A stretch of 64,000 nucleotides of DNA from Thermodesulfobacteriota bacterium (GTDB taxonomy: Bacteria; Desulfobacterota; Desulfarculia; JACQYL01), in assembly GCA_963675595.2 (NCBI GenBank), contig CAXXLZ010000002.1, positions 3,936,001-4,000,000 of the forward strand, read 5' to 3'. The notes beneath the pieces were generated by a model, which was not told where the DNA came from, searched no databases, and worked only from the letters and a program-made list of their open reading frames with translations. This document shows, piece after piece, positions 1-64,000 of the stretch (position 1 is its first letter; every line of letters begins with the position of its first letter). Made by a program: the position numbers and the translations under genes.

Positions 1-331
1 CTCAAAAGTGGCTGAATGTCCCTGTAGTGAGAAAGTCTTTTCTTGTACCTCATGGATGAATCGTTTCTTTTCCCGCCTTAAAATGACGGGTACTACCTAT
101 TGATATCCTTTTCAAATCAGGCGAAAATAGATCATTTGGGTGGAATTTTCGGTGATGACGGCCTTGGGTCGGCCTTCGGCGTGCTCCGTCCATGATCATG
201 AAATGCTCGGGCTCAGACGGCGAGAGTTCCGAGTCACGGGCTGATCCGTATCTTCCGTTCATCGACCATTTCTTCGCGGGCCACTTGCATAACGGTTCCA
301 CTTTCGCCGGCCGGCGGCGATTCGGGAGCGC

Positions 332-1474
332 ATGTACGTCTTTCGGGATTTCAAGAGTTTCGCGCATGCGGAAGCTGATTTGGTACGTCCGCTGACGCTG
401 ATAACGGGGCCCACGGGTTGCGGGAAGACCAACTTGGTGGAAGGTCTGGAGCTCGCCTCTTTCTTGGCGAGAGGAATCTGCTTTGATGACCTTCTCAGGA
501 GCCGGGGACCCGGCATTCGTGGGGGGATTGCGTGCTGTCCTCGGGGAGAAGGTCACTCTTTCACCATAGGTTACGAGGGCCGGTTTCATTTTTTGGGATC
601 GCGGCGACGTTTTCGTTACCGGATTACGCCGGTGTGCGGATCCGGATTGGACATCGCCGAGGAACGACTCGAATTGGAGGACGGCACCCTGTTCTTTCAA
701 ACGTTACCTCAGGAACAGGGTGATTCTGCCGATGAAATGATAGTAAGATGTAATACATTCGGCAAAGACCGTTTCGGTCTCCGGATTTCCGTTTGCCGGA
801 ACCGCTCCTTCCTATCCCGGTTTCCGCATTGTCGTTTTGAAGTGAAACCTCATCCCGACTGCTACTCGGTGGTGGACGGCTTGCTCCGAAAGTTTTTGCC
901 GGTGTACCGGTTTGATCCACAACCTCACTCCATGAGGGAGTACGTGCGTATCGGGGATCGATCACTAAATTTGGACGGATCGAACCTTGCCTCGCTGCTG
1001 TTTTCCATGAGTCGAGATACGCAAGAGAAACAGGACGCCGTTCGGAGGATTTTCCGGAATGCCAATGAGCTCCTGGGCGAAATCTACGAGACTTTGGACT
1101 TCGTTGCGACTCCCCTGAAGGATGTCCTGTTCATGGTGTACGAGAAGTATGGAGAGTCTTGGTTGGACATGCGCCTTCTTTCCGACGGGACGCTTCGAAT
1201 TTTGGCTCTCTTGGCCTCTCTCGAAACCGTTCCGCCGGGCGCTTGCCTGGTGTGGGACGCCTTTGATCGCTTCTTGCCCGTGGATGTGGCCGTTTCTCTT
1301 CTGGATCGGGCAAGGGGAGTCGCGGCGGACCGTTCGATCGGGATCGTTGCCACAACGGGCCGCGAGGAGACGGCAGATGAGATTGTCGGTCGGTCGGGGT
1401 TTCACGTGCTGTCCTGCAGACGTGGGAGCCAAGGAATGAGTGAGCTTAAGGACCGGAAGAGGGAAGGTCCTTGA
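332..1474 (+). CDS. AAA_21/SMC-ABC-like predicted ATPase, apparently catalytically degenerate
   Basis: N-terminal FKSF motif, Walker A GPTGCGKT, DGSNLA motif, signature LSDGTLR. Walker B region reads LVWDAFD and the H-loop reads ATTG. Confidence 0.75.
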   Translation: MYVFRDFKSFAHAEADLVRPLTLITGPTGCGKTNLVEGLELASFLARGICFDDLLRSRGPGIRGGIACCPRGEGHSFTIGYEGRFHFLGSRRRFRYRITPVCGSGLDIAEERLELEDGTLFFQTLPQEQGDSADEMIVRCNTFGKDRFGLRISVCRNRSFLSRFPHCRFEVKPHPDCYSVVDGLLRKFLPVYRFDPQPHSMREYVRIGDRSLNLDGSNLASLLFSMSRDTQEKQDAVRRIFRNANELLGEIYETLDFVATPLKDVLFMVYEKYGESWLDMRLLSDGTLRILALLASLETVPPGACLVWDAFDRFLPVDVAVSLLDRARGVAADRSIGIVATTGREETADEIVGRSGFHVLSCRRGSQGMSELKDRKREGP

Positions 1475-1529
1475 TTTCCGTACCTTGATTTTCGTGTTTT
1501 TGGCACCGCCGGATTCGAGGAGGAAGTTC

Positions 1530-2603
1530 ATGGAGAGACTGCCCATCGAGGAACTTCAGCCGGGCATGTACGTCAATGGAGTGGACGGCCTTCCCGGTCT
1601 GGTGGTGCGGCCTGGAAAGGTCGACAAGAACGACATCGAACGTCTTTGCTCAAAGGGAGTGCGGACCGTCTACGTGGTCCGATCCTACGAAGTGGACCTG
1701 GAATCCTTTTCGGACGAGATCAAGGCGTCCGGGAAGGCCATGAACAAGGTGAAAGCGGCGTTTTCAGGAGTGGCCCACACCTTGAAGATCAATAATCATG
1801 TGCCCATGGAAAAGGTCGGCGAAATGTGCGATCTCCTTCTGGACGAGGTGGAGACGCGCTCCGAAATTGTCCTGAACACCTTACGCCTCAGAGACAAAGA
1901 CAACTACACGTATGAGCATTCCGTTCGGGTGGGGGTTTATTCCATCATTATGGCCAGGATCCTGGGCATGAATCGAGCCGAACAGGCGGATTTCGGCACG
2001 GCGGGATTGCTCCACGACATCGGCAAGCTCGTGATCCCCAAGAGGCTGATTAAGAAGAAAGGGAGTCTTTCCCCACAAGAGTTCGAGGTCATGCGGTTGC
2101 ACCCCGCAGCCGCTGAAGAACTCCTGTCCCGTACACCGCACATCACCAAGAAGATCGTGGACGGGGTGGCGCAACACCATGAAAGAATGGACGGCAACGG
2201 CTATCCCAAAGGGCTGCGGGGAGACCGAATCAGCCTCTTGGGCAAGTGCCTCGGAATCGTGGATACCTACGACGCCATGACCAGCGACCGGCCGTACCGC
2301 AGAGCCAAGACATCCTGGTCGGCCTTTTCGGAAATGCGGACGCACTATCTCCACGCTTACGACCCGGAACTTATGGACCGGTTCATCAAAGAAGTGGGCA
2401 TCTTCGCGCCGGGTACCTACGTCAAACTGGCGGACGGACAAAGCGCCACCGTGGTGGGCAATAACCGGAACGCCCTGCTCAAGCCCTGGGTCATCACCTA
2501 CGGCGTCGACTACAACCCGGACAGCATCGTCAACTTGGCCGAAACGGAGGTCAAAATCGAGGAGGTGCTTCAGCCGGAACAGCTGATTCCCGGCCTCTGC
2601 TGA
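1530..2603 (+). CDS. HD-GYP cyclic dinucleotide phosphodiesterase with DUF3391-like N-terminus
   Basis: ATG at 1530 after GAGGAGG. LQPGMYV N-terminal motif; HSVRV, LLHDIGK, HHERMDGNGYP and DTYDAMTSDRPYR motifs. Confidence 0.92.
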   Translation: MERLPIEELQPGMYVNGVDGLPGLVVRPGKVDKNDIERLCSKGVRTVYVVRSYEVDLESFSDEIKASGKAMNKVKAAFSGVAHTLKINNHVPMEKVGEMCDLLLDEVETRSEIVLNTLRLRDKDNYTYEHSVRVGVYSIIMARILGMNRAEQADFGTAGLLHDIGKLVIPKRLIKKKGSLSPQEFEVMRLHPAAAEELLSRTPHITKKIVDGVAQHHERMDGNGYPKGLRGDRISLLGKCLGIVDTYDAMTSDRPYRRAKTSWSAFSEMRTHYLHAYDPELMDRFIKEVGIFAPGTYVKLADGQSATVVGNNRNALLKPWVITYGVDYNPDSIVNLAETEVKIEEVLQPEQLIPGLC

Positions 2604-2843
2604 ATCCATCTCGCGAGTCAACGACAGTTCGAGCGCATTCCTCCAGTGCGATATATTCGCAGGGATTCTCTGGAGTTCCCCACGCGATTCCGGCATAATA
2701 CATTCCATCGGTTTTTCTCCGAATAGAGCTTGGCGGAGTTCCTCTAGGCTTCACCGATCCGGCGTGTCGGCCCTCTTTACCGAAGGTTTTAGAGCCCCAT
2801 CGGTTTTTGTCCCGAAACCCCCACAGCCTCACCCCTGGGAACC

Positions 2844-4391
2844 ATGAAACTCAAATACTACCTGCTTCGCAACGCCATGGGGTTCGGCAATTTCACCGCC
2901 AATTTGGTCGGCTGGGCCGCCGTGGAGATTCTTTCCCGATCCTGGCTACCGGAAGCCTTCTTTCATGCGGGCGAAACCCGGCGGATGTTGGCCATTCTGT
3001 TCCCGCCGGCAGCCTTTTTCTTTGCCTCTCTGGCCAACGTCGCCTACGAGCTTCCTTTTCGTTCCTGCTTTCGGGCGATCACCGAGGGCAAGGCGGTCTC
3101 TCCACAACTCCTGCAGCGAGCACGCCGCAGGACGCTCAACCAGCCCTATTTTGCGGCGGGACTGGACTTCGCAATCTGGCTCGTGGCCGGTATTTCTTTC
3201 GGTCTGGTAGTGCATCGTTCATCGGAAATTGGTTACCTGGCTTTGGCCAGTTTTCTGCAACCCGTGGTCACGGGACTGCTCACCGCGATCCTGGCGTTCT
3301 TTTTTATTGAACACGTTATTCAGCATCGGCTAGCTCCCATCCTTTTCCCCAACGGAGCCCTGCATGCCGTCCGAGGCACGCTTCGCATCCGCATCGGCAC
3401 GAGAACGGCTGCTTTGGTGTTTGCCACGAGTCTGGTTCCCCTTTGCGCCATACTGTTGACCATCTATGGATTTTCTCGGATAACGGCCAAGGGCGTGTGG
3501 CCGCCGGCAGTCGTCTTTCAGAAACTCCAGGTGGCCATTGTTGTGGAGACTATCGGCTTCATCTTGTTCGCGGTCTGTTCCGCGTTTTTTGTGGCCGTGA
3601 ACCAAGTCCGCGCGCTGGGTGAAATGACGCGTGTTCTCAAGCGGGTGAGCCGGGGCGATTTCGGGCAGCGTGTGCAAGTGGTTTCCAACGACGAAATTGG
3701 CTACGTGGGAGACGTAATCAACGAGATGGCGGAAGGGCTCGAAGAACGTGAATTCATCAAAGATACTTTCGGAAAGTACGTAACGCGGGAGGTACGGGAC
3801 GAAATTCTCGAGGGGCGCATTCCTCTGGACGGCGAAACCAAAGAAGTCACTTTGCTGTTTGCGGATCTCCGGGAATTCACCCGTATGGTGGAAACCACGA
3901 TTCCGAAAGCCGTGGTGAAAGTGATCAACCGCTATTTCGCCGAGATGTCCTCGGCCATTCGGGATCACGGTGGTTTGGTGCTTCAGTTCATCGGCGACGA
4001 GATCGAGGCCGTTTTTGGAGCACCACTGGCTCTGGTCGACCATCCTCAAGCCGCGGTGCGGGCGGCTCTTGAGATGCGAGAGCGCCTCGTGAAGCTGAAC
4101 GAGGAATTGGAGGCGTGGGGCGGTCCCGTGTTGAGGCACGGTATCGGCGTGCACACGGGGAGCGTGTTGGCGGCGAATATCGGAAGTCCGGACCGCCTGT
4201 CCTATGCCATGGTGGGAGACACGGTGAACTTGGCGTCACGGATTCAGGAACTGAATAAGAACTTTGGAACGGATATTCTCATCAGTGTGGCGACGTTCGA
4301 GCGGTTGGACGGGAGCGTGCACGCGGGAAAGCTCCCGGAGGCCAAGGTAAAGGGAAAGACCGCTCCGGTGGAGGTGTTTCAGGTTTTCTGA
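2844..4391 (+). CDS. Membrane-bound class III adenylate/guanylate cyclase with HAMP domain
   Basis: About 6 hydrophobic segments, HAMP (GDF...SNDEIG...INEM), cyclase motifs FADLREFT, FIGD, GIGVHTG, GDTVNLASR, VKGK. Confidence 0.92.
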   Translation: MKLKYYLLRNAMGFGNFTANLVGWAAVEILSRSWLPEAFFHAGETRRMLAILFPPAAFFFASLANVAYELPFRSCFRAITEGKAVSPQLLQRARRRTLNQPYFAAGLDFAIWLVAGISFGLVVHRSSEIGYLALASFLQPVVTGLLTAILAFFFIEHVIQHRLAPILFPNGALHAVRGTLRIRIGTRTAALVFATSLVPLCAILLTIYGFSRITAKGVWPPAVVFQKLQVAIVVETIGFILFAVCSAFFVAVNQVRALGEMTRVLKRVSRGDFGQRVQVVSNDEIGYVGDVINEMAEGLEEREFIKDTFGKYVTREVRDEILEGRIPLDGETKEVTLLFADLREFTRMVETTIPKAVVKVINRYFAEMSSAIRDHGGLVLQFIGDEIEAVFGAPLALVDHPQAAVRAALEMRERLVKLNEELEAWGGPVLRHGIGVHTGSVLAANIGSPDRLSYAMVGDTVNLASRIQELNKNFGTDILISVATFERLDGSVHAGKLPEAKVKGKTAPVEVFQVF

Positions 4392-4428
4392 CACGTAGGC
4401 GTTCCCGCGATCGGCGGACTGATTCCAC

Positions 4429-4456
4429 TTGACGTGCGGAGGCGGTTCTTCATAAT
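4429..4456 (+). promoter_or_regulatory. Candidate sigma70 promoter of the ketosynthase operon
   Basis: TTGACG (4429-4434), 16-nt spacer, CATAAT (4451-4456). Confidence 0.55.
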
Positions 4457-4627
4457 GGAGTTATGGGGCTATGGAAGGGTTTGCGTTTGAACGATCGGAC
4501 GGAAAAGTGAATCGGCTCCCGCGCCACGCCCTCGTCACCCCCCAGTAAAGCATCCGAAACGATATCCGATAAAGAGGATCGATTCTGTGGACGACCTTGA
4601 GCGGGCGAGGCGTCCGGGAGGAGAAGA

Positions 4628-5872
4628 ATGCTGCAAGCCGCGCGAGACGGCGGTCGTCGTGTCGTGATTACCGGAATGGGCGTGGTTTCTTGTCTGGGCG
4701 CGACTCTCGATGAAGTGACCCGAGCTCTTCAGGAAGGCAAATCGGGAATCGCCGTGGTGCCGGAACGCATCGAATTGGGCTTTCGCTCTCCTTTATCCGG
4801 TGTTCTGCCTCCTTTCAGCATCAAGGATCGGCTAAAAAGAAAAGATCGAAAAGGGTTGAGCGAGGCGGCTTCCTACGCAATGGTCGCTGCGCTTGACGGG
4901 CTCGACGGTTTCGGAGACGCGAGCCTGTTGGATAGCGAGAGGGCGGGAATCCTCATCGGCAACGATTCCTCTTCCGATCAATCGATTTATACTTTGGACA
5001 CGGTACGGACGGAGAAGCGAACCGGCACGTTGGGCGCCGGTCTGGTGCTCAAGTCCATGAACTCGAGTCCGACCATCAACATGACGCCCTTCTTCAAGAT
5101 CAAAGGCCTGAGCCTGACCATCAGTGCGGCTTGTGCCAGCGGAGCACACGCAACGGGCCTGGCGTACATGCTCATCAAGTCGGGATTTCTTGATCTGGCG
5201 CTTGCCGGCGGATGCCAGGAATTGAACTGGCAGTCCATGGCCTCCTTTGACGCCTTGATGACTTTCTCAACCCGTATTTCCGAACCGGAAAAGGCTTCCC
5301 GTCCCTTCGACGCGGATCGGGACGGATTGGTCCCCAGCGGAGGAGGAGCCGCACTCTACGTCGAGGAATTGGAGCACGCTCGTCGGAGGGGAGCGGATAT
5401 CTTGGCTGAAATCGTGGGCTACGGCTTCACCGCGGACGGCACTCATCCGACCAATCCGGACGGCTTCGGGGCGGAGCGCTGCATACGCTTGGCTCTTGAT
5501 CACGCACGGATGGATCCGGAAGAGGTGGATTACATCAATGGTCATGCCACGGGGACTTACGTGGGAGACCGTGCTGAGGCACAGGCCATCCACGCGGTAT
5601 TTAAGAACCACGACACCCCGGTAAGTTCCACGAAATCCATGACGGGTCATGAGTGTTGGATGGCCGGAGCGAGCGAACTGATCTACTGCATCTTGATGAT
5701 GCGACACGGTTTCATGGCTCCCAACATCAACTTTGAAAGACAGGGCCCCGACGAACCCCCCATCCATGTGATTCCTGAAACACGAGAAAAGCAATTGAAG
5801 ACTGTTTTATCCAATTCGTTCGGCTTCGGCGGCACCAACGCGTGCGTCGTTTTGCGGAGCTTCGAGGGATGA
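4628..5872 (+). CDS. Beta-ketoacyl-ACP synthase (FabB/FabF family)
   Basis: RRVVITGMG, catalytic Cys in SAACASG, His in NGHATGT and KSMTGHECW, C-terminal SNSFGFGGTN. Confidence 0.93.
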   Translation: MLQAARDGGRRVVITGMGVVSCLGATLDEVTRALQEGKSGIAVVPERIELGFRSPLSGVLPPFSIKDRLKRKDRKGLSEAASYAMVAALDGLDGFGDASLLDSERAGILIGNDSSSDQSIYTLDTVRTEKRTGTLGAGLVLKSMNSSPTINMTPFFKIKGLSLTISAACASGAHATGLAYMLIKSGFLDLALAGGCQELNWQSMASFDALMTFSTRISEPEKASRPFDADRDGLVPSGGGAALYVEELEHARRRGADILAEIVGYGFTADGTHPTNPDGFGAERCIRLALDHARMDPEEVDYINGHATGTYVGDRAEAQAIHAVFKNHDTPVSSTKSMTGHECWMAGASELIYCILMMRHGFMAPNINFERQGPDEPPIHVIPETREKQLKTVLSNSFGFGGTNACVVLRSFEG

Positions 5873-5876
5873 CGGA

Positions 5877-7346
5877 GTGACGGCGGGCCAAGCGGTGATC
5901 ATCGGCGCCGGACTGGGTGGATTGTCCTGCGGCGTGTTGCTGGCGGAAGCCGGTTGGCGGGTGACTCTCCTGGAGCAGTTCCGCAAGCCCGGGGGATACA
6001 TGGCCCGGTTCCGTCGAGGTGGCGCGGTCTTCGACACCGGATTTCATTTTGTGGGAAGTCTGGGGCCGGGCGAGGCTTCACGGCCCTACTTCGAGGACTT
6101 GGGAATTCTGGAACGCGTGAAGCTCATCCGCTTCCCTTCCGACCGGTTCTTCAGGTACTTGATTCCCGGGTCCTCGCCCCTGGAACTTCCCAACGGATTG
6201 GACGCGGCTTTCGACGTGCTGAATACCCGCTTTCCCGGCAATACCGCAGGCTTGGATTCCTTCAAATCGCAAGTTCGGGAAACCATGGCCACCTTTCCCT
6301 GGTTCAATTTGGAGCCCGTTCCTTCGGAACAGGTTCATCGGCACATGCGTACTCCCCTCAAGACGATGGTCGATCAAGCCACCGAAGATGCCGGACTAAG
6401 ACGGGTCCTCATGCTCATGTCCTGGGGAACTTCCTTGCGACCCGAGGTATGTCCTTTTGCTCTGGCGGCCATCCTCAACGGTTCCATGATTGCCGGTGCG
6501 TGGCGGATTTCGGGAGGAGGAGAGGCCCTGACCAAGGCTTTGGTGGATCGTTTTCTTGAACTGGGCGGAATCCTCGAATGTTCCGCCGAAGTGACCGGTT
6601 TCAAAATCAACGGGCTGAGGGCCGAGTCGGTACAAACTTCCGACGGCCGTCAATTCGAGGGAGACCTGTTCATCGCGACGCCTCATCCCAAGACGATCCT
6701 GGAAATCGCGGGACCGGAAGCTTTTCGTCCCACCTTCCGCGAAATGGTTCAAGACTTTGAAGACGCCCCCGGAAGTTTTTGTGTGTTCCTGGAGACGGAT
6801 CGATCCCCGGATTCCCTTTGTCGCACCAATAATTTTTTGTTGGGAGAATCTTGGGAAGACACGATTTACCTGTTATCTCCGTCCGCCGTTGAAGGAGCGG
6901 ATAAAGGACACACGCTGCATGCGCTCACCTGGATGGACTTCGACAAAGTGTCTGCGTGGGCCGAGTCGAAGCCGGGGAGCCGCCCCCCGGCGTATCTGGA
7001 ATTCAAAGCCCGTCGGACGGAACGGATTCTGTCCCGAGTCAAGGCCTGCTGTCCGGAAATCCGGGAGGGCATTCGGTATGTGGAGGCCTCGACACCACTG
7101 ACCAATCAGTATTATACCCGGAGCCATGGTGGGGCGGCCATGGGAGTGAGTCAAGGAGTGCATCAACAGGGCGCTCGGAGAATGAGGCCGAGGAACAAAC
7201 TCCGGAATTTGTTTTTCGCCGGTCAGTCGGTGGGCACGCCGGGAATCATAGGAACGCTGATTACTTCCTATATGCTTTGTGACCAGATCTTAGGCGAAGG
7301 TGTGTTGTGGAACAGATTGCGAAAACGGGCGGGGAAAGCCCCATGA
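5877..7346 (+). CDS. FAD-dependent oxidoreductase, phytoene desaturase (CrtI)/retinol saturase-like
   Basis: IIGAGLGGL Rossmann motif, PGGY, FDTGFH, STPLT, NLFFAGQ. Starts 4 nt after the upstream stop. Confidence 0.85.
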   Translation: MTAGQAVIIGAGLGGLSCGVLLAEAGWRVTLLEQFRKPGGYMARFRRGGAVFDTGFHFVGSLGPGEASRPYFEDLGILERVKLIRFPSDRFFRYLIPGSSPLELPNGLDAAFDVLNTRFPGNTAGLDSFKSQVRETMATFPWFNLEPVPSEQVHRHMRTPLKTMVDQATEDAGLRRVLMLMSWGTSLRPEVCPFALAAILNGSMIAGAWRISGGGEALTKALVDRFLELGGILECSAEVTGFKINGLRAESVQTSDGRQFEGDLFIATPHPKTILEIAGPEAFRPTFREMVQDFEDAPGSFCVFLETDRSPDSLCRTNNFLLGESWEDTIYLLSPSAVEGADKGHTLHALTWMDFDKVSAWAESKPGSRPPAYLEFKARRTERILSRVKACCPEIREGIRYVEASTPLTNQYYTRSHGGAAMGVSQGVHQQGARRMRPRNKLRNLFFAGQSVGTPGIIGTLITSYMLCDQILGEGVLWNRLRKRAGKAP

Positions 7347-8611
7347 GAATCCACCTCGTCTATCCGGCCTGGCCCAAAATGCCCCACCAAACTCGGTTCG
7401 ATCTTCCGCCGCACGGTCCCGTGTGTTTCGCCTCGTCCGTTCCCCCGGGAACCGAGATTGTATTCACCGATGAAAACGTGCAACCGCTGGACTTCGAGAC
7501 TGAATCCGACCTGGTGTGTATTTCCATGATGCTCACGTGTCAGGCTCCTCGGGGATGGGAAATCGCCGATGAATTCCGAAGGAGAGGGCGCACGGTGATT
7601 GTGGGGGGCATTGCGGCCATGCTTCACGCCGAGGAATGCGCCATGCATGCCGACAGCGTCTTCGTGGGTGAAGCGGAAGGATTTTTTTCACAGACGATCG
7701 ATGATTTCAAGAATGGGCGGCTTCGGAGATTCTACCGACCGGAAAGTTTCCCGGACGTGACGGAACTTCCCTTCGCCGATCGAAGCATTTTGGACTATGA
7801 CTGTTACACCTACAAAGGTGTACGCATGGTGGATCTGATTCATGGGAGCCGGGGATGCCGTTTCAACTGCTATCCCTGTTGCGTTCCCATGCTCGGCGGA
7901 CGGAAGTTTCGTCCCAGACCGCCCGCGCGGGTGGCCGCGGAGATCGCTTCCGTGGATAATGATCGCTTTTTTCTGGTCGACAATTCCCTTGCACAAGACC
8001 GGGATTGGGTGCTTGCCTTGTTCAAGGCCCTCGCGCCCCTCGACATTCACTGGATATCCCATCCGTTGTTCAACACCGATCAGGTGGTGGAAGCCGCGGC
8101 CGCGGCCGGATGCTGGTATGTTTACCAGGCGGTGTACGATATGAGTGAGAAGACCCGAAACCGGATTCGCAGATTGAAGGATCACGGGATCGGTGTTGAG
8201 GGAACCGTGTTGTTGGGACTGGACGACCAGACGGAAGACGACGTTCTTCGCATGGTGGATTTTCTTCTCGAATTGGACCTGGACTTGGCCGAATTCACGG
8301 TCCTCACTCCTTTCCCACATTCGAAGGCCTATGAGGACCTGGAGCGGGAGGGACGGATCCTGCACAAAGATTGGAGTAGGTACACGGCTTCCGAGGTGGT
8401 GTTTCAGCCCAAACACATGACGCCGGGACGATTGCAGGAACTCCACGATTATGCGTGGGAGGCCTTCTATCGCGACGAGAGTCAGCAGCAGCGCATGTTT
8501 CGGCTGTTCATGAAGCTCATGAAGAAACAAGGCCGGTCGGACGCCGGACGGAGACGCGGTAGACGGTGCGCGGCCTCCAACGGAGTCGCGGGAAGCAACG
8601 GAGAAAGCTGA
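7343..8611 (+). CDS. Cobalamin-binding radical SAM protein
   Basis: ATGA overlap with the upstream stop. B12-binding-like N-terminus (VIVGG, FVGEAE), SRGCRFNCYPC CxxxCxxC motif, LTPFP. Confidence 0.88.
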   Translation: MRIHLVYPAWPKMPHQTRFDLPPHGPVCFASSVPPGTEIVFTDENVQPLDFETESDLVCISMMLTCQAPRGWEIADEFRRRGRTVIVGGIAAMLHAEECAMHADSVFVGEAEGFFSQTIDDFKNGRLRRFYRPESFPDVTELPFADRSILDYDCYTYKGVRMVDLIHGSRGCRFNCYPCCVPMLGGRKFRPRPPARVAAEIASVDNDRFFLVDNSLAQDRDWVLALFKALAPLDIHWISHPLFNTDQVVEAAAAAGCWYVYQAVYDMSEKTRNRIRRLKDHGIGVEGTVLLGLDDQTEDDVLRMVDFLLELDLDLAEFTVLTPFPHSKAYEDLEREGRILHKDWSRYTASEVVFQPKHMTPGRLQELHDYAWEAFYRDESQQQRMFRLFMKLMKKQGRSDAGRRRGRRCAASNGVAGSNGES

Positions 8612-8734
8612 GGAACAAGGCGGAGTTTCACTGGGATGCGGTGTCCAAGGGTGAAATGCGGTCCGTCTTCGGCGGGCGGTTCGTGTTTTTCATGGACCGG
8701 TTGATGTTCCACTCAACCTATTGGGGATGAATTC

Positions 8735-10036
8735 TTGGAAGTGATTACTACGCACACGAGCACGGATTTTGATGCCCTGGCTTCGCTGGTCGCAGCTTCG
8801 ATCATCTACCCCGAAGCCGTTGTGGTGTTGCCCAGGAGCCTGAATCCCAACGTTAAAGCGTTCTTGTCCATTCACAAAGACCTTTTCGATCTGGAAACCG
8901 TTCTTGACATCGACCTGGATTGGGTCACCAAGCTGATTGTGGTGGATACCAACCGTTGGGGTCGTTTGGATAAGATGGACGCCCTGGCGTCCAAGGAAGG
9001 ACTGGTGGTTCACCTTTGGGATCATCATCCCGAAATCGGCGATATTGTGCCTCACTGGTCCTGCCAGGAACTCACCGGCGCGGCGACGACCCTCCTGGTG
9101 CAGCAGCTGGAGGAGGAAAAGAAGGAGCTGCTGTCTCCCATTTTTGCGACGCTCTTCCTGGCGGGGATCTACGAGGACACGGGAAACCTATCCTTTCCCT
9201 CCACCACGGCGGAGGACGCCCGCGCGGCCGCTTACCTGTTGGATCAGCAAGCGGACCTCAACGTGCTCAACAGCTTCCTGCGCCCAACCTACGGACCCAA
9301 ACAGAAAGACATCCTTTTCGAGATGCTCAGGAGCGGCAACCGGACGGTCATTGATGAGCAGCGTATCGGGCTTTCAATGGTGGAAGTAAATGGGCATACG
9401 CCCGGCCTTTCCCTGGTGGTCCAGATGTATCGGGACATCGTCAACGTGGACGCGGCCTTCGGAATCTTCGTTGACCCGAAAAAAGATTCCTGCATGATCA
9501 TCGCACGCAGCGCATCCGACGCCATCAACGTGGCGACCGTGCTCCGAGGTTTGGGAGGCGGGGGGCATCCCGCCGCCGCCTCGGCGTTTCTGAAATCGGC
9601 CAATCCGGAGGCGGTCCAAGACACGATCCTCGGACTCGTCAGAGGAAACCAGCAGTCCTCGATCCAGATCAGCGACCTCATGTCCTTCCCCGTGGTGACC
9701 GTCCCCCCCGATATGACGATGACGGACGTGGCCCAGCTGCTCAACGACACCGGGCATTCCGGCGTGCTCGTGGTCGAAGAGGGGCGACTTGCGGGAGTCA
9801 TTTCCAAGAGGGATTTCAACAGGATCAAAAAGAAGTCCGGATGGAGGTCCCCCGTCAAGGCTTTTATGTCCAGAGACGTGCTTACCATCGATCCGGCGGT
9901 GAGCCCCATCAAGGCGGCGCGGATCATGCTCAAGCACGACATCGGGAGGTTGCCCGTGATGGAGGACGGTCATATCATCGGAATTCTTACCCGATCGGAC
10001 CTGATGATCTTCTTTTACGACCTCTTGCCCGATTGA
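8735..10036 (+). CDS. DHH/DHHA1 phosphoesterase with two C-terminal CBS domains
   Basis: THTSTDFDA, VVDT, WDHH, GIYEDTG, GGGGHPAAAS, then a CBS pair (DLMS.PV, HDIGRLPV, GILTRSD). TTG start. Confidence 0.85.
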   Translation: MEVITTHTSTDFDALASLVAASIIYPEAVVVLPRSLNPNVKAFLSIHKDLFDLETVLDIDLDWVTKLIVVDTNRWGRLDKMDALASKEGLVVHLWDHHPEIGDIVPHWSCQELTGAATTLLVQQLEEEKKELLSPIFATLFLAGIYEDTGNLSFPSTTAEDARAAAYLLDQQADLNVLNSFLRPTYGPKQKDILFEMLRSGNRTVIDEQRIGLSMVEVNGHTPGLSLVVQMYRDIVNVDAAFGIFVDPKKDSCMIIARSASDAINVATVLRGLGGGGHPAAASAFLKSANPEAVQDTILGLVRGNQQSSIQISDLMSFPVVTVPPDMTMTDVAQLLNDTGHSGVLVVEEGRLAGVISKRDFNRIKKKSGWRSPVKAFMSRDVLTIDPAVSPIKAARIMLKHDIGRLPVMEDGHIIGILTRSDLMIFFYDLLPD

Positions 10037-10112
10037 GCCCCGTACGCGGAACCATTCAGGGGGCGCAACCGTTCGGAAAGAGGGGTCCCCATGATGTTCT
10101 TTCCAAGCGCCT

Positions 10113-11642
10113 ATGAACGAACACATGAATAAAGGAAAAATCCGATCCGGCCCCAGCAGGGTGGTGCTGATTCACCCTCGTGGTTTCGGCTATGTCAAAG
10201 GTAAGCCGGACGTCACTCATTTGGCCAACCGCATGCCTCCTTTGGGCTTGCTGAGTATCGCCGCGTACCTGCGTGCCCAGGGCGTCGCCGTCTCTGTGGT
10301 GGATTTGTGTGCGCGGCCGGAGCCCATGGAGAGTCTCCTGCGAAGGCTGGAAACCATGCGTCCGGATTACGTGGGGTTCAGCTGCACCACGGCGAGTTTC
10401 CTGGATGGAACGGTTGTCGCCGAGGCCGTCAAAGACCGTTTGCCCGGCGTAGGGATTGTATTCGGCGGTGTCCATGTGTCGGCGCTAAGAGATGGAATAC
10501 TGGATTCTTTTCCCATTGTCGACTTCGTGGTCGCCGGTGAAGGGGAACAAACCATGCTCGAGCTGGTCCGTGGAGAGGACCCGCGGCATATTCGAGGTTT
10601 GACCCACCGCGACAAAGGGACGAACGGGGAATCGGAGGAAAAGCGGCGTCCTCTGGACCCGGATGCGCTGCCCTTTCCGGCATATGATCTTCTGGAAGGT
10701 TTCCCGAAAGACTACCTGCTTCCCATCTTCAACTATCCTCGCTTCCCCGGAGCCACCCTGGTGACGAGCCGGGGCTGCCCCTACCAGTGCACCTACTGCG
10801 ACAGGTCGGTTTACGGCAGGTCTTATCGGTACAACTCGCCTGCATACGTTTACGAACACATGCGCATGCTCCGCAGGCGGTTCGGGGTTCGGCACATCAA
10901 TATTTACGACGATCAATTCACCTTTCATCGCGGCAGAGTCGGAGAGTTTTGCGAGCAGATGGCCCGGCGTCCCTTAGGAGTGACGTTCAATTGCGCCGTT
11001 CACGCCGGTCATGTGGATCCGGAACTCCTGCGTCTTTTGAAAAAGGCCGGCTGCTGGATGGTCAGTCTGGGCATCGAGTCCGGGGATGCCGAGCTGGTGG
11101 CACGCCATAAGCGGAACACGGACCTATCCAAAATTTACCAAACCGTCGGAATGATCAAAAGTGCGGGCCTGCGGGTCAAGGGACTTTTCATGATGGGATT
11201 GCCGGGGGAGACCGAAGAAAGCATCCGGCGCACCATCCGTTTCATCCTCTCTCTCGACCTCGACGATATGAATATGTCCAAGTTCACACCTTTCCCCGGT
11301 GCTCCCATCTACCGAGATATCCGGGAATACGGGAGTTTCGAGGAGGACTGGAACCTGCTCAATTGCCTGAATTTTACGTTCGTGCCTAAGGGGATTCGGT
11401 CAAAAGAACGCCTGGATGAGCTCTATAGTCTGTTCCTCAAGAGTTGGTACCAGCGGCCCGCCGTTCGCAGCAAGTATGTGCGGATGTTTTGGCAGTCGCC
11501 CCATTCCTGGTGGGTTCTCCTGAGACATCTTCCCGCATTCCTACGTGCTCGAAACGACTGGAACGCCGGGTCCGGGGAGAGAATTCGCATCCGGCCGCCA
11601 CGATCTTCGACATTCCGTAAAGATATGGTAAATCCTTTGTGA
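10113..11642 (+). CDS. Cobalamin-binding radical SAM protein (class B methyltransferase-like)
   Basis: PPLGLLSIAA, FGGVHVS, GEGE, TSRGCPYQCTYC, YDDQF, GIESG, GLPGET, TPFPG. Confidence 0.9.
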   Translation: MNEHMNKGKIRSGPSRVVLIHPRGFGYVKGKPDVTHLANRMPPLGLLSIAAYLRAQGVAVSVVDLCARPEPMESLLRRLETMRPDYVGFSCTTASFLDGTVVAEAVKDRLPGVGIVFGGVHVSALRDGILDSFPIVDFVVAGEGEQTMLELVRGEDPRHIRGLTHRDKGTNGESEEKRRPLDPDALPFPAYDLLEGFPKDYLLPIFNYPRFPGATLVTSRGCPYQCTYCDRSVYGRSYRYNSPAYVYEHMRMLRRRFGVRHINIYDDQFTFHRGRVGEFCEQMARRPLGVTFNCAVHAGHVDPELLRLLKKAGCWMVSLGIESGDAELVARHKRNTDLSKIYQTVGMIKSAGLRVKGLFMMGLPGETEESIRRTIRFILSLDLDDMNMSKFTPFPGAPIYRDIREYGSFEEDWNLLNCLNFTFVPKGIRSKERLDELYSLFLKSWYQRPAVRSKYVRMFWQSPHSWWVLLRHLPAFLRARNDWNAGSGERIRIRPPRSSTFRKDMVNPL

Positions 11643-11669
11643 ACTCTTCTCGGTAAGCCCTCCGACCGT

Positions 11670-11699
11670 TTGGAATCTTTCGAACCGCTCTGTTAGAAT
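11670..11699 (+). promoter_or_regulatory. Candidate extended -10 sigma70 promoter for the radical SAM-ArsM fusion
   Basis: TTGGAA (11670-11675), 18-nt spacer, TG-t-TAGAAT (11691-11699). Confidence 0.4.
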
Positions 11700-11784
11700 C
11701 ACGAAGAACTCACCGGCGCCGCACGAATGCTCCAAAGTCCGTTCGACCCGAGAAACCTCTATCTCTTACCTCAAGGAAAATTTC

Positions 11785-14700
11785 ATGACGGACATCGCTC
11801 GTCCACAAACTCCCTATTATGACGCATCTACCCGCCATACAGTGCGGATTCTCTCGCCTGATTCCACCGAAAGCCGTGTGGAATTGGTGCGGATGGCCGG
11901 AGCTGCCGTGCCCGTTTATGTTCAGCCGGAAACGCCGCTTTGGTTCGTACCGAGCCCCTCTTTGGATCGGATGCTTCTGGACGGCTCGGACCGCCCGCCG
12001 CGGGGAGCGGAGACTCCGGACCGGGTTCTGGACCGATGGGACCTGGAGCGCATATTGACGTCCTGTCGTCGGGAACCCTACTCCGGACCTCGAGTGATGG
12101 AACTGAAGAAGCTGCGTGAGCTTTGGCTGCACGTGACCAATGCCTGCAACCTTCGTTGCGCGCATTGTCTTTTTTCCTGCGGCCCCGGTCCCGCCCCATC
12201 TCTTCCTCTCGCGCGCATGTCCTCCCTCGTTGAAGAAGCTTACGGGCTGGGTTGCAGGCTGGTGCTGTTTACCGGGGGAGAGCCCCTTTTGGTTGAAGGC
12301 CTGTCGGATTTGTTGGCAACGTCGCAGGCGCGTCCGGATCTCACCTTGGCGGTGCTCACCAACGGTCTTCTGATTCCCTCTTTGTTCCGGAAGATGCGAT
12401 TTCCGGATCCTGAACGGTTGCACTTCCAGGTGAGCCTGGATGGTTCTCGAGACTTTCATGAAGGTCTCAGGGGGAAAGGTTCCTATGATGGGGCGATTCG
12501 GGGCCTGAATCTGCTGATGGAACAGGGATTTCCCTGCAGTATCGCCATGACCGTGACATCGGACAACGTCGGTTCCATGGCTGAGGTGGTGCGCACGTCA
12601 CACGCAATCGGCGTTCGGGCGGTTCACTATCTGTGGTGTTTCCGTCGTGGCAAAGCGGAGGGCCTTGATTTTCCATCCATGGAGTCCTTGATTCGGAACT
12701 TGAGCTTGGCCGAGTCCGAAGCCCGGCGGCTCGGAGTGGTGATCGACAACATCGAGGCGATGCGCAGCCAGGTTTTCTCTCCGCCCGGCACCAGGTTCGA
12801 TTTGGGCAATGCCGGCTGGGAATCCCTTGCCGTCGGGCCGGACGGCTTTGTCTATCCCACCCCCGCCCTTGTGGGGAGAGAAGCCTTGCGAGCCGGATCG
12901 ATCGATGTCGGTCTCGAACGGATATGGAGACACAGCGAATTATTCGAACGAATCCGTCGCTTCTCTCTGTTCGATATTCCTGAAATGGCGGAGGACCCCT
13001 GGCGGTTGATCACCGGTGGAGGGGACTTGGACCACTGCCTTTCACTTGCCGCACAACCGGCCGGTTCCGAATTCAACCCGGGCCCCGATCCCTATGCCCC
13101 CCTGTATCGGGCCATGGCCCGGATGGTGATCGAAGAAGAAACGGCAGGTCTTCCCGCGCCCCCGTCGTCGGGATTGATACTTAAAATGGGCGATGTCATG
13201 CCGGAATGCCCGCCGGAGCGGGAATTGAATTTCACCCACTGCAACTGCCTGCTTTCCGTCGGAGGAAGCACCACTCACCTGGTTCGAGAATTCTATTCCG
13301 AACGCGCGGCAACCACGGACGCCTCCATCCGGAATCCGGTGCACTATTCCGATGAGGAGGCCGGATTTATTCCGGAAGAAGCTCGTTTGCGGGCCTACGG
13401 ATGCGGCAGCCCCGTGGGGGAGGCCGCCCTCGTGGAGGGCGAGACGGTGGTTGATTTGGGGTCCGGCGCAGGCGCCGAATGCTTTGTAGCCGCACGTGCC
13501 GTGGGACCCAGGGGAAGAGTGATCGGTGTGGACATGACAGCGGAGATGCTGGCCCTTGCGCGACAGACGTCGGTGAAGGTAGCCGAACGTCTGGGCTATT
13601 CGAACGTGGAATTCGTCGAGGGCTTCCTTGAGGATATTCCACTCGAATCGCGAAGTGCCGACGTGGTCGTCTCCAACTGCGTGGTCAACCTGAGCCGGAA
13701 CAAACGACGAGTGTTTCAAGAAATCTTTCGGATATTGAAGCCGGGGGGGAGAATCGTCATCTCCGATGTGGCCACCGAAACGGAGCCACCCTTGGAGGTC
13801 CGGTCGGATCACCGACTCATCGGTGAATGCATCGGCGGGGCTCAGGTTCAGGACTACCTGTTCGGCATGCTGCGGGATACGGGATTCCAAGGAGCAAGGG
13901 CGCTGAAGCGGTTCCCGTATCGTTCCGTGGGAGGCCACGATTTTCATTCTCTGACCTTTGCCGCGTCCAAACCGCCGGCGGCGTCTTCGGCGCCGATGGA
14001 CGTGGTTTACGCCGGTCCGTTTCGGGCCGTTGTCCTGGACGACGGCACCGTGCTGAACCGGGGAGTCCGCCGGACGCTGCGGGCGGCGTGGCAGGGTTCC
14101 CCGGAGGACGCGGCTCGGGCCGGGATATTCTTTCTTGATCAGGATACGGGAGCGATCACCAATGTGGACGCGGTGTGCGACTGCAACTGCGGTTTGCCTC
14201 CGGAACCGGCCGTGGAGGAGGAGACGTCGGACAGGCCCGCCACAGGCTGCCTCGAATGCGGCGCCCCGCTGGTCTATCAATCCGTGCCGGAAGATCGGGT
14301 ATGCATCCGTTGCGGCAGGGTCGCTCCCTCCGACGCGATCTGCGAGAACGGTCATTTCATCTGTGATTTCTGTCACGCCAAGGATCCCTCCGAAGTCATC
14401 GAGCGGGTGTGTCTGCTCAGCATGGAAACCGACATGCTCCGGCTGTTTGAAGAGGTCAGATCACATCGATGTTTTCCCATGCACGGACCGGAACACCATG
14501 GGCTTGTCCCGGGGGTGATTTTGTCGGCGTTTCGTAACTCGGGAGGCGATCTCACCCGGGAAGCGATCGTCGCGGGCATTCGACGCGGCGCCATGGTTCC
14601 GGGAGGCGCCTGCGCTTTCATGGGGACCTGCGGAGCCGCCACAGGTGTCGGGGTTGCGTTTTCCATGATTCTGGAGGCCACTCCCCTGACTCCGTCGAAG

Positions 14701-14976
14701 CGGCGGGATATCCAATCCCTGGTGGCGGACGTCATCAAAGCGATTGCCGAGCGCAAAGCGGCACGCTGCTGTCGGCGCGAAAGCTATATCGCCTTGAGGA
14801 TTGCGGCGGCTCGATCCAAGGAACTGCTGTCCGTCACACTCAAGGCGGAAGACGACTTCTCGTGTTCTCAGTACGCCGCCAACAGGGAATGTATCGGATC
14901 CGCCTGTCCGGTGTTTCCCAAAAGAGAAGATGTCTCGTTGAGTCCGATCAAAATCGTGAGGGCGGCGAAAGGCTGA
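11785..14976 (+). CDS. Multidomain protein: radical SAM + degenerate SPASM-like region + ArsM-type SAM methyltransferase + Zn-ribbon/DUF5714-like Cys-rich domain
   Basis: CNLRCAHC, FTGGEP, VSLDG; YGCGSP, VVDLGSGAG, SNCVVNLS, LKPGG, GECIGGA; CLEC, CIRC, CENGHFICDFCH, MHGPEHH, RCCRR, NRECIGSACP. Confidence 0.85.
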   Translation: MTDIARPQTPYYDASTRHTVRILSPDSTESRVELVRMAGAAVPVYVQPETPLWFVPSPSLDRMLLDGSDRPPRGAETPDRVLDRWDLERILTSCRREPYSGPRVMELKKLRELWLHVTNACNLRCAHCLFSCGPGPAPSLPLARMSSLVEEAYGLGCRLVLFTGGEPLLVEGLSDLLATSQARPDLTLAVLTNGLLIPSLFRKMRFPDPERLHFQVSLDGSRDFHEGLRGKGSYDGAIRGLNLLMEQGFPCSIAMTVTSDNVGSMAEVVRTSHAIGVRAVHYLWCFRRGKAEGLDFPSMESLIRNLSLAESEARRLGVVIDNIEAMRSQVFSPPGTRFDLGNAGWESLAVGPDGFVYPTPALVGREALRAGSIDVGLERIWRHSELFERIRRFSLFDIPEMAEDPWRLITGGGDLDHCLSLAAQPAGSEFNPGPDPYAPLYRAMARMVIEEETAGLPAPPSSGLILKMGDVMPECPPERELNFTHCNCLLSVGGSTTHLVREFYSERAATTDASIRNPVHYSDEEAGFIPEEARLRAYGCGSPVGEAALVEGETVVDLGSGAGAECFVAARAVGPRGRVIGVDMTAEMLALARQTSVKVAERLGYSNVEFVEGFLEDIPLESRSADVVVSNCVVNLSRNKRRVFQEIFRILKPGGRIVISDVATETEPPLEVRSDHRLIGECIGGAQVQDYLFGMLRDTGFQGARALKRFPYRSVGGHDFHSLTFAASKPPAASSAPMDVVYAGPFRAVVLDDGTVLNRGVRRTLRAAWQGSPEDAARAGIFFLDQDTGAITNVDAVCDCNCGLPPEPAVEEETSDRPATGCLECGAPLVYQSVPEDRVCIRCGRVAPSDAICENGHFICDFCHAKDPSEVIERVCLLSMETDMLRLFEEVRSHRCFPMHGPEHHGLVPGVILSAFRNSGGDLTREAIVAGIRRGAMVPGGACAFMGTCGAATGVGVAFSMILEATPLTPSKRRDIQSLVADVIKAIAERKAARCCRRESYIALRIAAARSKELLSVTLKAEDDFSCSQYAANRECIGSACPVFPKREDVSLSPIKIVRAAKG

Positions 14977-15190
14977 CGAATAACCGGCTCACGGCGTTCG
15001 GAACGATCCCGCCCACGGCACGGCGGCCAGCGGCTCGATGTTGGACGTCCGAGAAGACCGTATCACAAGGGGTGACCGTGCCTCTGCAAATCGGCGCCGG
15101 CGCATGAACGACTTTGTTCAAATAAGTCGGCTTCCATAAGCCGACCTATCCGACCTCCGACTGAACAAGGAAGGGGAGAAGGGGCGGGCC

Positions 15191-15225
15191 GACCTTGACA
15201 AGGTCCGGTTCGTGATTAGCGAACC
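15191..15225 (+). promoter_or_regulatory. Candidate mop promoter (-35 TTGACA) overlapped by two palindromes
   Basis: GACCTTG-A-CAAGGTC (15191-15205) contains TTGACA; GGTTCG-N7-CGAACC (15207-15225). The -10 box is weak. Confidence 0.45.
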
Positions 15226-15298
15226 TTAGAAGCATCAATAACAAAAGGTCTACAAGACCGTATCCTCAACTTTCGACCGCAGTTTCGGGAGGTGTGAA

Positions 15299-15508
15299 TT
15301 GAACCTGAGCGCCAGGAATGTATTCAAAGGAAAAGTCGTCGATGTAAAAGAAGGCACGATCATGGCGAAGGTGAAAGTGGACATCGGCAGCGGCAACATC
15401 ATCACTTCCCTCATCAGTTCGGAGGCTGTCAACCAACTCGGAGTCAAGGTGGGGGAAGAAGTTTCCGTGCTGGTCAAGGCCACAAGCGTCATGGTTGCAA
15501 AGGGCTAG
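15299..15508 (+). CDS. mop: Molybdate/tungstate-binding protein (molbindin, TOBE domain)
   Basis: LSARN..KGKV...G.IMAKV...IT(S)LIS...L...VG....L(V)KATSVM; 69 aa; GGAGG RBS and TTG start. Confidence 0.93.
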   Translation: MNLSARNVFKGKVVDVKEGTIMAKVKVDIGSGNIITSLISSEAVNQLGVKVGEEVSVLVKATSVMVAKG

Positions 15509-16125
15509 GTCGTCGCCTATCCGAGCCTGCGCCGGCAACGACCGACCGACGCGCATAATCGGTTTGTGCCGATGGGCGTTCATGAGCGCAGGCCTTTCAA
15601 ATCGAAATGAGGCAAGGATTGCCTCAGGCAATGAAAAGGCCGTATCCAAGTCGATCATTCTTCCGTAATGCCCCGGGCCCAATGTGCCGGAAGATCGTTG
15701 ATCTTTTCGGAAGGCATGTCGACTCGTTCATACGAACCTCCCGGGGAGACTCCCTCTTGCCGGTTATCCCAAACTTTCCGGTCTCCCAAACGCCTACCAC
15801 CTATCCTCCGGTCGATGCATGCCGGAGCCCATCGTTCCCTACCCGATTTTTGCTGAATGTCCTTGTCTGAAGACCTCCGGCTGTTTCGCGTGAGTGTCCG
15901 GATGTCGCTTGATTCAAGGATTGAAAGGCAGTAAGCGTATTCTTATTTCAAACACGACTCAGACCTGTCTTCGCGTTTCTCACGTCGATTCGGCATGCGG
16001 ATACGGCGTCTCGATCCGTCCCGATGCGATTGCGCTATGAATTGATCGACAACCCCCTCCGGGCCCCACGGCCGCCGTGTCCGGGAAGTCGTCTGAAACG
16101 CGGCGTCGGTTGGGAGGTTGTATCG

Positions 16126-16890
16126 ATGAGGTTAATCGAGAATCTTTATCGTCATTTTCATGAAAAGGCTCGGCATACCAGAGTATCACATGTTTCCGTA
16201 GGCCTAAGATATACGGCCGTATTGACCGACGACGGCGGTATGGGACTCGCCTATACCAATTTGAGCTCTTCCGGCTGCTGTGCGACCAAAGGAGCTTACC
16301 GAGACTACGAAGAACGGCCCGCCGTCGAGTTGTTGGAGCAAATCAAGGATTCCTCACCTTTGCATCGCAGTATGGGGCTGGCACTCGTCAATGCCATGAA
16401 CTACCGGCAGGCCTGTGAACTCCGGGAGGACTCGGGCGACGGCTATTGGATGGATGCGTTCGGTGTCGGGAAAGAAACGCGGGTTGCCATGGTGGGGTTT
16501 TTTCGTCCCCTCATGAAGTTGTTCAAGGAGCGCGGCGCTCTGGTGGAAGTATTGGACGATCAGCAGGGAGTCGGCGATCGGGTTTCCTTCTATGGGAAGC
16601 TGGACGGGTGGGCGGATGTGTTGTTGCTTACCTCGACTTCCATTTTGAACGCGAGCACCGAGGAAGTGCTCGGTCGTCTCGGTCCGGAGGTAAAGGTCGT
16701 CATGCTGGGGCCGAGCACTCCTTTGATCCCCGAAGCTTTCTCTCATCTTCCCGTTCACGTGCTGGCGGGAACCGTTCCCATCGACAAGAACGGCGTGTTG
16801 AAAGCAGTCCGGCATGGAGAAGGAACGCCCGTGATCCATCGATTCAGTCGGAAGGCTTATACCGTTTTGCCGGGGCGAGAGTTTCATTGA
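16126..16890 (+). CDS. DUF364-family Rossmann-like protein (putative heavy-metal chelation)
   Basis: VGLRYTAV, GLALVNA, VAMVGFF.P, LTSTSILN, MLGPSTP. ATG at 16126 after GGGAGG. Confidence 0.8.
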   Translation: MRLIENLYRHFHEKARHTRVSHVSVGLRYTAVLTDDGGMGLAYTNLSSSGCCATKGAYRDYEERPAVELLEQIKDSSPLHRSMGLALVNAMNYRQACELREDSGDGYWMDAFGVGKETRVAMVGFFRPLMKLFKERGALVEVLDDQQGVGDRVSFYGKLDGWADVLLLTSTSILNASTEEVLGRLGPEVKVVMLGPSTPLIPEAFSHLPVHVLAGTVPIDKNGVLKAVRHGEGTPVIHRFSRKAYTVLPGREFH

Positions 16891-17308
16891 GCCTTCGCCA
16901 AAGTGACCGGCCCACCGTCGATGGGAATAATTTCCTTTGGATGGTTATCGGTGCCGGCTTCCCGAAGGATTCTCCTTCAGGCTCCCGGGGCCTGAGAGCG
17001 GGCGGTACGGTACGGCCGGACGGCAGATCCGTGGGGAAGGCTGCGAGAACGAGGGATGCCGTGAGTTCTCGATGCCGGGGCGACTCGAGCGGATGGGCGT
17101 TGCAGGGCGTCCGAACGGCAGGTGGGTTTATGAAGCATTTAACGGAAATGCCGTGTTGTCGCCCTCTTGGGGCCTGATTTCATGGCACCGGGCTCGGGCT
17201 GTTCCGTCGGGGAGCGACCGGTTTTTTCGTTGCGTTCTCCCATGGTCTGCCTTATCATTTTTGTAGTGGTGTTGGTTTTTTCATCCGGACTCGAAAGGAA
17301 GCCCAGAT

Positions 17309-17917
17309 ATGTTTAGAAGAGTTTCGTTTCTCATTGTTCTTGTTGTTTTTGCCCTGTCGATGGGAGTGGTGTGGACGATGCCGGCGTATGCCGACGACAT
17401 CTCCGACGCCATTGAAGAAGGCTTGGCGCTCTACAAGAAGGGCGAGTTCTCCGAGGCGGTTCAGAATCTGGATTACGCGTCTCAGTTGATTCGCCAGAAG
17501 AAGAGCGACAAGTTAAAGACCTTGCTTCCCGAGGCCCCGGAAGGATGGACTGCGGAGGAGTCGTCGTCCGAAGCCATGACCGGCGCCATGTTTGGAGGAG
17601 CTGTCGCGGCCAGGCGGACCTACATCAAGGACTCGAGCCGGATGAATATCGAGATCATCACCGATTCTCCCATGTTACAGGGCATGATGATGATGTTTAA
17701 CAATCCTATGTTCGCGACGTCCGATGGGGGAAGACTCACCAAGATCGCGGGTCGGAAGGCCATTATGAAATACTCCGATTCCGGCCGCGAAGGGGATATC
17801 CGGATAGTGGTGGCGGACCGTTTCCTGGTCAATGTCTCGGGAACCGACGTGTCCAAGGAAGAACTCACGAATTTTGCGGAGAAGATCAACTACGAGGAAA
17901 TGGCCAAGCTGCCCTAA
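17309..17917 (+). CDS. Exported hypothetical protein with a Met-rich segment
   Basis: Signal peptide ending AYA-D; LLPEAPEGW; SPMLQGMMMMFNNPM; AAGGA RBS. Confidence 0.75.
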   Translation: MFRRVSFLIVLVVFALSMGVVWTMPAYADDISDAIEEGLALYKKGEFSEAVQNLDYASQLIRQKKSDKLKTLLPEAPEGWTAEESSSEAMTGAMFGGAVAARRTYIKDSSRMNIEIITDSPMLQGMMMMFNNPMFATSDGGRLTKIAGRKAIMKYSDSGREGDIRIVVADRFLVNVSGTDVSKEELTNFAEKINYEEMAKLP

Positions 17918-17962
17918 GGAGTTTGTCAGGGAAACCGGCATAGGATGGAAGAGGGCTGCGCC

Positions 17963-18271
17963 ATGGAAGAAGACAGGAACGACCGGAATTCGGAAGGCAA
18001 GAGGGTAAAAGTATACTGTGCCAATGCCCGATGTCTGACGGAAGAAGAGGTTCAGGCCCTGCCCGAGGACAAACGAAAGCAGATGGAGGAATCGGGCGGA
18101 AAAGGTCTCTGGATGGAATTCTTCTGTCCGGACGAAAGTTGTCTTAGGGAAGAAGAAAGAATCGATCTTCCCGTGAGAATGGTCGCGGATGAGAAGAAAA
18201 AGGGAATGTGGTTGAATTTGTTCTGCCCGGAAGACCGATGTGTCATCGATGACGAAACCGACCTTCCCTGA
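17963..18271 (+). CDS. Small acidic protein with three Cx4C...LP repeats
   Basis: GAGGG RBS 7 nt before ATG 17963 (alternative start 17945). The internal triplication supports real coding. Confidence 0.75.
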   Translation: MEEDRNDRNSEGKRVKVYCANARCLTEEEVQALPEDKRKQMEESGGKGLWMEFFCPDESCLREEERIDLPVRMVADEKKKGMWLNLFCPEDRCVIDDETDLP

Positions 18272-18607
18272 GGCGGAAGCGCCGTGAAGGGGCCCGGGGG
18301 AGCGTGGTTCTCCCGGCGACCCCATGATCAAATACCGAACATCGGCTCCCCTCAATCGGAGTGCCGCCTATTCTCCCGCACTGGCTGGGCGGCCCCGGTC
18401 GGCACAAGAACGACTATCGTGATAATTTGTGTAACCGTATGGTAATAGAACAGCTCATCTACTGAAGGCGTCAAAACGCAATGGGTTCGGCCCATTCGCC
18501 GTTAGGCCTCATCTCGTTGGGAAGGATTGGGCTCCCCTTTTGTCGGGGGGCGGGATCCGACCGGCGTTCGAAGGCTTCCCATCCCTATTATTGGAGACAA
18601 GGGGCTC

Positions 18608-19522
18608 TTAGAGCAGTTTTCTCGCCAGGTTTTCGATCAGCTCTCGGTTCTCCAGTTTTTCCCGCCACAACAAAGGAACGGCGTCCACACCAAGGTAGGC
18701 CCCGGAGAGTGCGCACGCCATGGCCCCCAGTGTGTCGCGGTCTCCGCCGTTCAGGATCGCGCAGAAAAGGCAGTCCTCAAACGACATGGGATACCTGAGA
18801 AAGGCATAGAAAGCGAACGGCAAGGATTCATTCACCGCGACGGAACGGCCGAGGGCGTTCGCCGCCGGTTCCGCATCGGAGCTTTCGCTTACCAGCTCCG
18901 CCAAACGTTCCATTTTTTCCCGCATCTGTTGGGTTTTCGGGAATCTCACGAGGCTGTTCAGAAAACGATCGGTGGGGAAAGGGTGGTCGGGGTCGATCTT
19001 TACCGCTTCGCCCACGGCGAAAGCCAGTGTGGCCGCACCGTCCATCCCTACGGGGTGGGTGTGCGTCACCCTCGCGGAAGCACACGCCTCATCGTAGAGT
19101 AACCGAGAATCGTGGTAAAATAGCCCGACGGGCGACACACGCATGGCGGCGCCGTTTCCGAAGGAGCCTGCGCCCCCGAACAAGCGCGCCGCCGCTTCGG
19201 GGTATGGAATTCCTTGTGAAGCCACGATTTGGAAGATCATGGGCGGCCCCGGGGCGTAGCCCCTCCATGGCTCCGCATCGTAATTTCGCCGGAAAACGTC
19301 CCCCAGCCGCTGGACGTCGATCTTTCGGACTTGGCCCAGCGTTTCGGCGATCCCCAAAGCCATGGCCGTGTCGTCGGTATATCGCAGAACGGGAATCTCT
19401 TCCAGAACCGAGGTCAATTTGGCACGATCGGGACACTCAAAGGCCATCTCGCCGATGGCGTCTCCGATTCCGGATCCAAGCATGGAACCCAGGAACTTGG
19501 ATTCAAGATCGGGTCGGTGCAT
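18608..19522 (-). CDS. ADP-ribosylglycohydrolase (DraG/ARH family)
   Basis: GDAIG, YTDDT, GNGAAMR, THTHP, GGDRDT. Start 19522 after AAGGAG. Confidence 0.92.
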   Translation of the reverse strand: MHRPDLESKFLGSMLGSGIGDAIGEMAFECPDRAKLTSVLEEIPVLRYTDDTAMALGIAETLGQVRKIDVQRLGDVFRRNYDAEPWRGYAPGPPMIFQIVASQGIPYPEAAARLFGGAGSFGNGAAMRVSPVGLFYHDSRLLYDEACASARVTHTHPVGMDGAATLAFAVGEAVKIDPDHPFPTDRFLNSLVRFPKTQQMREKMERLAELVSESSDAEPAANALGRSVAVNESLPFAFYAFLRYPMSFEDCLFCAILNGGDRDTLGAMACALSGAYLGVDAVPLLWREKLENRELIENLARKLL

Positions 19523-19751
19523 AGGTGCTCCTTTCGTTCTGATGAACCGGAACAAGGGACCCGCTGCCGAATGCGGGGCCCGCCCGAGGCGGGCCGGTGG
19601 GATGATTCTTAGTGTTTGACGGATCATTGCAGAATTCCTTTCCGGTGTCCATGGATTCCGGAAACACGGGTGCCCGGAGCCGGCTTAATGAGTCCGGGCT
19701 CGCGAACGAGTAACGCGCTGTTTGGAATAGGCACAACGTGCCGGCGGAGGG

Positions 19752-22700
19752 ATGATCTTGCTCAAAACCTACGTGAGTAATCGTCAGGAACTACTGCTGG
19801 ACCGTTTGGTCCAAGTGCTGGAAGCTCCATCTCCGTCCGTACTTTGTCCGGAAGTGATTCTAGTGCAAAGCAAGGGAATGGAACGCTGGATCTCTCTCGA
19901 ATTGGCTGCTCGGTGGGGGATTTGCGCCAACTGCAGATTCCTGTTTCCCAACACCCTGGTCGAAGAAGTATTCGAGGCTTATTTCTCCGGATCCTCACAA
20001 GATGATGGGTTTTCCAAGGACAGGCTCGCTTGGCGGATCATGGGACTTCTTCCCACGTTGTCCAAGGAACGAGCCTTTGAGGACATACGCCGATACCTGT
20101 CCGAAGATCCTACCGGACTGAAGCTGTACCAGGTATCTGCGAAGGTTGCCGATCTGTTCGATCAATATCTGACCTTTCGCCCCGACATGCTCCTCAAGTG
20201 GGAAAGGACCCGAGATTCCAGCTGGCAAGCCGTGCTTTGGCGCAAGATCGTGGGTGATTCCACGGGCACGCACCGAGCAGCTCTCTTGGAACGCTTTCTG
20301 GAATGCGCGGCGCGTGGGGAGACTCCCGGGTCCCACCTGCCGGTGAGGATCAGTGTTTTCGGTATTTCCTACTTGCCCGGGTTCCACCTTGAGGTGCTCA
20401 ATGCGATTTCCAGGTTTTCCGATGTCCACTTCTTTCTGATGAATCCGTGCAAGGTCTACTGGGGAGATATTCGGTCGAGCCGTGAAATCGCGGGCATCGA
20501 AGCCGCGGCGGGACGGAAGGAGCAATCGGAGCCGGAGCTTCACTTCGAGGAAGGAGCCCTGCTTCTGGCCTCTCTCGGGGTTCATGGAAGGGAGTTCTTC
20601 AATCTGGTCCAGGACATGGACGTGACGGAAGAATCGCAGGATTTCGAGGATCCCGGGACCGACACTCTCTTGGCGAAAACTCAGTCCGAGATTCTCAACT
20701 TGGGGGACGGAGAAGTTCAAGAGCCTTCCAGCGTTCCGCTCTCTCCGCCGGACCATTCCATCGCGATACATTCGTGCCACAGTCCCATGAGGGAAATCGA
20801 AGTGCTTCACGACGCGCTTCTTTCCCTTTTCCAGTCCAATCCGGAACTCCGGCCCGAAGATGTGGCCGTCATGACGCCCGACATCGATATCTATGCCCCT
20901 TTCATACGGGCGGTGTTCGACGCTCCCGAAGAGGTCGACGAGAGGATTCCGTACACGGTTGCCGACCGCAGCCTAAGAAATGAGGGGCGGCTCGCGGAAC
21001 CGTTTTTGGCTCTATTGGCGCTATGGGAAGGCCGCCTTGGGGTATCGGAGGTTCAGGCCATTGCCGAGGCGCTCCCCGTCCGACAAAGATTCGGATTTTC
21101 CGAAACGGACATGGAATTGCTCGCGCGGTGGGTTTCGGAGACGGGAATACGATGGGGACTGGACGGAGAGGAGCGGGCACGCTTGGGGTTGCCGCGAACG
21201 GAGGAGAACACCTGGAGAGCGGGCTTGGACCGACTTCTGTTGGGCTTGGCCATGCCGGACGGACAGGGTTGTGAATTCGCCGGCATTATCCCCTATGACG
21301 CAATCGAAGGTGCTTCGGCGTCGATCCTGGGTGCGTTTCTTGAATTTGCCGAACGGTTGTTCCGATGGCGAGCTCAATCGGGTGAAGCAAAGACCCTCGA
21401 AGAGTGGGGGCGGCTTCTCTTGGAGGTACTGGATGCTTTTTTCGAGCCCTCGGCGGAAACCGAAAGGGAAATGCAGACCATCCGAGGAATGATCCAACGC
21501 CTTTCGTCGCAGCAGGCGGACCTGGGCGAGGGACACAAAGTGGGCCCCACCGTGGTTTCGGCTTTTTTTAAACAGCGTTTCCAGGGAGAGTATCTTGGAT
21601 CCGGTTTTCTAGGTGGAGGGGTGACTTTCTGCTCCATGCTTCCCATGCGCAGCATTCCTTTTGAGGTAATCTGCCTGTTGGGAATGGACTCGGAGGCTTT
21701 CCCCAGGAAGTCCAAAGTCATGGAATTCGATCTCATCGCCAGGCATCCCCGACCGGGTGACCGATCCCGAAGGCATGACGATCGCTATTTGTTCTTGGAA
21801 ACTCTGTTGTCGGCGCGCCGCAAGCTTCACATCAGCTATGTGGGGCAGAGAATCCAGGACAACGAAGAGATTTCACCTTCCGTGGTGGTCAGCGAGCTGC
21901 TTGATTCCCTGCAACGAACCATCGGAGAGGCGCATGAGGCGACGGTGGAAAGACTCATAGTGACCAAGCATCGTCTTCAGGCCTTCAATCCCGCCTATTT
22001 CCGAGAAGAGGGAAACCTGTTCAGCTATTCCAAGGTCAATTGCCGCGCCGCGCAAAGCCTGAACTCCATTCATGAACTCCCGCCGTTCTTTGGTGTGCCT
22101 TTGGATGAGCCCGGAGAAGAATGGAGAACCGTCGACCTGGACTTCCTGTGCGATTTCTTCTCCAATCCCTGCAAAGTGCTGCTGAAGAATCGGCTGGGGG
22201 CGGCACTCGAAGAAGAGGTTCCGAGTCCCGAAGATCGAGAGGTTTTCGCTCTGGACGCCCTTCAAGCCCACAAGGTCCGGGAGGAAATGTCGCGGGCGTT
22301 GTTGGCCGGGGAAGCGGAGCAGGACGTCTTGCGGCGCATGGTCAAGTTAGGACGACTGCCACACGGCGTTGTGGGATTGTGCGGGTTCGACAGGCTGAAG
22401 TGGGAAGTAAAGGCATTCGTGGAACGAGTTCGGGAGAGCATGACGGAAGAAAGACCTCCCATGGAAGTGGATATGACATTCAATCATTTTCGTCTGGTCG
22501 GCGGGATTCGGGGAATTCGTGGGCAGGGACTGGTTGGATTTCGTTGCGCCAAAATCAAGCCCAAAGATCGTCTGCGCATGTGGATTCGCCACTTGGTTTT
22601 GTGTGCGCTGAGCGTCGAACCGCCTTACTCGGAAAGCTTGCACATTGGGCTGGACCTGACCTGCGGATATGCTCGACCGCAAGATCCCCGCGCCGTTTTG

Positions 22701-22997
22701 GCCTCACTTTTGGAGCTTTACGGGGAGGGGCTCCGCCGGCCTATTCCCTTTTATCCCGTCGCCTCCTTCACCTACGCCGCTGAGCGCCTTAAGGACAAGA
22801 GCTCGGAAGCGAAGGCTTTGCGAAAGGCATTGAGAGAATGGGTGAGCGGAGACTTTCCAGGTCAACAAGGAGAAGATCGGGACCCGTATTTCGATGCGTG
22901 CTTTCGCGATAAGATTCCGCTGGGCGACGAGTTTCGGAGCTTGGCCGAACGGATATTCTTTCCCATGCTGGAGCATGAAAGGGAACTCAAAGCATGA
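19752..22997 (+). CDS. recC: Exodeoxyribonuclease V gamma subunit
   Basis: VQSKGMERW, ADLFDQY..RPD, HSCHSPMREIEVLHD, PMRSIPF, DDRYLFLE; 1081 aa. Confidence 0.97.
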   Translation: MILLKTYVSNRQELLLDRLVQVLEAPSPSVLCPEVILVQSKGMERWISLELAARWGICANCRFLFPNTLVEEVFEAYFSGSSQDDGFSKDRLAWRIMGLLPTLSKERAFEDIRRYLSEDPTGLKLYQVSAKVADLFDQYLTFRPDMLLKWERTRDSSWQAVLWRKIVGDSTGTHRAALLERFLECAARGETPGSHLPVRISVFGISYLPGFHLEVLNAISRFSDVHFFLMNPCKVYWGDIRSSREIAGIEAAAGRKEQSEPELHFEEGALLLASLGVHGREFFNLVQDMDVTEESQDFEDPGTDTLLAKTQSEILNLGDGEVQEPSSVPLSPPDHSIAIHSCHSPMREIEVLHDALLSLFQSNPELRPEDVAVMTPDIDIYAPFIRAVFDAPEEVDERIPYTVADRSLRNEGRLAEPFLALLALWEGRLGVSEVQAIAEALPVRQRFGFSETDMELLARWVSETGIRWGLDGEERARLGLPRTEENTWRAGLDRLLLGLAMPDGQGCEFAGIIPYDAIEGASASILGAFLEFAERLFRWRAQSGEAKTLEEWGRLLLEVLDAFFEPSAETEREMQTIRGMIQRLSSQQADLGEGHKVGPTVVSAFFKQRFQGEYLGSGFLGGGVTFCSMLPMRSIPFEVICLLGMDSEAFPRKSKVMEFDLIARHPRPGDRSRRHDDRYLFLETLLSARRKLHISYVGQRIQDNEEISPSVVVSELLDSLQRTIGEAHEATVERLIVTKHRLQAFNPAYFREEGNLFSYSKVNCRAAQSLNSIHELPPFFGVPLDEPGEEWRTVDLDFLCDFFSNPCKVLLKNRLGAALEEEVPSPEDREVFALDALQAHKVREEMSRALLAGEAEQDVLRRMVKLGRLPHGVVGLCGFDRLKWEVKAFVERVRESMTEERPPMEVDMTFNHFRLVGGIRGIRGQGLVGFRCAKIKPKDRLRMWIRHLVLCALSVEPPYSESLHIGLDLTCGYARPQDPRAVLASLLELYGEGLRRPIPFYPVASFTYAAERLKDKSSEAKALRKALREWVSGDFPGQQGEDRDPYFDACFRDKIPLGDEFRSLAERIFFPMLEHERELKA

Positions 22998-25900
22998 ATC
23001 CGGAGATGCGGAACGGCAAACGGAACAGCGCGGTCGGGCAAGAGGAGTTGGATCTGTTTGCCGCCCCGTTGGAGGGGGTCAATCTCATCGAGGCTAGTGC
23101 GGGGACGGGGAAGACTTTCGCCATCGCCGCGCTTTACCTTCGCCTGATACTGGAGAGGGAACTGAGCGTCGACCGGATTCTGGTTGTGACGTTCACCAAG
23201 GCGGCCACCGATGAGTTGAGGAGTCGGATTCGAAAGCGTCTTGTCGGTGCCTTGAAGGTCATGGAGGGAGGATCCTCGGATGACCCTTTCGTTGTTCGAT
23301 ACCTGCAAGGAGGTTCCGTAACCTCCCTGTCGATAAGGCTGCTGCGAAACGCCATTGTGAATTTCGACGAAGCGGCGATCTTTACCATTCATGGATTTTG
23401 TCGACGGGTGCTGCAGGAAAACGCTTTTGAAAGCGGAAGCCCCTTCGACACCGAGCTGGTGTCGGACCAAAACGACTTGGCCCGAGAGGCGGCGGAGGAC
23501 TTCTGGCGTTCCCACATGTACTCGGCTCCGTACGATTTCGTCCATTTCGTCACGAATTGCAGGAACACCGGGGTCGAGACTTTCGTAGGTCTGGCGAACG
23601 ATTACGGCTCCAAATGGGATTTAAAGGTTCTTCCGGACCCGATTGCCGGCGTGGAGCGGGTGGAACCCTCGCTTTTTCAACCCGTCCGCCTTGCGGCGGC
23701 CCAACTGGGCGACCTCTGGAGAGGGAGAAGGAGCGAGATTGCGGAGGCCGTGAAGTCACCGGCCATGAACGGAAATCTTTACAGAAAGAGCAGTATTCCG
23801 TTTTGGATTAAAGAAATGGACGCTTATTTCGACCGAGACCCCTTCGTTCCATTTCCGCTTCCCAAATCTCTGACTAAGTGGACGGCCGAGTCCATTGCGG
23901 GAGGAACAAAAAAGAACCAAAAACCTCCCGAACATCCGTTCTTTCATGCCTGCGGCGATTACCTGCGGGAGGCCTCGGCGCTGGAAACCGTATTGGACGA
24001 GGTGCTGCTGGGATTGAAAGTCAAATTCCTGAGAGGATTGAAGGAGGAACTCGATTTCAGGAAGGAGCGGAGGAACCTTCAGCACTTTGATGACCTATTG
24101 CTGAAGGTTCGAAAATCTCTGGCTCAGGGCGGAGGCTCGCCTTTGGGAAAAGCGGTGCGCGGAAAATTCGCGGCGGCGCTTGTGGATGAATTTCAGGACA
24201 CGGATCCGGTTCAATATGCTATTTTTCGTACCGTTTTCGCAAAAGGCCGAAAGCCTTTGTTCCTGATCGGCGATCCGAAGCAGGCTATTTATAGTTTTCG
24301 TGGCGCAGACCTGTATTCCTACCTTAAAGCTTCGGGACAAGTGGACCGTAGGTTCACTTTGCCCGTCAATCGGCGCTCCGTGCCGGGCTTGATCGAGGCG
24401 GTGAACACCTTGTTCTCGGCAGTCCCCAATCCCTTTCTGTATCAGGAGATCGCGTTTCATCCCACCAGGCCCCCGGAGGCCGGACTTCCCCGCCTGCTCA
24501 CGGAGAGCGGTGAGACCGGAAAGCCCCTGCAACTTTGGATTGTGGATTCGGAGAGCGACAAGGCGGAATCGGGACTTACGGAAAAAGAGAGTGATGTTTT
24601 GTCCGCGGTCGTCGGAGACGATGTCGATATCCGAATCTGTGATGCGGTGGCGGTCGAAATCCACCGCCTGCTTACCGGAGCGCGTGAGTCTCGAATCCTT
24701 TTGGGCGGTGAGCCGTTGAAGGAAAGCGACATCGCCGTGCTGGTACGTACCCACATTCAGGCGCGCAAAGTTCAGAAGGCCCTGAACGGGGTGGGGATCA
24801 ACAGTGTGCTGTATAAGCAAGGGAACGTTTTTGCTTCAAGAGAATCGGAAGAGCTCTGTCGGGTAATGGAGGCGGTTCTGGAGCCCGCCGCGAGCCGGGT
24901 GCTTAAAGCGGCTCTCATTACGCGACTTCTGGGGTTGAACGGAGAGGACCTGGGAGCTTTCCACGAAGAAGATGCCGATTGGAGCGGGTGGGTTTCCAGG
25001 TTCAGCGAATACCGAGAACTTTGGGTTCGTTTCGGCTTCGCACGTATGTTCCGCACCTTGCTTCTGAGAGAGGGTATTCGAGAGTGTCTAGTGGCGAGGA
25101 CCGGGGGCGAGAGGGCTCTGACCAATCTTCTCCACTTGGCGGAATTGCTGCAGGAACAAGAAACAGGATCGAGCCTGCCTCCTCGGGGACTACTCAAATG
25201 GTTTTACGAGAAGCGACACGAGGACACGGCCTTGGAGGAACACGAGCTTCGTCTGGAAAGTGACGAGCGGGCGGTTAATGTGGTCACGATTCACAGAAGC
25301 AAGGGGCTCGAGTTCCCGGTGGTCTTCTGCCCATTCACTTGGGATGCTTCGGTCGAAAGCCGGAATCGGAGAATCATTTTTCACGATGCGCAAGACCATG
25401 ATCGGCTGACTGCGGACTTGGGATCTCGGGAGCGAAATCGTCATCTTGCGCAATCGCTCAAAGAAAATCTCGCTGAAGACGCTCGGCTCCTATATGTGGC
25501 GCTGACTCGAGCCGTAGCGCGTTGTTACCTGATCCAACCGAAAGGAGTGAGACTGAGGATTTCCGCGCAGGCGCTGCTCTCGGCGGGACCCGATCCTCTC
25601 GACCCGGAGGATCCCGTAGCCGACCTCTCAGCCCGGACGACGCAACTGGGAAGCGAAGGATTGGCGGCCAACCTGGAGAACCTGGCTCGTCGCGCACCTC
25701 TAAGCATGGAGGTGACTCATCCACGCCGGGAGGTAACGGGCAAGATGCCGCCTGTGACGGACGGGAGGCCTGTTCTCGTCTGTCGTGAATTCACGGGAAG
25801 CATTGTGAGGGATCGCCGACTGCTTAGTTTTACCTTCCTGGCCACCCGGGCGGAGGCCGAACCCGATCTGCCCGAACACGATGCCTTGCCCGCTCCGGAG

Positions 25901-26692
25901 GAGCGAGAGGAGATCGAAGAATCGGGGGAAGACCCGGACGAACGTTCCATCTTTCGCTTTCCCAAAGGAGCGGTTACGGGGAACTGTTTTCATGAGATTC
26001 TCGAGCGACTGGATTACACGGACGCTGATTCTCCCTCCGTGAAAGAACTCATTGCGGAAACATTGGACAGTTACGGATTCGACGATTTTTGGCTGGACTC
26101 CGTATTTCGGATGGTACGCAACGTAATCGAGGTGCCCCTGGTCCGCGGTCGCTCCGATTTCTCTTTGTCACTGATCGATCGCCGGCATCGGGTCAACGAG
26201 ATGGAATTCACCTTTCCGTTGGATGGTTTCTCATCCAAAGGCCTAAAAGAGGTCCTTCGTTCGGTAAGTCGGGACACGGAACACGCCTTGGGGGTCGTCG
26301 ATGTTTTGGAACGACTAGAGTTCTCTTCGTGCAGCGGTTTCATGAGGGGGTTTGTTGATCTGGTTTTCGAATTGGACGGGCGGTTCTTCTTGGTGGACTG
26401 GAAGACCAATCACCTCGGGAACCGCATCGGCGAGTACGGTACGCAAGCCCTGGAGTCCGCCATGATTCGGGAATTATACGTGCTTCAATACCTGATCTAT
26501 ACGGTGGCCGTGGATCGTTATCTCGCCCGGCGCCTTCCGGGATACCGTTATGAAGAGCACTTCGGAGGCGTGTTCTATTTGTTTCTCCGTGGTATCGACG
26601 CCCGGGTCGGGCCGGATTTCGGGGTGTATGCCGACCGACCATCGGCAAGGTTGGTGGCCGGGTTGTCCGAAGCGTTTGGGGGATACGGATAG
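22994..26692 (+). CDS. recB: Exodeoxyribonuclease V beta subunit
   Basis: IEASAGTGKT, VDEFQDT, GDPKQAIY, TIHRSKGLE, YVALTRA, nuclease motif GFVDL...VDWKTN. Confidence 0.97.
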   Translation: MNPEMRNGKRNSAVGQEELDLFAAPLEGVNLIEASAGTGKTFAIAALYLRLILERELSVDRILVVTFTKAATDELRSRIRKRLVGALKVMEGGSSDDPFVVRYLQGGSVTSLSIRLLRNAIVNFDEAAIFTIHGFCRRVLQENAFESGSPFDTELVSDQNDLAREAAEDFWRSHMYSAPYDFVHFVTNCRNTGVETFVGLANDYGSKWDLKVLPDPIAGVERVEPSLFQPVRLAAAQLGDLWRGRRSEIAEAVKSPAMNGNLYRKSSIPFWIKEMDAYFDRDPFVPFPLPKSLTKWTAESIAGGTKKNQKPPEHPFFHACGDYLREASALETVLDEVLLGLKVKFLRGLKEELDFRKERRNLQHFDDLLLKVRKSLAQGGGSPLGKAVRGKFAAALVDEFQDTDPVQYAIFRTVFAKGRKPLFLIGDPKQAIYSFRGADLYSYLKASGQVDRRFTLPVNRRSVPGLIEAVNTLFSAVPNPFLYQEIAFHPTRPPEAGLPRLLTESGETGKPLQLWIVDSESDKAESGLTEKESDVLSAVVGDDVDIRICDAVAVEIHRLLTGARESRILLGGEPLKESDIAVLVRTHIQARKVQKALNGVGINSVLYKQGNVFASRESEELCRVMEAVLEPAASRVLKAALITRLLGLNGEDLGAFHEEDADWSGWVSRFSEYRELWVRFGFARMFRTLLLREGIRECLVARTGGERALTNLLHLAELLQEQETGSSLPPRGLLKWFYEKRHEDTALEEHELRLESDERAVNVVTIHRSKGLEFPVVFCPFTWDASVESRNRRIIFHDAQDHDRLTADLGSRERNRHLAQSLKENLAEDARLLYVALTRAVARCYLIQPKGVRLRISAQALLSAGPDPLDPEDPVADLSARTTQLGSEGLAANLENLARRAPLSMEVTHPRREVTGKMPPVTDGRPVLVCREFTGSIVRDRRLLSFTFLATRAEAEPDLPEHDALPAPEEREEIEESGEDPDERSIFRFPKGAVTGNCFHEILERLDYTDADSPSVKELIAETLDSYGFDDFWLDSVFRMVRNVIEVPLVRGRSDFSLSLIDRRHRVNEMEFTFPLDGFSSKGLKEVLRSVSRDTEHALGVVDVLERLEFSSCSGFMRGFVDLVFELDGRFFLVDWKTNHLGNRIGEYGTQALESAMIRELYVLQYLIYTVAVDRYLARRLPGYRYEEHFGGVFYLFLRGIDARVGPDFGVYADRPSARLVAGLSEAFGGYG

Positions 26693-26781
26693 TTGGATGG
26701 ACTCCCTGCTGATCGTGCCGTCCTTTCATTCCTTACCGGCCGTTGCGACGCCGTGACGGAGACCCTACCGACGGGAACTGT

Positions 26782-28674
26782 ATGGATCTGGATGCTCTTA
26801 CATTCTTGAGTTCATCGGGACTATTGTCCCCTCTTGACGTTCATTTCGGCCGTTTCATCGCCGGGAAGCACATTCCCGGGGGGATATGCGCCTATGCCGG
26901 GATGGCCGGAGCTTTGGCCGGAAGATACACCGGCATGGGGAACGTGTGTGTGGACTTGAAGCGGCTTTCCGGCCGATTGTGGCCTCCCGACGCCGCCCCT
27001 TCGGAGGGCGTGCGATTGCCGGACTTCAGCGTCTGGCGGAGACGTTTGTTGGAAGGTGAGGCCGTGGGGCGTCCGGGAGAAAGAAAGCCTTTGATCCTGG
27101 ATTCGAAGGGGCGGCTGTATCTGTTTCGATACTGGAATTATGAAAGGCGGCTTGCCGAGGCCATTCTTGGACTGGCGGCGGAACCCGTCCGGGTTCCGGA
27201 CGTGGACGGGCTCAAGGAGGGATTGTTACGCTTGTTTCCTTCCGACGGGGTTGAAGAGACGGACCGGCAGCAAGTGGCTGCGATGTGCGCTTTGACCCGG
27301 AGGTTCTGCGTGATTACCGGAGGGCCGGGTACCGGCAAGACCACGACCGTGGCCAAGATTTTGGCGCTGTTTGTCGAGCGGCAACCGGAGATCGCCGCGA
27401 AGATCGCATTGGCGGCGCCTACGGGTAAGGCTGCGGCCCGGTTGAAAGAGTCTCTTCGATGGGCCGTGAGCGGGCTTGATTGCCGAAAAGAGGTGGTTGA
27501 AGCCGTCCCCATGGAGGCGTGCACGATTCACCGCCTTCTAGGAAGTCGTGTGGGCACTCCTTATTTTCAACACCACAAGGAAAACCCTTTGTCCAAACAG
27601 CTCGTCATCGTGGACGAGGCTTCCATGGTGGACCTGCCGCTGATGTCCAAACTCATTCAGGCCCTTCCGGAACAGGGTCGTCTGATTCTTCTGGGAGACA
27701 AGGACCAATTGGCCTCGGTTGAAGCGGGCGCGCTGTTGGGAGATATTTGCTCGGACGAAGCAACGGACTGTTTCTCCGAAGGATTCGAAAGGCTGTGCCG
27801 ATCCCTTACGGGAAGGCCGCTTTCCGGATGGGTGCGTCGGGAGGACCAAAGTGGATTGTGCGACGGCATCGTCGAACTCACGCGGAATTACAGGTTTTCC
27901 GACGCCGGGGGCATCGCGGTCGTCGGCGAATTGGTGAAACAAGGCAAGGGCACGAAAGCCTTGCAGGTCTTGGCCGAGGGAAAGGCTCCGGGCGTAACTT
28001 GGCGGCCCTTGCCTGGTCCGGACGTACTCGGGCGCGCCCTTAAGGAGTTGGTTTCAGACGTTTTTGAGGATTATGGGGAACGGGTTCGCGAAACCTGCAA
28101 GCTTGGAGTCGGTGAGGAAGGCGCGATCGGCCTGCTGCAGTACCTTAGGCGTTTTCGGATCCTTTCACCGGTACGGCAGGGCCCTTTCGGAGTCGTCGGT
28201 TTGAACAGGATGGTGGAGTCGATCTTGGGGGAATACGGAACCACGGGGTCGGGACCGGCACCTTACCCCGGGAAACCCATAATGGTCTTGCGAAACGACT
28301 ATCATCTGAAGTTGTTCAACGGGGATGTGGGAGTCTTGTTGCCGAACCCGTCTAATCCTGGAGAGTTGTTTGCCTATTTCGAGACACCGGAGGGGGCCAT
28401 CCGATCGTACCCCATCGCGTCTCTCCCCCAGTGGGAGACCGTGTACGCGATGACGGTGCACAAGAGTCAGGGTTCTGAATTCGACCGGGTGTTGTTGGTT
28501 CTTCCGGATCGTAGGGTCGAGGTGCTGTCGAGGGAGTTGATTTATACTGCCGTTTCGCGGGCCAAGCGGAGCGTGGAGATTTGGGGAACGGAAAGCGTGT
28601 TTCAGTTTGCCGTGGCGCGAAAGGTCGAACGGGGTTCCGGGTTGGCCGACGCCTTGGGCTTTGAGTCGGACTGA
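26782..28674 (+). CDS. recD: Exodeoxyribonuclease V alpha subunit
   Basis: GGPGTGKTT, APTGKAAARL, VDEASMVD, GDKDQL, TVHKSQGSEF, YTAVSRA. Confidence 0.96.
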   Translation: MDLDALTFLSSSGLLSPLDVHFGRFIAGKHIPGGICAYAGMAGALAGRYTGMGNVCVDLKRLSGRLWPPDAAPSEGVRLPDFSVWRRRLLEGEAVGRPGERKPLILDSKGRLYLFRYWNYERRLAEAILGLAAEPVRVPDVDGLKEGLLRLFPSDGVEETDRQQVAAMCALTRRFCVITGGPGTGKTTTVAKILALFVERQPEIAAKIALAAPTGKAAARLKESLRWAVSGLDCRKEVVEAVPMEACTIHRLLGSRVGTPYFQHHKENPLSKQLVIVDEASMVDLPLMSKLIQALPEQGRLILLGDKDQLASVEAGALLGDICSDEATDCFSEGFERLCRSLTGRPLSGWVRREDQSGLCDGIVELTRNYRFSDAGGIAVVGELVKQGKGTKALQVLAEGKAPGVTWRPLPGPDVLGRALKELVSDVFEDYGERVRETCKLGVGEEGAIGLLQYLRRFRILSPVRQGPFGVVGLNRMVESILGEYGTTGSGPAPYPGKPIMVLRNDYHLKLFNGDVGVLLPNPSNPGELFAYFETPEGAIRSYPIASLPQWETVYAMTVHKSQGSEFDRVLLVLPDRRVEVLSRELIYTAVSRAKRSVEIWGTESVFQFAVARKVERGSGLADALGFESD

Positions 28675-28962
28675 GCGGTATGGGCACCGTGAGGTCCTTT
28701 TCCGTGAAGCACACATTAAGACTTGAAGGAGAGAGCGGACCCCGGTTAGGTATATAGTTGGAACGAGTGTCGCCTCGGGCGCACCAATCCGCCGTCGACG
28801 GAATCCGTAGTTCCACAATCCAGGCAGCGAGCACTTCATTCTTTCGTCCAAGTGTGTTTCAAGAATCAACGAGCAGGAAAACCTCGTCCCGGGATTTGGT
28901 CGGCGGCGTGAGAATTCCCAAGGAACGCAGTCTCGAACACCCGACACACAAAAGAGGAAACG

Positions 28963-29064
28963 ATGAAAAGACTAATGGTCCCGGCGTTTTTTTGCGCCGC
29001 CGTCATCACTTCTTCCCGGAACCTTGCGTCCCCATTGGATGGTTGCATGTTCCCGGCGAGATGA
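28963..29064 (+). other. Possible small ORF (33 aa) or remnant of a secreted-protein gene
   Basis: AAGAGGAAAC precedes ATG. MKRLMVPAFFCAAVITSS... resembles the start of a signal peptide; TGA follows codon 33. Confidence 0.25.
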
Positions 29065-29254
29065 AGAGACGATCGGGAGCCTCTTTTACGTTTGAGGAGC
29101 CGGAAGAACGAACCCACACCGGAGCCTGAGGACGCGCTCTGAGGACAAGGGGGCGATGTGTTGTGCCGGGCCTCCATGACCGGCGCTTACGTTTACCGCC
29201 CACCATATGGAAACCGTTGCACCGAATTCAAACCCACCCAAAATGGGAGGAATC

Positions 29255-30040
29255 ATGAGTGATCCCGTGCTGCTGGTTGAAAAGAACGAAGGTATTGTCA
29301 CGCTCACTTTGAATCGGCCTGAAGCGATGAACGCCCTTTCCAACGAGCTCCGGTATCGGTTGACGCAAACTTTCCAGGAACTCCGCGAGGATGCTGAAAC
29401 CCGGGTCGTTATTCTTACCGGAAACGGACGCGCTTTTTGTGCAGGCCTCGATCTGAAGGAAATGGTCGCCGCCGGCGTGGTGCCTTTAGGCCCCGGGGAG
29501 CAAGAGGCGGGCCGAGATTTCAGCGCCGAAATGGACGCCTTCGATCGGCCCATTATCGGCGCCGTCAACGGAGTCGCCGTGACGGGCGGTTTCGAACTGG
29601 CTTTGGCTTGCGACTTTCTCGTGGCTTCATCAGCGGCCCGATTCGCGGACACCCACGCGCGCGTGGGGATCGTTCCGGGTTGGGGGCTCAGCCAGAGACT
29701 CTCGCGGCTCATCGGCATCGGTCGCGCCAAGGAATTATCTTTTACCGGCAACTATATCACGGCGGAACAGGCACTGAGCTGGGGATTGGTGAACCGCGTC
29801 ACCACGCCCGAGGACCTCATGCCGACTTGTCGTGCTCTGGCCGAAGACATGCTGTCCTGTGTTCCGGGCGTGGTTCGGGATTACAAGCGGTTGATCGACG
29901 AGGGATATGGGATGAGTTTCTCGAACGCCCTCGAGATGGAAAAACGTGTTTCCGTGGAATACGCGAAAAGGGTTACGGCGGAGAGTCTTGGCGCGGTGAG
30001 TCGAGGAGTACGGGAGCGAGGAAGGAAACAGACGGAATGA
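29255..30040 (+). CDS. Enoyl-CoA hydratase/isomerase family protein
   Basis: LNRPEAMNAL, AFCAGLDL, AVNG.AVTGGFELAL.CD, FADTHARVG; GGAGG RBS. Confidence 0.92.
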   Translation: MSDPVLLVEKNEGIVTLTLNRPEAMNALSNELRYRLTQTFQELREDAETRVVILTGNGRAFCAGLDLKEMVAAGVVPLGPGEQEAGRDFSAEMDAFDRPIIGAVNGVAVTGGFELALACDFLVASSAARFADTHARVGIVPGWGLSQRLSRLIGIGRAKELSFTGNYITAEQALSWGLVNRVTTPEDLMPTCRALAEDMLSCVPGVVRDYKRLIDEGYGMSFSNALEMEKRVSVEYAKRVTAESLGAVSRGVRERGRKQTE

Positions 30041-30570
30041 GCGCAAGGGGACGGGTGTGCACGCACTGCGGGATTAACTGATGGAATTAGGAACTGCTAA
30101 ATGTTAAGAGAAAAATGGAATCCCTGTGCCCGGAGCGGTGCGGAAAAGCGGAGCCGGGCGGTCGGTATGCCGAGGATGTCGACGCCCTAAGGGGAAATGC
30201 GTGTCTTAGGCTAGGGACACAGGGAAGGGTCCGCTGCTTGGTTGCTGCATACCGTAGAGCGCCGACCGGTCTCGTTGGTGCATTTCACGGAACATACGCG
30301 ACTTCTTCACCGATCCGCCGTTTCCTCGTGTCTCGGTATGCCCGAGACGGGAGGGTCGGAGTGCGGAGAAGCGGATACCCTTGGGCGGGTTTTGCCTCGC
30401 GCGGATCACCGGATTTGCCGCATGCCTCGGGGGAAGGCGCTTTTCTTTTTGGTCCCCGGTATGTTTTCGGCTTGAATTGTTTTCGGCTCGCTGTGAGCTA
30501 GAAGGTTTCGGAGGGTGACCCGAAAGGGAAACCGCACGATTCATTTCGTTCAAAGGAGGACGACGGACCC

Positions 30571-32514
30571 ATGTCGGTGGACACGAACCTCAAGATCTTG
30601 GTGGTGGAAGATTCGGGCATTACTCGCAAGATGGAGATCAAGGCCCTGAATCAACTGGGCTTCAACCGTGTCGTCGAAGCGGAAGACGGCGTCCAGGCGT
30701 CTAAGATGCTTGCCGAACAAGCGGATGTGGACCTGATCATCAGCGACTGGAACATGCCCAATATGGACGGATACGAGTTGTTGTGCCAGGTCCGGTCCAA
30801 TGAACTCACGCGGGAGGTTCCATTCATCATGGCCACCGCGAGGGGAGAGAAAAAACAGGCGGAGAAGGCGATATCCGCCGGTGTCAGCAGCTTCATCAGC
30901 AAGCCTTTCAGTCCGCCGGAACTCAAGGAGGTCATCGAGTCGGTTCTGCAATCACCCGGTGCCGCCGTAGTCGAGAAGAGCGGGATCAGGGTCCCGGAAA
31001 TGACGGATTCCGGTAAATTGCGGCTGAATATAGGACATATTCAAATTACCGACCACCTTACCCTGGGAGTCCTGCAACACCTTATTCGTTCCGAGAAGCT
31101 CGCTCCCCGGCATTTTGAGCTCGCAACCCATTGCATGCCCAGTTGGAATCCCGTCCAGAGGGCTTTGGAAAAAGGAGAACTTGACGGGGCCTTCGTGCTT
31201 GCTCCCATCGCCATGGACCTGTTCTCCTATGGAGTTCCCCTGAAACTGGTTCTTTTCGCTCATAAGAACGGCAGCATCGCGGTTCAAAAAAAGAGGGGAA
31301 AGTCCGACGGCGAAACAGATTTGAAGAGCCGGTTCGAAGGAAAGACTTTTTACATTCCTCATGAGCTTTCGATCCATCACATGCTGTCACACATGTTCTT
31401 GAAAGAAATCGGGCTCAAGCCGGGAGCCGTGGGGAGAGGCGAATTCGACGTGTTTTTCGAAGTCGTACCCCCTGTGCGCATGCCCGAATTTCTCAAGACC
31501 AATCCGGAGGCCGGGGGATATATGGTGGCGGAGCCATTGGGGACCAAAGCCATAGCTGAAGGGATCGCGGATCAGCTGTTTTTGTCGGGGCAGATGTGGA
31601 CCAATCATCCGTGCTGTGTGGTGGCGCTGAGGGAAGAAGTGCTCAAAGAACACGAGGGTGCGGTGCAGGAGTTCGTAGAGATGCTTGTGGAATCGGGGCG
31701 GTTTATTCAGCAGAAGCCCGAGGCTGCGGCGGAAATCGGGGTGGCCTTTCTCGATCCCGAAAAGACCCTCGGACTCAAGGTACCGGTGCTGAAGAACGTG
31801 CTGAAAGAGGCCCAGGGAATCAAGACACACGACTTGTTCCCCGTGGTAGACGATTTGAAGCGTATCGCCGACTACATGGGAGAAGAGATGGGCATCGGCG
31901 CACCTTTGGATTTTGGCGACTTCGTGGAGACACGGTTTGCCGAAGCGGCGTGCGGCGGCATCATGGAACGTTCGGCCTTCCGTCAGGTAGGGGACATCAT
32001 TTCGGAGCTCTCGGATCGCGGGACGGGGGATCGAACTGAAAAAAGCATGCTGGGGATTGAAGGCAACTATCTTATTTTTTCCATGGCCGATCAGGAATAC
32101 GGTGTCGGAATTCTGTCCGTCAGAGAAATTATTGGAATGATGTCCATTACTTCCATCCCGAGAGCGCCTTCATATGTCAAAGGAGTAATCAATCTCCGCG
32201 GCCGCGTTATTCCAGTGGTGGATCTTCGACTTAAGTTCGGTCTCGAGCCCGTGGAATACGATGCGCGTACGTCCATCGTGGTGCTGGATATCCGGGGTCC
32301 CAAGAGCATGTTTCAGGTGGGCATGATCGTCGACGCCGTTTCGGACGTATCCAACATTCGGGCGGAGGATACGGAAGAATCCCCTCGTTTTGGGCTGGGC
32401 GGCAACACGAGCTACATCCTGTCCATGGCCAAAATGGAAGGGGGCGTCAAGGTATTGCTGGATGTGGACGTGCTTTTCGGGGGAATGGAATCGCTCGGCG
32501 TGTCCGGCGCTTGA
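30571..32514 (+). CDS. Fusion of a CheY-like receiver, an NrtA/CmpA/NasS-like solute-binding domain and CheW
   Basis: VVEDS, ISDWNMP, SKPF; GHIQITDH, LAPIAM, VAEP, HPCCVV; GVINLRGRVIPVVDLR, GMIVDAVSDV. No signal peptide or TM segment. Confidence 0.88.
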   Translation: MSVDTNLKILVVEDSGITRKMEIKALNQLGFNRVVEAEDGVQASKMLAEQADVDLIISDWNMPNMDGYELLCQVRSNELTREVPFIMATARGEKKQAEKAISAGVSSFISKPFSPPELKEVIESVLQSPGAAVVEKSGIRVPEMTDSGKLRLNIGHIQITDHLTLGVLQHLIRSEKLAPRHFELATHCMPSWNPVQRALEKGELDGAFVLAPIAMDLFSYGVPLKLVLFAHKNGSIAVQKKRGKSDGETDLKSRFEGKTFYIPHELSIHHMLSHMFLKEIGLKPGAVGRGEFDVFFEVVPPVRMPEFLKTNPEAGGYMVAEPLGTKAIAEGIADQLFLSGQMWTNHPCCVVALREEVLKEHEGAVQEFVEMLVESGRFIQQKPEAAAEIGVAFLDPEKTLGLKVPVLKNVLKEAQGIKTHDLFPVVDDLKRIADYMGEEMGIGAPLDFGDFVETRFAEAACGGIMERSAFRQVGDIISELSDRGTGDRTEKSMLGIEGNYLIFSMADQEYGVGILSVREIIGMMSITSIPRAPSYVKGVINLRGRVIPVVDLRLKFGLEPVEYDARTSIVVLDIRGPKSMFQVGMIVDAVSDVSNIRAEDTEESPRFGLGGNTSYILSMAKMEGGVKVLLDVDVLFGGMESLGVSGA

Positions 32515-32588
32515 AGCAACCGAGACTGGGCGGGAGAGCCGGTTGGGCGCGAGCTTAAGGCCGCCGGCCGCTCCCGGAACGGCGAGGC

Positions 32589-33056
32589 TCAATTGACTTC
32601 GATGATTTCCATCTTCTGAATGCCGCCCGGAGAGCGGAATTCAACGACGTCCCCTTCTTCTTTGCCCAGCATGGCCCGCCCCAGAGGGGAGCTGAAAGAT
32701 ATGGTCCCTTCGTTGGGATCGGAATCGTAAGGCCCGAGCACCCGGTACTGCTTCTCTTCGCCCGTGGACAGGTTTTCGATGGTGACCCGGGCGCCGAAGA
32801 CTACACGATCCTTGGGAGTCGAATCAGGGTCTACGACTTCGCAAGTGGCGATTTTGTTCTTGAGTTCATTGATTCTCGCTCGCAGCAGCCCGTTGGTTTC
32901 CTGTGCTGCATGGTATTCGGCGTTTTCGGAGAGGTCTCCGTGGCCTCGAGCGGTTTCGATATCCTTAATGTTCTGAGGAAGGCGGACCTTGATAATATGA
33001 TCAAGCTCGCGACGGAGCTTTTCGCAGCCTTCGGGAGAAATAGGGATACGTTCCAT
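32589..33056 (-). CDS. greA: Transcription elongation factor GreA
   Basis: AR.HGDLSENAEYHAA, VFGA.V, ISFSSPLGRAMLGK. Confidence 0.96.
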   Translation of the reverse strand: MERIPISPEGCEKLRRELDHIIKVRLPQNIKDIETARGHGDLSENAEYHAAQETNGLLRARINELKNKIATCEVVDPDSTPKDRVVFGARVTIENLSTGEEKQYRVLGPYDSDPNEGTISFSSPLGRAMLGKEEGDVVEFRSPGGIQKMEIIEVN

Positions 33057-33148
33057 GAGCTTTACCTGTTTGTTGCTTTTGGTTGAAAAGTAAATCGGCC
33101 CTTCCGCGCTTCAAAGCGCCCTATGGGGTGTCGGGAAGGTTCGCTCCG

Positions 33149-33179
33149 AAAAATGAGAAACGCCGTGAGAGGCACGGCG
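33149..33179 (-). terminator. Intrinsic terminator-like hairpin in the greA leader
   Basis: Minus strand: CGCCGTG-cctct-CACGGCG followed by TTTCTCATTTTT, about 90-120 nt upstream of the greA ATG. Confidence 0.55.
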
Positions 33180-33222
33180 AAGGACATCTTGACTTGCGCA
33201 TGTTTTGAAAAACCGGAAGATC

Positions 33223-33250
33223 AGTTTACCCAAAAATGTATGCTTTGCAA
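33223..33250 (-). promoter_or_regulatory. Candidate sigma70 promoter of greA
   Basis: Minus strand TTGCAA, 16-nt spacer, TAAACT. Confidence 0.5.
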
Positions 33251-33282
33251 CAAAAAACGGAAAGGTGTCGGTCGGTGAGAAC

Positions 33283-33311
33283 TTGACAAACGCTCCGTGT
33301 CGTAGCATATA
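33283..33311 (+). promoter_or_regulatory. Candidate sigma70 promoter of aroDE
   Basis: TTGACA (33283-33288), 17-nt spacer, CATATA. Confidence 0.4.
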
Positions 33312-33397
33312 CGGCGTCTGCGCGAGAGGGCGTTCCCGCAAGTCCGAATTCCGTATCGTCGAAAGTCCCACCGAAATCTTGTTCGAGGAGCTTCAGT

Positions 33398-34942
33398 TTG
33401 ATCTGCGTTTCCATAACCGAAAAGACCACCAGGGAAGCTGTCCGGGTCGCCGAGTCGCTGCCTCCCGAAGTGGAGCTGGTGGAAGTGAGAGGGGACCTGA
33501 TCCAGGACATCGACGTGGATGCGATCCTCGGCTCGATTTCTCGGCGCGTAATTTTTACCGTCAGGTGTCTCGAACAGGGGGGAGCTTTTACCGGGAGTGA
33601 AGAAGAACGGGTGAATTTGCTCCTACGCGCCAAACGGTCGGGTGCGGCTTACGTGGACGTGGAATCATGCACAGCGGAGGAACTGAAGCGGCAGGTGCTC
33701 ACCGGACCTGGAGACGCCAAGGTGATTCTTTCATTCCACGATTTCCTCGGGACGCCGACGGACCTGTTTGCCTTGGCCAGAGAGCTGTATCGGGAGCCTG
33801 TGGATGTAGTGAAAATCGTTACCTTTGCGAGGACCCTCGAGGACAACTTTCGCATTTTCAGGCTGCTCAGGCACATGAAGGGCCGGATGGTCGCTCACGC
33901 CATGGGAGAACTGGGTTTCATCAGCAGGATTTTGGCTCCCAAGTTCGGCTCCTTGTGGACCTATACCTATCTACAGGGCGCTTCCCCCGCAGCGCCGGGA
34001 CAGATCGATCTGGATACGCTGTTGGACGTCTATCACGCCCATCGGGTCAAGCCGGATACGGATGTCTATGCCATCCTCGGCAATCCGGTGGGGCATTCCT
34101 ACTCTCCGCACATGCATAACGCCGCCTTTCGGCATTACGACCTGAACGCGGTTTATGTTCCGGTGAAGGTTTCCGACCTTACTTCGGTTCTTTCCTTTTT
34201 TGGAGACATGGGCGTGAAAGGCTGCAGCGTCACCATTCCGTTCAAAGTCACCATCATGGACTACCTGGATTCCGTCACGTATTTGGCCGGGAAAATGGGA
34301 GCGACCAACACGGTCACGGTCAGGGACGGTCGGCTGCTGGGAAGCAACACCGACGGCCTGGGAGCCTTAAGAACGATTCAAGCGGCGGGTATCCAGTTGA
34401 CCGGAGCCAATGTGGTCATTTTGGGAGCCGGCGGGTCCGCACGCGCCGTTGGGTACGCGCTGGGCTCGGCGCTGCGGCTCGGCTCTCTCACGTATGCGTC
34501 ACGAAGACCGGACCAAGCCAAGATTCTCATTAAGGAATTGTTTCCTCACTCTTCAAGAAAGATGCAAGCTTGCGGTTTTTCCGAGGTAGAACTGGGCAGA
34601 GCCATGGCACAAGCGGACCTGGTAATCAACTGTACGCCGGTCGGCATGCACCCCCATGGGGATGATACTCCCGTGCCTTCGCACCTCTTGCGGGAGAAGC
34701 CCGTGGTTTTCGACATCGTTTACCACCCGTTGGCGACCAGGTTATTGAAGGAAGCCCGGGCTGCGGGTTGTCTAACTCTCAATGGACTCGAAATGCTGGT
34801 TCACCAGGGAGCGGCGCAGTTTGAAACCTGGACCGGACGGAGAGCGCCTTTCAAAGTGATGCTGGAGGCGGTGCTTAGACGTGTCGAAAACGTCGGCGGC
34901 AACCTCGAACTTCCCCTAAGCCGCGATCCCTTCTCCTCGTAA
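33398..34942 (+). CDS. aroDE: Bifunctional type I 3-dehydroquinate dehydratase / shikimate dehydrogenase
   Basis: E.R.D, SFHDF, VVKIV, MGELG.ISR, APGQ (AroD); GNPVGHS.SP, SVTIPFK, NTDG, GAGGSAR, NCTPVGM, MLVHQG (AroE). Confidence 0.92.
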   Translation: MICVSITEKTTREAVRVAESLPPEVELVEVRGDLIQDIDVDAILGSISRRVIFTVRCLEQGGAFTGSEEERVNLLLRAKRSGAAYVDVESCTAEELKRQVLTGPGDAKVILSFHDFLGTPTDLFALARELYREPVDVVKIVTFARTLEDNFRIFRLLRHMKGRMVAHAMGELGFISRILAPKFGSLWTYTYLQGASPAAPGQIDLDTLLDVYHAHRVKPDTDVYAILGNPVGHSYSPHMHNAAFRHYDLNAVYVPVKVSDLTSVLSFFGDMGVKGCSVTIPFKVTIMDYLDSVTYLAGKMGATNTVTVRDGRLLGSNTDGLGALRTIQAAGIQLTGANVVILGAGGSARAVGYALGSALRLGSLTYASRRPDQAKILIKELFPHSSRKMQACGFSEVELGRAMAQADLVINCTPVGMHPHGDDTPVPSHLLREKPVVFDIVYHPLATRLLKEARAAGCLTLNGLEMLVHQGAAQFETWTGRRAPFKVMLEAVLRRVENVGGNLELPLSRDPFSS

Positions 34943-35072
34943 AAATTCACATTTCCGTGAGATTTCCTCCTTCACTTCGGATCATTAATTAATTAACCGA
35001 GTCTTAAAGCGGTTTCAAGGGAGCGCTGGAAGACCCGCCGCACCCGCCCTCGACCGAAGAGGAGCTTCCGTC

Positions 35073-36866
35073 GTGAAATCCTTCGTCCGTCTGAGGTATT
35101 CGACCATCGAGGCAGGACAGGACGACCATTATCAGTCCCTGGCTGACATTCTGGCGTTTCGGAAGATTTATACGGTGTTTCAACCGATCTTCCATCTTCA
35201 GACGGGGGACCTTTTCAGCTACGAAGCGCTGAGCCGAGTGGAAGGTGCTTCTCCTTTCTCAGGTCCGGAACATCTGTTTCAAGTCGCCCAAAGACATCGG
35301 CTCACCCCGGAATTGGAGAAACTTTGCAGTTCCAAGGCCCTGAATCGGGCACGGCGATTGGGGATTGAAGAGCCCTTGTCCTTCAATGTGTGCCCCTCCC
35401 TCCTCAGCTCTCCAAACAGCGCAACCGAGGGCGTGTTTACCGGCATCGAGGACCTGATTGCGGTTCGGGATCGGATCATTCTGGAAATCACGGAACGCTA
35501 CTACATCGAAGACAACGAACGTTTCATTAAAGCAGTGGATTATTATCGAGATATGGGTTTCAGGATCGCCGTGGACGACCTCGGGTCCGGATTTGCCGGT
35601 CTTAAAATGCTTTCCAGGATCGAGCCGTTCATGGTCAAAATCGATCGATTCCTCATAGCGGATATTCATCGCTCCACCAAAAAGCAAATGCTGCTGGAAT
35701 CTCTCGTGTCCTTTTGTCACAAGATCAATGCGTTGGTGGTGGCGGAAGGTATTGAAACGAAAGAAGAACTGGAAGTGGTTTGCTCCATGCAAGTGGATTT
35801 GGGGCAAGGATATTTCTTGGGGCGTCCGGATCGCGAACTTCCGGACGACACTCGCTTTCAGAAAAACCTAATTTCGCAATTCGCAGGGAACACCACCACG
35901 GAGGGCATCAGCGGCAATCTCATCGGTTCTCTATCCCGGCACGTCAAGTCGCTGTCCTTACAGGACAACGTTTCAAAGGTAGTGGAACGCTTCAAGCAGG
36001 ACCAGACCCTGACCGCCATACCGGTTCTTGAAGGCCGTCGGCCGGTGGGCGTGATTCACAAAGCCAAACTGTTCTATCAGCTCGGGCAGCGGTTCGGATA
36101 TGATCTGTTCCACAAGAAGCCTCTAAAAACCATCATGAAGTCCCCGTTTGTGTTCGAGTCGGATACTCCCCTTGAAGAGGTTTCCCGAAAGATCCTCGCC
36201 CGTGATGAAACCTCTGTTTATGATGCCGTTCTTGTGGTGAGGAACGGTGTTTACCTCGGGGTGGTCAAGATTCATCATATTCTGGAACGGCTCACCGAGC
36301 AGAAGATCAATCTTGCCATCGAGGCCAATCCGCTCACCGGGCTTCCCGGAAACAATCAGATCAAGGAAGAGATTGCGCGGTGCCTTGGAATCGACCGGGT
36401 CTTTGCCGTAATGTACTTCGACTTGGACAACTTCAAGCCTTTCAACGACAACTTCGGTTTCGAGGAAGGGGACCGTGTTCTAAGGTTTCTGGGAAACTTG
36501 CTCAAAGACAGCATAACGCATTGGGATCCCCAGGGATTCGTAGGCCATGTCGGAGGAGACGATTTCGTCGCGGTGTGCAAGCCGTTCGAGGTTGAACGTA
36601 TCTGTAAAATGATCATTGAGCGATTTGATAGGGAAAGCGACCGATTTCATGATTCTTCGGCGGCAGAGTCCGGATACTACGAGAGCTGCGACCGCATGGG
36701 CAACATCCAGAGATTTCCTCTTCTATCGCTTTCCATCGGCGTGGTGGCCACAAGTCTCAGAAAATTCAATTCTTACGGACATCTTGTGTCCGTAGCCTCG
36801 GAAGTGAAAAAAAAGGCAAAAAACTTGCCCGGGAGCAGCTATTACGTCGACAAACGTCGGCTGTAA
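35073..36866 (+). CDS. EAL-CBS-GGDEF c-di-GMP signalling protein
   Basis: YEALSR, AVDDLGSG, VAEGIE, GQGY; CBS-like middle region; NPLTGLPGN, DLDNFK.FND, GHVGGDDF. Confidence 0.92.
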   Translation: MKSFVRLRYSTIEAGQDDHYQSLADILAFRKIYTVFQPIFHLQTGDLFSYEALSRVEGASPFSGPEHLFQVAQRHRLTPELEKLCSSKALNRARRLGIEEPLSFNVCPSLLSSPNSATEGVFTGIEDLIAVRDRIILEITERYYIEDNERFIKAVDYYRDMGFRIAVDDLGSGFAGLKMLSRIEPFMVKIDRFLIADIHRSTKKQMLLESLVSFCHKINALVVAEGIETKEELEVVCSMQVDLGQGYFLGRPDRELPDDTRFQKNLISQFAGNTTTEGISGNLIGSLSRHVKSLSLQDNVSKVVERFKQDQTLTAIPVLEGRRPVGVIHKAKLFYQLGQRFGYDLFHKKPLKTIMKSPFVFESDTPLEEVSRKILARDETSVYDAVLVVRNGVYLGVVKIHHILERLTEQKINLAIEANPLTGLPGNNQIKEEIARCLGIDRVFAVMYFDLDNFKPFNDNFGFEEGDRVLRFLGNLLKDSITHWDPQGFVGHVGGDDFVAVCKPFEVERICKMIIERFDRESDRFHDSSAAESGYYESCDRMGNIQRFPLLSLSIGVVATSLRKFNSYGHLVSVASEVKKKAKNLPGSSYYVDKRRL

Positions 36867-36908
36867 AATGGGCCGGCTTCGCTGAACGGAACTCTCGTTC
36901 CCGACCGT

Positions 36909-37313
36909 TTACGGCTGCCGCCGATAGAATTCCAGAATTCCTCTGAGCTCTTCCTCAAGCTCCGGAGACCAAACGTTTCTCCAGGCCTCTTTTTCCCAGA
37001 CTTTCATCGATTCCACCTGGATCACATTGTAGTTCGGGTTCTTCCGTCCCGTTACGTAAACGGTTTGATTCAGGTGACGAGCTAGAACGCCCCGATTGAG
37101 ATTGGGCAACAAGTACCAGGAGCCGTCTTCCAGGTAGAGAACGAAGCTGCTTTCCAGGGCCGCCATGGGGTCTTCCATGTTCACGGGGCAGACTTCGCCC
37201 GTGAGGACGCAGTTCAGTCCCTGAATGGTTCCTTCCCATTCCCCTCCGCGTGCCGAAGTCGCGGAAAGCAACAACAGGCAAACCAACGGAAAAAATCTAA
37301 ATCCCCTCTTCAT
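36909..37313 (-). CDS. Exported hypothetical protein
   Basis: Signal peptide MKRGFRFFPLVCLLLLSATSARG, Cx6C pair, beta-rich body; GGAG upstream. Confidence 0.7.
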   Translation of the reverse strand: MKRGFRFFPLVCLLLLSATSARGGEWEGTIQGLNCVLTGEVCPVNMEDPMAALESSFVLYLEDGSWYLLPNLNRGVLARHLNQTVYVTGRKNPNYNVIQVESMKVWEKEAWRNVWSPELEEELRGILEFYRRQP

Positions 37314-38166
37314 TTCAAGACTCCAGGTGTTGAGGCTGGTCCGGTCGGAATGCGCTCCGAGAATCCGACGCCGCCGGCGAGCACTTCATTCGTGCGCGGC
37401 ACCTTCGGTGCGTCTACCTGCGGTTCCGGGCTCGGGCAACGTTTATCCGCAATCCGCGGGCTATTCAGGAGGTACATAACGGACGAGAATGTATGAGGAA
37501 GCCACTGAAAAGCCCTTGTCCCTTCTCTTGTAGACAGGTGCGGAGGCACTATTCACGGAATCGTCGGGCTTGCTCTCCCGGAAGTTTGAGTACCCCTTCA
37601 GCGGGGAAGTTTTTCTTAGAAATTCCCGGGAAAGATCCTTTTTTGCATCTTATCCTAAGGGCCGCTTCTAAGCAATCAGGTTTGCAGGGCGGGATCGGAC
37701 GGAGTCCCTTTCGGCCGGTCGTTTCGGAGCCTTGACGAGGAAGATCATCCTCTTCTTTACATTCCCGAAAAAATTGGATAATCGTATTTTTTGCTTTCCG
37801 GACGATGAATCCGTCGAACAACCGGCAAACAAGGCATGGCGGGCCTCCGGGTGAACCCCGGATGAATGTCCGGACGGATTTCCGGTCATATCCACTCCCT
37901 CTTTCCATGGGAGCACGCCATGCAGCGGCCGGCTCGGAGAGCGGAAAGGCGTTCCCGAGAGCCGAGCAGCGCGTGGGGACTATTATGCAGACGTCCGAAC
38001 CGCAGGCGGGGTAAGGTTCGGGCGTTTCCTCCGTTGAGCCCTGAGCAACCGTGTTCAGCAGCGAAAGCATCGTCGGGATCGGCTGATGAGCCGGGCCTAA
38101 GGCTTGTAGGATCGGCCGTGTACCTCTTCCGCGCGGTTGGTTTATCCTTTTCCGGAAATATCGCCC

Positions 38167-38793
38167 ATGGACTCAGAAAGTTTCGAAAACGTGACCGGTG
38201 TGGTTTTGGCGGGCGGCAGAAGCAGCCGTTTCGGTGAGAACAAAGCCCTGGCCAAACTGGATGGGAAAACGCTGATCGAGTGCATTGTGTCCGGTCTGGC
38301 CTCTTTGTTTCCTCGGCTGTTGATCGTTACCAACCAGCCGGAAGAGTTTCGTTTTCTGGGAATTGAAACGGCGGAAGACGCAGTCAAGGGACTGGGACCC
38401 ATAGGAGGCATCTTCACGGCGCTGAAGATTGCGACCGATCCCTATATTTTTGTGACCGCCTGCGACATGCCCGCTTTGAATTTTCGATTGATCCACCGGC
38501 TGGTGTCGCTGCGCGAATCCCACGACGTGGTAGTGCCCAGGATCGGTAAATGGTTGGAGCCACTCCACGCCGTTTACGGCCGGAGATGCCTGGAACCCAT
38601 TGAAGCGTTGGTGAGGACGAAGCAGTATCAGATACTGCGGCTTTTCCCCTCGGTAAGGGTGCGATTCGTGGAAAAAGAGGAGCTTGAACAAATGGACCCC
38701 GATCTGGGCTCGTTTTACAACATCAACACTCGGGAGGACTTAAGGCTTTTCCTGATGGGAAAGAAGCGGGACGCGGGGAAACCGTGCTCATAA
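38167..38793 (+). CDS. mobA: Molybdenum cofactor guanylyltransferase
   Basis: VLAGGRSSRFG.NKA, GPIGG, ACDMP, EPLHAVY, NINT. Confidence 0.92.
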   Translation: MDSESFENVTGVVLAGGRSSRFGENKALAKLDGKTLIECIVSGLASLFPRLLIVTNQPEEFRFLGIETAEDAVKGLGPIGGIFTALKIATDPYIFVTACDMPALNFRLIHRLVSLRESHDVVVPRIGKWLEPLHAVYGRRCLEPIEALVRTKQYQILRLFPSVRVRFVEKEELEQMDPDLGSFYNINTREDLRLFLMGKKRDAGKPCS

Positions 38794-40001
38794 CCTTGCG
38801 GCACAAGATGACCCTGGTGGCGGTTCTCTACTTTTCGGAAGGATTCCCCTTCGGCACGGTCTGGGATGTGTTGCCCGTATATTTTCGTTTTTCCGGGGTT
38901 TCACTGGAGGCCATCGGTCTGTTGAGCCTGGCCGGGCTTCCCTGGACCTTCAAGTTCCTTTGGTCCCCATTGGTGGACTATTTCGGCCGAATTCGGGATT
39001 GGATCTGGTCCGTTCAGTTTCTTCTGGCCGCTTCGCTGGTTTCCTTCGCTTTCGTTGATCCCGCCGGGCCGTCGGTATGGTTGTGGGTCGCCATATTGGG
39101 CATTGCCACTTTGTCCGCGACACAAGATATTGCGATTGATGCGTACACCATCCGGATACTATCGCGCGAGCAGATGGGGTTTGCCAATGGTGTTCGGGTT
39201 TCCGCCTATCGCGCGGCGCTCATCGTTTCCGGAGGAGCTTTGGTGGCGGTGGCCGGATGGTTGGGATGGAACTTCGTTTTCTTGACCTCGGCCGGCGTGA
39301 TGGCCGCTTGTGGGGTTTTGGTACTTGGGATGCCGAGAACGGGGGATGTCCGGAACGATCATCCCTCGGATGTGTTTTGGAAGCCCTTCGTGGATTTCCT
39401 TGCACGGCCCAAGGCTGTCCGAGCTTTGCTGTTCGTGCTCCTTTTCAAGCTCGGAGACATGGCGATGGGCCCCATGGTCCGGCCCTTCTGGGTGGATCGC
39501 GGGTTGTCGACTTCGGAAATCGGCCTGATTACAGGGACGGTCGGTCTCCTGGCCGCGGTGGCCGGCGCCCTCGTTGGCGGTGCCTACACCAGCCGAAAGG
39601 GAATTTTCCGGGGACTTTGGGTATTAGGGCTGTGGCAGGCGGTAAGCAACCTCGGATACGCCGCTGTGGCACGGTTTCCGGAATCGGGGCATTGGGGGGT
39701 GTATGGAGCCTCGATGGTTGAGTCTTTTTGTGGCGGACTGGGCACCGCATCCTTTCTGGCCTATTTGATGGCGGTGTGCAGAAAAGACATGGCTGCGACC
39801 CAATATGCCCTCTTGACCGCGTTATTCGGGTTGGCACGAACGGTATCCGGAGTGTCGAGCGGTTGGGCTACGGTCCATCTGGGTTATGCCTCGTACTTTG
39901 GATTTACATTTTTTCTGGCATTGCCCGCTTATCTACTGCTGCCTTCGGCGAAAACATGGCTCGACCGGGCTCCCGGAGCCTCCGAGGAACATCAGGCATA
40001 G
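38784..40001 (+). CDS. ampG: AmpG-family MFS permease
   Basis: LYFSEGFP, PWTFKFLWSPLVD, ATQDIAIDAY, ATQYALL; about 12 TM segments. Confidence 0.8.
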   Translation: MLITLRHKMTLVAVLYFSEGFPFGTVWDVLPVYFRFSGVSLEAIGLLSLAGLPWTFKFLWSPLVDYFGRIRDWIWSVQFLLAASLVSFAFVDPAGPSVWLWVAILGIATLSATQDIAIDAYTIRILSREQMGFANGVRVSAYRAALIVSGGALVAVAGWLGWNFVFLTSAGVMAACGVLVLGMPRTGDVRNDHPSDVFWKPFVDFLARPKAVRALLFVLLFKLGDMAMGPMVRPFWVDRGLSTSEIGLITGTVGLLAAVAGALVGGAYTSRKGIFRGLWVLGLWQAVSNLGYAAVARFPESGHWGVYGASMVESFCGGLGTASFLAYLMAVCRKDMAATQYALLTALFGLARTVSGVSSGWATVHLGYASYFGFTFFLALPAYLLLPSAKTWLDRAPGASEEHQA

Positions 40002-40096
40002 GGGTGCCGAGAGAGCCGCGGGAGTACGGTTTCGCACAACCTTTTTGTCGGGGTTCCGCAAACTTGCCCACGCGTATGGAAACAAGGGAGTATTGC

Positions 40097-41332
40097 ATGG
40101 AGGAGACCGCGGGCCGTCCACCCGCGGATCAGGCGACCCGACGGGCTCCGGAAGGAGACTCCGGGAACTCGGCCCTGGTCCGGCGCATCAAAAAGTATAT
40201 TTGGAGCCGTACACACCGGTTTCTGGCCATTTGCCCGCCCGGCCTCGAACCCGTGTGCAGGCGGGAACTGGAAGCGCTTGGGGTTCGGAACCTTTCGATG
40301 GCTCGAGGAGGCGTGGAATTCGAAGGTAGACTTGAATCGGCCTACTCTGCTAATCTCCATCTCCGATCGGCGAGTCGAGTGCTGATGAGATTCGCATTCT
40401 TTCGGGCGGGAGCTTATGAAGAGCTTTTTTCCCGTGCTTCCAAGCTGCCCTGGGAGACCGTGATCGACCCGAACTTGTCGCTTTCCTTTAATACCGTGCT
40501 TCGGCGGTCCCGGATCAGCCATTCGAGTAAGGCGGAAGAAGCCCTCAAAGATGCCGTCCGTCGGAGGTTTCAGGACGGTGGATTGTTCGTTGGGACCACT
40601 CCGCGGGAACCTCAGGAAATCTACCTGCGGGTTCAAGAGAACCAATGCCTTCTAAGCCTGGACACTACGGGATCGCATTTACGGTTCCGGGGATACCGTA
40701 CGGACGTGCGGCGGGCGCCTCTCCGCGAAAATCTGGCCGCCGGCTTATTGCTTTACCTGGATCGAAATCCGGATGCTCCGTTTCTGGACCCTATGTGCGG
40801 GTCAGGCACCATTCCGCTGGAAGCCGCCCTGATGGCAATGCGTCGTGCTCCGGGGTCGGACCGTTTTTTTGCTTTTATGAATTGGCCTTCATTCAGACAA
40901 CCGACGTGGGAGCATCTTCTCGGCCGAGCTCTAAACGCCGTAATGAAAGAGCCTCCTCCACGGTGCATGATTTTCGGTGCGGACGTCGACGAAGACGCGA
41001 TCGCGGCGGCCCGAGACAACGCGGGCCGTGCCGGAGCCGGAGCGTGGTGCTCCTTCGAACAGAAGGACTTTTTTTCTTCGAGGCCGCCTGCGGGCAAAGG
41101 TGCGCTGGCCGTCAACCCTCCCTATGGGAGGAGGGTTTCCGGTGATCAGGACCTCTCGCGATTCTATGCGGAGATCGGGGCGAAGCTCAGGGCGGACTAT
41201 GGAGGTTGGAAGATGCTTGTCTTGATTCCTTCGGAGGTGGAACCTTCGAAGCTCGGGATTGCCGCCGGCGAGACGATTCGACTCGATCATGGGGGAATCC
41301 GTATTCGAGCGGTGTTCGCTCGAGTTCCCTGA
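40097..41332 (+). CDS. THUMP-domain RNA methyltransferase (RlmL/YpsC-like)
   Basis: PGLE, ANLHLR.ASRV, LSLDTTG..L..RGYR, APLRENLA, DPMCGSGT, NPPYG. Confidence 0.88.
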   Translation: MEETAGRPPADQATRRAPEGDSGNSALVRRIKKYIWSRTHRFLAICPPGLEPVCRRELEALGVRNLSMARGGVEFEGRLESAYSANLHLRSASRVLMRFAFFRAGAYEELFSRASKLPWETVIDPNLSLSFNTVLRRSRISHSSKAEEALKDAVRRRFQDGGLFVGTTPREPQEIYLRVQENQCLLSLDTTGSHLRFRGYRTDVRRAPLRENLAAGLLLYLDRNPDAPFLDPMCGSGTIPLEAALMAMRRAPGSDRFFAFMNWPSFRQPTWEHLLGRALNAVMKEPPPRCMIFGADVDEDAIAAARDNAGRAGAGAWCSFEQKDFFSSRPPAGKGALAVNPPYGRRVSGDQDLSRFYAEIGAKLRADYGGWKMLVLIPSEVEPSKLGIAAGETIRLDHGGIRIRAVFARVP

Positions 41333-41418
41333 AATCGGAAAGCCTCCAGTCCCGAAAAAAAGTCGGCAAAGCCGTTTGCGACATTATCTTACTAATTCGA
41401 ACAAAGCGAAATCATCTT

Positions 41419-42054
41419 ATGGGGAACAATCTTACTTGGTTCGACGGATTCGTGACGAGGGCGGATCGGGAGTGCCTTCGGGGGCATAAGGCATTTGTTC
41501 TTTGGTTCACCGGGCTTTCGGCGTCGGGAAAGTCCACCATCGCTCACCATACCGAGAAGCTGCTTCATCTGAAGGGCTTGGCCACCTATGTGTTCGACGG
41601 GGACAACGTGCGGCACGGCCTTTGCTCGGATCTGGGATTCAGCGACGCAGACCGGAAAGAGAACATCCGCAGGATCGGAGAAATGATCAAGCTGTTTGTG
41701 GATGCTAATGTGATTACGTTGACCTCTTTCATTTCGCCGTTCAAGGAGGATCGGGATCGCATCCGCGCTCTGTTTCCCGAGGGAGAGTTCTTGGAGGTGT
41801 ATGTGAGTTGCCCGGTCGATGTCTGTGCGGCCAGGGACAAGAAGGGACTCTACGCCAAAGCACGGGCCGGCCTGATTGAGAATTTCACCGGGATTTCATC
41901 GCCGTATGAGCCGCCGGAGAACGCGGAAATCGTGGTGCACTCCAATTTGGACGGCCCCATGGATGCGGCGAAGAAGATCATGGCCTACTTGGAGGCATCC
42001 GGGCGTTTGAGCGCGTTGGCCGGTGAAATGCTGCGGGAAATGCCGGGGCGCTGA
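41419..42054 (+). CDS. cysC: Adenylyl-sulfate (APS) kinase
   Basis: WFTGLSASGKST, DGDNVRHGL, DRKENIRR, FISP, KGLY.KA, FTGIS.PYE.P. Confidence 0.95.
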   Translation: MGNNLTWFDGFVTRADRECLRGHKAFVLWFTGLSASGKSTIAHHTEKLLHLKGLATYVFDGDNVRHGLCSDLGFSDADRKENIRRIGEMIKLFVDANVITLTSFISPFKEDRDRIRALFPEGEFLEVYVSCPVDVCAARDKKGLYAKARAGLIENFTGISSPYEPPENAEIVVHSNLDGPMDAAKKIMAYLEASGRLSALAGEMLREMPGR

Positions 42055-42206
42055 TGCCTGAACGGGCCGGCGGGATTCGCCCCTTTTCCTCCGAAGCCTG
42101 ACCCCGCGTCTGTTCTCTTGTGCTCGATTTTGCGCTTCGAAGTACGGTATCGTTTTCGGGGTCGGCCGCAGGGGGCTGCCGTGAGGATGGTTAGGTTTGT
42201 TTGTGA

Positions 42207-42222
42207 TGGCATGATTCCTGCT
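42207..42222 (+). promoter_or_regulatory. Sigma54 (-24/-12) promoter upstream of the EPS locus
   Basis: TGGCATGATTCCTGCT has exact GG-N10-GC spacing and is close to the TGGCACG-N4-TTGC consensus. Confidence 0.7.
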
Positions 42223-42253
42223 TAAAACAAAGTGGGGTGAGTGTCCCTCCTGG

Positions 42254-42333
42254 CCGGCCGTTTCAAAGTGGGGCGGTTCCGAACTCCGGCAACACGGCTT
42301 TGGTGGATTGTTACCCTAAGGGGTACCGGGTTT
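42254..42333 (+). repeat. Copy A of a degenerate non-coding repeat, possibly a structured RNA
   Basis: CCGGCCG..AAGTGGGG..CGAACTCCGG...GGGTAC-CGGGTTT, colinear with 45044-45120. Confidence 0.6.
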
Positions 42334-42515
42334 ATCCGGCAGGTGCGGAATGTATTGGTTCGATCGGAAGGCTCGGCTCGTTGCGTGAGCGAAGCTCGGC
42401 CGACGGTCTTTGCGATGACGACGGCTGTTTGACCGTCGGCCGTTCGAAAGATCGCTCAAGGCTCCGGGCGCGGGTAATTCTCCGAGGTTGCCGATCGTAG
42501 GTAGGAAGGTGGCGT

Positions 42516-45026
42516 ATGGGTTTACGAGCATTTAAGATGTATGGTTTGGGTTTCGTTCTATGGTTGCTTTTTACGGCTACCGCATCCTGGGCGATTCCAC
42601 CGTTGGCTCCTTATGTCTACCAGGAAGACTTCGAGACATCGGATCCGTTCGAATATTGGGTTTCCAATGGAAGTTATACGGTGAACTCGAAGGGGATCAC
42701 TTCTGAAAAGTCCTCGGTTGGAGCCAAATCATTCAAGCTCGATATTTCGCTGGATTCCGCGACGTACGTCTATTTCATGATTCCGGTGGATATCCCGAGC
42801 GTGGGAACGTTGAGCTTTAAGGGCGACATCTATATCCAAAGCATAACAGGCGGGCTTTCGGCCTCACTGGGAACCAATGCGACGCATCATCCGTATTCGA
42901 ACAGCTGGGTGAACGTGATCCAGAAACTCGGAACCGCCGGCGGTAGTTGGACCACGCAGTCAAGCAACCTGGCAGCGGAGTACGAAACTAGAGCGACCAG
43001 CGTGGTCGCGAGCAAACTGGGCGGAGCCACCATCGACGACGTTGGGAGATGGACGAACAAGATCGTGTTATACTTGTATGCCTCGTCTCCGGGAAGAATC
43101 GTATTGTATATAGACAATGTCGTGGTCGAAGGACAAATACCGTCGGCATCCGAATACGAGACCTTCACCCAGTCCGCATGGCAGAGCTATCTCACTCGAA
43201 TTCAGAGTGAAGTGAATACCATGGCGGACGTCGTTACCTCCTTCGACCGGCAATTGGAGGATTCCGAGGAGTCGGCATACCTTCAGACCGCGCAAGCGAG
43301 GACGGTCGAAATCAAGAATTCGGTGGCGTCACGAGGGTATGCCACCCCGGCGGAATATACCGAGCTAAAAGAATACTACGCCACGGTCCCGGGTTTGGGA
43401 CAAGTAAGCGCGACGGAATCCGCTATGGCCGTCTATCCTTGGCCGGCGATTACCGACGCGATGGTGCTTCCCGACTCGTATCCCATTCCCGCAAGTGTGG
43501 GGGACAACCTTTCGCTAAAGGCCTGCAGGGGCGAATACGAACCGGTCAGTTTCATACTTCGGGCATTGCGGCCTCTGTCCAACGTGCGGATTGCCTGGAC
43601 GGATTTGGTCGGTTCCGGCGGAGGCACCATACCGGCGTCTGAAGTGGACATACGACTCGTCAAGTGTTGGTACCAATCGGGTAGGGATTCGATCCTCCCG
43701 GGGGCGAAGGTGCTGGTGCCCGAGCTGCTGCTGAAGGACGACGACTTGGTGCGTGTGGACACGGTTGCGCAAACCAACGCCTTGAGGGTTACCGTGGGCG
43801 GGCAACAGCAATATGTTGACATCACTTCCGCGACTTCGGTGATACCCGACGGTGCGGTTCTGAGCGACGCGTCGTCGCTGCAGCCCTTCAACCTCGATGA
43901 AGACAGGAACAAACAAGTCTGGATCACCGTGCATGTTCCGGAAACCGCGGCTGCGGGATCCTATCAGGGAACCGTGGAGGTGTCGCCGGAAAACGAAAGC
44001 ACCCGGGTTTTGACCTTGTCGGTGGAAGTGCTTTCTTTTGAACTGAAGCCTTCGATCCTTGAATACGGCCTGTATTACCGCGGCAAACTCGATAGCAATC
44101 CCGGGTCGGCGCTGACTTCCGAGAAGAAGTCGAGCACATTGTATCGCAAGGAAATCGAGGACATGAAGCGGCACGGGGTGCTGTATCCCACTCTGTACAA
44201 CCACAACACCATGATGGACCAGGTGTTGTCCATACGCAATGAAGTGGGCCTACCCCAAGACAAGTACTACAGTTGCGGGCTTTCCACCGGGAATCCCACG
44301 GACGCGGATGGGCTTGCCGCTCTCAAGCTGAAGGTGACGGAACAAATCGCGCTGGCGCGGCAATACGGCTACGATGAGGTGTATGCCTATGGCAAGGATG
44401 AAGCGGTGGGAGATGCCTTGTTGTCTCAGCGGGCTGCGTGGCAGGCCGTGCACGAAGCGGGCGGCAAAGTGTTCGTCGCTTGTGACGAGGGGGCCGCGGA
44501 CCTCATGGGAGACCTTCTGGACACGGCGGTCCTTCATGGGTATAAACCGGACGAGGTTGCGAAGTGGCACCAATACGGCAAACGGGTTCTAAAGTACCAT
44601 AGCCCTCAAGTGGGCGAGGAAAACCCCCTCAGCTACAGGCAGGAGTACGGTTTGAAGCTTTGGTGCGGCGGCTATGACGGCGCCATGAATTATGCGTATC
44701 AACACGGATTCGGACATGTGTGGAACGACTTCGACAGTGATCGTTACCGTGACCACGTGTTTGCCTACCCCACTTCCGATGGTGTGATCGATACGGTCGA
44801 GTGGGAAGGATTTCGTGAGGCCGTAGACGATACTCGATATCTTTCCACGTGGCTCTCCCGTGTCTCCGATACCGCATCCGTAAAGGACTGGGTGTGCACG
44901 CAGGTTTCCCATGGAAGCGATCTTTCCGAAGTACGGGCCTCGATGATAGAGACGATTTTGGGGCTGCCGTCCGTGAGTGTCCCTGTAATGTCTCCGCCGG
45001 CCAACCTTCAAGTGCTGGAACGGTAG
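42516..45026 (+). CDS. Large secreted protein, probably carbohydrate-active (CBM-like N-terminus, GH123/DUF4091-like catalytic region)
   Basis: Signal peptide ending ASWA; RGEYEPVSF, QVWITVHVP...AG.YQG, YGKDE, EWEGFREAVDD.RY; Ser/Thr/Tyr-rich. Confidence 0.65.
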   Translation: MGLRAFKMYGLGFVLWLLFTATASWAIPPLAPYVYQEDFETSDPFEYWVSNGSYTVNSKGITSEKSSVGAKSFKLDISLDSATYVYFMIPVDIPSVGTLSFKGDIYIQSITGGLSASLGTNATHHPYSNSWVNVIQKLGTAGGSWTTQSSNLAAEYETRATSVVASKLGGATIDDVGRWTNKIVLYLYASSPGRIVLYIDNVVVEGQIPSASEYETFTQSAWQSYLTRIQSEVNTMADVVTSFDRQLEDSEESAYLQTAQARTVEIKNSVASRGYATPAEYTELKEYYATVPGLGQVSATESAMAVYPWPAITDAMVLPDSYPIPASVGDNLSLKACRGEYEPVSFILRALRPLSNVRIAWTDLVGSGGGTIPASEVDIRLVKCWYQSGRDSILPGAKVLVPELLLKDDDLVRVDTVAQTNALRVTVGGQQQYVDITSATSVIPDGAVLSDASSLQPFNLDEDRNKQVWITVHVPETAAAGSYQGTVEVSPENESTRVLTLSVEVLSFELKPSILEYGLYYRGKLDSNPGSALTSEKKSSTLYRKEIEDMKRHGVLYPTLYNHNTMMDQVLSIRNEVGLPQDKYYSCGLSTGNPTDADGLAALKLKVTEQIALARQYGYDEVYAYGKDEAVGDALLSQRAAWQAVHEAGGKVFVACDEGAADLMGDLLDTAVLHGYKPDEVAKWHQYGKRVLKYHSPQVGEENPLSYRQEYGLKLWCGGYDGAMNYAYQHGFGHVWNDFDSDRYRDHVFAYPTSDGVIDTVEWEGFREAVDDTRYLSTWLSRVSDTASVKDWVCTQVSHGSDLSEVRASMIETILGLPSVSVPVMSPPANLQVLER

Positions 45027-45043
45027 GATATCGTTTCGGCGAC

Positions 45044-45120
45044 CCGGCCGATTGAAGTGGGGTCAAGCGCGAACTCCGGGGGAGGGACCTTCCCTCCTCC
45101 GCAGAGGGTACGCCGGGTTT
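45044..45120 (+). repeat. Copy B of the same non-coding repeat
   Basis: CCGGCCG..AAGTGGGG..CGAACTCCGG...GGGTACGCCGGGTTT, enclosed by the stem GTTTCGGC (45033-45040)/GCCGAAAC (45226-45233). Confidence 0.6.
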
Positions 45121-45246
45121 GGTGATCGGCGATCTCCCTGGTTCCAGTCGCTAAGTAATTCTCGGGACCGGAGTCGTTTTGGTCCCCGCACGGAGCGGTC
45201 CGAGCCGCCATTCAGGATCGGGTGAGCCGAAACACAAAGATGGCGA

Positions 45247-46608
45247 ATGCCGAAAAATCTATATCAACTCGTTATTGGCTCCAGTGAGCTTAGAAAAGAG
45301 CTTTCTCGTGGAGCGATAACGAGCCTCGGGCTCAGGTTCGCCAGCGGGCTCCTGAATTTCGTTGTTTCCATTATTCTTGCGCGAACCCTTCTTCCCGAAG
45401 GTTACGGAGTCTACGCTTTTACCCTTTCCACCATCGCCTTCCTGGCCGTACCCGTGCAAATGGGTATTCCTACCTTGGTGACCCGTGAAGTCGCGCGGTA
45501 TCATCTGATGCATCAGTGGGGGCTCTTGCGCGGGCTTCTTTTGCGGTCCTATCAGGTGGTCGTAATTCTTTCCCTCGCCACCGCACTAGTAGCCGGGGTC
45601 GTGGTGTGGTGGTTGGCGGAAAGCGGAACCACCGAATTCGATCCGTCCGCATTCCTGTGGGCCCTTCCTCTGCTTTTCCTGAACCCCGCCAATCGTCTTC
45701 AAGAAGCGACCCTCATGGCGTTGCGGCGGGTGGCGCAGGCCATGACTCCAAGCATGGCCGTCAGACCCGTGGTCTTTCTGGGCCTTTTGGGAATCGCCGT
45801 TATGGTCGGAGGATTGATGCCGAGCCACGCCATAGCCCTCTACTGCGCTTCGGGTGGAGTGGCTTTCATCGTGGGGCGGTTTTTCTTGGTTCAAGGCCTT
45901 CCCGAAGAGGTCCGAGCCGCTTCTTCGAGCTATGAAACCAAAGCGTGGGCGAGAAGCATCCTGCCCTTATCCATGATCACCGGCCTGGGAGTGATTAATG
46001 GACAAACCGATCTGTTCATGCTGGGCACGCTTTCCTCTCAGGAAGAAGTCGGCCTCTACAGAGTGGCCTTTTCTTGCGCCACATTGGTTATTTATGTCTT
46101 GGGAGCGGTGAACTCCGTGCTGGCGCCGCACATCTCTCGGCTTCACCGTTCGGGAGATTTCGCCCGGCTTCAGAAGATGGTTACGAGAAGTGCACAAATC
46201 GTTCTCGCTGCGGCGATTCCCGTGGCCGGAGGCTTCATTCTCTTCGGCAAACCTTTTCTGGAACTGGTTTACGGAGCGGCCTATCGTGGAAGCTACGGAC
46301 CTTTGGCCGTATTGTGCATCGCGCAGCTGGTGAATGCCGCTGTTGGGGCGACACACGACATCCTGAACATGACGGGGAAGGAGAAGGAGACGCTGAAAGG
46401 AGTGGCTCTCGCCGCAATACTCAATGTAGTCTTGAACGCCCTCCTGATTCCCCCTTACGGCTCTCAGGGGGCGGCGTACGCCACGGGAGTGAGCATTGCC
46501 GTCGTGAATGTATTCCTCTGGCACAAGGTACTGACCCGAGTCGGCCTGGAGAGCAGCGCTTTGGCGGTTCGCGGTCTTTTCGGATGGAAGGGGCGAGGGA
46601 AGGATTAG
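45247..46608 (+). CDS. wzx: Wzx polysaccharide flippase
   Basis: LARTL.PEGYGVY, TDLFMLG....EVGLY, LN.LLIP.YG..GAA.AT; many TM segments. Confidence 0.88.
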   Translation: MPKNLYQLVIGSSELRKELSRGAITSLGLRFASGLLNFVVSIILARTLLPEGYGVYAFTLSTIAFLAVPVQMGIPTLVTREVARYHLMHQWGLLRGLLLRSYQVVVILSLATALVAGVVVWWLAESGTTEFDPSAFLWALPLLFLNPANRLQEATLMALRRVAQAMTPSMAVRPVVFLGLLGIAVMVGGLMPSHAIALYCASGGVAFIVGRFFLVQGLPEEVRAASSSYETKAWARSILPLSMITGLGVINGQTDLFMLGTLSSQEEVGLYRVAFSCATLVIYVLGAVNSVLAPHISRLHRSGDFARLQKMVTRSAQIVLAAAIPVAGGFILFGKPFLELVYGAAYRGSYGPLAVLCIAQLVNAAVGATHDILNMTGKEKETLKGVALAAILNVVLNALLIPPYGSQGAAYATGVSIAVVNVFLWHKVLTRVGLESSALAVRGLFGWKGRGKD

Positions 46609-46862
46609 ATGGTGGTTTGTCCTCTTTCCGTACCGTATTCCAGGCTGTTGGAGATTTGATTGACAAGTTCTTGGAGGGGCAAGTACCGTTGTTGGGTCGA
46701 CGGGTCGGACGATCGAGCCTTTCGACAATGATTCGGCAGGCTGTGCCGCGTTTTCCTCGAACGGGAAGGTGATCTGTTGATTCCGCTGTTGACATGGATG
46801 TTCGGTATGCTCCTCGCGGAAGCCTGTGGAGGAGTGCCCCGCCTGCAAAGTGAGGCCTCTCA

Positions 46863-47987
46863 ATGAGAACGGCCTTTCTTCTTCCAAACCTTGCGGGGGG
46901 AGGCGCGGAACGTGTCCTGTTGACCGTGGCGGATTTTTTGAGCGGTGAGGGGCACAGGGTTGATTTGGTGCTCATGGCGGTCCGAGGGGAATACCTGAAG
47001 GACGTGCCGGGGTCGGTAAATATTGTGAACCTCGGTTGCCCTCGTCTGTGGACCAGTCTGCCCGCCTTTGCCGGATATCTGAGAAGAAACCGTCCGGACA
47101 GCGTGCTGTCCGCCATGCCTCTCGCCAACGGTATCGCCGCGTGGGCGCGGGTAGTCTCACGAGTGGATACGCGTCTGATTCTTTCCGAACGGAATATTCG
47201 CAGCTTGACATTCGGCGACGGGGCTACGCCAAAGCGCTACGCGGCACTCCAATACCCCATCCGCTGGTCGTACCATTGGGCGGACGACGTGATAGCGGTT
47301 TCCGGAGGTGTTGCGGAGCGGGTCCGCAAACTCCCGCGAATGAGACCCGAGCGCGTCCATGTGGTCCATAACCCCGTGGATGGACGGAAGATCGAGAATC
47401 GAGCTTCGGAATCCGCCAACCATCCCTGGTTCGAAGACCGTTCCGTACCCGTGGTCTTGGGCGTGGGCCGTTTGGTCGCCCAGAAGGATTTCGGCACCTT
47501 GATTCGTGCTTTCCGGTTGGTGCGCAAACGCAGAGAGGCCAAGCTGATTATTTTGGGGGAGGGAAAGGAAAGAGATGCGCTGGAGCGCCTAACGACCGAA
47601 TTCGGTTTGCGGGATTCCGTGGATTTGCCGGGCTTCGTGGCCAATCCGTGGGCCTATATGGCGCGATCGAAGGTCTTCGTCCTTTCCTCCATCCACGAGG
47701 GATTCGGAAACGTCCTCGTGGAGGCCATGGCTTGCGGGACTCCCGTAGTGAGCACCGACTGTCCTTTCGGGCCGGCGGACATTTTGGATCATGGTGCATA
47801 CGGGCCTCTGATTCCCGTGAGTGACGCTTCGGCTCTTGCAATCGGCATTGTTCGAATGCTGGATGAACCCACACCATCGGAACTGCTTAAATCCCGCGCG
47901 AAAGAATTCGGAGTGGAGAAGGCGTGCCGGAGGTATCTGGATTTGTTGGATCCGCTTCGGAGCAAGCCGGATGCCCAAGCATCTTAA
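46863..47987 (+). CDS. GT4 glycosyltransferase
   Basis: GGGAER, VGRL..QK, EGFGNVLVEAMACG.PVV.TDC. Confidence 0.92.
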   Translation: MRTAFLLPNLAGGGAERVLLTVADFLSGEGHRVDLVLMAVRGEYLKDVPGSVNIVNLGCPRLWTSLPAFAGYLRRNRPDSVLSAMPLANGIAAWARVVSRVDTRLILSERNIRSLTFGDGATPKRYAALQYPIRWSYHWADDVIAVSGGVAERVRKLPRMRPERVHVVHNPVDGRKIENRASESANHPWFEDRSVPVVLGVGRLVAQKDFGTLIRAFRLVRKRREAKLIILGEGKERDALERLTTEFGLRDSVDLPGFVANPWAYMARSKVFVLSSIHEGFGNVLVEAMACGTPVVSTDCPFGPADILDHGAYGPLIPVSDASALAIGIVRMLDEPTPSELLKSRAKEFGVEKACRRYLDLLDPLRSKPDAQAS

Positions 47988-48200
47988 GCCGGATGAAAGA
48001 ATGTTGTTTTCCCGGGCGAGCCGCCGGCGGGTTTGTCCTCATGTCCCACTCCAAAGGGGCTTCGGTATCGTGCGCAGCCTTCACGCCTCCGTCGGACCTC
48101 CGGATAGGGCGGATGGGACCGTCGAGGGAAGACTGTCGCTGCGGCCGAGCTTCGATGGATTCCCCAGGAAGTTCGACGATTTCATGTGAGCGAGTGAAAG

Positions 48201-49181
48201 ATGGCAAGTCCCGATCAATCCGGAATGTTGAGTAACCTTACGGTGGTGGTGCTGTCCTATAATCGACTGGCCGAAATTCAACGCAACATTCCTTTCTTGT
48301 GCTCATTGGCCGAAGAGCACGGATTCAAACTCATCGTGGTGGATAACGCTTCCGACGACGGGAGCAGGGAGTTCCTCGTCTCCGCCGCAGCCCATCCGTT
48401 CGTGCGTCTGGTTCTCAATGACGCGAATTTAGGTGTTGGGGAAGGACGGAACACGGGTCGCCGTCATGCGCGTACGGAATACGTTCTGCACCTGGATGAC
48501 GATACAAGAATCGAACTGGAGGATATGCGGAGAATGTGCGCCGTCATGGATGCACAACCGGCCGTGGGCGTGCTTTCACCAAGAATCATCCATGCGACGA
48601 CGGGGATTCCTCAAAATGATCACGGTAGTGTTGCCTGCGAGGTGGGGAATTACCACGGGGCCTGCCATCTGGTTCGAGGCGAGGCCTTGCGGCGAGTAGG
48701 CGACATTGACCCCAAATGTGTATTCGGCGGGGAAGAAATCGACTATTCCATCCGGATGCGGGCCTTGGGTTACGAGGTATGGTATACTCCGACAGTCGTG
48801 GTGCGGCACAACAACTTGTTGAGGAAGGAAAGAGATGGACGATGGCGAAGGTCCATGCGCGTGTATAATTTCACCAGAATTCATTTCAAGCATTTCCCGA
48901 AGCATGTCGCGCTCGTGTTTTCTTTCCGCTATTGTCTTTCCCACATAGTATCCGGAATTCGAGCGCACGGCCCGATTTTCGGTCTTTTGTTGCCGGCTCA
49001 TGCCTGCAGGGGAGCCAAAGACGGCATTAGAAGTCATCACGACATACCCGATGAAGTGTTGCGCTTCTACTGCAACCCGACAGTGGAACCGGATTTCGGC
49101 AATGTACCGATACTTAGAAAAGTCGTCGGTAGACTGCGGAAGGCTTTCCGTAGAGATAAAAGCGAAATTCGATCTCACTAG
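48201..49181 (+). CDS. GT2 glycosyltransferase
   Basis: VVLSYNR, VVDNASDDGS, N.G...GRN.G, LDDD, GEEIDYS.R. Confidence 0.9.
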   Translation: MASPDQSGMLSNLTVVVLSYNRLAEIQRNIPFLCSLAEEHGFKLIVVDNASDDGSREFLVSAAAHPFVRLVLNDANLGVGEGRNTGRRHARTEYVLHLDDDTRIELEDMRRMCAVMDAQPAVGVLSPRIIHATTGIPQNDHGSVACEVGNYHGACHLVRGEALRRVGDIDPKCVFGGEEIDYSIRMRALGYEVWYTPTVVVRHNNLLRKERDGRWRRSMRVYNFTRIHFKHFPKHVALVFSFRYCLSHIVSGIRAHGPIFGLLLPAHACRGAKDGIRSHHDIPDEVLRFYCNPTVEPDFGNVPILRKVVGRLRKAFRRDKSEIRSH

Positions 49182-49380
49182 ATTTCTATTCCTCCATCCA
49201 TATCTCATTTTTGATGACACCGGATACTGAAATTGCCTGCAGACGTAGTGGTGAAGAATCATTTGACGATTACAGTCCGGACCCGTTCGAGGTTGGTTAT
49301 TCTCTGTGCATAAGAAATGCCGACTTCCAGTGTAAGGGCTAGGAAAGATACGTAATCTCCTATCTTAGAGTTGTCATGCC

Positions 49381-50706
49381 ATGGGCGAAAGTGACCGCAA
49401 GATAGAGCGGCATAAACTTGGATTGTCCGGGATTCTGTTGGGGCTTTACTTGGGTACGGCACCCGTCTATTGGTTCTGGAATATTCCTGTAAGCATAATA
49501 ACATATGGTAAATATGCGCTTGCCATAGTGACGGTATTACTCGTTTGGATGACGGCAGTCGGGAAACGAGCCACAATGCTGCCCTCCGGTCTGCTGGGAC
49601 CCATTGGGTTTCTTCTATTGATCATGTCCATGATGTTTGGATTATATCAATCGGAAGTGAAGGAGATCGTATCTCGTATTATCGATTTGGTTCATTCTTT
49701 TGTATTCTTATGGACCATATATATTTACGTTATGAACGATGGAGATATTGAAAAGGTTTTCTGGATAGGTTCCACTCTTATTTTAGGATTCTGTCTGCTG
49801 GTGTTGTCGGCAGGTGTGATCGGCTTTCCTGATTGGCCGTCTCCTTTCCTGGGAAGACCTTTTACTCTCGCCGATACGGGTTTTGGCGGCATGCGAACCG
49901 GATGGTCCATTGGAATTGCTCTATTGCTTCCCACCGCACTGATGTTGGCCGATTACCTCGGGAGAAACATGGTCTTGCTACGGGCGGCCTATCTGGGGGT
50001 GGTCTGCTTGTTGCTTATCGGGTCTCAAGTCGTCGTAGGAGGGAGGACGGGGCTCGTAGCCTCGTTTGTCGGTATCGCTTGTTGGATGCTCTACGGTAGA
50101 AAGGCGGTCTGGTTGCTGGTTATTCCAATCGCCGGTGTGGTATTTATGAGTTTGGATATGGATTGGCTGTTGCATCATCTTCGTATCGATCGTCTCCAAA
50201 GCGGTGTGACCATGAAGACGGTGGATCATTTCAGCGCCTCACGCATTGAGGGTTACGAAACGGCCCTGAAATTGATTGTAAGAGAGCCTATATTGGGACA
50301 CGGATTCGGCTCATTCCACCTTAGTGGCTGGTCTTATATAAGGGGAGATTCAATCCACAATTTATGGCTCAGACTGGGAGTCCAGGCAGGCTTGCTTTGT
50401 CCGATCGTCTTTGCCGTCATTGTGGGCGCCGTTGGGAGAAAAGTTTTGATGGTTCGTAAGATGGCCGTGTCTCTAAAAATGAATTCCATCGGATCGATGC
50501 AACACAATTTGACCACGGCTTTTCTAGGGGTCTATTTGGCGGGGCTGGTGGCCACATTGGCGGAACCGAGCGTTCTGCTTGGAACATTTCAGAACTCGGC
50601 ACCTTGGTGGATGATCGCAGGATCGGCCGTCGCCATGTCTGAAAGGCTTTCCGGAGCCGGGAAGCGAACGGAGGCTCCGGGGGCCGGAGGGACGCTCAAC
50701 CCTTGA
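49381..50706 (+). CDS. Wzy polymerase / O-antigen ligase family membrane protein
   Basis: More than 10 TM segments; GGRTG, R...Y, PILGHGFG, IHN.WL; AT-richer than its neighbours. Confidence 0.8.
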   Translation: MGESDRKIERHKLGLSGILLGLYLGTAPVYWFWNIPVSIITYGKYALAIVTVLLVWMTAVGKRATMLPSGLLGPIGFLLLIMSMMFGLYQSEVKEIVSRIIDLVHSFVFLWTIYIYVMNDGDIEKVFWIGSTLILGFCLLVLSAGVIGFPDWPSPFLGRPFTLADTGFGGMRTGWSIGIALLLPTALMLADYLGRNMVLLRAAYLGVVCLLLIGSQVVVGGRTGLVASFVGIACWMLYGRKAVWLLVIPIAGVVFMSLDMDWLLHHLRIDRLQSGVTMKTVDHFSASRIEGYETALKLIVREPILGHGFGSFHLSGWSYIRGDSIHNLWLRLGVQAGLLCPIVFAVIVGAVGRKVLMVRKMAVSLKMNSIGSMQHNLTTAFLGVYLAGLVATLAEPSVLLGTFQNSAPWWMIAGSAVAMSERLSGAGKRTEAPGAGGTLNP

Positions 50707-50835
50707 GAATATCCGGGAGAACTTTTCGCCGGCTCGCTCTTCCGGCTCGCCGCAACAGAGGTTGGTGTCTCCGGTACCAGGGAATACGATGCCTCGCACT
50801 GGAATCGCACCTCTTATCATAGCTGCCGTAACGTC

Positions 50836-51975
50836 GTGAAAATTGTTTTCTGGCAAAATATCCCGTCACTTCATCAAGCCGCTTTCATTCGAGCTCTCAA
50901 TGAGCGTACCGGCGAAAGTACGGTGTTGGTGGCGGCGAGCGACGTTGGAGCGCGAGCGGAGACCAGCGGCTGGGGTCGACCGGATTTCGGCGGAGCGGAG
51001 CTGATCATCGAACCGGCCGAGCTCGAATGGCCTCATCTGGCAAAACGGTTTTCGGGCGAGGCATGGACTCACGTATTCTCCGGGTTGGGTTCCTATCCTC
51101 TCGTGGATGTGGTATCGAGAATACTGATTAGGAACCGGAGTCGTTGCGGAGTCATGACGGAGACGCCCATGCTTTTCGCCGACTCTTGTCGAGCCCTGAG
51201 GCGGCGAGCGCTTCTTTGGAGAGACCGATTCCGGGTGCTTGGACGCTGGCGAGCTTCCGATTTCGTGCTGGGTATGGGACACATGGGCGCGGAATGGTAT
51301 CGAGCGGCGGGATTTCCGGCGAACAAGGTGTTCCCTTTTGCCTATTTTTTGGACCCTGTCGACGGGGAGATGGGAAGCACGAAGACTGGAAACGGGTGCA
51401 CCGATTTTGGAATCATCTTCGTGGGTCGGCTTATCCGACGAAAAGGGGTGGATGTCTTGCTGAGGGCGCTTGCCGGTTTGGCGGCCGCGTCGTGGCGACT
51501 GGACGTCATAGGTGAGGGTCCGGAAAGGCAAAGCCTCCAAAGCCTTTCAGACGCTTTGGGCCTCGGATCGAGGGTCCGGTGGCATGGTCTGGTGGGAAAT
51601 GCTCCGGCCAGAAAAATGATCCTACGATCGGACTTACTGGTGCTGCCCAGTCACCACGACGGGTGGGGTGCGGTGGTCAACGAAGCCCTGCTGTCGGGCG
51701 TACCGGTCATCGCGACGGAATCGTGCGGCAGTGCGGTTTCCGTAGCCGCATCAGGGCTCGGCGCGGTCGTTCGTCCCGGAGATTCGGAATCTCTCCGAGA
51801 TGCCTTGGACGATCATCTCCGCAAAGGACCCCTTTCAGTCGAGGAAAGAGGAAGGCTTAAACGGTGGGCGGTCTGCCTGAATGGAAAAAGCGGGGCTTCA
51901 TATTTCTTGTCCATCATGGATTACGTCTATAATGCGGGTTCTCTTCCGTTGCCTCCCTGGAGCGAACAAACATAA
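50836..51975 (+). CDS. GT4 glycosyltransferase
   Basis: FVGRL..RKG, LPS..DGWGAVVNEAL..G.PV. Confidence 0.9.
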   Translation: MKIVFWQNIPSLHQAAFIRALNERTGESTVLVAASDVGARAETSGWGRPDFGGAELIIEPAELEWPHLAKRFSGEAWTHVFSGLGSYPLVDVVSRILIRNRSRCGVMTETPMLFADSCRALRRRALLWRDRFRVLGRWRASDFVLGMGHMGAEWYRAAGFPANKVFPFAYFLDPVDGEMGSTKTGNGCTDFGIIFVGRLIRRKGVDVLLRALAGLAAASWRLDVIGEGPERQSLQSLSDALGLGSRVRWHGLVGNAPARKMILRSDLLVLPSHHDGWGAVVNEALLSGVPVIATESCGSAVSVAASGLGAVVRPGDSESLRDALDDHLRKGPLSVEERGRLKRWAVCLNGKSGASYFLSIMDYVYNAGSLPLPPWSEQT

Positions 51976-52066
51976 GGAGCAAGGGTCGGAAACATGCTCC
52001 GAGGCGGTCCGGACGCCATAGCGACTTCAACGGCCGCGGAAGCGGCGCACCTTTCGGAGAGCCGAT

Positions 52067-53308
52067 TTGATCAATCACTCGGAGGAGCTCGGAACACACA
52101 GTATTCAACACTCGACTTCAAGCTCCAAGCCGCCGACAATCGTTACTTTTCTTCGCTGTTACGTGCCCGGCTACAAGTCCGGTGGACCGGTGCGGACGAT
52201 TCAAAATATGGTGGATCATTTGGGCGATGAATTCCGGTTTAGGATCGTCACTTCCGATCGTGATGACGGCGATTCCGGGCCCTATCCGGGAATTACACCT
52301 GACGCATGGAATCGGATGGGCAAGGCGGATGTTTATTATGCTTCGCCCCACCGGCTTACGCCGGGCGCTTTTTCCCGCATACTGAACGAAACCGTTCACG
52401 ATGTGGTCTATTTGAACAGCCTGCTCAATCCTCGCTTCACCATAGCAGTGTTGGCCTTGCGCAGATTAAGACGCATTCCGCCGAGGCCCGTTGTGTTGGC
52501 GCCCCGAGGCGAGTTCTCGCCGAGCGCTTTGGCGATCAAATCATTGAAGAAAACCCTTTTCCTTTTTTCAGCTCGCCTCCTCTCCTTGTATTCCGACGTG
52601 GTTTGGCAGGCGTCTTCCGAGAGTGAGGCGGACGACATCAGAAGGGTCATGGGGTCAACAGTCGGGACCGTGTTCGTCGCTCCGGACCTGCTCCCGCGTC
52701 CGAACACAGAGGATGTGCCCGCTCCCGCGACACGACATGAATCCGAATCCCTCCGAGTGGTCTTTCTCTCACGCATTGCGCCGATGAAGAATCTCGACTT
52801 TGCATTAGAGGTCATGAAACGTGTACGAGTCCCACTGGTGTTCGATATCTATGGTATAATCAGTGATGAATCCTATTGGAGGTCGTGTTCGGATAAGATC
52901 AAGGAAATGCCGAAACACATAAAGGCGAACTATTTCGGCCCGGTGGAGAACTTCAAGGTTCCGGGTGTGTTGGCAAGGTATGATCTTTTCTTCCTGCCGA
53001 CTCAAGGTGAGAATTTCGGGCATGTGATCTACGAGTCGCTGGCCGCCGGAACACCGGTCCTGATAAGTGATCGCACTCCCTGGTCTGACATCGAGGACCA
53101 TGGATGTGGAAAGGCGCTTTCTCTCGACGAACCGGATGAATTCTCGTTGGAGCTGGAGCGATTCTCCAAAATAAGCATTGATGCACATACGATGCTCCGA
53201 AGGAACGCCCGGGACTATGCCGTGCGAATCGCTTCGAATGAAGATATGCTACGGATGAATCGAGAGCTTTTTCTTTCCGTGTTCTCGAAGTCCGCATCCA
53301 GCGCCTGA
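52067..53308 (+). CDS. GT4 glycosyltransferase (start uncertain)
   Basis: PGYKSGGP, APRGE, FLSRI.PMKN, PT.GENFGHVI.ESL..G.PV. Confidence 0.88.
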   Translation: MINHSEELGTHSIQHSTSSSKPPTIVTFLRCYVPGYKSGGPVRTIQNMVDHLGDEFRFRIVTSDRDDGDSGPYPGITPDAWNRMGKADVYYASPHRLTPGAFSRILNETVHDVVYLNSLLNPRFTIAVLALRRLRRIPPRPVVLAPRGEFSPSALAIKSLKKTLFLFSARLLSLYSDVVWQASSESEADDIRRVMGSTVGTVFVAPDLLPRPNTEDVPAPATRHESESLRVVFLSRIAPMKNLDFALEVMKRVRVPLVFDIYGIISDESYWRSCSDKIKEMPKHIKANYFGPVENFKVPGVLARYDLFFLPTQGENFGHVIYESLAAGTPVLISDRTPWSDIEDHGCGKALSLDEPDEFSLELERFSKISIDAHTMLRRNARDYAVRIASNEDMLRMNRELFLSVFSKSASSA

Positions 53309-53353
53309 AGAAAAGTTTCGTCAATCAAAGGAAAGCGACGGATTGCCTCATTT

Positions 53354-55585
53354 ATGAAACAGATCATCCAGTCTTATCGTACCGGTGAAATGGAACTCAC
53401 GGAGGTTCCCAGGCCCCAGGTTTCTCCAGGTATGGTCCTGGTGGAAACCAAGGCGTCGGTCGTTTCCGCAGGCACGGAAAAGATGCTGGTATCTCTCGCC
53501 AAAATGTCCCTGATCGGCAAGGCGCGGGCAAGGCCCGATCTGGTGAGAAAGACGCTTGCCGCAGCACGGAAGGAAGGAATTCGATCCACTTTGGAAAAGG
53601 TTCGCTCCCGCCTCGAATCTCCCGTTCCACTGGGGTACTCATGCAGCGGCATCGTCCGGGAACTCGGCGAAGGAGTCGAAGGTCTGACCGTGGGGGACCG
53701 GGTGGCGTGCGGGGGCGCGGGTTATGCCAACCACGCGGAATTCAACGTGATTCCACGAAACTTGTGCGTTCCCATTCCCGATTCTGGAACACGAGAATCG
53801 CCCATGGCTTTTGAGGAAGCGGCCTTCTCCACCATTGGGGCCATTGCGCTGCAAGGTGTTCGCCAAGCGCGGCTCACCCTTGGAGAGAGCGTTTGCGTTG
53901 TGGGATTGGGGCTTCTGGGACAGATTACGGTGCAGCTCTGCAAGGCCTCCGGTTGTCGGGTGTTGGGGGCGGACATCGATGACGGCAGAATCTCTTTAGC
54001 AGCCGATTTCGGTGCGGAGTCCGCCGTGCGAAGTGAAAGCCTGTCCCGCGAGGCGGCTCGATTCAGCGGAGGCGTGGGCATGGACGCGGTGATCATCACC
54101 GCGGCGGCTTCCGGAAGTGATCTGGTGGCTCTGGCGGGGGAGATTTCGCGTCTGAAGGGGCGAGTGGTCGTGGTGGGCCTGGTGGGTCTCGACATCCCCA
54201 GGGACGTCTACTACAAAAAGGAACTGGAAGTACGGCTGTCCATGTCGTACGGCCCCGGTCGGTATGATGTGGAATACGAAGAACGGGGGCACGACTACCC
54301 GTTACCGTACGTGCGCTGGACTGAGCAGCGGAACATGTCCGCGTTTCTGGGATTGTGCGTTCAGGGCCGATTGGACGTTCGATCCCTGATTACGCATCGT
54401 TATCCCTTCGATCAATCACTAAGCGCTTACCGTTTGATCACTCAAGGAGAAGAACCCTCGCTGGGAGTGGTGCTGGAGTACGACGCCGGGCCTCAACCCC
54501 GGCGAATTCCCGTGATCTCCAAGGCAGGTCGAAAGATGGAAGGGCCTGTGGGCATCGGTTTGATCGGAGCGGGGAATTTCGCCAATTCGGTTCTCCTTCC
54601 CAAGCTGAGCCGCATGTCCCAAGTCCGGTTCCGCGGAGTGACCACCGGGAGGGGTATGACGGCCAAGGCCGTGGCCGAACGGTTTGGATTCGACTACTGT
54701 GCGGAAACCGCGACGGAAATCATTGACGACGACCAAATCCGAGCGGTGTTTGTGGTCACGCGGCACGATCTGCACGGTCCTTTGGTCGAAAAGTGTTTGG
54801 CCGCCGGGAAGCACGTTTTTGTGGAAAAACCCTTGTGTATTCACGCCTCTCAGTTGGCTTCCATCGAGAATATCCTGAAGGACTCAGCCTCCTCATCGGC
54901 GCATCCCGTTCTGATGGTGGGGTTCAACAGAAGGTTTTCTCCCATGGTGCGAAAGATCAAAGACGGCTTAAGCCGACGTGCCTCCCCTCTGGTGGGATCG
55001 TACCGGGTGAATGCAGGCTTGATTCCCAAGGATTCCTGGGTCCAGGACCCCCTTCAAGGAGGAGGCAGAATCATTGGAGAGGCGTGCCATATGGTGGACA
55101 CCCTTCGTTTTTTGACAGGCTCTTCGGTGAAGACCGTGCAGGCGGGATGCGTTCGGTCCGGAAGAACGGAAGATACGGACCGGGATACGGTTTCCATAAC
55201 GTTGACCTATGCGGACGGTTCCCTGGGCGATATCCTCTATTATGCTCTCGGGAGTCCCGCGGTTCCCAAGGAGCGGTTGGATGTCTCGGCGGACGGTTCC
55301 TCCTGGGAACTGAACCACTTTCGTGAACTTGCGACTTACCGGGGGACCCGTTCGGAGAGGACCAAAGAGACGCAGGACAAGGGCCATGAGGAAGAAGTCC
55401 GGGCCTTCCTGGCATCGGTTGCCGGAGAAACTCCGCCTCCCATTCCGCTTATGGAGATTTTTGAGACCACGCGGGTTTCCTTTGCCGTACACGAAGCCTT
55501 GGACACCGGGCGTATGATACACATGGACGAATGGTCGCCGGAGGAAACTTCGGATATGGGGGATTCGAATGGGGAAACCCCCTGA
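53354..55585 (+). CDS. Bi-domain oxidoreductase (Zn-ADH-like + Gfo/Idh/MocA), nucleotide-sugar pathway
   Basis: SAGTE, PLGYS, GLGLLG, SYGPGRYD..YE, RWTEQRN; IGAGNF, HVFVEKP, VGFNRRF, GEACH..D. Confidence 0.88.
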   Translation: MKQIIQSYRTGEMELTEVPRPQVSPGMVLVETKASVVSAGTEKMLVSLAKMSLIGKARARPDLVRKTLAAARKEGIRSTLEKVRSRLESPVPLGYSCSGIVRELGEGVEGLTVGDRVACGGAGYANHAEFNVIPRNLCVPIPDSGTRESPMAFEEAAFSTIGAIALQGVRQARLTLGESVCVVGLGLLGQITVQLCKASGCRVLGADIDDGRISLAADFGAESAVRSESLSREAARFSGGVGMDAVIITAAASGSDLVALAGEISRLKGRVVVVGLVGLDIPRDVYYKKELEVRLSMSYGPGRYDVEYEERGHDYPLPYVRWTEQRNMSAFLGLCVQGRLDVRSLITHRYPFDQSLSAYRLITQGEEPSLGVVLEYDAGPQPRRIPVISKAGRKMEGPVGIGLIGAGNFANSVLLPKLSRMSQVRFRGVTTGRGMTAKAVAERFGFDYCAETATEIIDDDQIRAVFVVTRHDLHGPLVEKCLAAGKHVFVEKPLCIHASQLASIENILKDSASSSAHPVLMVGFNRRFSPMVRKIKDGLSRRASPLVGSYRVNAGLIPKDSWVQDPLQGGGRIIGEACHMVDTLRFLTGSSVKTVQAGCVRSGRTEDTDRDTVSITLTYADGSLGDILYYALGSPAVPKERLDVSADGSSWELNHFRELATYRGTRSERTKETQDKGHEEEVRAFLASVAGETPPPIPLMEIFETTRVSFAVHEALDTGRMIHMDEWSPEETSDMGDSNGETP

Positions 55586-57296
55586 AGAGGATTCGGAAAA
55601 AGTGTTGAAGCGTCTTGGGCTGCTTCTGCGTACCGCCAGATACTTGAAGGCGGAACAGGCGATGTATCTGGCCAAGACCCGAGTTCCCACCGGGCTGCTG
55701 TCTTTAGGGCTCAGGACCGGACTGGGCGACTCCGCAGTCACCGGCTGGAAAATGCTGAAACCCAGGGTTCCCTTTCCCTGCTACCCGTGGTGGATTCCGG
55801 AGAATCTCCGGTCGGGCCGTTTCGACTTTATAGGACGGAAGAAGACTTTCCTGGACGTTTTGGACTGGGCTTCGGAAGACATGCCGCTCCTATGGCGATA
55901 TAATCTCCATTATTTCCAGTTTCTGCTTCCGGATGGAGGTCTGGACGCCGACACCGGAGGCAAGCTGATTCGGGAATGGGTCCGTCACAACCCGATTCGC
56001 ACCCCGGTGGCTTGGGATCCTTTCCCTCTGTCGCTGCGCGTGGTGAATTGGGCCAAGTATCTGAGCCTGACGGAGCATGCGCCTTCCTTTCAAGAAGAGG
56101 CGGCCCGTTCGCTTTTTCAGCAGATTCGCTATTTGGAGGGAAATCTCGAGCGCCATTTGCTGGCCAACCATCTCTTCAAAAATATAAAGGCCTTGCTTTT
56201 CGCAGGAGTGAGTTTCGATCGTCCGGAAGCGGCTCGATGGCGTGAACAGGGGCTTGGACTTCTGCGGAGAGAACTGGCCGAGCAAATTCTTCCGGACGGC
56301 GGGCATTTCGAAAGAAGCCCCATGTACCACTGCATGATCTTCGAGGATTGTCTGGATTTGCTCAACATTGCTCACTGCTTTCCGATGTCCATAGGGAGCT
56401 CGCCGGAAAACGAACTGAGGGAGGTGTGCGGGAGAATGGCCGGGTTCCTGGCCGGTACCCTGCACCCCGACGGCGATATTCCTCTGTTCAATGATTCGGC
56501 TTTCGGTATCGAATTGCCGCCGCGAAGGCTGCTTCAATACGCGTCCGAACTGGGCGTCACGGTGGAGACGGATCGAAAGAGGAGGCACTTTTCCTTTCCA
56601 GATACGGGCTACTATATTTTCTCTCCCGGCGAGGATTCCCGATTGATCGTGGATTGCGGCCCCATTGGGCCCGACTATCAGCCGGGGCATGCTCATTGCG
56701 ACACCCTAAGCTACGAGCTTTCCCTGTCGGGGCGTCGTGTGGTGGTGGACAGCGGAGTGTACGGCTACGAGCCCGGAGACTTGAGGTCCTACGTGAGGAG
56801 CACGTCGGCTCACAACACGGTCGAGGTGGACGGGACCGAACAAAGCGAGATATGGAAATCCCACAGAGTGGGCAGGAGAGCGAAACCCTTGTCAGCCCGA
56901 ATCGAGGGGAACGGAGCGGGTGCCGTGAGTTTCGCGGGTTCCCATGACGGCTATTCTTTCCTGCCTGGAAAAGTGATCCATGAAAGGACCATCCGATACG
57001 AACCCCAAAACAACTGGATGGTTTTGGATCGGATTCTCGGCAAGGGGAACCACGGCGCGAGGAGCCGAATCCACTTGCACCCGGATTTGAGGCCCGTGGT
57101 AGACGGAGAGCGCGTATTGATTTTGGACTCCTCGCAAAGGACCGTGGCGGAATTGACGCCTGTGGGAACCCAGGAGGTGCTGTTCGAAAAAGGCTGGTAT
57201 TGTCCCCGTTTCGGTCTTCGAAAGGGAAAGTGGGTGATCGCTTTCGAGGTCGAGGGGGAACTTCCCCTGGAAGTCGGCTATTGGTTTCGGACCTGA
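55569..57296 (+). CDS. Heparinase II/III-family protein
   Basis: LW.YNLHY, NHL..N, DGGHFERSPMYH, FNDS, GHAHCD.LS.EL, VDSG...Y, RST.AHNT. Confidence 0.88.
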   Translation: MGKPPEEDSEKVLKRLGLLLRTARYLKAEQAMYLAKTRVPTGLLSLGLRTGLGDSAVTGWKMLKPRVPFPCYPWWIPENLRSGRFDFIGRKKTFLDVLDWASEDMPLLWRYNLHYFQFLLPDGGLDADTGGKLIREWVRHNPIRTPVAWDPFPLSLRVVNWAKYLSLTEHAPSFQEEAARSLFQQIRYLEGNLERHLLANHLFKNIKALLFAGVSFDRPEAARWREQGLGLLRRELAEQILPDGGHFERSPMYHCMIFEDCLDLLNIAHCFPMSIGSSPENELREVCGRMAGFLAGTLHPDGDIPLFNDSAFGIELPPRRLLQYASELGVTVETDRKRRHFSFPDTGYYIFSPGEDSRLIVDCGPIGPDYQPGHAHCDTLSYELSLSGRRVVVDSGVYGYEPGDLRSYVRSTSAHNTVEVDGTEQSEIWKSHRVGRRAKPLSARIEGNGAGAVSFAGSHDGYSFLPGKVIHERTIRYEPQNNWMVLDRILGKGNHGARSRIHLHPDLRPVVDGERVLILDSSQRTVAELTPVGTQEVLFEKGWYCPRFGLRKGKWVIAFEVEGELPLEVGYWFRT

Positions 57297-57300
57297 CGAT

Positions 57301-58536
57301 ATGCATGTTCTCTTCTTGACCCATTATTTCCCACCGGAAGTCAACGCTCCCGCGTCCCGGACCTTCGAACACTGCAGGTTGTGGGTTCGCGAGGGCCATG
57401 AGGTCACAGTGGTGACCTGCGTTCCCAATCATCCCAAGGGACGGCCGTACCCGGGATATCGGAATGCGTTTTTTCAGAGCGAGACCGTGGAGGGAATCCG
57501 CGTCCTTCGAGTTTGGACTTATCTGGCGGCCAACGAGGGCTTCCTCAAACGTACCTTGAATTATGTCTCCTACCTTGTGTCCGTACTGGCACAGGTTTTT
57601 CGATTGCCGAAACCCGATGTGGTGGTTTCCACGTCTCCCCAATTCTTCTGCGGATTGGCGGGGTGGCCCGTGGCTCGCATCAAGCGGGCGGCGTGGGTCT
57701 TGGAAATACGGGATTTGTGGCCGGACTCGATTCTGGCCGTGGGTGCACTGACGAATCCCGGCATCATCGGCATATTGAAGGGGATCGAAAGAAAAGTCTA
57801 TCGGACCGCGGATCGGGTGGTGGCTTTAACGGAGCCGTTTCGCCGTCACATCATTCGTTGCGGAGCGGATGCCGGGCGAGTGACCGTCCTTCCCAACGGG
57901 GCGGACCTGAGCAGGTTTCAAAGAGTACCTCGTCTGAACGATGTGTCCGACAGTTTGGGATTGTCGGATCGTTTTGCAGTGGGATACTTCGGCACACACG
58001 GCATGGCCCACGGACTGGACACCGTCCTGGACGCCGCCGAACGCCTGGCATCGCACAAGGACGTGGTGCTTCTGCTGGTGGGCGATGGAGCGGAGCGCAG
58101 GCGGCTTGAGGAATCGAAGCGGCGGAGAGGCCTCGACAACGTCCTCATGCTCGGCCAAGTATCCAAAGACCGAATGCCCGCCCTCTTGGGCTCCTGTGAC
58201 GCCACCATGGTCCTTCTGATCAAAAACGATCTCTTCAAGACGGTGATTCCTTCAAAGATCTTTGAGGCCATGGCGTTGGAGAAACCGATCATTCTGGGCG
58301 TGGAAGGCGAAAGTGAACGGATTGTCCGGCAGGCGGAGTGCGGCATTTGCATCGAGCCGGAGAACGCGGATGCTCTGGCCCAAGCCGCATTGACACTGAA
58401 GGAGGACCCGGAACGCCGACGCCGATTGGGAGAGAACGGGCGAAAGTACGTCGAGGAATATTTTGATCGCGAAGTGATCGCGCGGCGGTACCTGGATTTT
58501 TTGCGGGATGCCGTAAAATGCCATAAAAATCGGTAG
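57301..58536 (+). CDS. GT4 glycosyltransferase (WbuB-like)
   Basis: YFPPE..APA.R, PNHP.G, EIRDLWP, GTHG.AHGL, PSKIFE.MA. Confidence 0.9.
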   Translation: MHVLFLTHYFPPEVNAPASRTFEHCRLWVREGHEVTVVTCVPNHPKGRPYPGYRNAFFQSETVEGIRVLRVWTYLAANEGFLKRTLNYVSYLVSVLAQVFRLPKPDVVVSTSPQFFCGLAGWPVARIKRAAWVLEIRDLWPDSILAVGALTNPGIIGILKGIERKVYRTADRVVALTEPFRRHIIRCGADAGRVTVLPNGADLSRFQRVPRLNDVSDSLGLSDRFAVGYFGTHGMAHGLDTVLDAAERLASHKDVVLLLVGDGAERRRLEESKRRRGLDNVLMLGQVSKDRMPALLGSCDATMVLLIKNDLFKTVIPSKIFEAMALEKPIILGVEGESERIVRQAECGICIEPENADALAQAALTLKEDPERRRRLGENGRKYVEEYFDREVIARRYLDFLRDAVKCHKNR

Positions 58537-58642
58537 AGCGGCTTTCGCGTGCCGGCGAACCATGAGGATGCGGAGACCTCGTTTCCCGTTGCGAACGAAG
58601 GGAAGGGACTTCCTCGCATGAAGAAAACCGGAGAAATTATCG

Positions 58643-59737
58643 GTGAATGTCTTGCTAGTGGCCGGAGCACGGCCTAATTTCATGAAAATCGCTCCTTTGT
58701 ACCGGGAGTCTCGTCGCTATCCCGACGTACGTTGCCGGATCGTACATACGGGTCAGCATTACGATTACGTCATGTCTCAAGCGTTTTTTGAAGACCTAGA
58801 GCTGCCGGCGCCCGACTTCTTCTTGGAGGCCGGGTCCGGTTCCCACGCGCATCAGACGGCCAAGATCATGGTGGCTTTTGAAGAAGTGTGTGAACGGGAA
58901 CATCCGGATCTGGTCGTCGTGGTGGGAGACGTTAATTCGACCTTGGCATGCGGCATCGTGGCCAAAAAGCTGTGGATACTGCTGGCGCACGTGGAGGCCG
59001 GGTTGCGGAGTTTCGATCGCAGGATGCCCGAGGAGATCAACCGTCTTGTGACGGACGCGGTTTCGGATTTGTTCTTCGTTACCGAGGAACGCGCCGTCGA
59101 GAATCTGGTACGAGAGGGTAAGCTTGAGGAGCAGGTTCATCAGGTGGGCAACGTGATGATTGATAACCTGCATCACCAACTTGAGCGCTTGAACCGGGAC
59201 GACCAAACGCGCTTTCCCTCCTTCGAACTCAAGAAAAGGCTCGGGGATTATGCGTTTCTTACGCTTCATCGACCGTCCAACGTCGATTCTCGAGAGGTCT
59301 TTCAAGGGATCGTGAAGGCCGTCGATCGAATATCGGAAGAGATGGATATCCTCTTCCCCGTGCATCCCCGGACCCGAGAAACCATGAGTCGCTTCGATGT
59401 TCGCTTTTCGGATCGGGTGCACCTGCTTCCGCCGTTGGGCTTCAGGGAATCCTTGTTTCTTTGGAAAGACGCCCGAGTGGTCCTGACGGACAGCGGGGGG
59501 CTGCAGGAAGAAACCACCGCCCTGTCGATTCCCTGCGTAACCATTCGAGAGAATACGGAACGACCCATCACCGTAGAGGTGGGGAGCAACGTGCTCGCCG
59601 GAACCGAAACGGGAAAGATACTTGATGCGTACGGGCAATCGCTGAAAAGGGCCGAATCGGGCTCCGCCGTGCCGCCTCTATGGGACGGGCGGGCTGCGGA
59701 ACGGATATGGCGGGTATTGGTGGGCGCGGGAGGCTGA
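58643..59737 (+). CDS. wecB: UDP-N-acetylglucosamine 2-epimerase (non-hydrolysing)
   Basis: GARPNFMK, HTGQHYD, GDVNST, HVEAGLRS, PEEINR, TDSGGLQEE, TERP. Confidence 0.93.
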   Translation: MNVLLVAGARPNFMKIAPLYRESRRYPDVRCRIVHTGQHYDYVMSQAFFEDLELPAPDFFLEAGSGSHAHQTAKIMVAFEEVCEREHPDLVVVVGDVNSTLACGIVAKKLWILLAHVEAGLRSFDRRMPEEINRLVTDAVSDLFFVTEERAVENLVREGKLEEQVHQVGNVMIDNLHHQLERLNRDDQTRFPSFELKKRLGDYAFLTLHRPSNVDSREVFQGIVKAVDRISEEMDILFPVHPRTRETMSRFDVRFSDRVHLLPPLGFRESLFLWKDARVVLTDSGGLQEETTALSIPCVTIRENTERPITVEVGSNVLAGTETGKILDAYGQSLKRAESGSAVPPLWDGRAAERIWRVLVGAGG

Positions 59738-59823
59738 GGTATTCGAGGCTGAAACGGAATGGACTCGGGCTCCTGAAAACTCCGTCGTGAACGGGATGGA
59801 ACCTGAAAATCGGTTGGAGAACC

Positions 59824-61380
59824 ATGGCGATCAATATTGGAATCGTAATCGTATACGCCTTGCTTCTCGGGGGCATCTACTACGAAACTCTTACCTACAT
59901 GGTCGCCCGCTGGGACGGTGACTACAGCTACTGCTATCTCGTCCCTCCCATTGTTCTTTATCTGTTATGGGAGAACAGGAAAGAGGTAATGCGAAAGCCC
60001 GCGGCCGTGGGGCCGTGGGGGCTGATCCCGTTCTTCCTGGGAGTGGCGTTCTTCTGGTTCGGCGAATTCGGCGGGGAGTATTTGTCCCTTTTTCTCTCAT
60101 TCTGGCTCGTCTTGGTGGGGCTTCTGTGGATCCATCTGGGCCGCGAAAAGATCAAGGCCGTGTGGTTTCCTTTGGTCCTGATTCCCACCATGTTTCCACC
60201 CCCAAGTTTTCTGCATAACAAGTTGACCGTCTATCTTCAACTGGCCGCCTCGAAACTCGGTGTGGACATGATCCATCTCGCGGGGATTACGGCCTACCGT
60301 GACGGCAACATTATCGATCTGGGTTTCACACGGCTCCAGGTAGTGGAAGCCTGCAGCGGCCTGAGGTATCTTTTCCCTCTGATCATTCTGGGGCTTTTGC
60401 TGGCCTATTTCTTCAAAGCGAAATTATGGAAGCGCAGTTTGCTGGTGGTTTCGGCCATTCCCCTGGCGATTTTTACCAACAGCATGCGCATCGCGCTGAC
60501 GGGCATTATTTCCGAGCTCTGGAGTACCGAGGCGGCCGAGGGGTTCTTTCACGGATTCTCCGGGTGGTTCATCTTCATGTTTTCTCTGGCGGTTCTTCTG
60601 CTGGAGATGTGGTTGCTGGGAAAGATACCCGATGGAAGGGACGAACAAGCCGGGAAAGACGAGGTTTCGCCGAAGAAGACCTCCGTATCTTCGAGTCCCG
60701 CCGGGCGGAACACCGGAAATGTTTGGGGCTTCGGCGCCCTGATCACCATCCTGATCCTGACCGGCACTTTGGGGTTCGCGAGGATGCATGAATACCGAGA
60801 ACAGGTGCCCGCCTTGCAGTCCATGAGGTACTTTCCCATGGAGATCGACGGATGGAAGGGAACAAGGCAACCCTTGGAATCCGACGTCCTGAAGGAACTG
60901 GATCTGACCGATTATGTTTGGGCCGATTACCGGAACGACAAGGGTCGCGATGTCAATTTCTATATGGCGTATTACGCGAGTCAGAGAAAAGGCGAGTCCA
61001 TTCATTCGCCGGAGTCGTGCCTGCCCGGCGGAGGCTGGTTGTTCAAGGAAGCGGGTACGATCAGCCTTGCTCCGCCCCGCCCCGGTATGACGTCATTGGT
61101 GGTCAATCGGGCCATCATGCAGAAACTCGACTACCGTCAGATCGTATATTACTGGTTTCCCCAGAGGGGGAGGGACTTGACCAATGCCTATCAGCTGAAG
61201 TTGTTTACTTTTTGGGATGCTTTAACCATAAATCGGACGGACGGGGCGCTGGTTCGCCTGATTACTCCCGTATATTCCGATGAATCGGCGAAGGACTCCG
61301 AAGAGCGACTACTTCGGTTCACTTGGGAAGTGCAGCCTCTCCTTGGGGAGTACATTCCGGGACGCGCCATCGACAAGTGA
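59824..61380 (+). CDS. Exosortase fused to an EpsI-like domain (probably XrtD type)
   Basis: Catalytic Cys in VVEACSGLRY, Arg in NSMRI, His in FFHGF; C-terminal IHSPESCLPGGGW, YYWF, DGALVRL. Confidence 0.88.
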   Translation: MAINIGIVIVYALLLGGIYYETLTYMVARWDGDYSYCYLVPPIVLYLLWENRKEVMRKPAAVGPWGLIPFFLGVAFFWFGEFGGEYLSLFLSFWLVLVGLLWIHLGREKIKAVWFPLVLIPTMFPPPSFLHNKLTVYLQLAASKLGVDMIHLAGITAYRDGNIIDLGFTRLQVVEACSGLRYLFPLIILGLLLAYFFKAKLWKRSLLVVSAIPLAIFTNSMRIALTGIISELWSTEAAEGFFHGFSGWFIFMFSLAVLLLEMWLLGKIPDGRDEQAGKDEVSPKKTSVSSSPAGRNTGNVWGFGALITILILTGTLGFARMHEYREQVPALQSMRYFPMEIDGWKGTRQPLESDVLKELDLTDYVWADYRNDKGRDVNFYMAYYASQRKGESIHSPESCLPGGGWLFKEAGTISLAPPRPGMTSLVVNRAIMQKLDYRQIVYYWFPQRGRDLTNAYQLKLFTFWDALTINRTDGALVRLITPVYSDESAKDSEERLLRFTWEVQPLLGEYIPGRAIDK

Positions 61381-61576
61381 CGGTTCAAGCGAAAGGCTTC
61401 CCTGCAAGCCGACAATCAATCTTTGGCGCGGTGATTTCTGAAGGGGGCGGATTTCCGTTCCCTCCTCTCCAAATTCGATAGGTGAGTTGCGCGTTGCTTG
61501 GAGTGACGAGATTTCCGGCAACGCACACGACTCCGGAATTCAATCACCCCACTCACTTTTGAGGAATCCGACCGGC

Positions 61577-63238
61577 ATGTTCAGTTTTTTTGCCCTGCTT
61601 CTAGCCTTCTACATTACGGTGGTGCTCATCCCATTCACCAACCGTCTGGCGTTGAGGCTTGGAGTTATGGATGTGCCGTCGGAGGCCCGCAAAGTGCATG
61701 TTCATCCGACCCCCAGAACGGGAGGTATCGCCTTGGCGGGCGGGATTCTGGTTCCCGCCTTGATTTGGCTCCCCATGGGTCGAGAAATGAAGGCCTTTTT
61801 CACCGGTGCCGGGGTGATCTTCGTTTTCGGGTTACTGGACGATTTGTTCAATCTGGATTACCGGAAGAAGTTTACGGGGCAGATTCTTGCGGTGTGCCTG
61901 ACCATGGCCATGGGCGGCTTCTTCATTAGAGATTTGGGCATGTGGGGCGGGTATGAAGTGGTATTGAACGCATGGCTCGGGGTTCCTCTTACTATTCTGT
62001 TTCTCGTGTCCACGACCAATGCGATCAACTTGGCGGACGGTTTGGACGGGCTGGCGGGAGGGCTGTGCATCATCATATTCGGCGCCATCGGTTTGCTGGC
62101 CTACACGCAGAGCAGCACCGACCTGGCAGTCTGTTGCCTCATCATCATCGGAGCTTTGCTGGGTTTTCTCCGATACAATACATTTCCGGCAACCGTCTTC
62201 ATGGGGGACACCGGATCCCAGCTCTTGGGCTTTTCCGCGGGTGTGCTGTCACTTTACTTAACCCAAGGAGAATCCACGTCTTTGGCCCGATCGCTCCCCC
62301 TCCTGATTGTGGGATTTCCTCTCCTGGATATGGCCTCGGTGATGGTGGAACGGATGTTGGAGGGACAATCACCCTTTAAGGCGGACAAGCGACATTTCCA
62401 CCACCGTTTGCTTAAAATGGGCGGATCCCAGGTTGCTTCCGTTGTATTCATCTATGTGCTGCAGAGCGCCATGGTTTTTTTCGCCTGCTATTTCAGGTAC
62501 TACCCCGAGGACTGGATCGCTGCGATCTATCTGGCCATTGCCGCGCCGTTGCTGCTTCTCTTATGGATCAGTGTCCGATTCGGGGTTCATTTCGGCCCTC
62601 TGTTAAGCTGGGGTGAAGGATGGGTCGAATCTTTCACGACCGGCCGCCTGGGCGGAATGATCATGAACGGTTGTCTGGTCGTCATGAAGATCGTACTGAG
62701 TATCGGCCTGCCTTGGCTTGCCCTGTCTTGTGAGCCTAAATTCGCCGCCAGTTGGGAATCCGTGATCTTCCTGCTGGTGGGGGCAATGGTCGTCCTGTCG
62801 TACTGGATCCGGAAGTCCTTGTTTCGAAGGTTGATGACCTATTCCCTATACTTGGTGGGATTCTTTCTGATGTTTGCCACCAGGGGCGGGGAACTGGCCT
62901 TTGTGCACGTTCCCATTCGATTATTCAACTACGTGTTTTGGGGATTTCTGGCCGCAGTGCTGGTGATTTACCTGGTGGTCAGCAAATTCAAGGATCTAGA
63001 GGCCAGTACGGTTGATTATTTGTTACTCCTTCTGGTGGCTTTGGTGCCTTTCCTGCCTCTTGAACAAGTCCATGAATACCATTTGGGGTCCATTGCGGGA
63101 GCCATGATCGTTCTGCTTTGGGTCAGTGAGGTCGTTGTCCGAAACCAGAAAAGAATGTGGGGCCTGCTCGTTTTTTCCTCGCTGGTTTCTCTGCTTCTGG
63201 TGGGGCTCAAAGGGTTGGGATGGGGGATTGGATCCTGA
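61577..63238 (+). CDS. WecA/MraY-family undecaprenyl-phosphate GlcNAc-1-P transferase with a C-terminal membrane extension
   Basis: RKVH..PTPR.GG, GLLDD, NAINL.DGLDGLA, FMGDTG, D..HFHH, then roughly 200 further hydrophobic residues. Confidence 0.9.
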   Translation: MFSFFALLLAFYITVVLIPFTNRLALRLGVMDVPSEARKVHVHPTPRTGGIALAGGILVPALIWLPMGREMKAFFTGAGVIFVFGLLDDLFNLDYRKKFTGQILAVCLTMAMGGFFIRDLGMWGGYEVVLNAWLGVPLTILFLVSTTNAINLADGLDGLAGGLCIIIFGAIGLLAYTQSSTDLAVCCLIIIGALLGFLRYNTFPATVFMGDTGSQLLGFSAGVLSLYLTQGESTSLARSLPLLIVGFPLLDMASVMVERMLEGQSPFKADKRHFHHRLLKMGGSQVASVVFIYVLQSAMVFFACYFRYYPEDWIAAIYLAIAAPLLLLLWISVRFGVHFGPLLSWGEGWVESFTTGRLGGMIMNGCLVVMKIVLSIGLPWLALSCEPKFAASWESVIFLLVGAMVVLSYWIRKSLFRRLMTYSLYLVGFFLMFATRGGELAFVHVPIRLFNYVFWGFLAAVLVIYLVVSKFKDLEASTVDYLLLLLVALVPFLPLEQVHEYHLGSIAGAMIVLLWVSEVVVRNQKRMWGLLVFSSLVSLLLVGLKGLGWGIGS

Positions 63239-63366
63239 CGGCGCGCGGACGCTATGGGGCCTTTGCGTGTAACCGGCGATCCTCTTTGACTTTTCGTGTT
63301 TGTTTTGCTCTGTTAGAGTGTACAATACTACAATTTCAAGTAACTATTCGAGCATGGAGCATGGGG

Positions 63367-63933
63367 ATGAGAGTATTTAAGATGGCATTGGTGATCGTGT
63401 GCGTCCTACTCACTTCCCAATTGGGGACTGCGTGGGCGGAGGAAGCCGGAGACGACTACATTATCCGGCCGCCGGACGTGCTCGAGATTTCAGTTTATGG
63501 TGAGCCGGAATTGAGTCGTCAACTCGTTGTACGGCCCGACGGAAGGGTGAGTTTTCCCCTGATCGGCGACATTCGGGTGGCGGGACGATCGACTCGGCAG
63601 GTGAAAGAACTGGTGGACCAGAAACTCGACGCTTTTGTGCCTGAAGCCAGTTCCACGGTGATCGTCCGGGACTTGGGGAGTCTGATGTATTTCGTCATCG
63701 GGCAAGTCGCCAAACCGGGCGTCTTTAACGTGTCCACGCCTTTGACCGTTCTGCAGGCGTTGTCGCTGGCCGGAGGAATGACCACGTTTGCCGATACGGA
63801 CGATATCCTCATCATACGCGGACATGGAGAAGCGACCCAAAGGCTCAGGTTCGATTATAGTGAGGTGCGGAAAGGCAAAAAACTCGAAGACAACATCCTC
63901 CTTGAGAGAGGCGATGTGGTTCTAGTTCCGTAG
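63367..63933 (+). CDS. Polysaccharide biosynthesis/export protein (short Wza-like, Poly_export + SLBB)
   Basis: Signal peptide; Y.I.P.D.L.I.V, VRPDG.VSFPLIG, GQV.KPG, LQAL.LAGG, L..GDVV.VP. Confidence 0.9.
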   Translation: MRVFKMALVIVCVLLTSQLGTAWAEEAGDDYIIRPPDVLEISVYGEPELSRQLVVRPDGRVSFPLIGDIRVAGRSTRQVKELVDQKLDAFVPEASSTVIVRDLGSLMYFVIGQVAKPGVFNVSTPLTVLQALSLAGGMTTFADTDDILIIRGHGEATQRLRFDYSEVRKGKKLEDNILLERGDVVLVP

Positions 63934-64000
63934 GCGGTTGCTGATAAATGCGATCTTCCGCGTTGCGCTTCATCCGTCGTCAATTGGTCAATCCACTGCT

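Follow-up and report, generated by a model that had tools for sequence, protein, structure and literature searches.

Can a signal enter a chemosensory array through its coupling layer? In the textbook description, array signals come in at the receptors, and the coupling done by CheW is passive. The question is raised by a gene lying in a stretch of 64,000 nucleotides from a Thermodesulfobacteriota bacterium, which was analysed as a whole (the window, in what follows), and which joins in one polypeptide a CheY-like receiver (REC), a binding-protein domain and a CheW domain. The gene (P0001) occupies 30571..32514 on the + strand, where the frame is open over 647 aa and the opposite strand carries stops, and its three Pfam domains are all above their cut-offs, in agreement with the single receiver-binding domain-CheW ORF of the original prediction, made from the sequence alone. 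The AF2 model of the 647-aa protein has a mean pLDDT of 86.4 and a pTM of 0.75. A Shine-Dalgarno sequence can be read upstream (AAGGAGGA, 30553..30560, + strand), with the ATG 10 nt further on and, since the N-terminus is the receiver itself, the product has no signal peptide, as had been predicted.

The gene, its surroundings and its distribution

The lack of any MCP, CheA or ABC permease close to the gene, which was part of the same prediction, is borne out for the interval 11785-47987, where the 21 ORFs that were scanned include no chemotaxis or ABC-transport protein and none of the usual partners of NrtA or NasS (i.e., an ABC permease/ATPase or NasT). None of the 32 MCP-domain matches of the genome falls within the window, the nearest being ~188 kb and ~274 kb away, and the only CheW-domain match within the window is the fusion gene. 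On its 5' side there is a gap of 530 nt with a terminator-like hairpin (30423-30439) and a T-run (together 30423..30449, + strand), detected by consensus scan and sequence reading, which is weak evidence by itself because 7 such sites were found in the region against 5.4 expected, and which is probably the end of the transcript of the upstream enoyl-CoA hydratase (ECH) gene. On the other side, the downstream neighbour, greA, is convergent. With this gap, its hairpin and greA, the monocistronic arrangement first proposed can be retained as plausible. Regarding other elements, no Rfam family matched between 29900 and 30700, no sigma-70-like promoter was found by consensus scan of the region, and sigma-54 and sigma-28 consensus sequences are absent from 30041-30570. 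A pseudogene remnant of an MCP was searched for in the gap by tblastn, because one ortholog shows the order ECH-MCP-fusion, and none was found; a 128-aa ORF at 30115-30501, without any Pfam family, was taken as non-coding.

Is the fusion genuine, or could it be an artefact of assembly or annotation, or even a decaying gene fusion devoid of function? Both domain junctions are spanned, without indels, by contigs from three studies (runs X1, X3 and X5), which show 0, 6 and 32 substitutions, respectively (X1 may be the source sample of the window itself). Furthermore, a database search gave 1675 matches at E<=1e-3 among 8000 candidates scored, and REC+NMT1_2+CheW is common to 119 of the 120 best matches listed (53-67% identity), which come from independent assemblies. 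Their source names comprise Deltaproteobacteria/Desulfobacterota, Nitrospirota, Anaerolineae, Latescibacteria, KSB1 and Gammaproteobacteria, including the cultured Thermodesulforhabdus norvegica and Desulfacinum species, and an Ignavibacteria MAG is a further carrier. The architecture is therefore genuine and spread over several phyla: the contigs and the 119 matches rule out an assembly artefact and, the functional residues being all conserved and the AF2 model confident, the probability left to artefact or decay is negligible. Orthologs were taken from a separate genome search, because in the search for related loci in genome contigs most matches reflected DWNMPNMD, a generic CheY motif, and just a few of the 80 loci were true orthologs, and a quick tree resolved poorly inside the REC-linked clade. 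A literature search found no study describing the REC-sensor-CheW architecture, in line with the earlier statement that no characterised protein of this kind was known.

Receiver, CheW domain and array context

The receiver (residues 9-122; 30595..30936, + strand) is recognised by Pfam (Response_reg, 91 bits against a cut-off of 30.2, 6.5e-26), by the CheY model of NCBIfam (6.9e-27, under its equivalog cut-off) and by Foldseek, which matches it to CheY (1d4z) with a TM of 0.93 and 41% identity. It contains the acidic pair E13/D14, the phospho-acceptor D59, T89, K111 and, at the aromatic switch position, F108. Across 50 orthologs D14, D59, T89, K111 and P112 are invariant and E13 is kept in at least 90%, so that the phosphorylation residues initially pointed out (ED, D, T, KP) are all present and maintained; the receiver is CheY-like, with the motif DWNMPNMDG, and looks phosphorylatable. 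A variable linker follows (residues 123-150; 30937..31020, + strand), with pLDDT below 50 at 130-134 and one invariant column out of 28.

At the opposite end, the CheW domain (residues 498-636; 32062..32478, + strand) reaches 113 bits in Pfam against a cut-off of 23.5 (PF01584 at 500-636, 1.1e-32), is matched by Foldseek to the E. coli CheW of the core signalling unit (8c5v_E; TM 0.89, 36% identity), and shares 57% identity with a stand-alone CheW of the same genome. R543, within an NLRG motif, is the equivalent of E. coli CheW R62. According to the residue list in PMC13098124, nine of the 12 residues contacting the receptor tip and CheA-P5 (interface 1) are identical to those of E. coli CheW (V36, E38, G41, G57, R62, T86, G99, V105 and V108, in E. 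coli numbering), the substitutions being V87 to S, V88 to I (conservative) and G133 to S; the mapping went through a 167-aa Kluyvera CheW, whose numbering was assumed, from matching residues, to equal that of E. coli. Interface 2 differs from E. coli CheW (R117 to E and E121 to R), and the same positions are likewise non-E. coli in the stand-alone CheWs of this genome. A complex prediction for the CheW domain and P5 of the 762-aa CheA of the genome scored 0.14, the mark being 0.34, and counts neither towards binding nor against it. Leaving aside the ~500 extra N-terminal residues of the fusion, which a stand-alone CheW does not have, the comparative evidence from sequence supports a bona fide CheW at the C-terminus, and the full domain of the original prediction is thereby upheld.

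Do the carriers of the fusion have an array in which it could act? The CheA dimerisation domain and MCPs are present in all 23 carrier genomes examined (17 of 17 genera), although this co-occurrence is a weak indication, because 72% of the phylum sample has CheA anyway (288 of 401 genomes; 190 of 255 genera) and related genomes are not independent. One genome has a 727-aa paralog inside the operon CheW-MCP-MCP-MCP-(REC-sensor-CheW)-MCP-CheR-CheB-CheA, with gaps of 22 and 30 nt. At the 23 ortholog loci, an MCP, CheY-like, CheX or CheW-like gene lies within two genes of the fusion in six cases, and so does a PAS-type histidine kinase in six, which makes a phosphodonor other than CheA possible. 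No signalling neighbour was seen at 14 of the 23, as judged by a crude ORF calling that mis-called the strand of at least one neighbour, and no operon partner is conserved across them. Among the 92 neighbours of these orthologs, the partners of NrtA and NasS are likewise absent, with ABC ATPases at three loci and no NitT/TauT-type permease.

CheV is the only characterised protein known to combine CheW with a receiver, likewise phosphorylatable and CheY-like, in one polypeptide. By analogy with it, the fusion would presumably be located in arrays, with CheA as its phosphodonor. However, CheV (from Bacillus, Salmonella or Helicobacter) has the order CheW-REC and no sensor, whereas the fusion has the receiver first, CheW last and a sensor of 315 residues between them, and thus falls outside a class composed of an N-terminal CheW, a C-terminal receiver and nothing else. 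Could it nonetheless work as CheV does, in adaptation or as a phosphate sink, mainly draining phosphoryl groups from CheA and stabilising particular receptors, with the middle domain serving only as bulk or for localisation? The kinship of the receiver to CheY and the precedent of CheV itself would agree with it, as would the CheX phosphatase gene after the fusion gene at two loci (L135 and L136). Nevertheless, the domain order is the opposite of that of CheV and, by the count of invariant columns (57 of 315 in the sensor, 19 of 114 in the receiver and 9 of 139 in CheW, with the linkers free), no part of the protein is as constrained as the sensor, which is unexpected of a spacer, and this alternative is considered rather improbable.

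The middle domain and other outputs of the REC-sensor pair

Residues 151-465 (31021..31965, + strand) form a cytoplasmic domain of the type-II binding-protein (Venus-flytrap) class with the NMT1_2/NrtA fold, as indicated by Pfam (NMT1_2 at 151-389, 100.5 bits against a cut-off of 24.7, 1.8e-28), by the SsuA_fam model (residues 176-457) and by Foldseek matches that include 2g29 (E 5e-16) and 9uai. A second variable linker (residues 466-497; 31966..32061, + strand), with two short helices and no invariant column out of 32, leads from it to CheW. The domain had been described as an NrtA/NasS-like sensor, and this holds for the fold and fails for the nearest solved relative: its best match, both in sequence (E 7.7e-18) and in fold (E 3.7e-20, TM 0.88), is 3UN6, an ABC-import binding protein from S. 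aureus described as "with zinc bound", while similarity to NrtA at the sequence level is weak (E 3.8e-5 across 115 residues). Both by sequence and by fold, the top matches include the regulatory domains of CmpC/NrtC, which are cytoplasmic and of the NrtA fold (9uai, 9uak and 8wm7). NasS (acting with NasT) and the C-terminal domains of NrtC/CmpC have the same fold and are intracellular small-anion sensors regulating a partner, with NasS letting go of NasT upon binding nitrate or nitrite, according to PMC3795266. Their similarity to the fusion sensor is, however, weak (E ~1e-5 to 1e-6), they lack the Cys-Cys motif (HPGK stands opposite HPCC), and what they control is an ANTAR antiterminator or an ABC transporter, whereas the output of the fusion would be the chemosensory array. 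Judging from sequence and model, the sensor has closer ties with the zinc-bound 3UN6 class than with NrtA or NasS and, therefore, "nitrate/bicarbonate/sulfonate-binding" is a label for the fold and not the assignment of a ligand. A search of the ESM Atlas with the domain returned only generic clusters of "ABC transporter substrate-binding protein".

The residues that are invariant in 50 orthologs are H156-IQITD-H162, W192-N193, H231, P263-H264, S267, H269, E297, E321-P322, W343 and H346-P347-C348-C349 (HPCC), with H270 and C188 kept in 92%, and they are located at strand ends and helix starts (DSSP of the AF2 model). The His-rich nature that had been noticed is thus reinforced by six invariant His (H156, H162, H231, H264, H269 and H346) together with C348 and C349. 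The Cys-Cys motif, whose strand comes next after W..HP, and the lobe-2 motif IPH..S.H align residue for residue with 3UN6, and HPCC is also present in stand-alone and secreted paralogs of the sensor. Related to 3UN6 are the binding proteins of clade-B CODH operons, and PMC13592312 reports the model of a relative in which two Cys and one or two His bind a metal. On the basis of that AlphaFold 3 model from another group and of the motif alignment to 3UN6, the sensor domain probably contains a metal. Between the two intracellular ligands first envisaged, an anion or a metal-anion, the His and Cys-Cys motifs shared with 3UN6 make the latter the better fit. There are also differences: H156, H162 and H231 are extra invariant His with respect to 3UN6 and the CODH-linked proteins, and these are extracytoplasmic transporter components, whereas the fusion sensor is cytoplasmic and lies inside a signalling protein. 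That the fusion could itself be a transporter component is ruled out by the lack of signal peptide and permease and by its N-terminal receiver.

The receiver and the sensor are also found together with other outputs. A scan of 50 sensor relatives showed the REC-sensor pair in front of CheW (5), the P3-P4-P5 core of CheA (3), SpoIIE-type PP2C (6), an RsbW-like kinase plus STAS (4), NIR_SIR (1) and TPR (1). Being fused to CheA cores, PP2C and RsbW/STAS, the pair is a reusable input module, and its union with so many different signalling outputs supports, on comparative grounds, the middle domain as a cytoplasmic sensor-type module. Remoter sensors are joined to GAF and, within the clade and without receiver, to ABC permeases, ECF sigma factors and the signalling domains of MCPs. 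Output-less REC-sensor proteins (458-488 aa) occur as well, so the pair may act via binding partners and not through a fused domain; some of them (L018, L017) adjoin a copy of the sensor domain that is cytoplasmic and stands alone.

Does the middle domain, then, bind a protein instead of a ligand? The fusion would in that case be a response regulator with the receiver as sole input and a PAS histidine kinase or CheA as phosphodonor, whose middle domain senses no free ligand and transmits, dimerises or sequesters a partner, the metal being structural and CheW only tethering the protein to an array or titrating CheA and receptors. The output-less proteins and their sensor-copy neighbours would be coherent with it, as would the position of the receiver, always immediately N-terminal to the sensor whatever the output, the histidine kinases near the fusion and the precedent of NasS-NasT, a binding protein and a receiver-containing partner (PMC3795266). 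Nonetheless, the six His, the Cys-Cys, a Ser, Thr/Asp, Trp/Asn and two Glu are invariant at the cleft-lining positions of this fold, which fits a small molecule or a metal better, and receiver-less sensors on MCP domains, ECF sigma factors and ABC permeases are typical of ligand sensors, so this reading is deemed unlikely.

A proposed array adaptor and its meaning

The reading that we favour, and hold to be fairly probable, is that the fusion is a ligand-gated, phospho-regulated array adaptor, with the ligand, the binding to the array and the direction of the signal as its conjectural parts. By homology, its CheW domain would occupy a CheW position in the chemoreceptor array, touching CheA-P5 and the receptor tips, and its Venus-flytrap domain would hold a metal at a Cys-Cys/His site resembling that of zinc-bound 3UN6. 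A small cytoplasmic ligand would bind in the inter-lobe cleft, the candidates being small anions or metal-coordinating species (e.g., bicarbonate/CO2, nitrite, sulfite or sulfide), and closure of the flytrap might be relayed by the short linker to the CheW domain, altering receptor-kinase coupling. The receiver, in turn, would be phosphorylated by CheA or a PAS histidine kinase, and would set or reset the sensor-adaptor, in a feedback similar to that of CheV. A broader and more tentative version, possible but less than probable, is that the REC-sensor pair constitutes a widespread input module not described before, which would be a metallo-sensor of the cytoplasm. Here it would be a receptor-independent input through the array baseplate, in which a metabolite at the Cys2-His centre (CO2/bicarbonate, sulfite/nitrite or sulfide, as candidates) changes CheW coupling and the metabolic state inside the cell guides its movement, and elsewhere it would drive P1-less CheA cores and partner-switching cascades.

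Since several carriers are cultured (Thermodesulforhabdus norvegica and Desulfacinum species), the hypothesis is directly testable. Receiver and sensor emerge from the work as one compact module, which recurs with outputs of the chemotaxis, PP2C and anti-sigma types, and the binding-protein class of 3UN6 and the clade-B CODH operons, whose ligand is an open question according to PMC13592312, acquires a signalling context. If the proposal is true, the coupling layer itself would be a signal input, by means of a conserved CheW with its own ligand-binding domain and receiver. The fusion may thus let the internal chemistry of the cell act directly on the chemotaxis machinery, which bears on the energy or metabolic taxis of anaerobes, many of them, by their source names, sulfate reducers.

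The fusion gene and its surroundings

The gene encoding the receiver–sensor–CheW fusion is one open frame of 647 codons at window 30571-32514 (+), with the opposite strand closed, and its ATG is preceded by what reads in the sequence as a strong Shine-Dalgarno element, AAGGAGGA (30553-30560, +). Pfam assigns Response_reg (residues 9-122), NMT1_2 (151-389) and CheW (500-636), all far above the curated cut-offs. NCBIfam ranks highest the models for E. coli CheW and CheY, neither of which reaches its equivalog cut-off, and that for the SsuA family (residues 176-457). The AlphaFold2 model, with 50 orthologs as input, has a mean pLDDT of 86.4 and a pTM of 0.75, and its confidence falls only in both linkers and one CheW loop. 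Read support across the domain junctions, a check named with the original prediction, was obtained from the Logan contigs of three runs, each belonging to a different study, all bridging both junctions: that of X1 (30738-32600; this run may be the window's own source sample) with 0 differences, that of X3 (30400-32229) with 6 and that of X5 (the whole stretch) with 32, and no insertions or deletions were seen in them. The chance that the fusion is an assembly artefact is practically negligible.

The original prediction also pictured an orphan, probably monocistronic gene, and this picture holds. None of the 21 ORFs scanned at window 11785-47987 encodes an MCP, a CheA, an ABC permease or an ANTAR protein; they include RecC, RecB, RecD, AroD/AroE and sugar and polysaccharide genes. 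An enoyl-CoA hydratase gene lies directly upstream and a convergent GreA gene downstream. The 530-nt upstream gap holds a terminator-like hairpin (30423-30439) and a 128-aa ORF without family match, and gave no Rfam match. In the 6.79-Mb genome (3 contigs) there are 32 matches to the MCP signalling domain, 0 of them inside the window, two to the CheA dimerisation domain and 11 to the CheW domain, of which the fusion gene is the only one inside the window. The genome's second CheA (G000:C2:1309520-1311289) lies within a frame of 1106 aa in which the CheW domain is matched at three separate places.

Other features of the surroundings can be recorded. Three distant genomes have an enoyl-CoA hydratase gene close to the fusion gene (window 29207-30040, L125:4307-5128 and L130:1737-2645; cluster c3); in L125 an MCP stands between the two, and a search of the window's upstream gap for a remnant of an MCP found none. 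Another cytoplasmic signalling protein, of EAL-CBS-GGDEF architecture, is encoded 2.5 kb downstream (35073-36866, +), and at 11785-14976 (+) a radical-SAM domain is joined to a class-I SAM methyltransferase and DUF5714 in one 1063-aa ORF.

Conservation and relatives of the three domains

The receiver closely resembles CheY (Foldseek TM 0.93, 41% identity). Across 50 sequences D14, D59, T89, K111 and P112 never vary and E13 is kept in at least 90%, and F108 occupies the aromatic switch position of CheY Y106. The strongest conservation in the protein is found in the sensor, its middle domain, with 57/315 invariant columns, against 19/114 in the receiver, 9/139 in the CheW domain and essentially none in the linkers. 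The invariant sensor residues comprise H156-I-Q-I-T-D-H162, W192-N193, H231, P263-H264, S267 and H269, together with E297, E321-P322, W343 and H346-P347-C348-C349; H270 and C188 are 92% conserved. In the secondary structure of the model, the invariant residues fall at C-terminal strand ends and first helix turns, elements that line the inter-lobe cleft in type-II binding proteins, and they would thus be predicted to line that cleft here.

The nearest solved relative, both by sequence (E 7.7e-18) and by fold (E 3.7e-20, TM 0.88), is 3UN6, whose entry title reads 'with zinc bound' and which matches the 'IPH..S.H' and 'CC' motifs of the sensor residue for residue. By sequence, cyanobacterial CmpC/NrtC follow with their cytoplasmic C-terminal regulatory domains (about 1e-5 to 1e-6), which have HPGK opposite the sensor's HPCC in the alignment, and then NrtA (3.8e-5); by fold, the CmpC regulatory domain, NrtA, and then TauA, SsuA, Thi5 and ThiY-type proteins. 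Among papers citing 3UN6, one ties homologous NitT/TauT binding proteins to clade-B Ni-CODH operons (PMC6344411); another describes 3UN6 as a zinc-binding protein without known function and reports an AlphaFold 3 model of a CODH-linked relative in which two Cys together with one or two His hold a metal, in a site resembling those of beta-carbonic anhydrases (PMC13592312). From the likeness to 3UN6 and this reported metal-site model, the sensor is assigned to a 'metal-site' branch, of Cys-Cys/His type, within the NrtA/SsuA fold. HPCC is also kept in cytoplasmic stand-alone paralogs (307-313 aa, starting at the first strand and without signal peptide), in REC-sensor proteins of 458-486 aa and, in the same genome, in a weak secreted paralog that is followed by an ABC permease. 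At L018:7983-10355 and in L017, a REC-sensor protein of 458 aa is directly preceded by a cytoplasmic stand-alone sensor paralog of 313 aa without signal peptide; the L018 pair has an RR-HD-GYP protein and a PAS hybrid kinase in its vicinity.

Two stand-alone CheWs of the same genome share 57% and 55% identity with the CheW domain, which superposes on the E. coli CheW of the core signalling unit (Foldseek TM 0.89, 36% identity). Contacts were mapped by alignment to a Kluyvera CheW of 167 aa, which agrees in its residues with the E. coli numbering of a 2026 review (PMC13098124). On this mapping V36, E38, G41, G57, R62 (the invariant R543), T86, G99, V105 and V108 are identical to E. coli CheW, and V88, V87 and G133 are replaced by I, S and S, respectively. 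At interface 2, R117 is changed to E and E121 to R, and F122 is kept; these positions also vary in the genome's own stand-alone CheWs.

Distribution and reuse of the receiver–sensor pair

Searching a 90%-clustered protein collection gave 1675 matches at E<=1e-3 among 8000 scored candidates, and 119 of the best 120 listed contain all three Pfam domains, matching 97-100% of the query length at 53-67% identity; only P0002 departs from this, as a tandem (REC-sensor)x2. Source names include Deltaproteobacteria/Desulfobacteraceae/Syntrophobacterales, Thermodesulforhabdus norvegica, Desulfacinum, Desulfosoma, Nitrospirae, Anaerolineae/Chloroflexi, Latescibacteria, KSB1 and Gammaproteobacteria, and Desulfarculia and Ignavibacteria MAGs are likewise carriers. 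Within the window's phylum the distribution is patchy, since matches at E<=1e-60 occur in only 23/401 genomes and 17/255 genera of an even sample.

An exhaustive HMMER search of 1.84 billion representatives with the sensor domain yielded no more than 662 clusters at E<=1e-3, of which 286 reach E<=1e-10 and 91 reach E<=1e-30. A Pfam scan of 50 among 150 listed relatives, picked for being longer than a stand-alone domain, found the receiver directly before the sensor and followed by CheW (P0124, P0133, P0146, P0150, P0152), by a CheA-like core of H-kinase_dim, HATPase_c and CheW (P0128, P0131, P0134), by a SpoIIE-type PP2C (P0122, P0123, P0126, P0132, P0138, P0139), by RsbW-like HATPase_c_2 plus STAS (P0140, P0144, P0145, P0153), by TPR (P0154), by NIR_SIR (P0136) or by nothing (P0129, P0151, P0158, P0162). 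In P0136 (894 aa, a single cluster) the pair is joined to nitrite/sulfite-reductase ferredoxin-like and 4Fe-4S/siroheme domains, in P0141 a histidine kinase precedes the pair, and P0157 is a sensor-CheW without receiver. The CheA-like proteins, of which P0131 has a second receiver, show no Hpt (P1) at E<=1e-5 and may be CheA variants with the sensor module replacing the N-terminal phosphotransfer domains. More distant sensor members sit at the C-terminus of an MCP signalling domain (P0259) and of ECF-type sigma factors (P0230, P0241, P0264), or are fused to GAF (P0212) and ABC permeases (P0184, P0207). In a quick ML tree of 40 sensor domains, the REC-linked sensors form one clade (SH-aLRT 96), apart from five stand-alone ones. 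Output types interleave within this clade, at poor resolution, and the CheW fusion may have arisen only once. Judged from these architectures, the REC-sensor pair is a reusable input module.

Link to chemosensory arrays and proposed mode of action

The CheA-specific dimerisation domain was detected in 23/23 carrier genomes (17 genera; two carriers hold only a partial or CheW-less form), each with 6-38 MCP matches, against a background of 288/401 genomes and 190/255 genera in the same sample. This co-occurrence weakly supports a tie to CheA and MCPs, since related genomes are not independent. No conserved gene neighbourhood surrounds the fusion gene among 23 loci. In a census of 92 neighbours, two per side, made with crude longest-ORF calling (at least one strand mis-called), 6/23 loci have a chemotaxis-family neighbour: an MCP directly upstream (L125), a single-domain CheY-like gene directly upstream (L127, L128), CheX directly downstream and then a stand-alone cytoplasmic sensor paralog (L135, L136), or a CheW-like gene (L014). 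A histidine kinase neighbours 6/23 (L120, L123, L129, L135, L136, L014), and 14/23 have neither by these crude calls. The clearest case is G278, a carrier genome with a second, 727-aa REC-sensor-CheW paralog in the operon CheW-MCP-MCP-MCP-[paralog]-MCP-CheR-CheB-CheA. At L015:7060-15555, the REC-sensor-TPR relative is flanked by genes for a ParA/MinD-like ATPase and an Hsp70-like protein; beyond these come an MCP that has two signalling stretches and a protein in which four CheW domains are combined with CZB (a zinc-binding domain). This looks like a cytoplasmic chemoreceptor-array cluster and resembles the components reported for such arrays in Vibrio cholerae.

Among known systems, the fusion is most like CheV (CheW plus receiver) joined to a cytoplasmic flytrap sensor of the NasS or NrtC regulatory-domain type; unlike CheV, its order is reversed and a domain is inserted, so it is not a CheV. 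That it works as a CheV-like phosphate sink seems very unlikely, and we consider it unlikely that it is a response regulator with a middle domain made for binding proteins and not a ligand. The original prediction knew of no characterised protein of this architecture, and full-text searching of the non-subscription literature found no paper on one; two preprints sorting CheW-like domains by architecture exclude those with <40 sequences and, in their available portions, leave NMT1 unmentioned.

The best-supported reading, which we hold to be probable, is a sensor-bearing, phospho-regulated CheW, and behind it stand domain identity, conserved residues, breadth, CheA/MCP co-occurrence, an occasional che operon and modular reuse. 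We infer array binding, ligand binding, the ligand and the direction of control. The CheW domain would dock in the array, the metal-site flytrap would take up a cytoplasmic small molecule and thereby alter array coupling, and the receiver, phosphorylated by CheA or a PAS kinase, would modulate the same switch. Nitrate, nitrite, bicarbonate, sulfonates and taurine are the ligands of characterised members of the sensor's fold. As leads only, bicarbonate/CO2, nitrite/sulfite or sulfide are suggested by the Cys2-His-type site and by the one fusion to NIR_SIR. The fusion protein is of real interest to the chemotaxis field and can be tested in cultured carriers.
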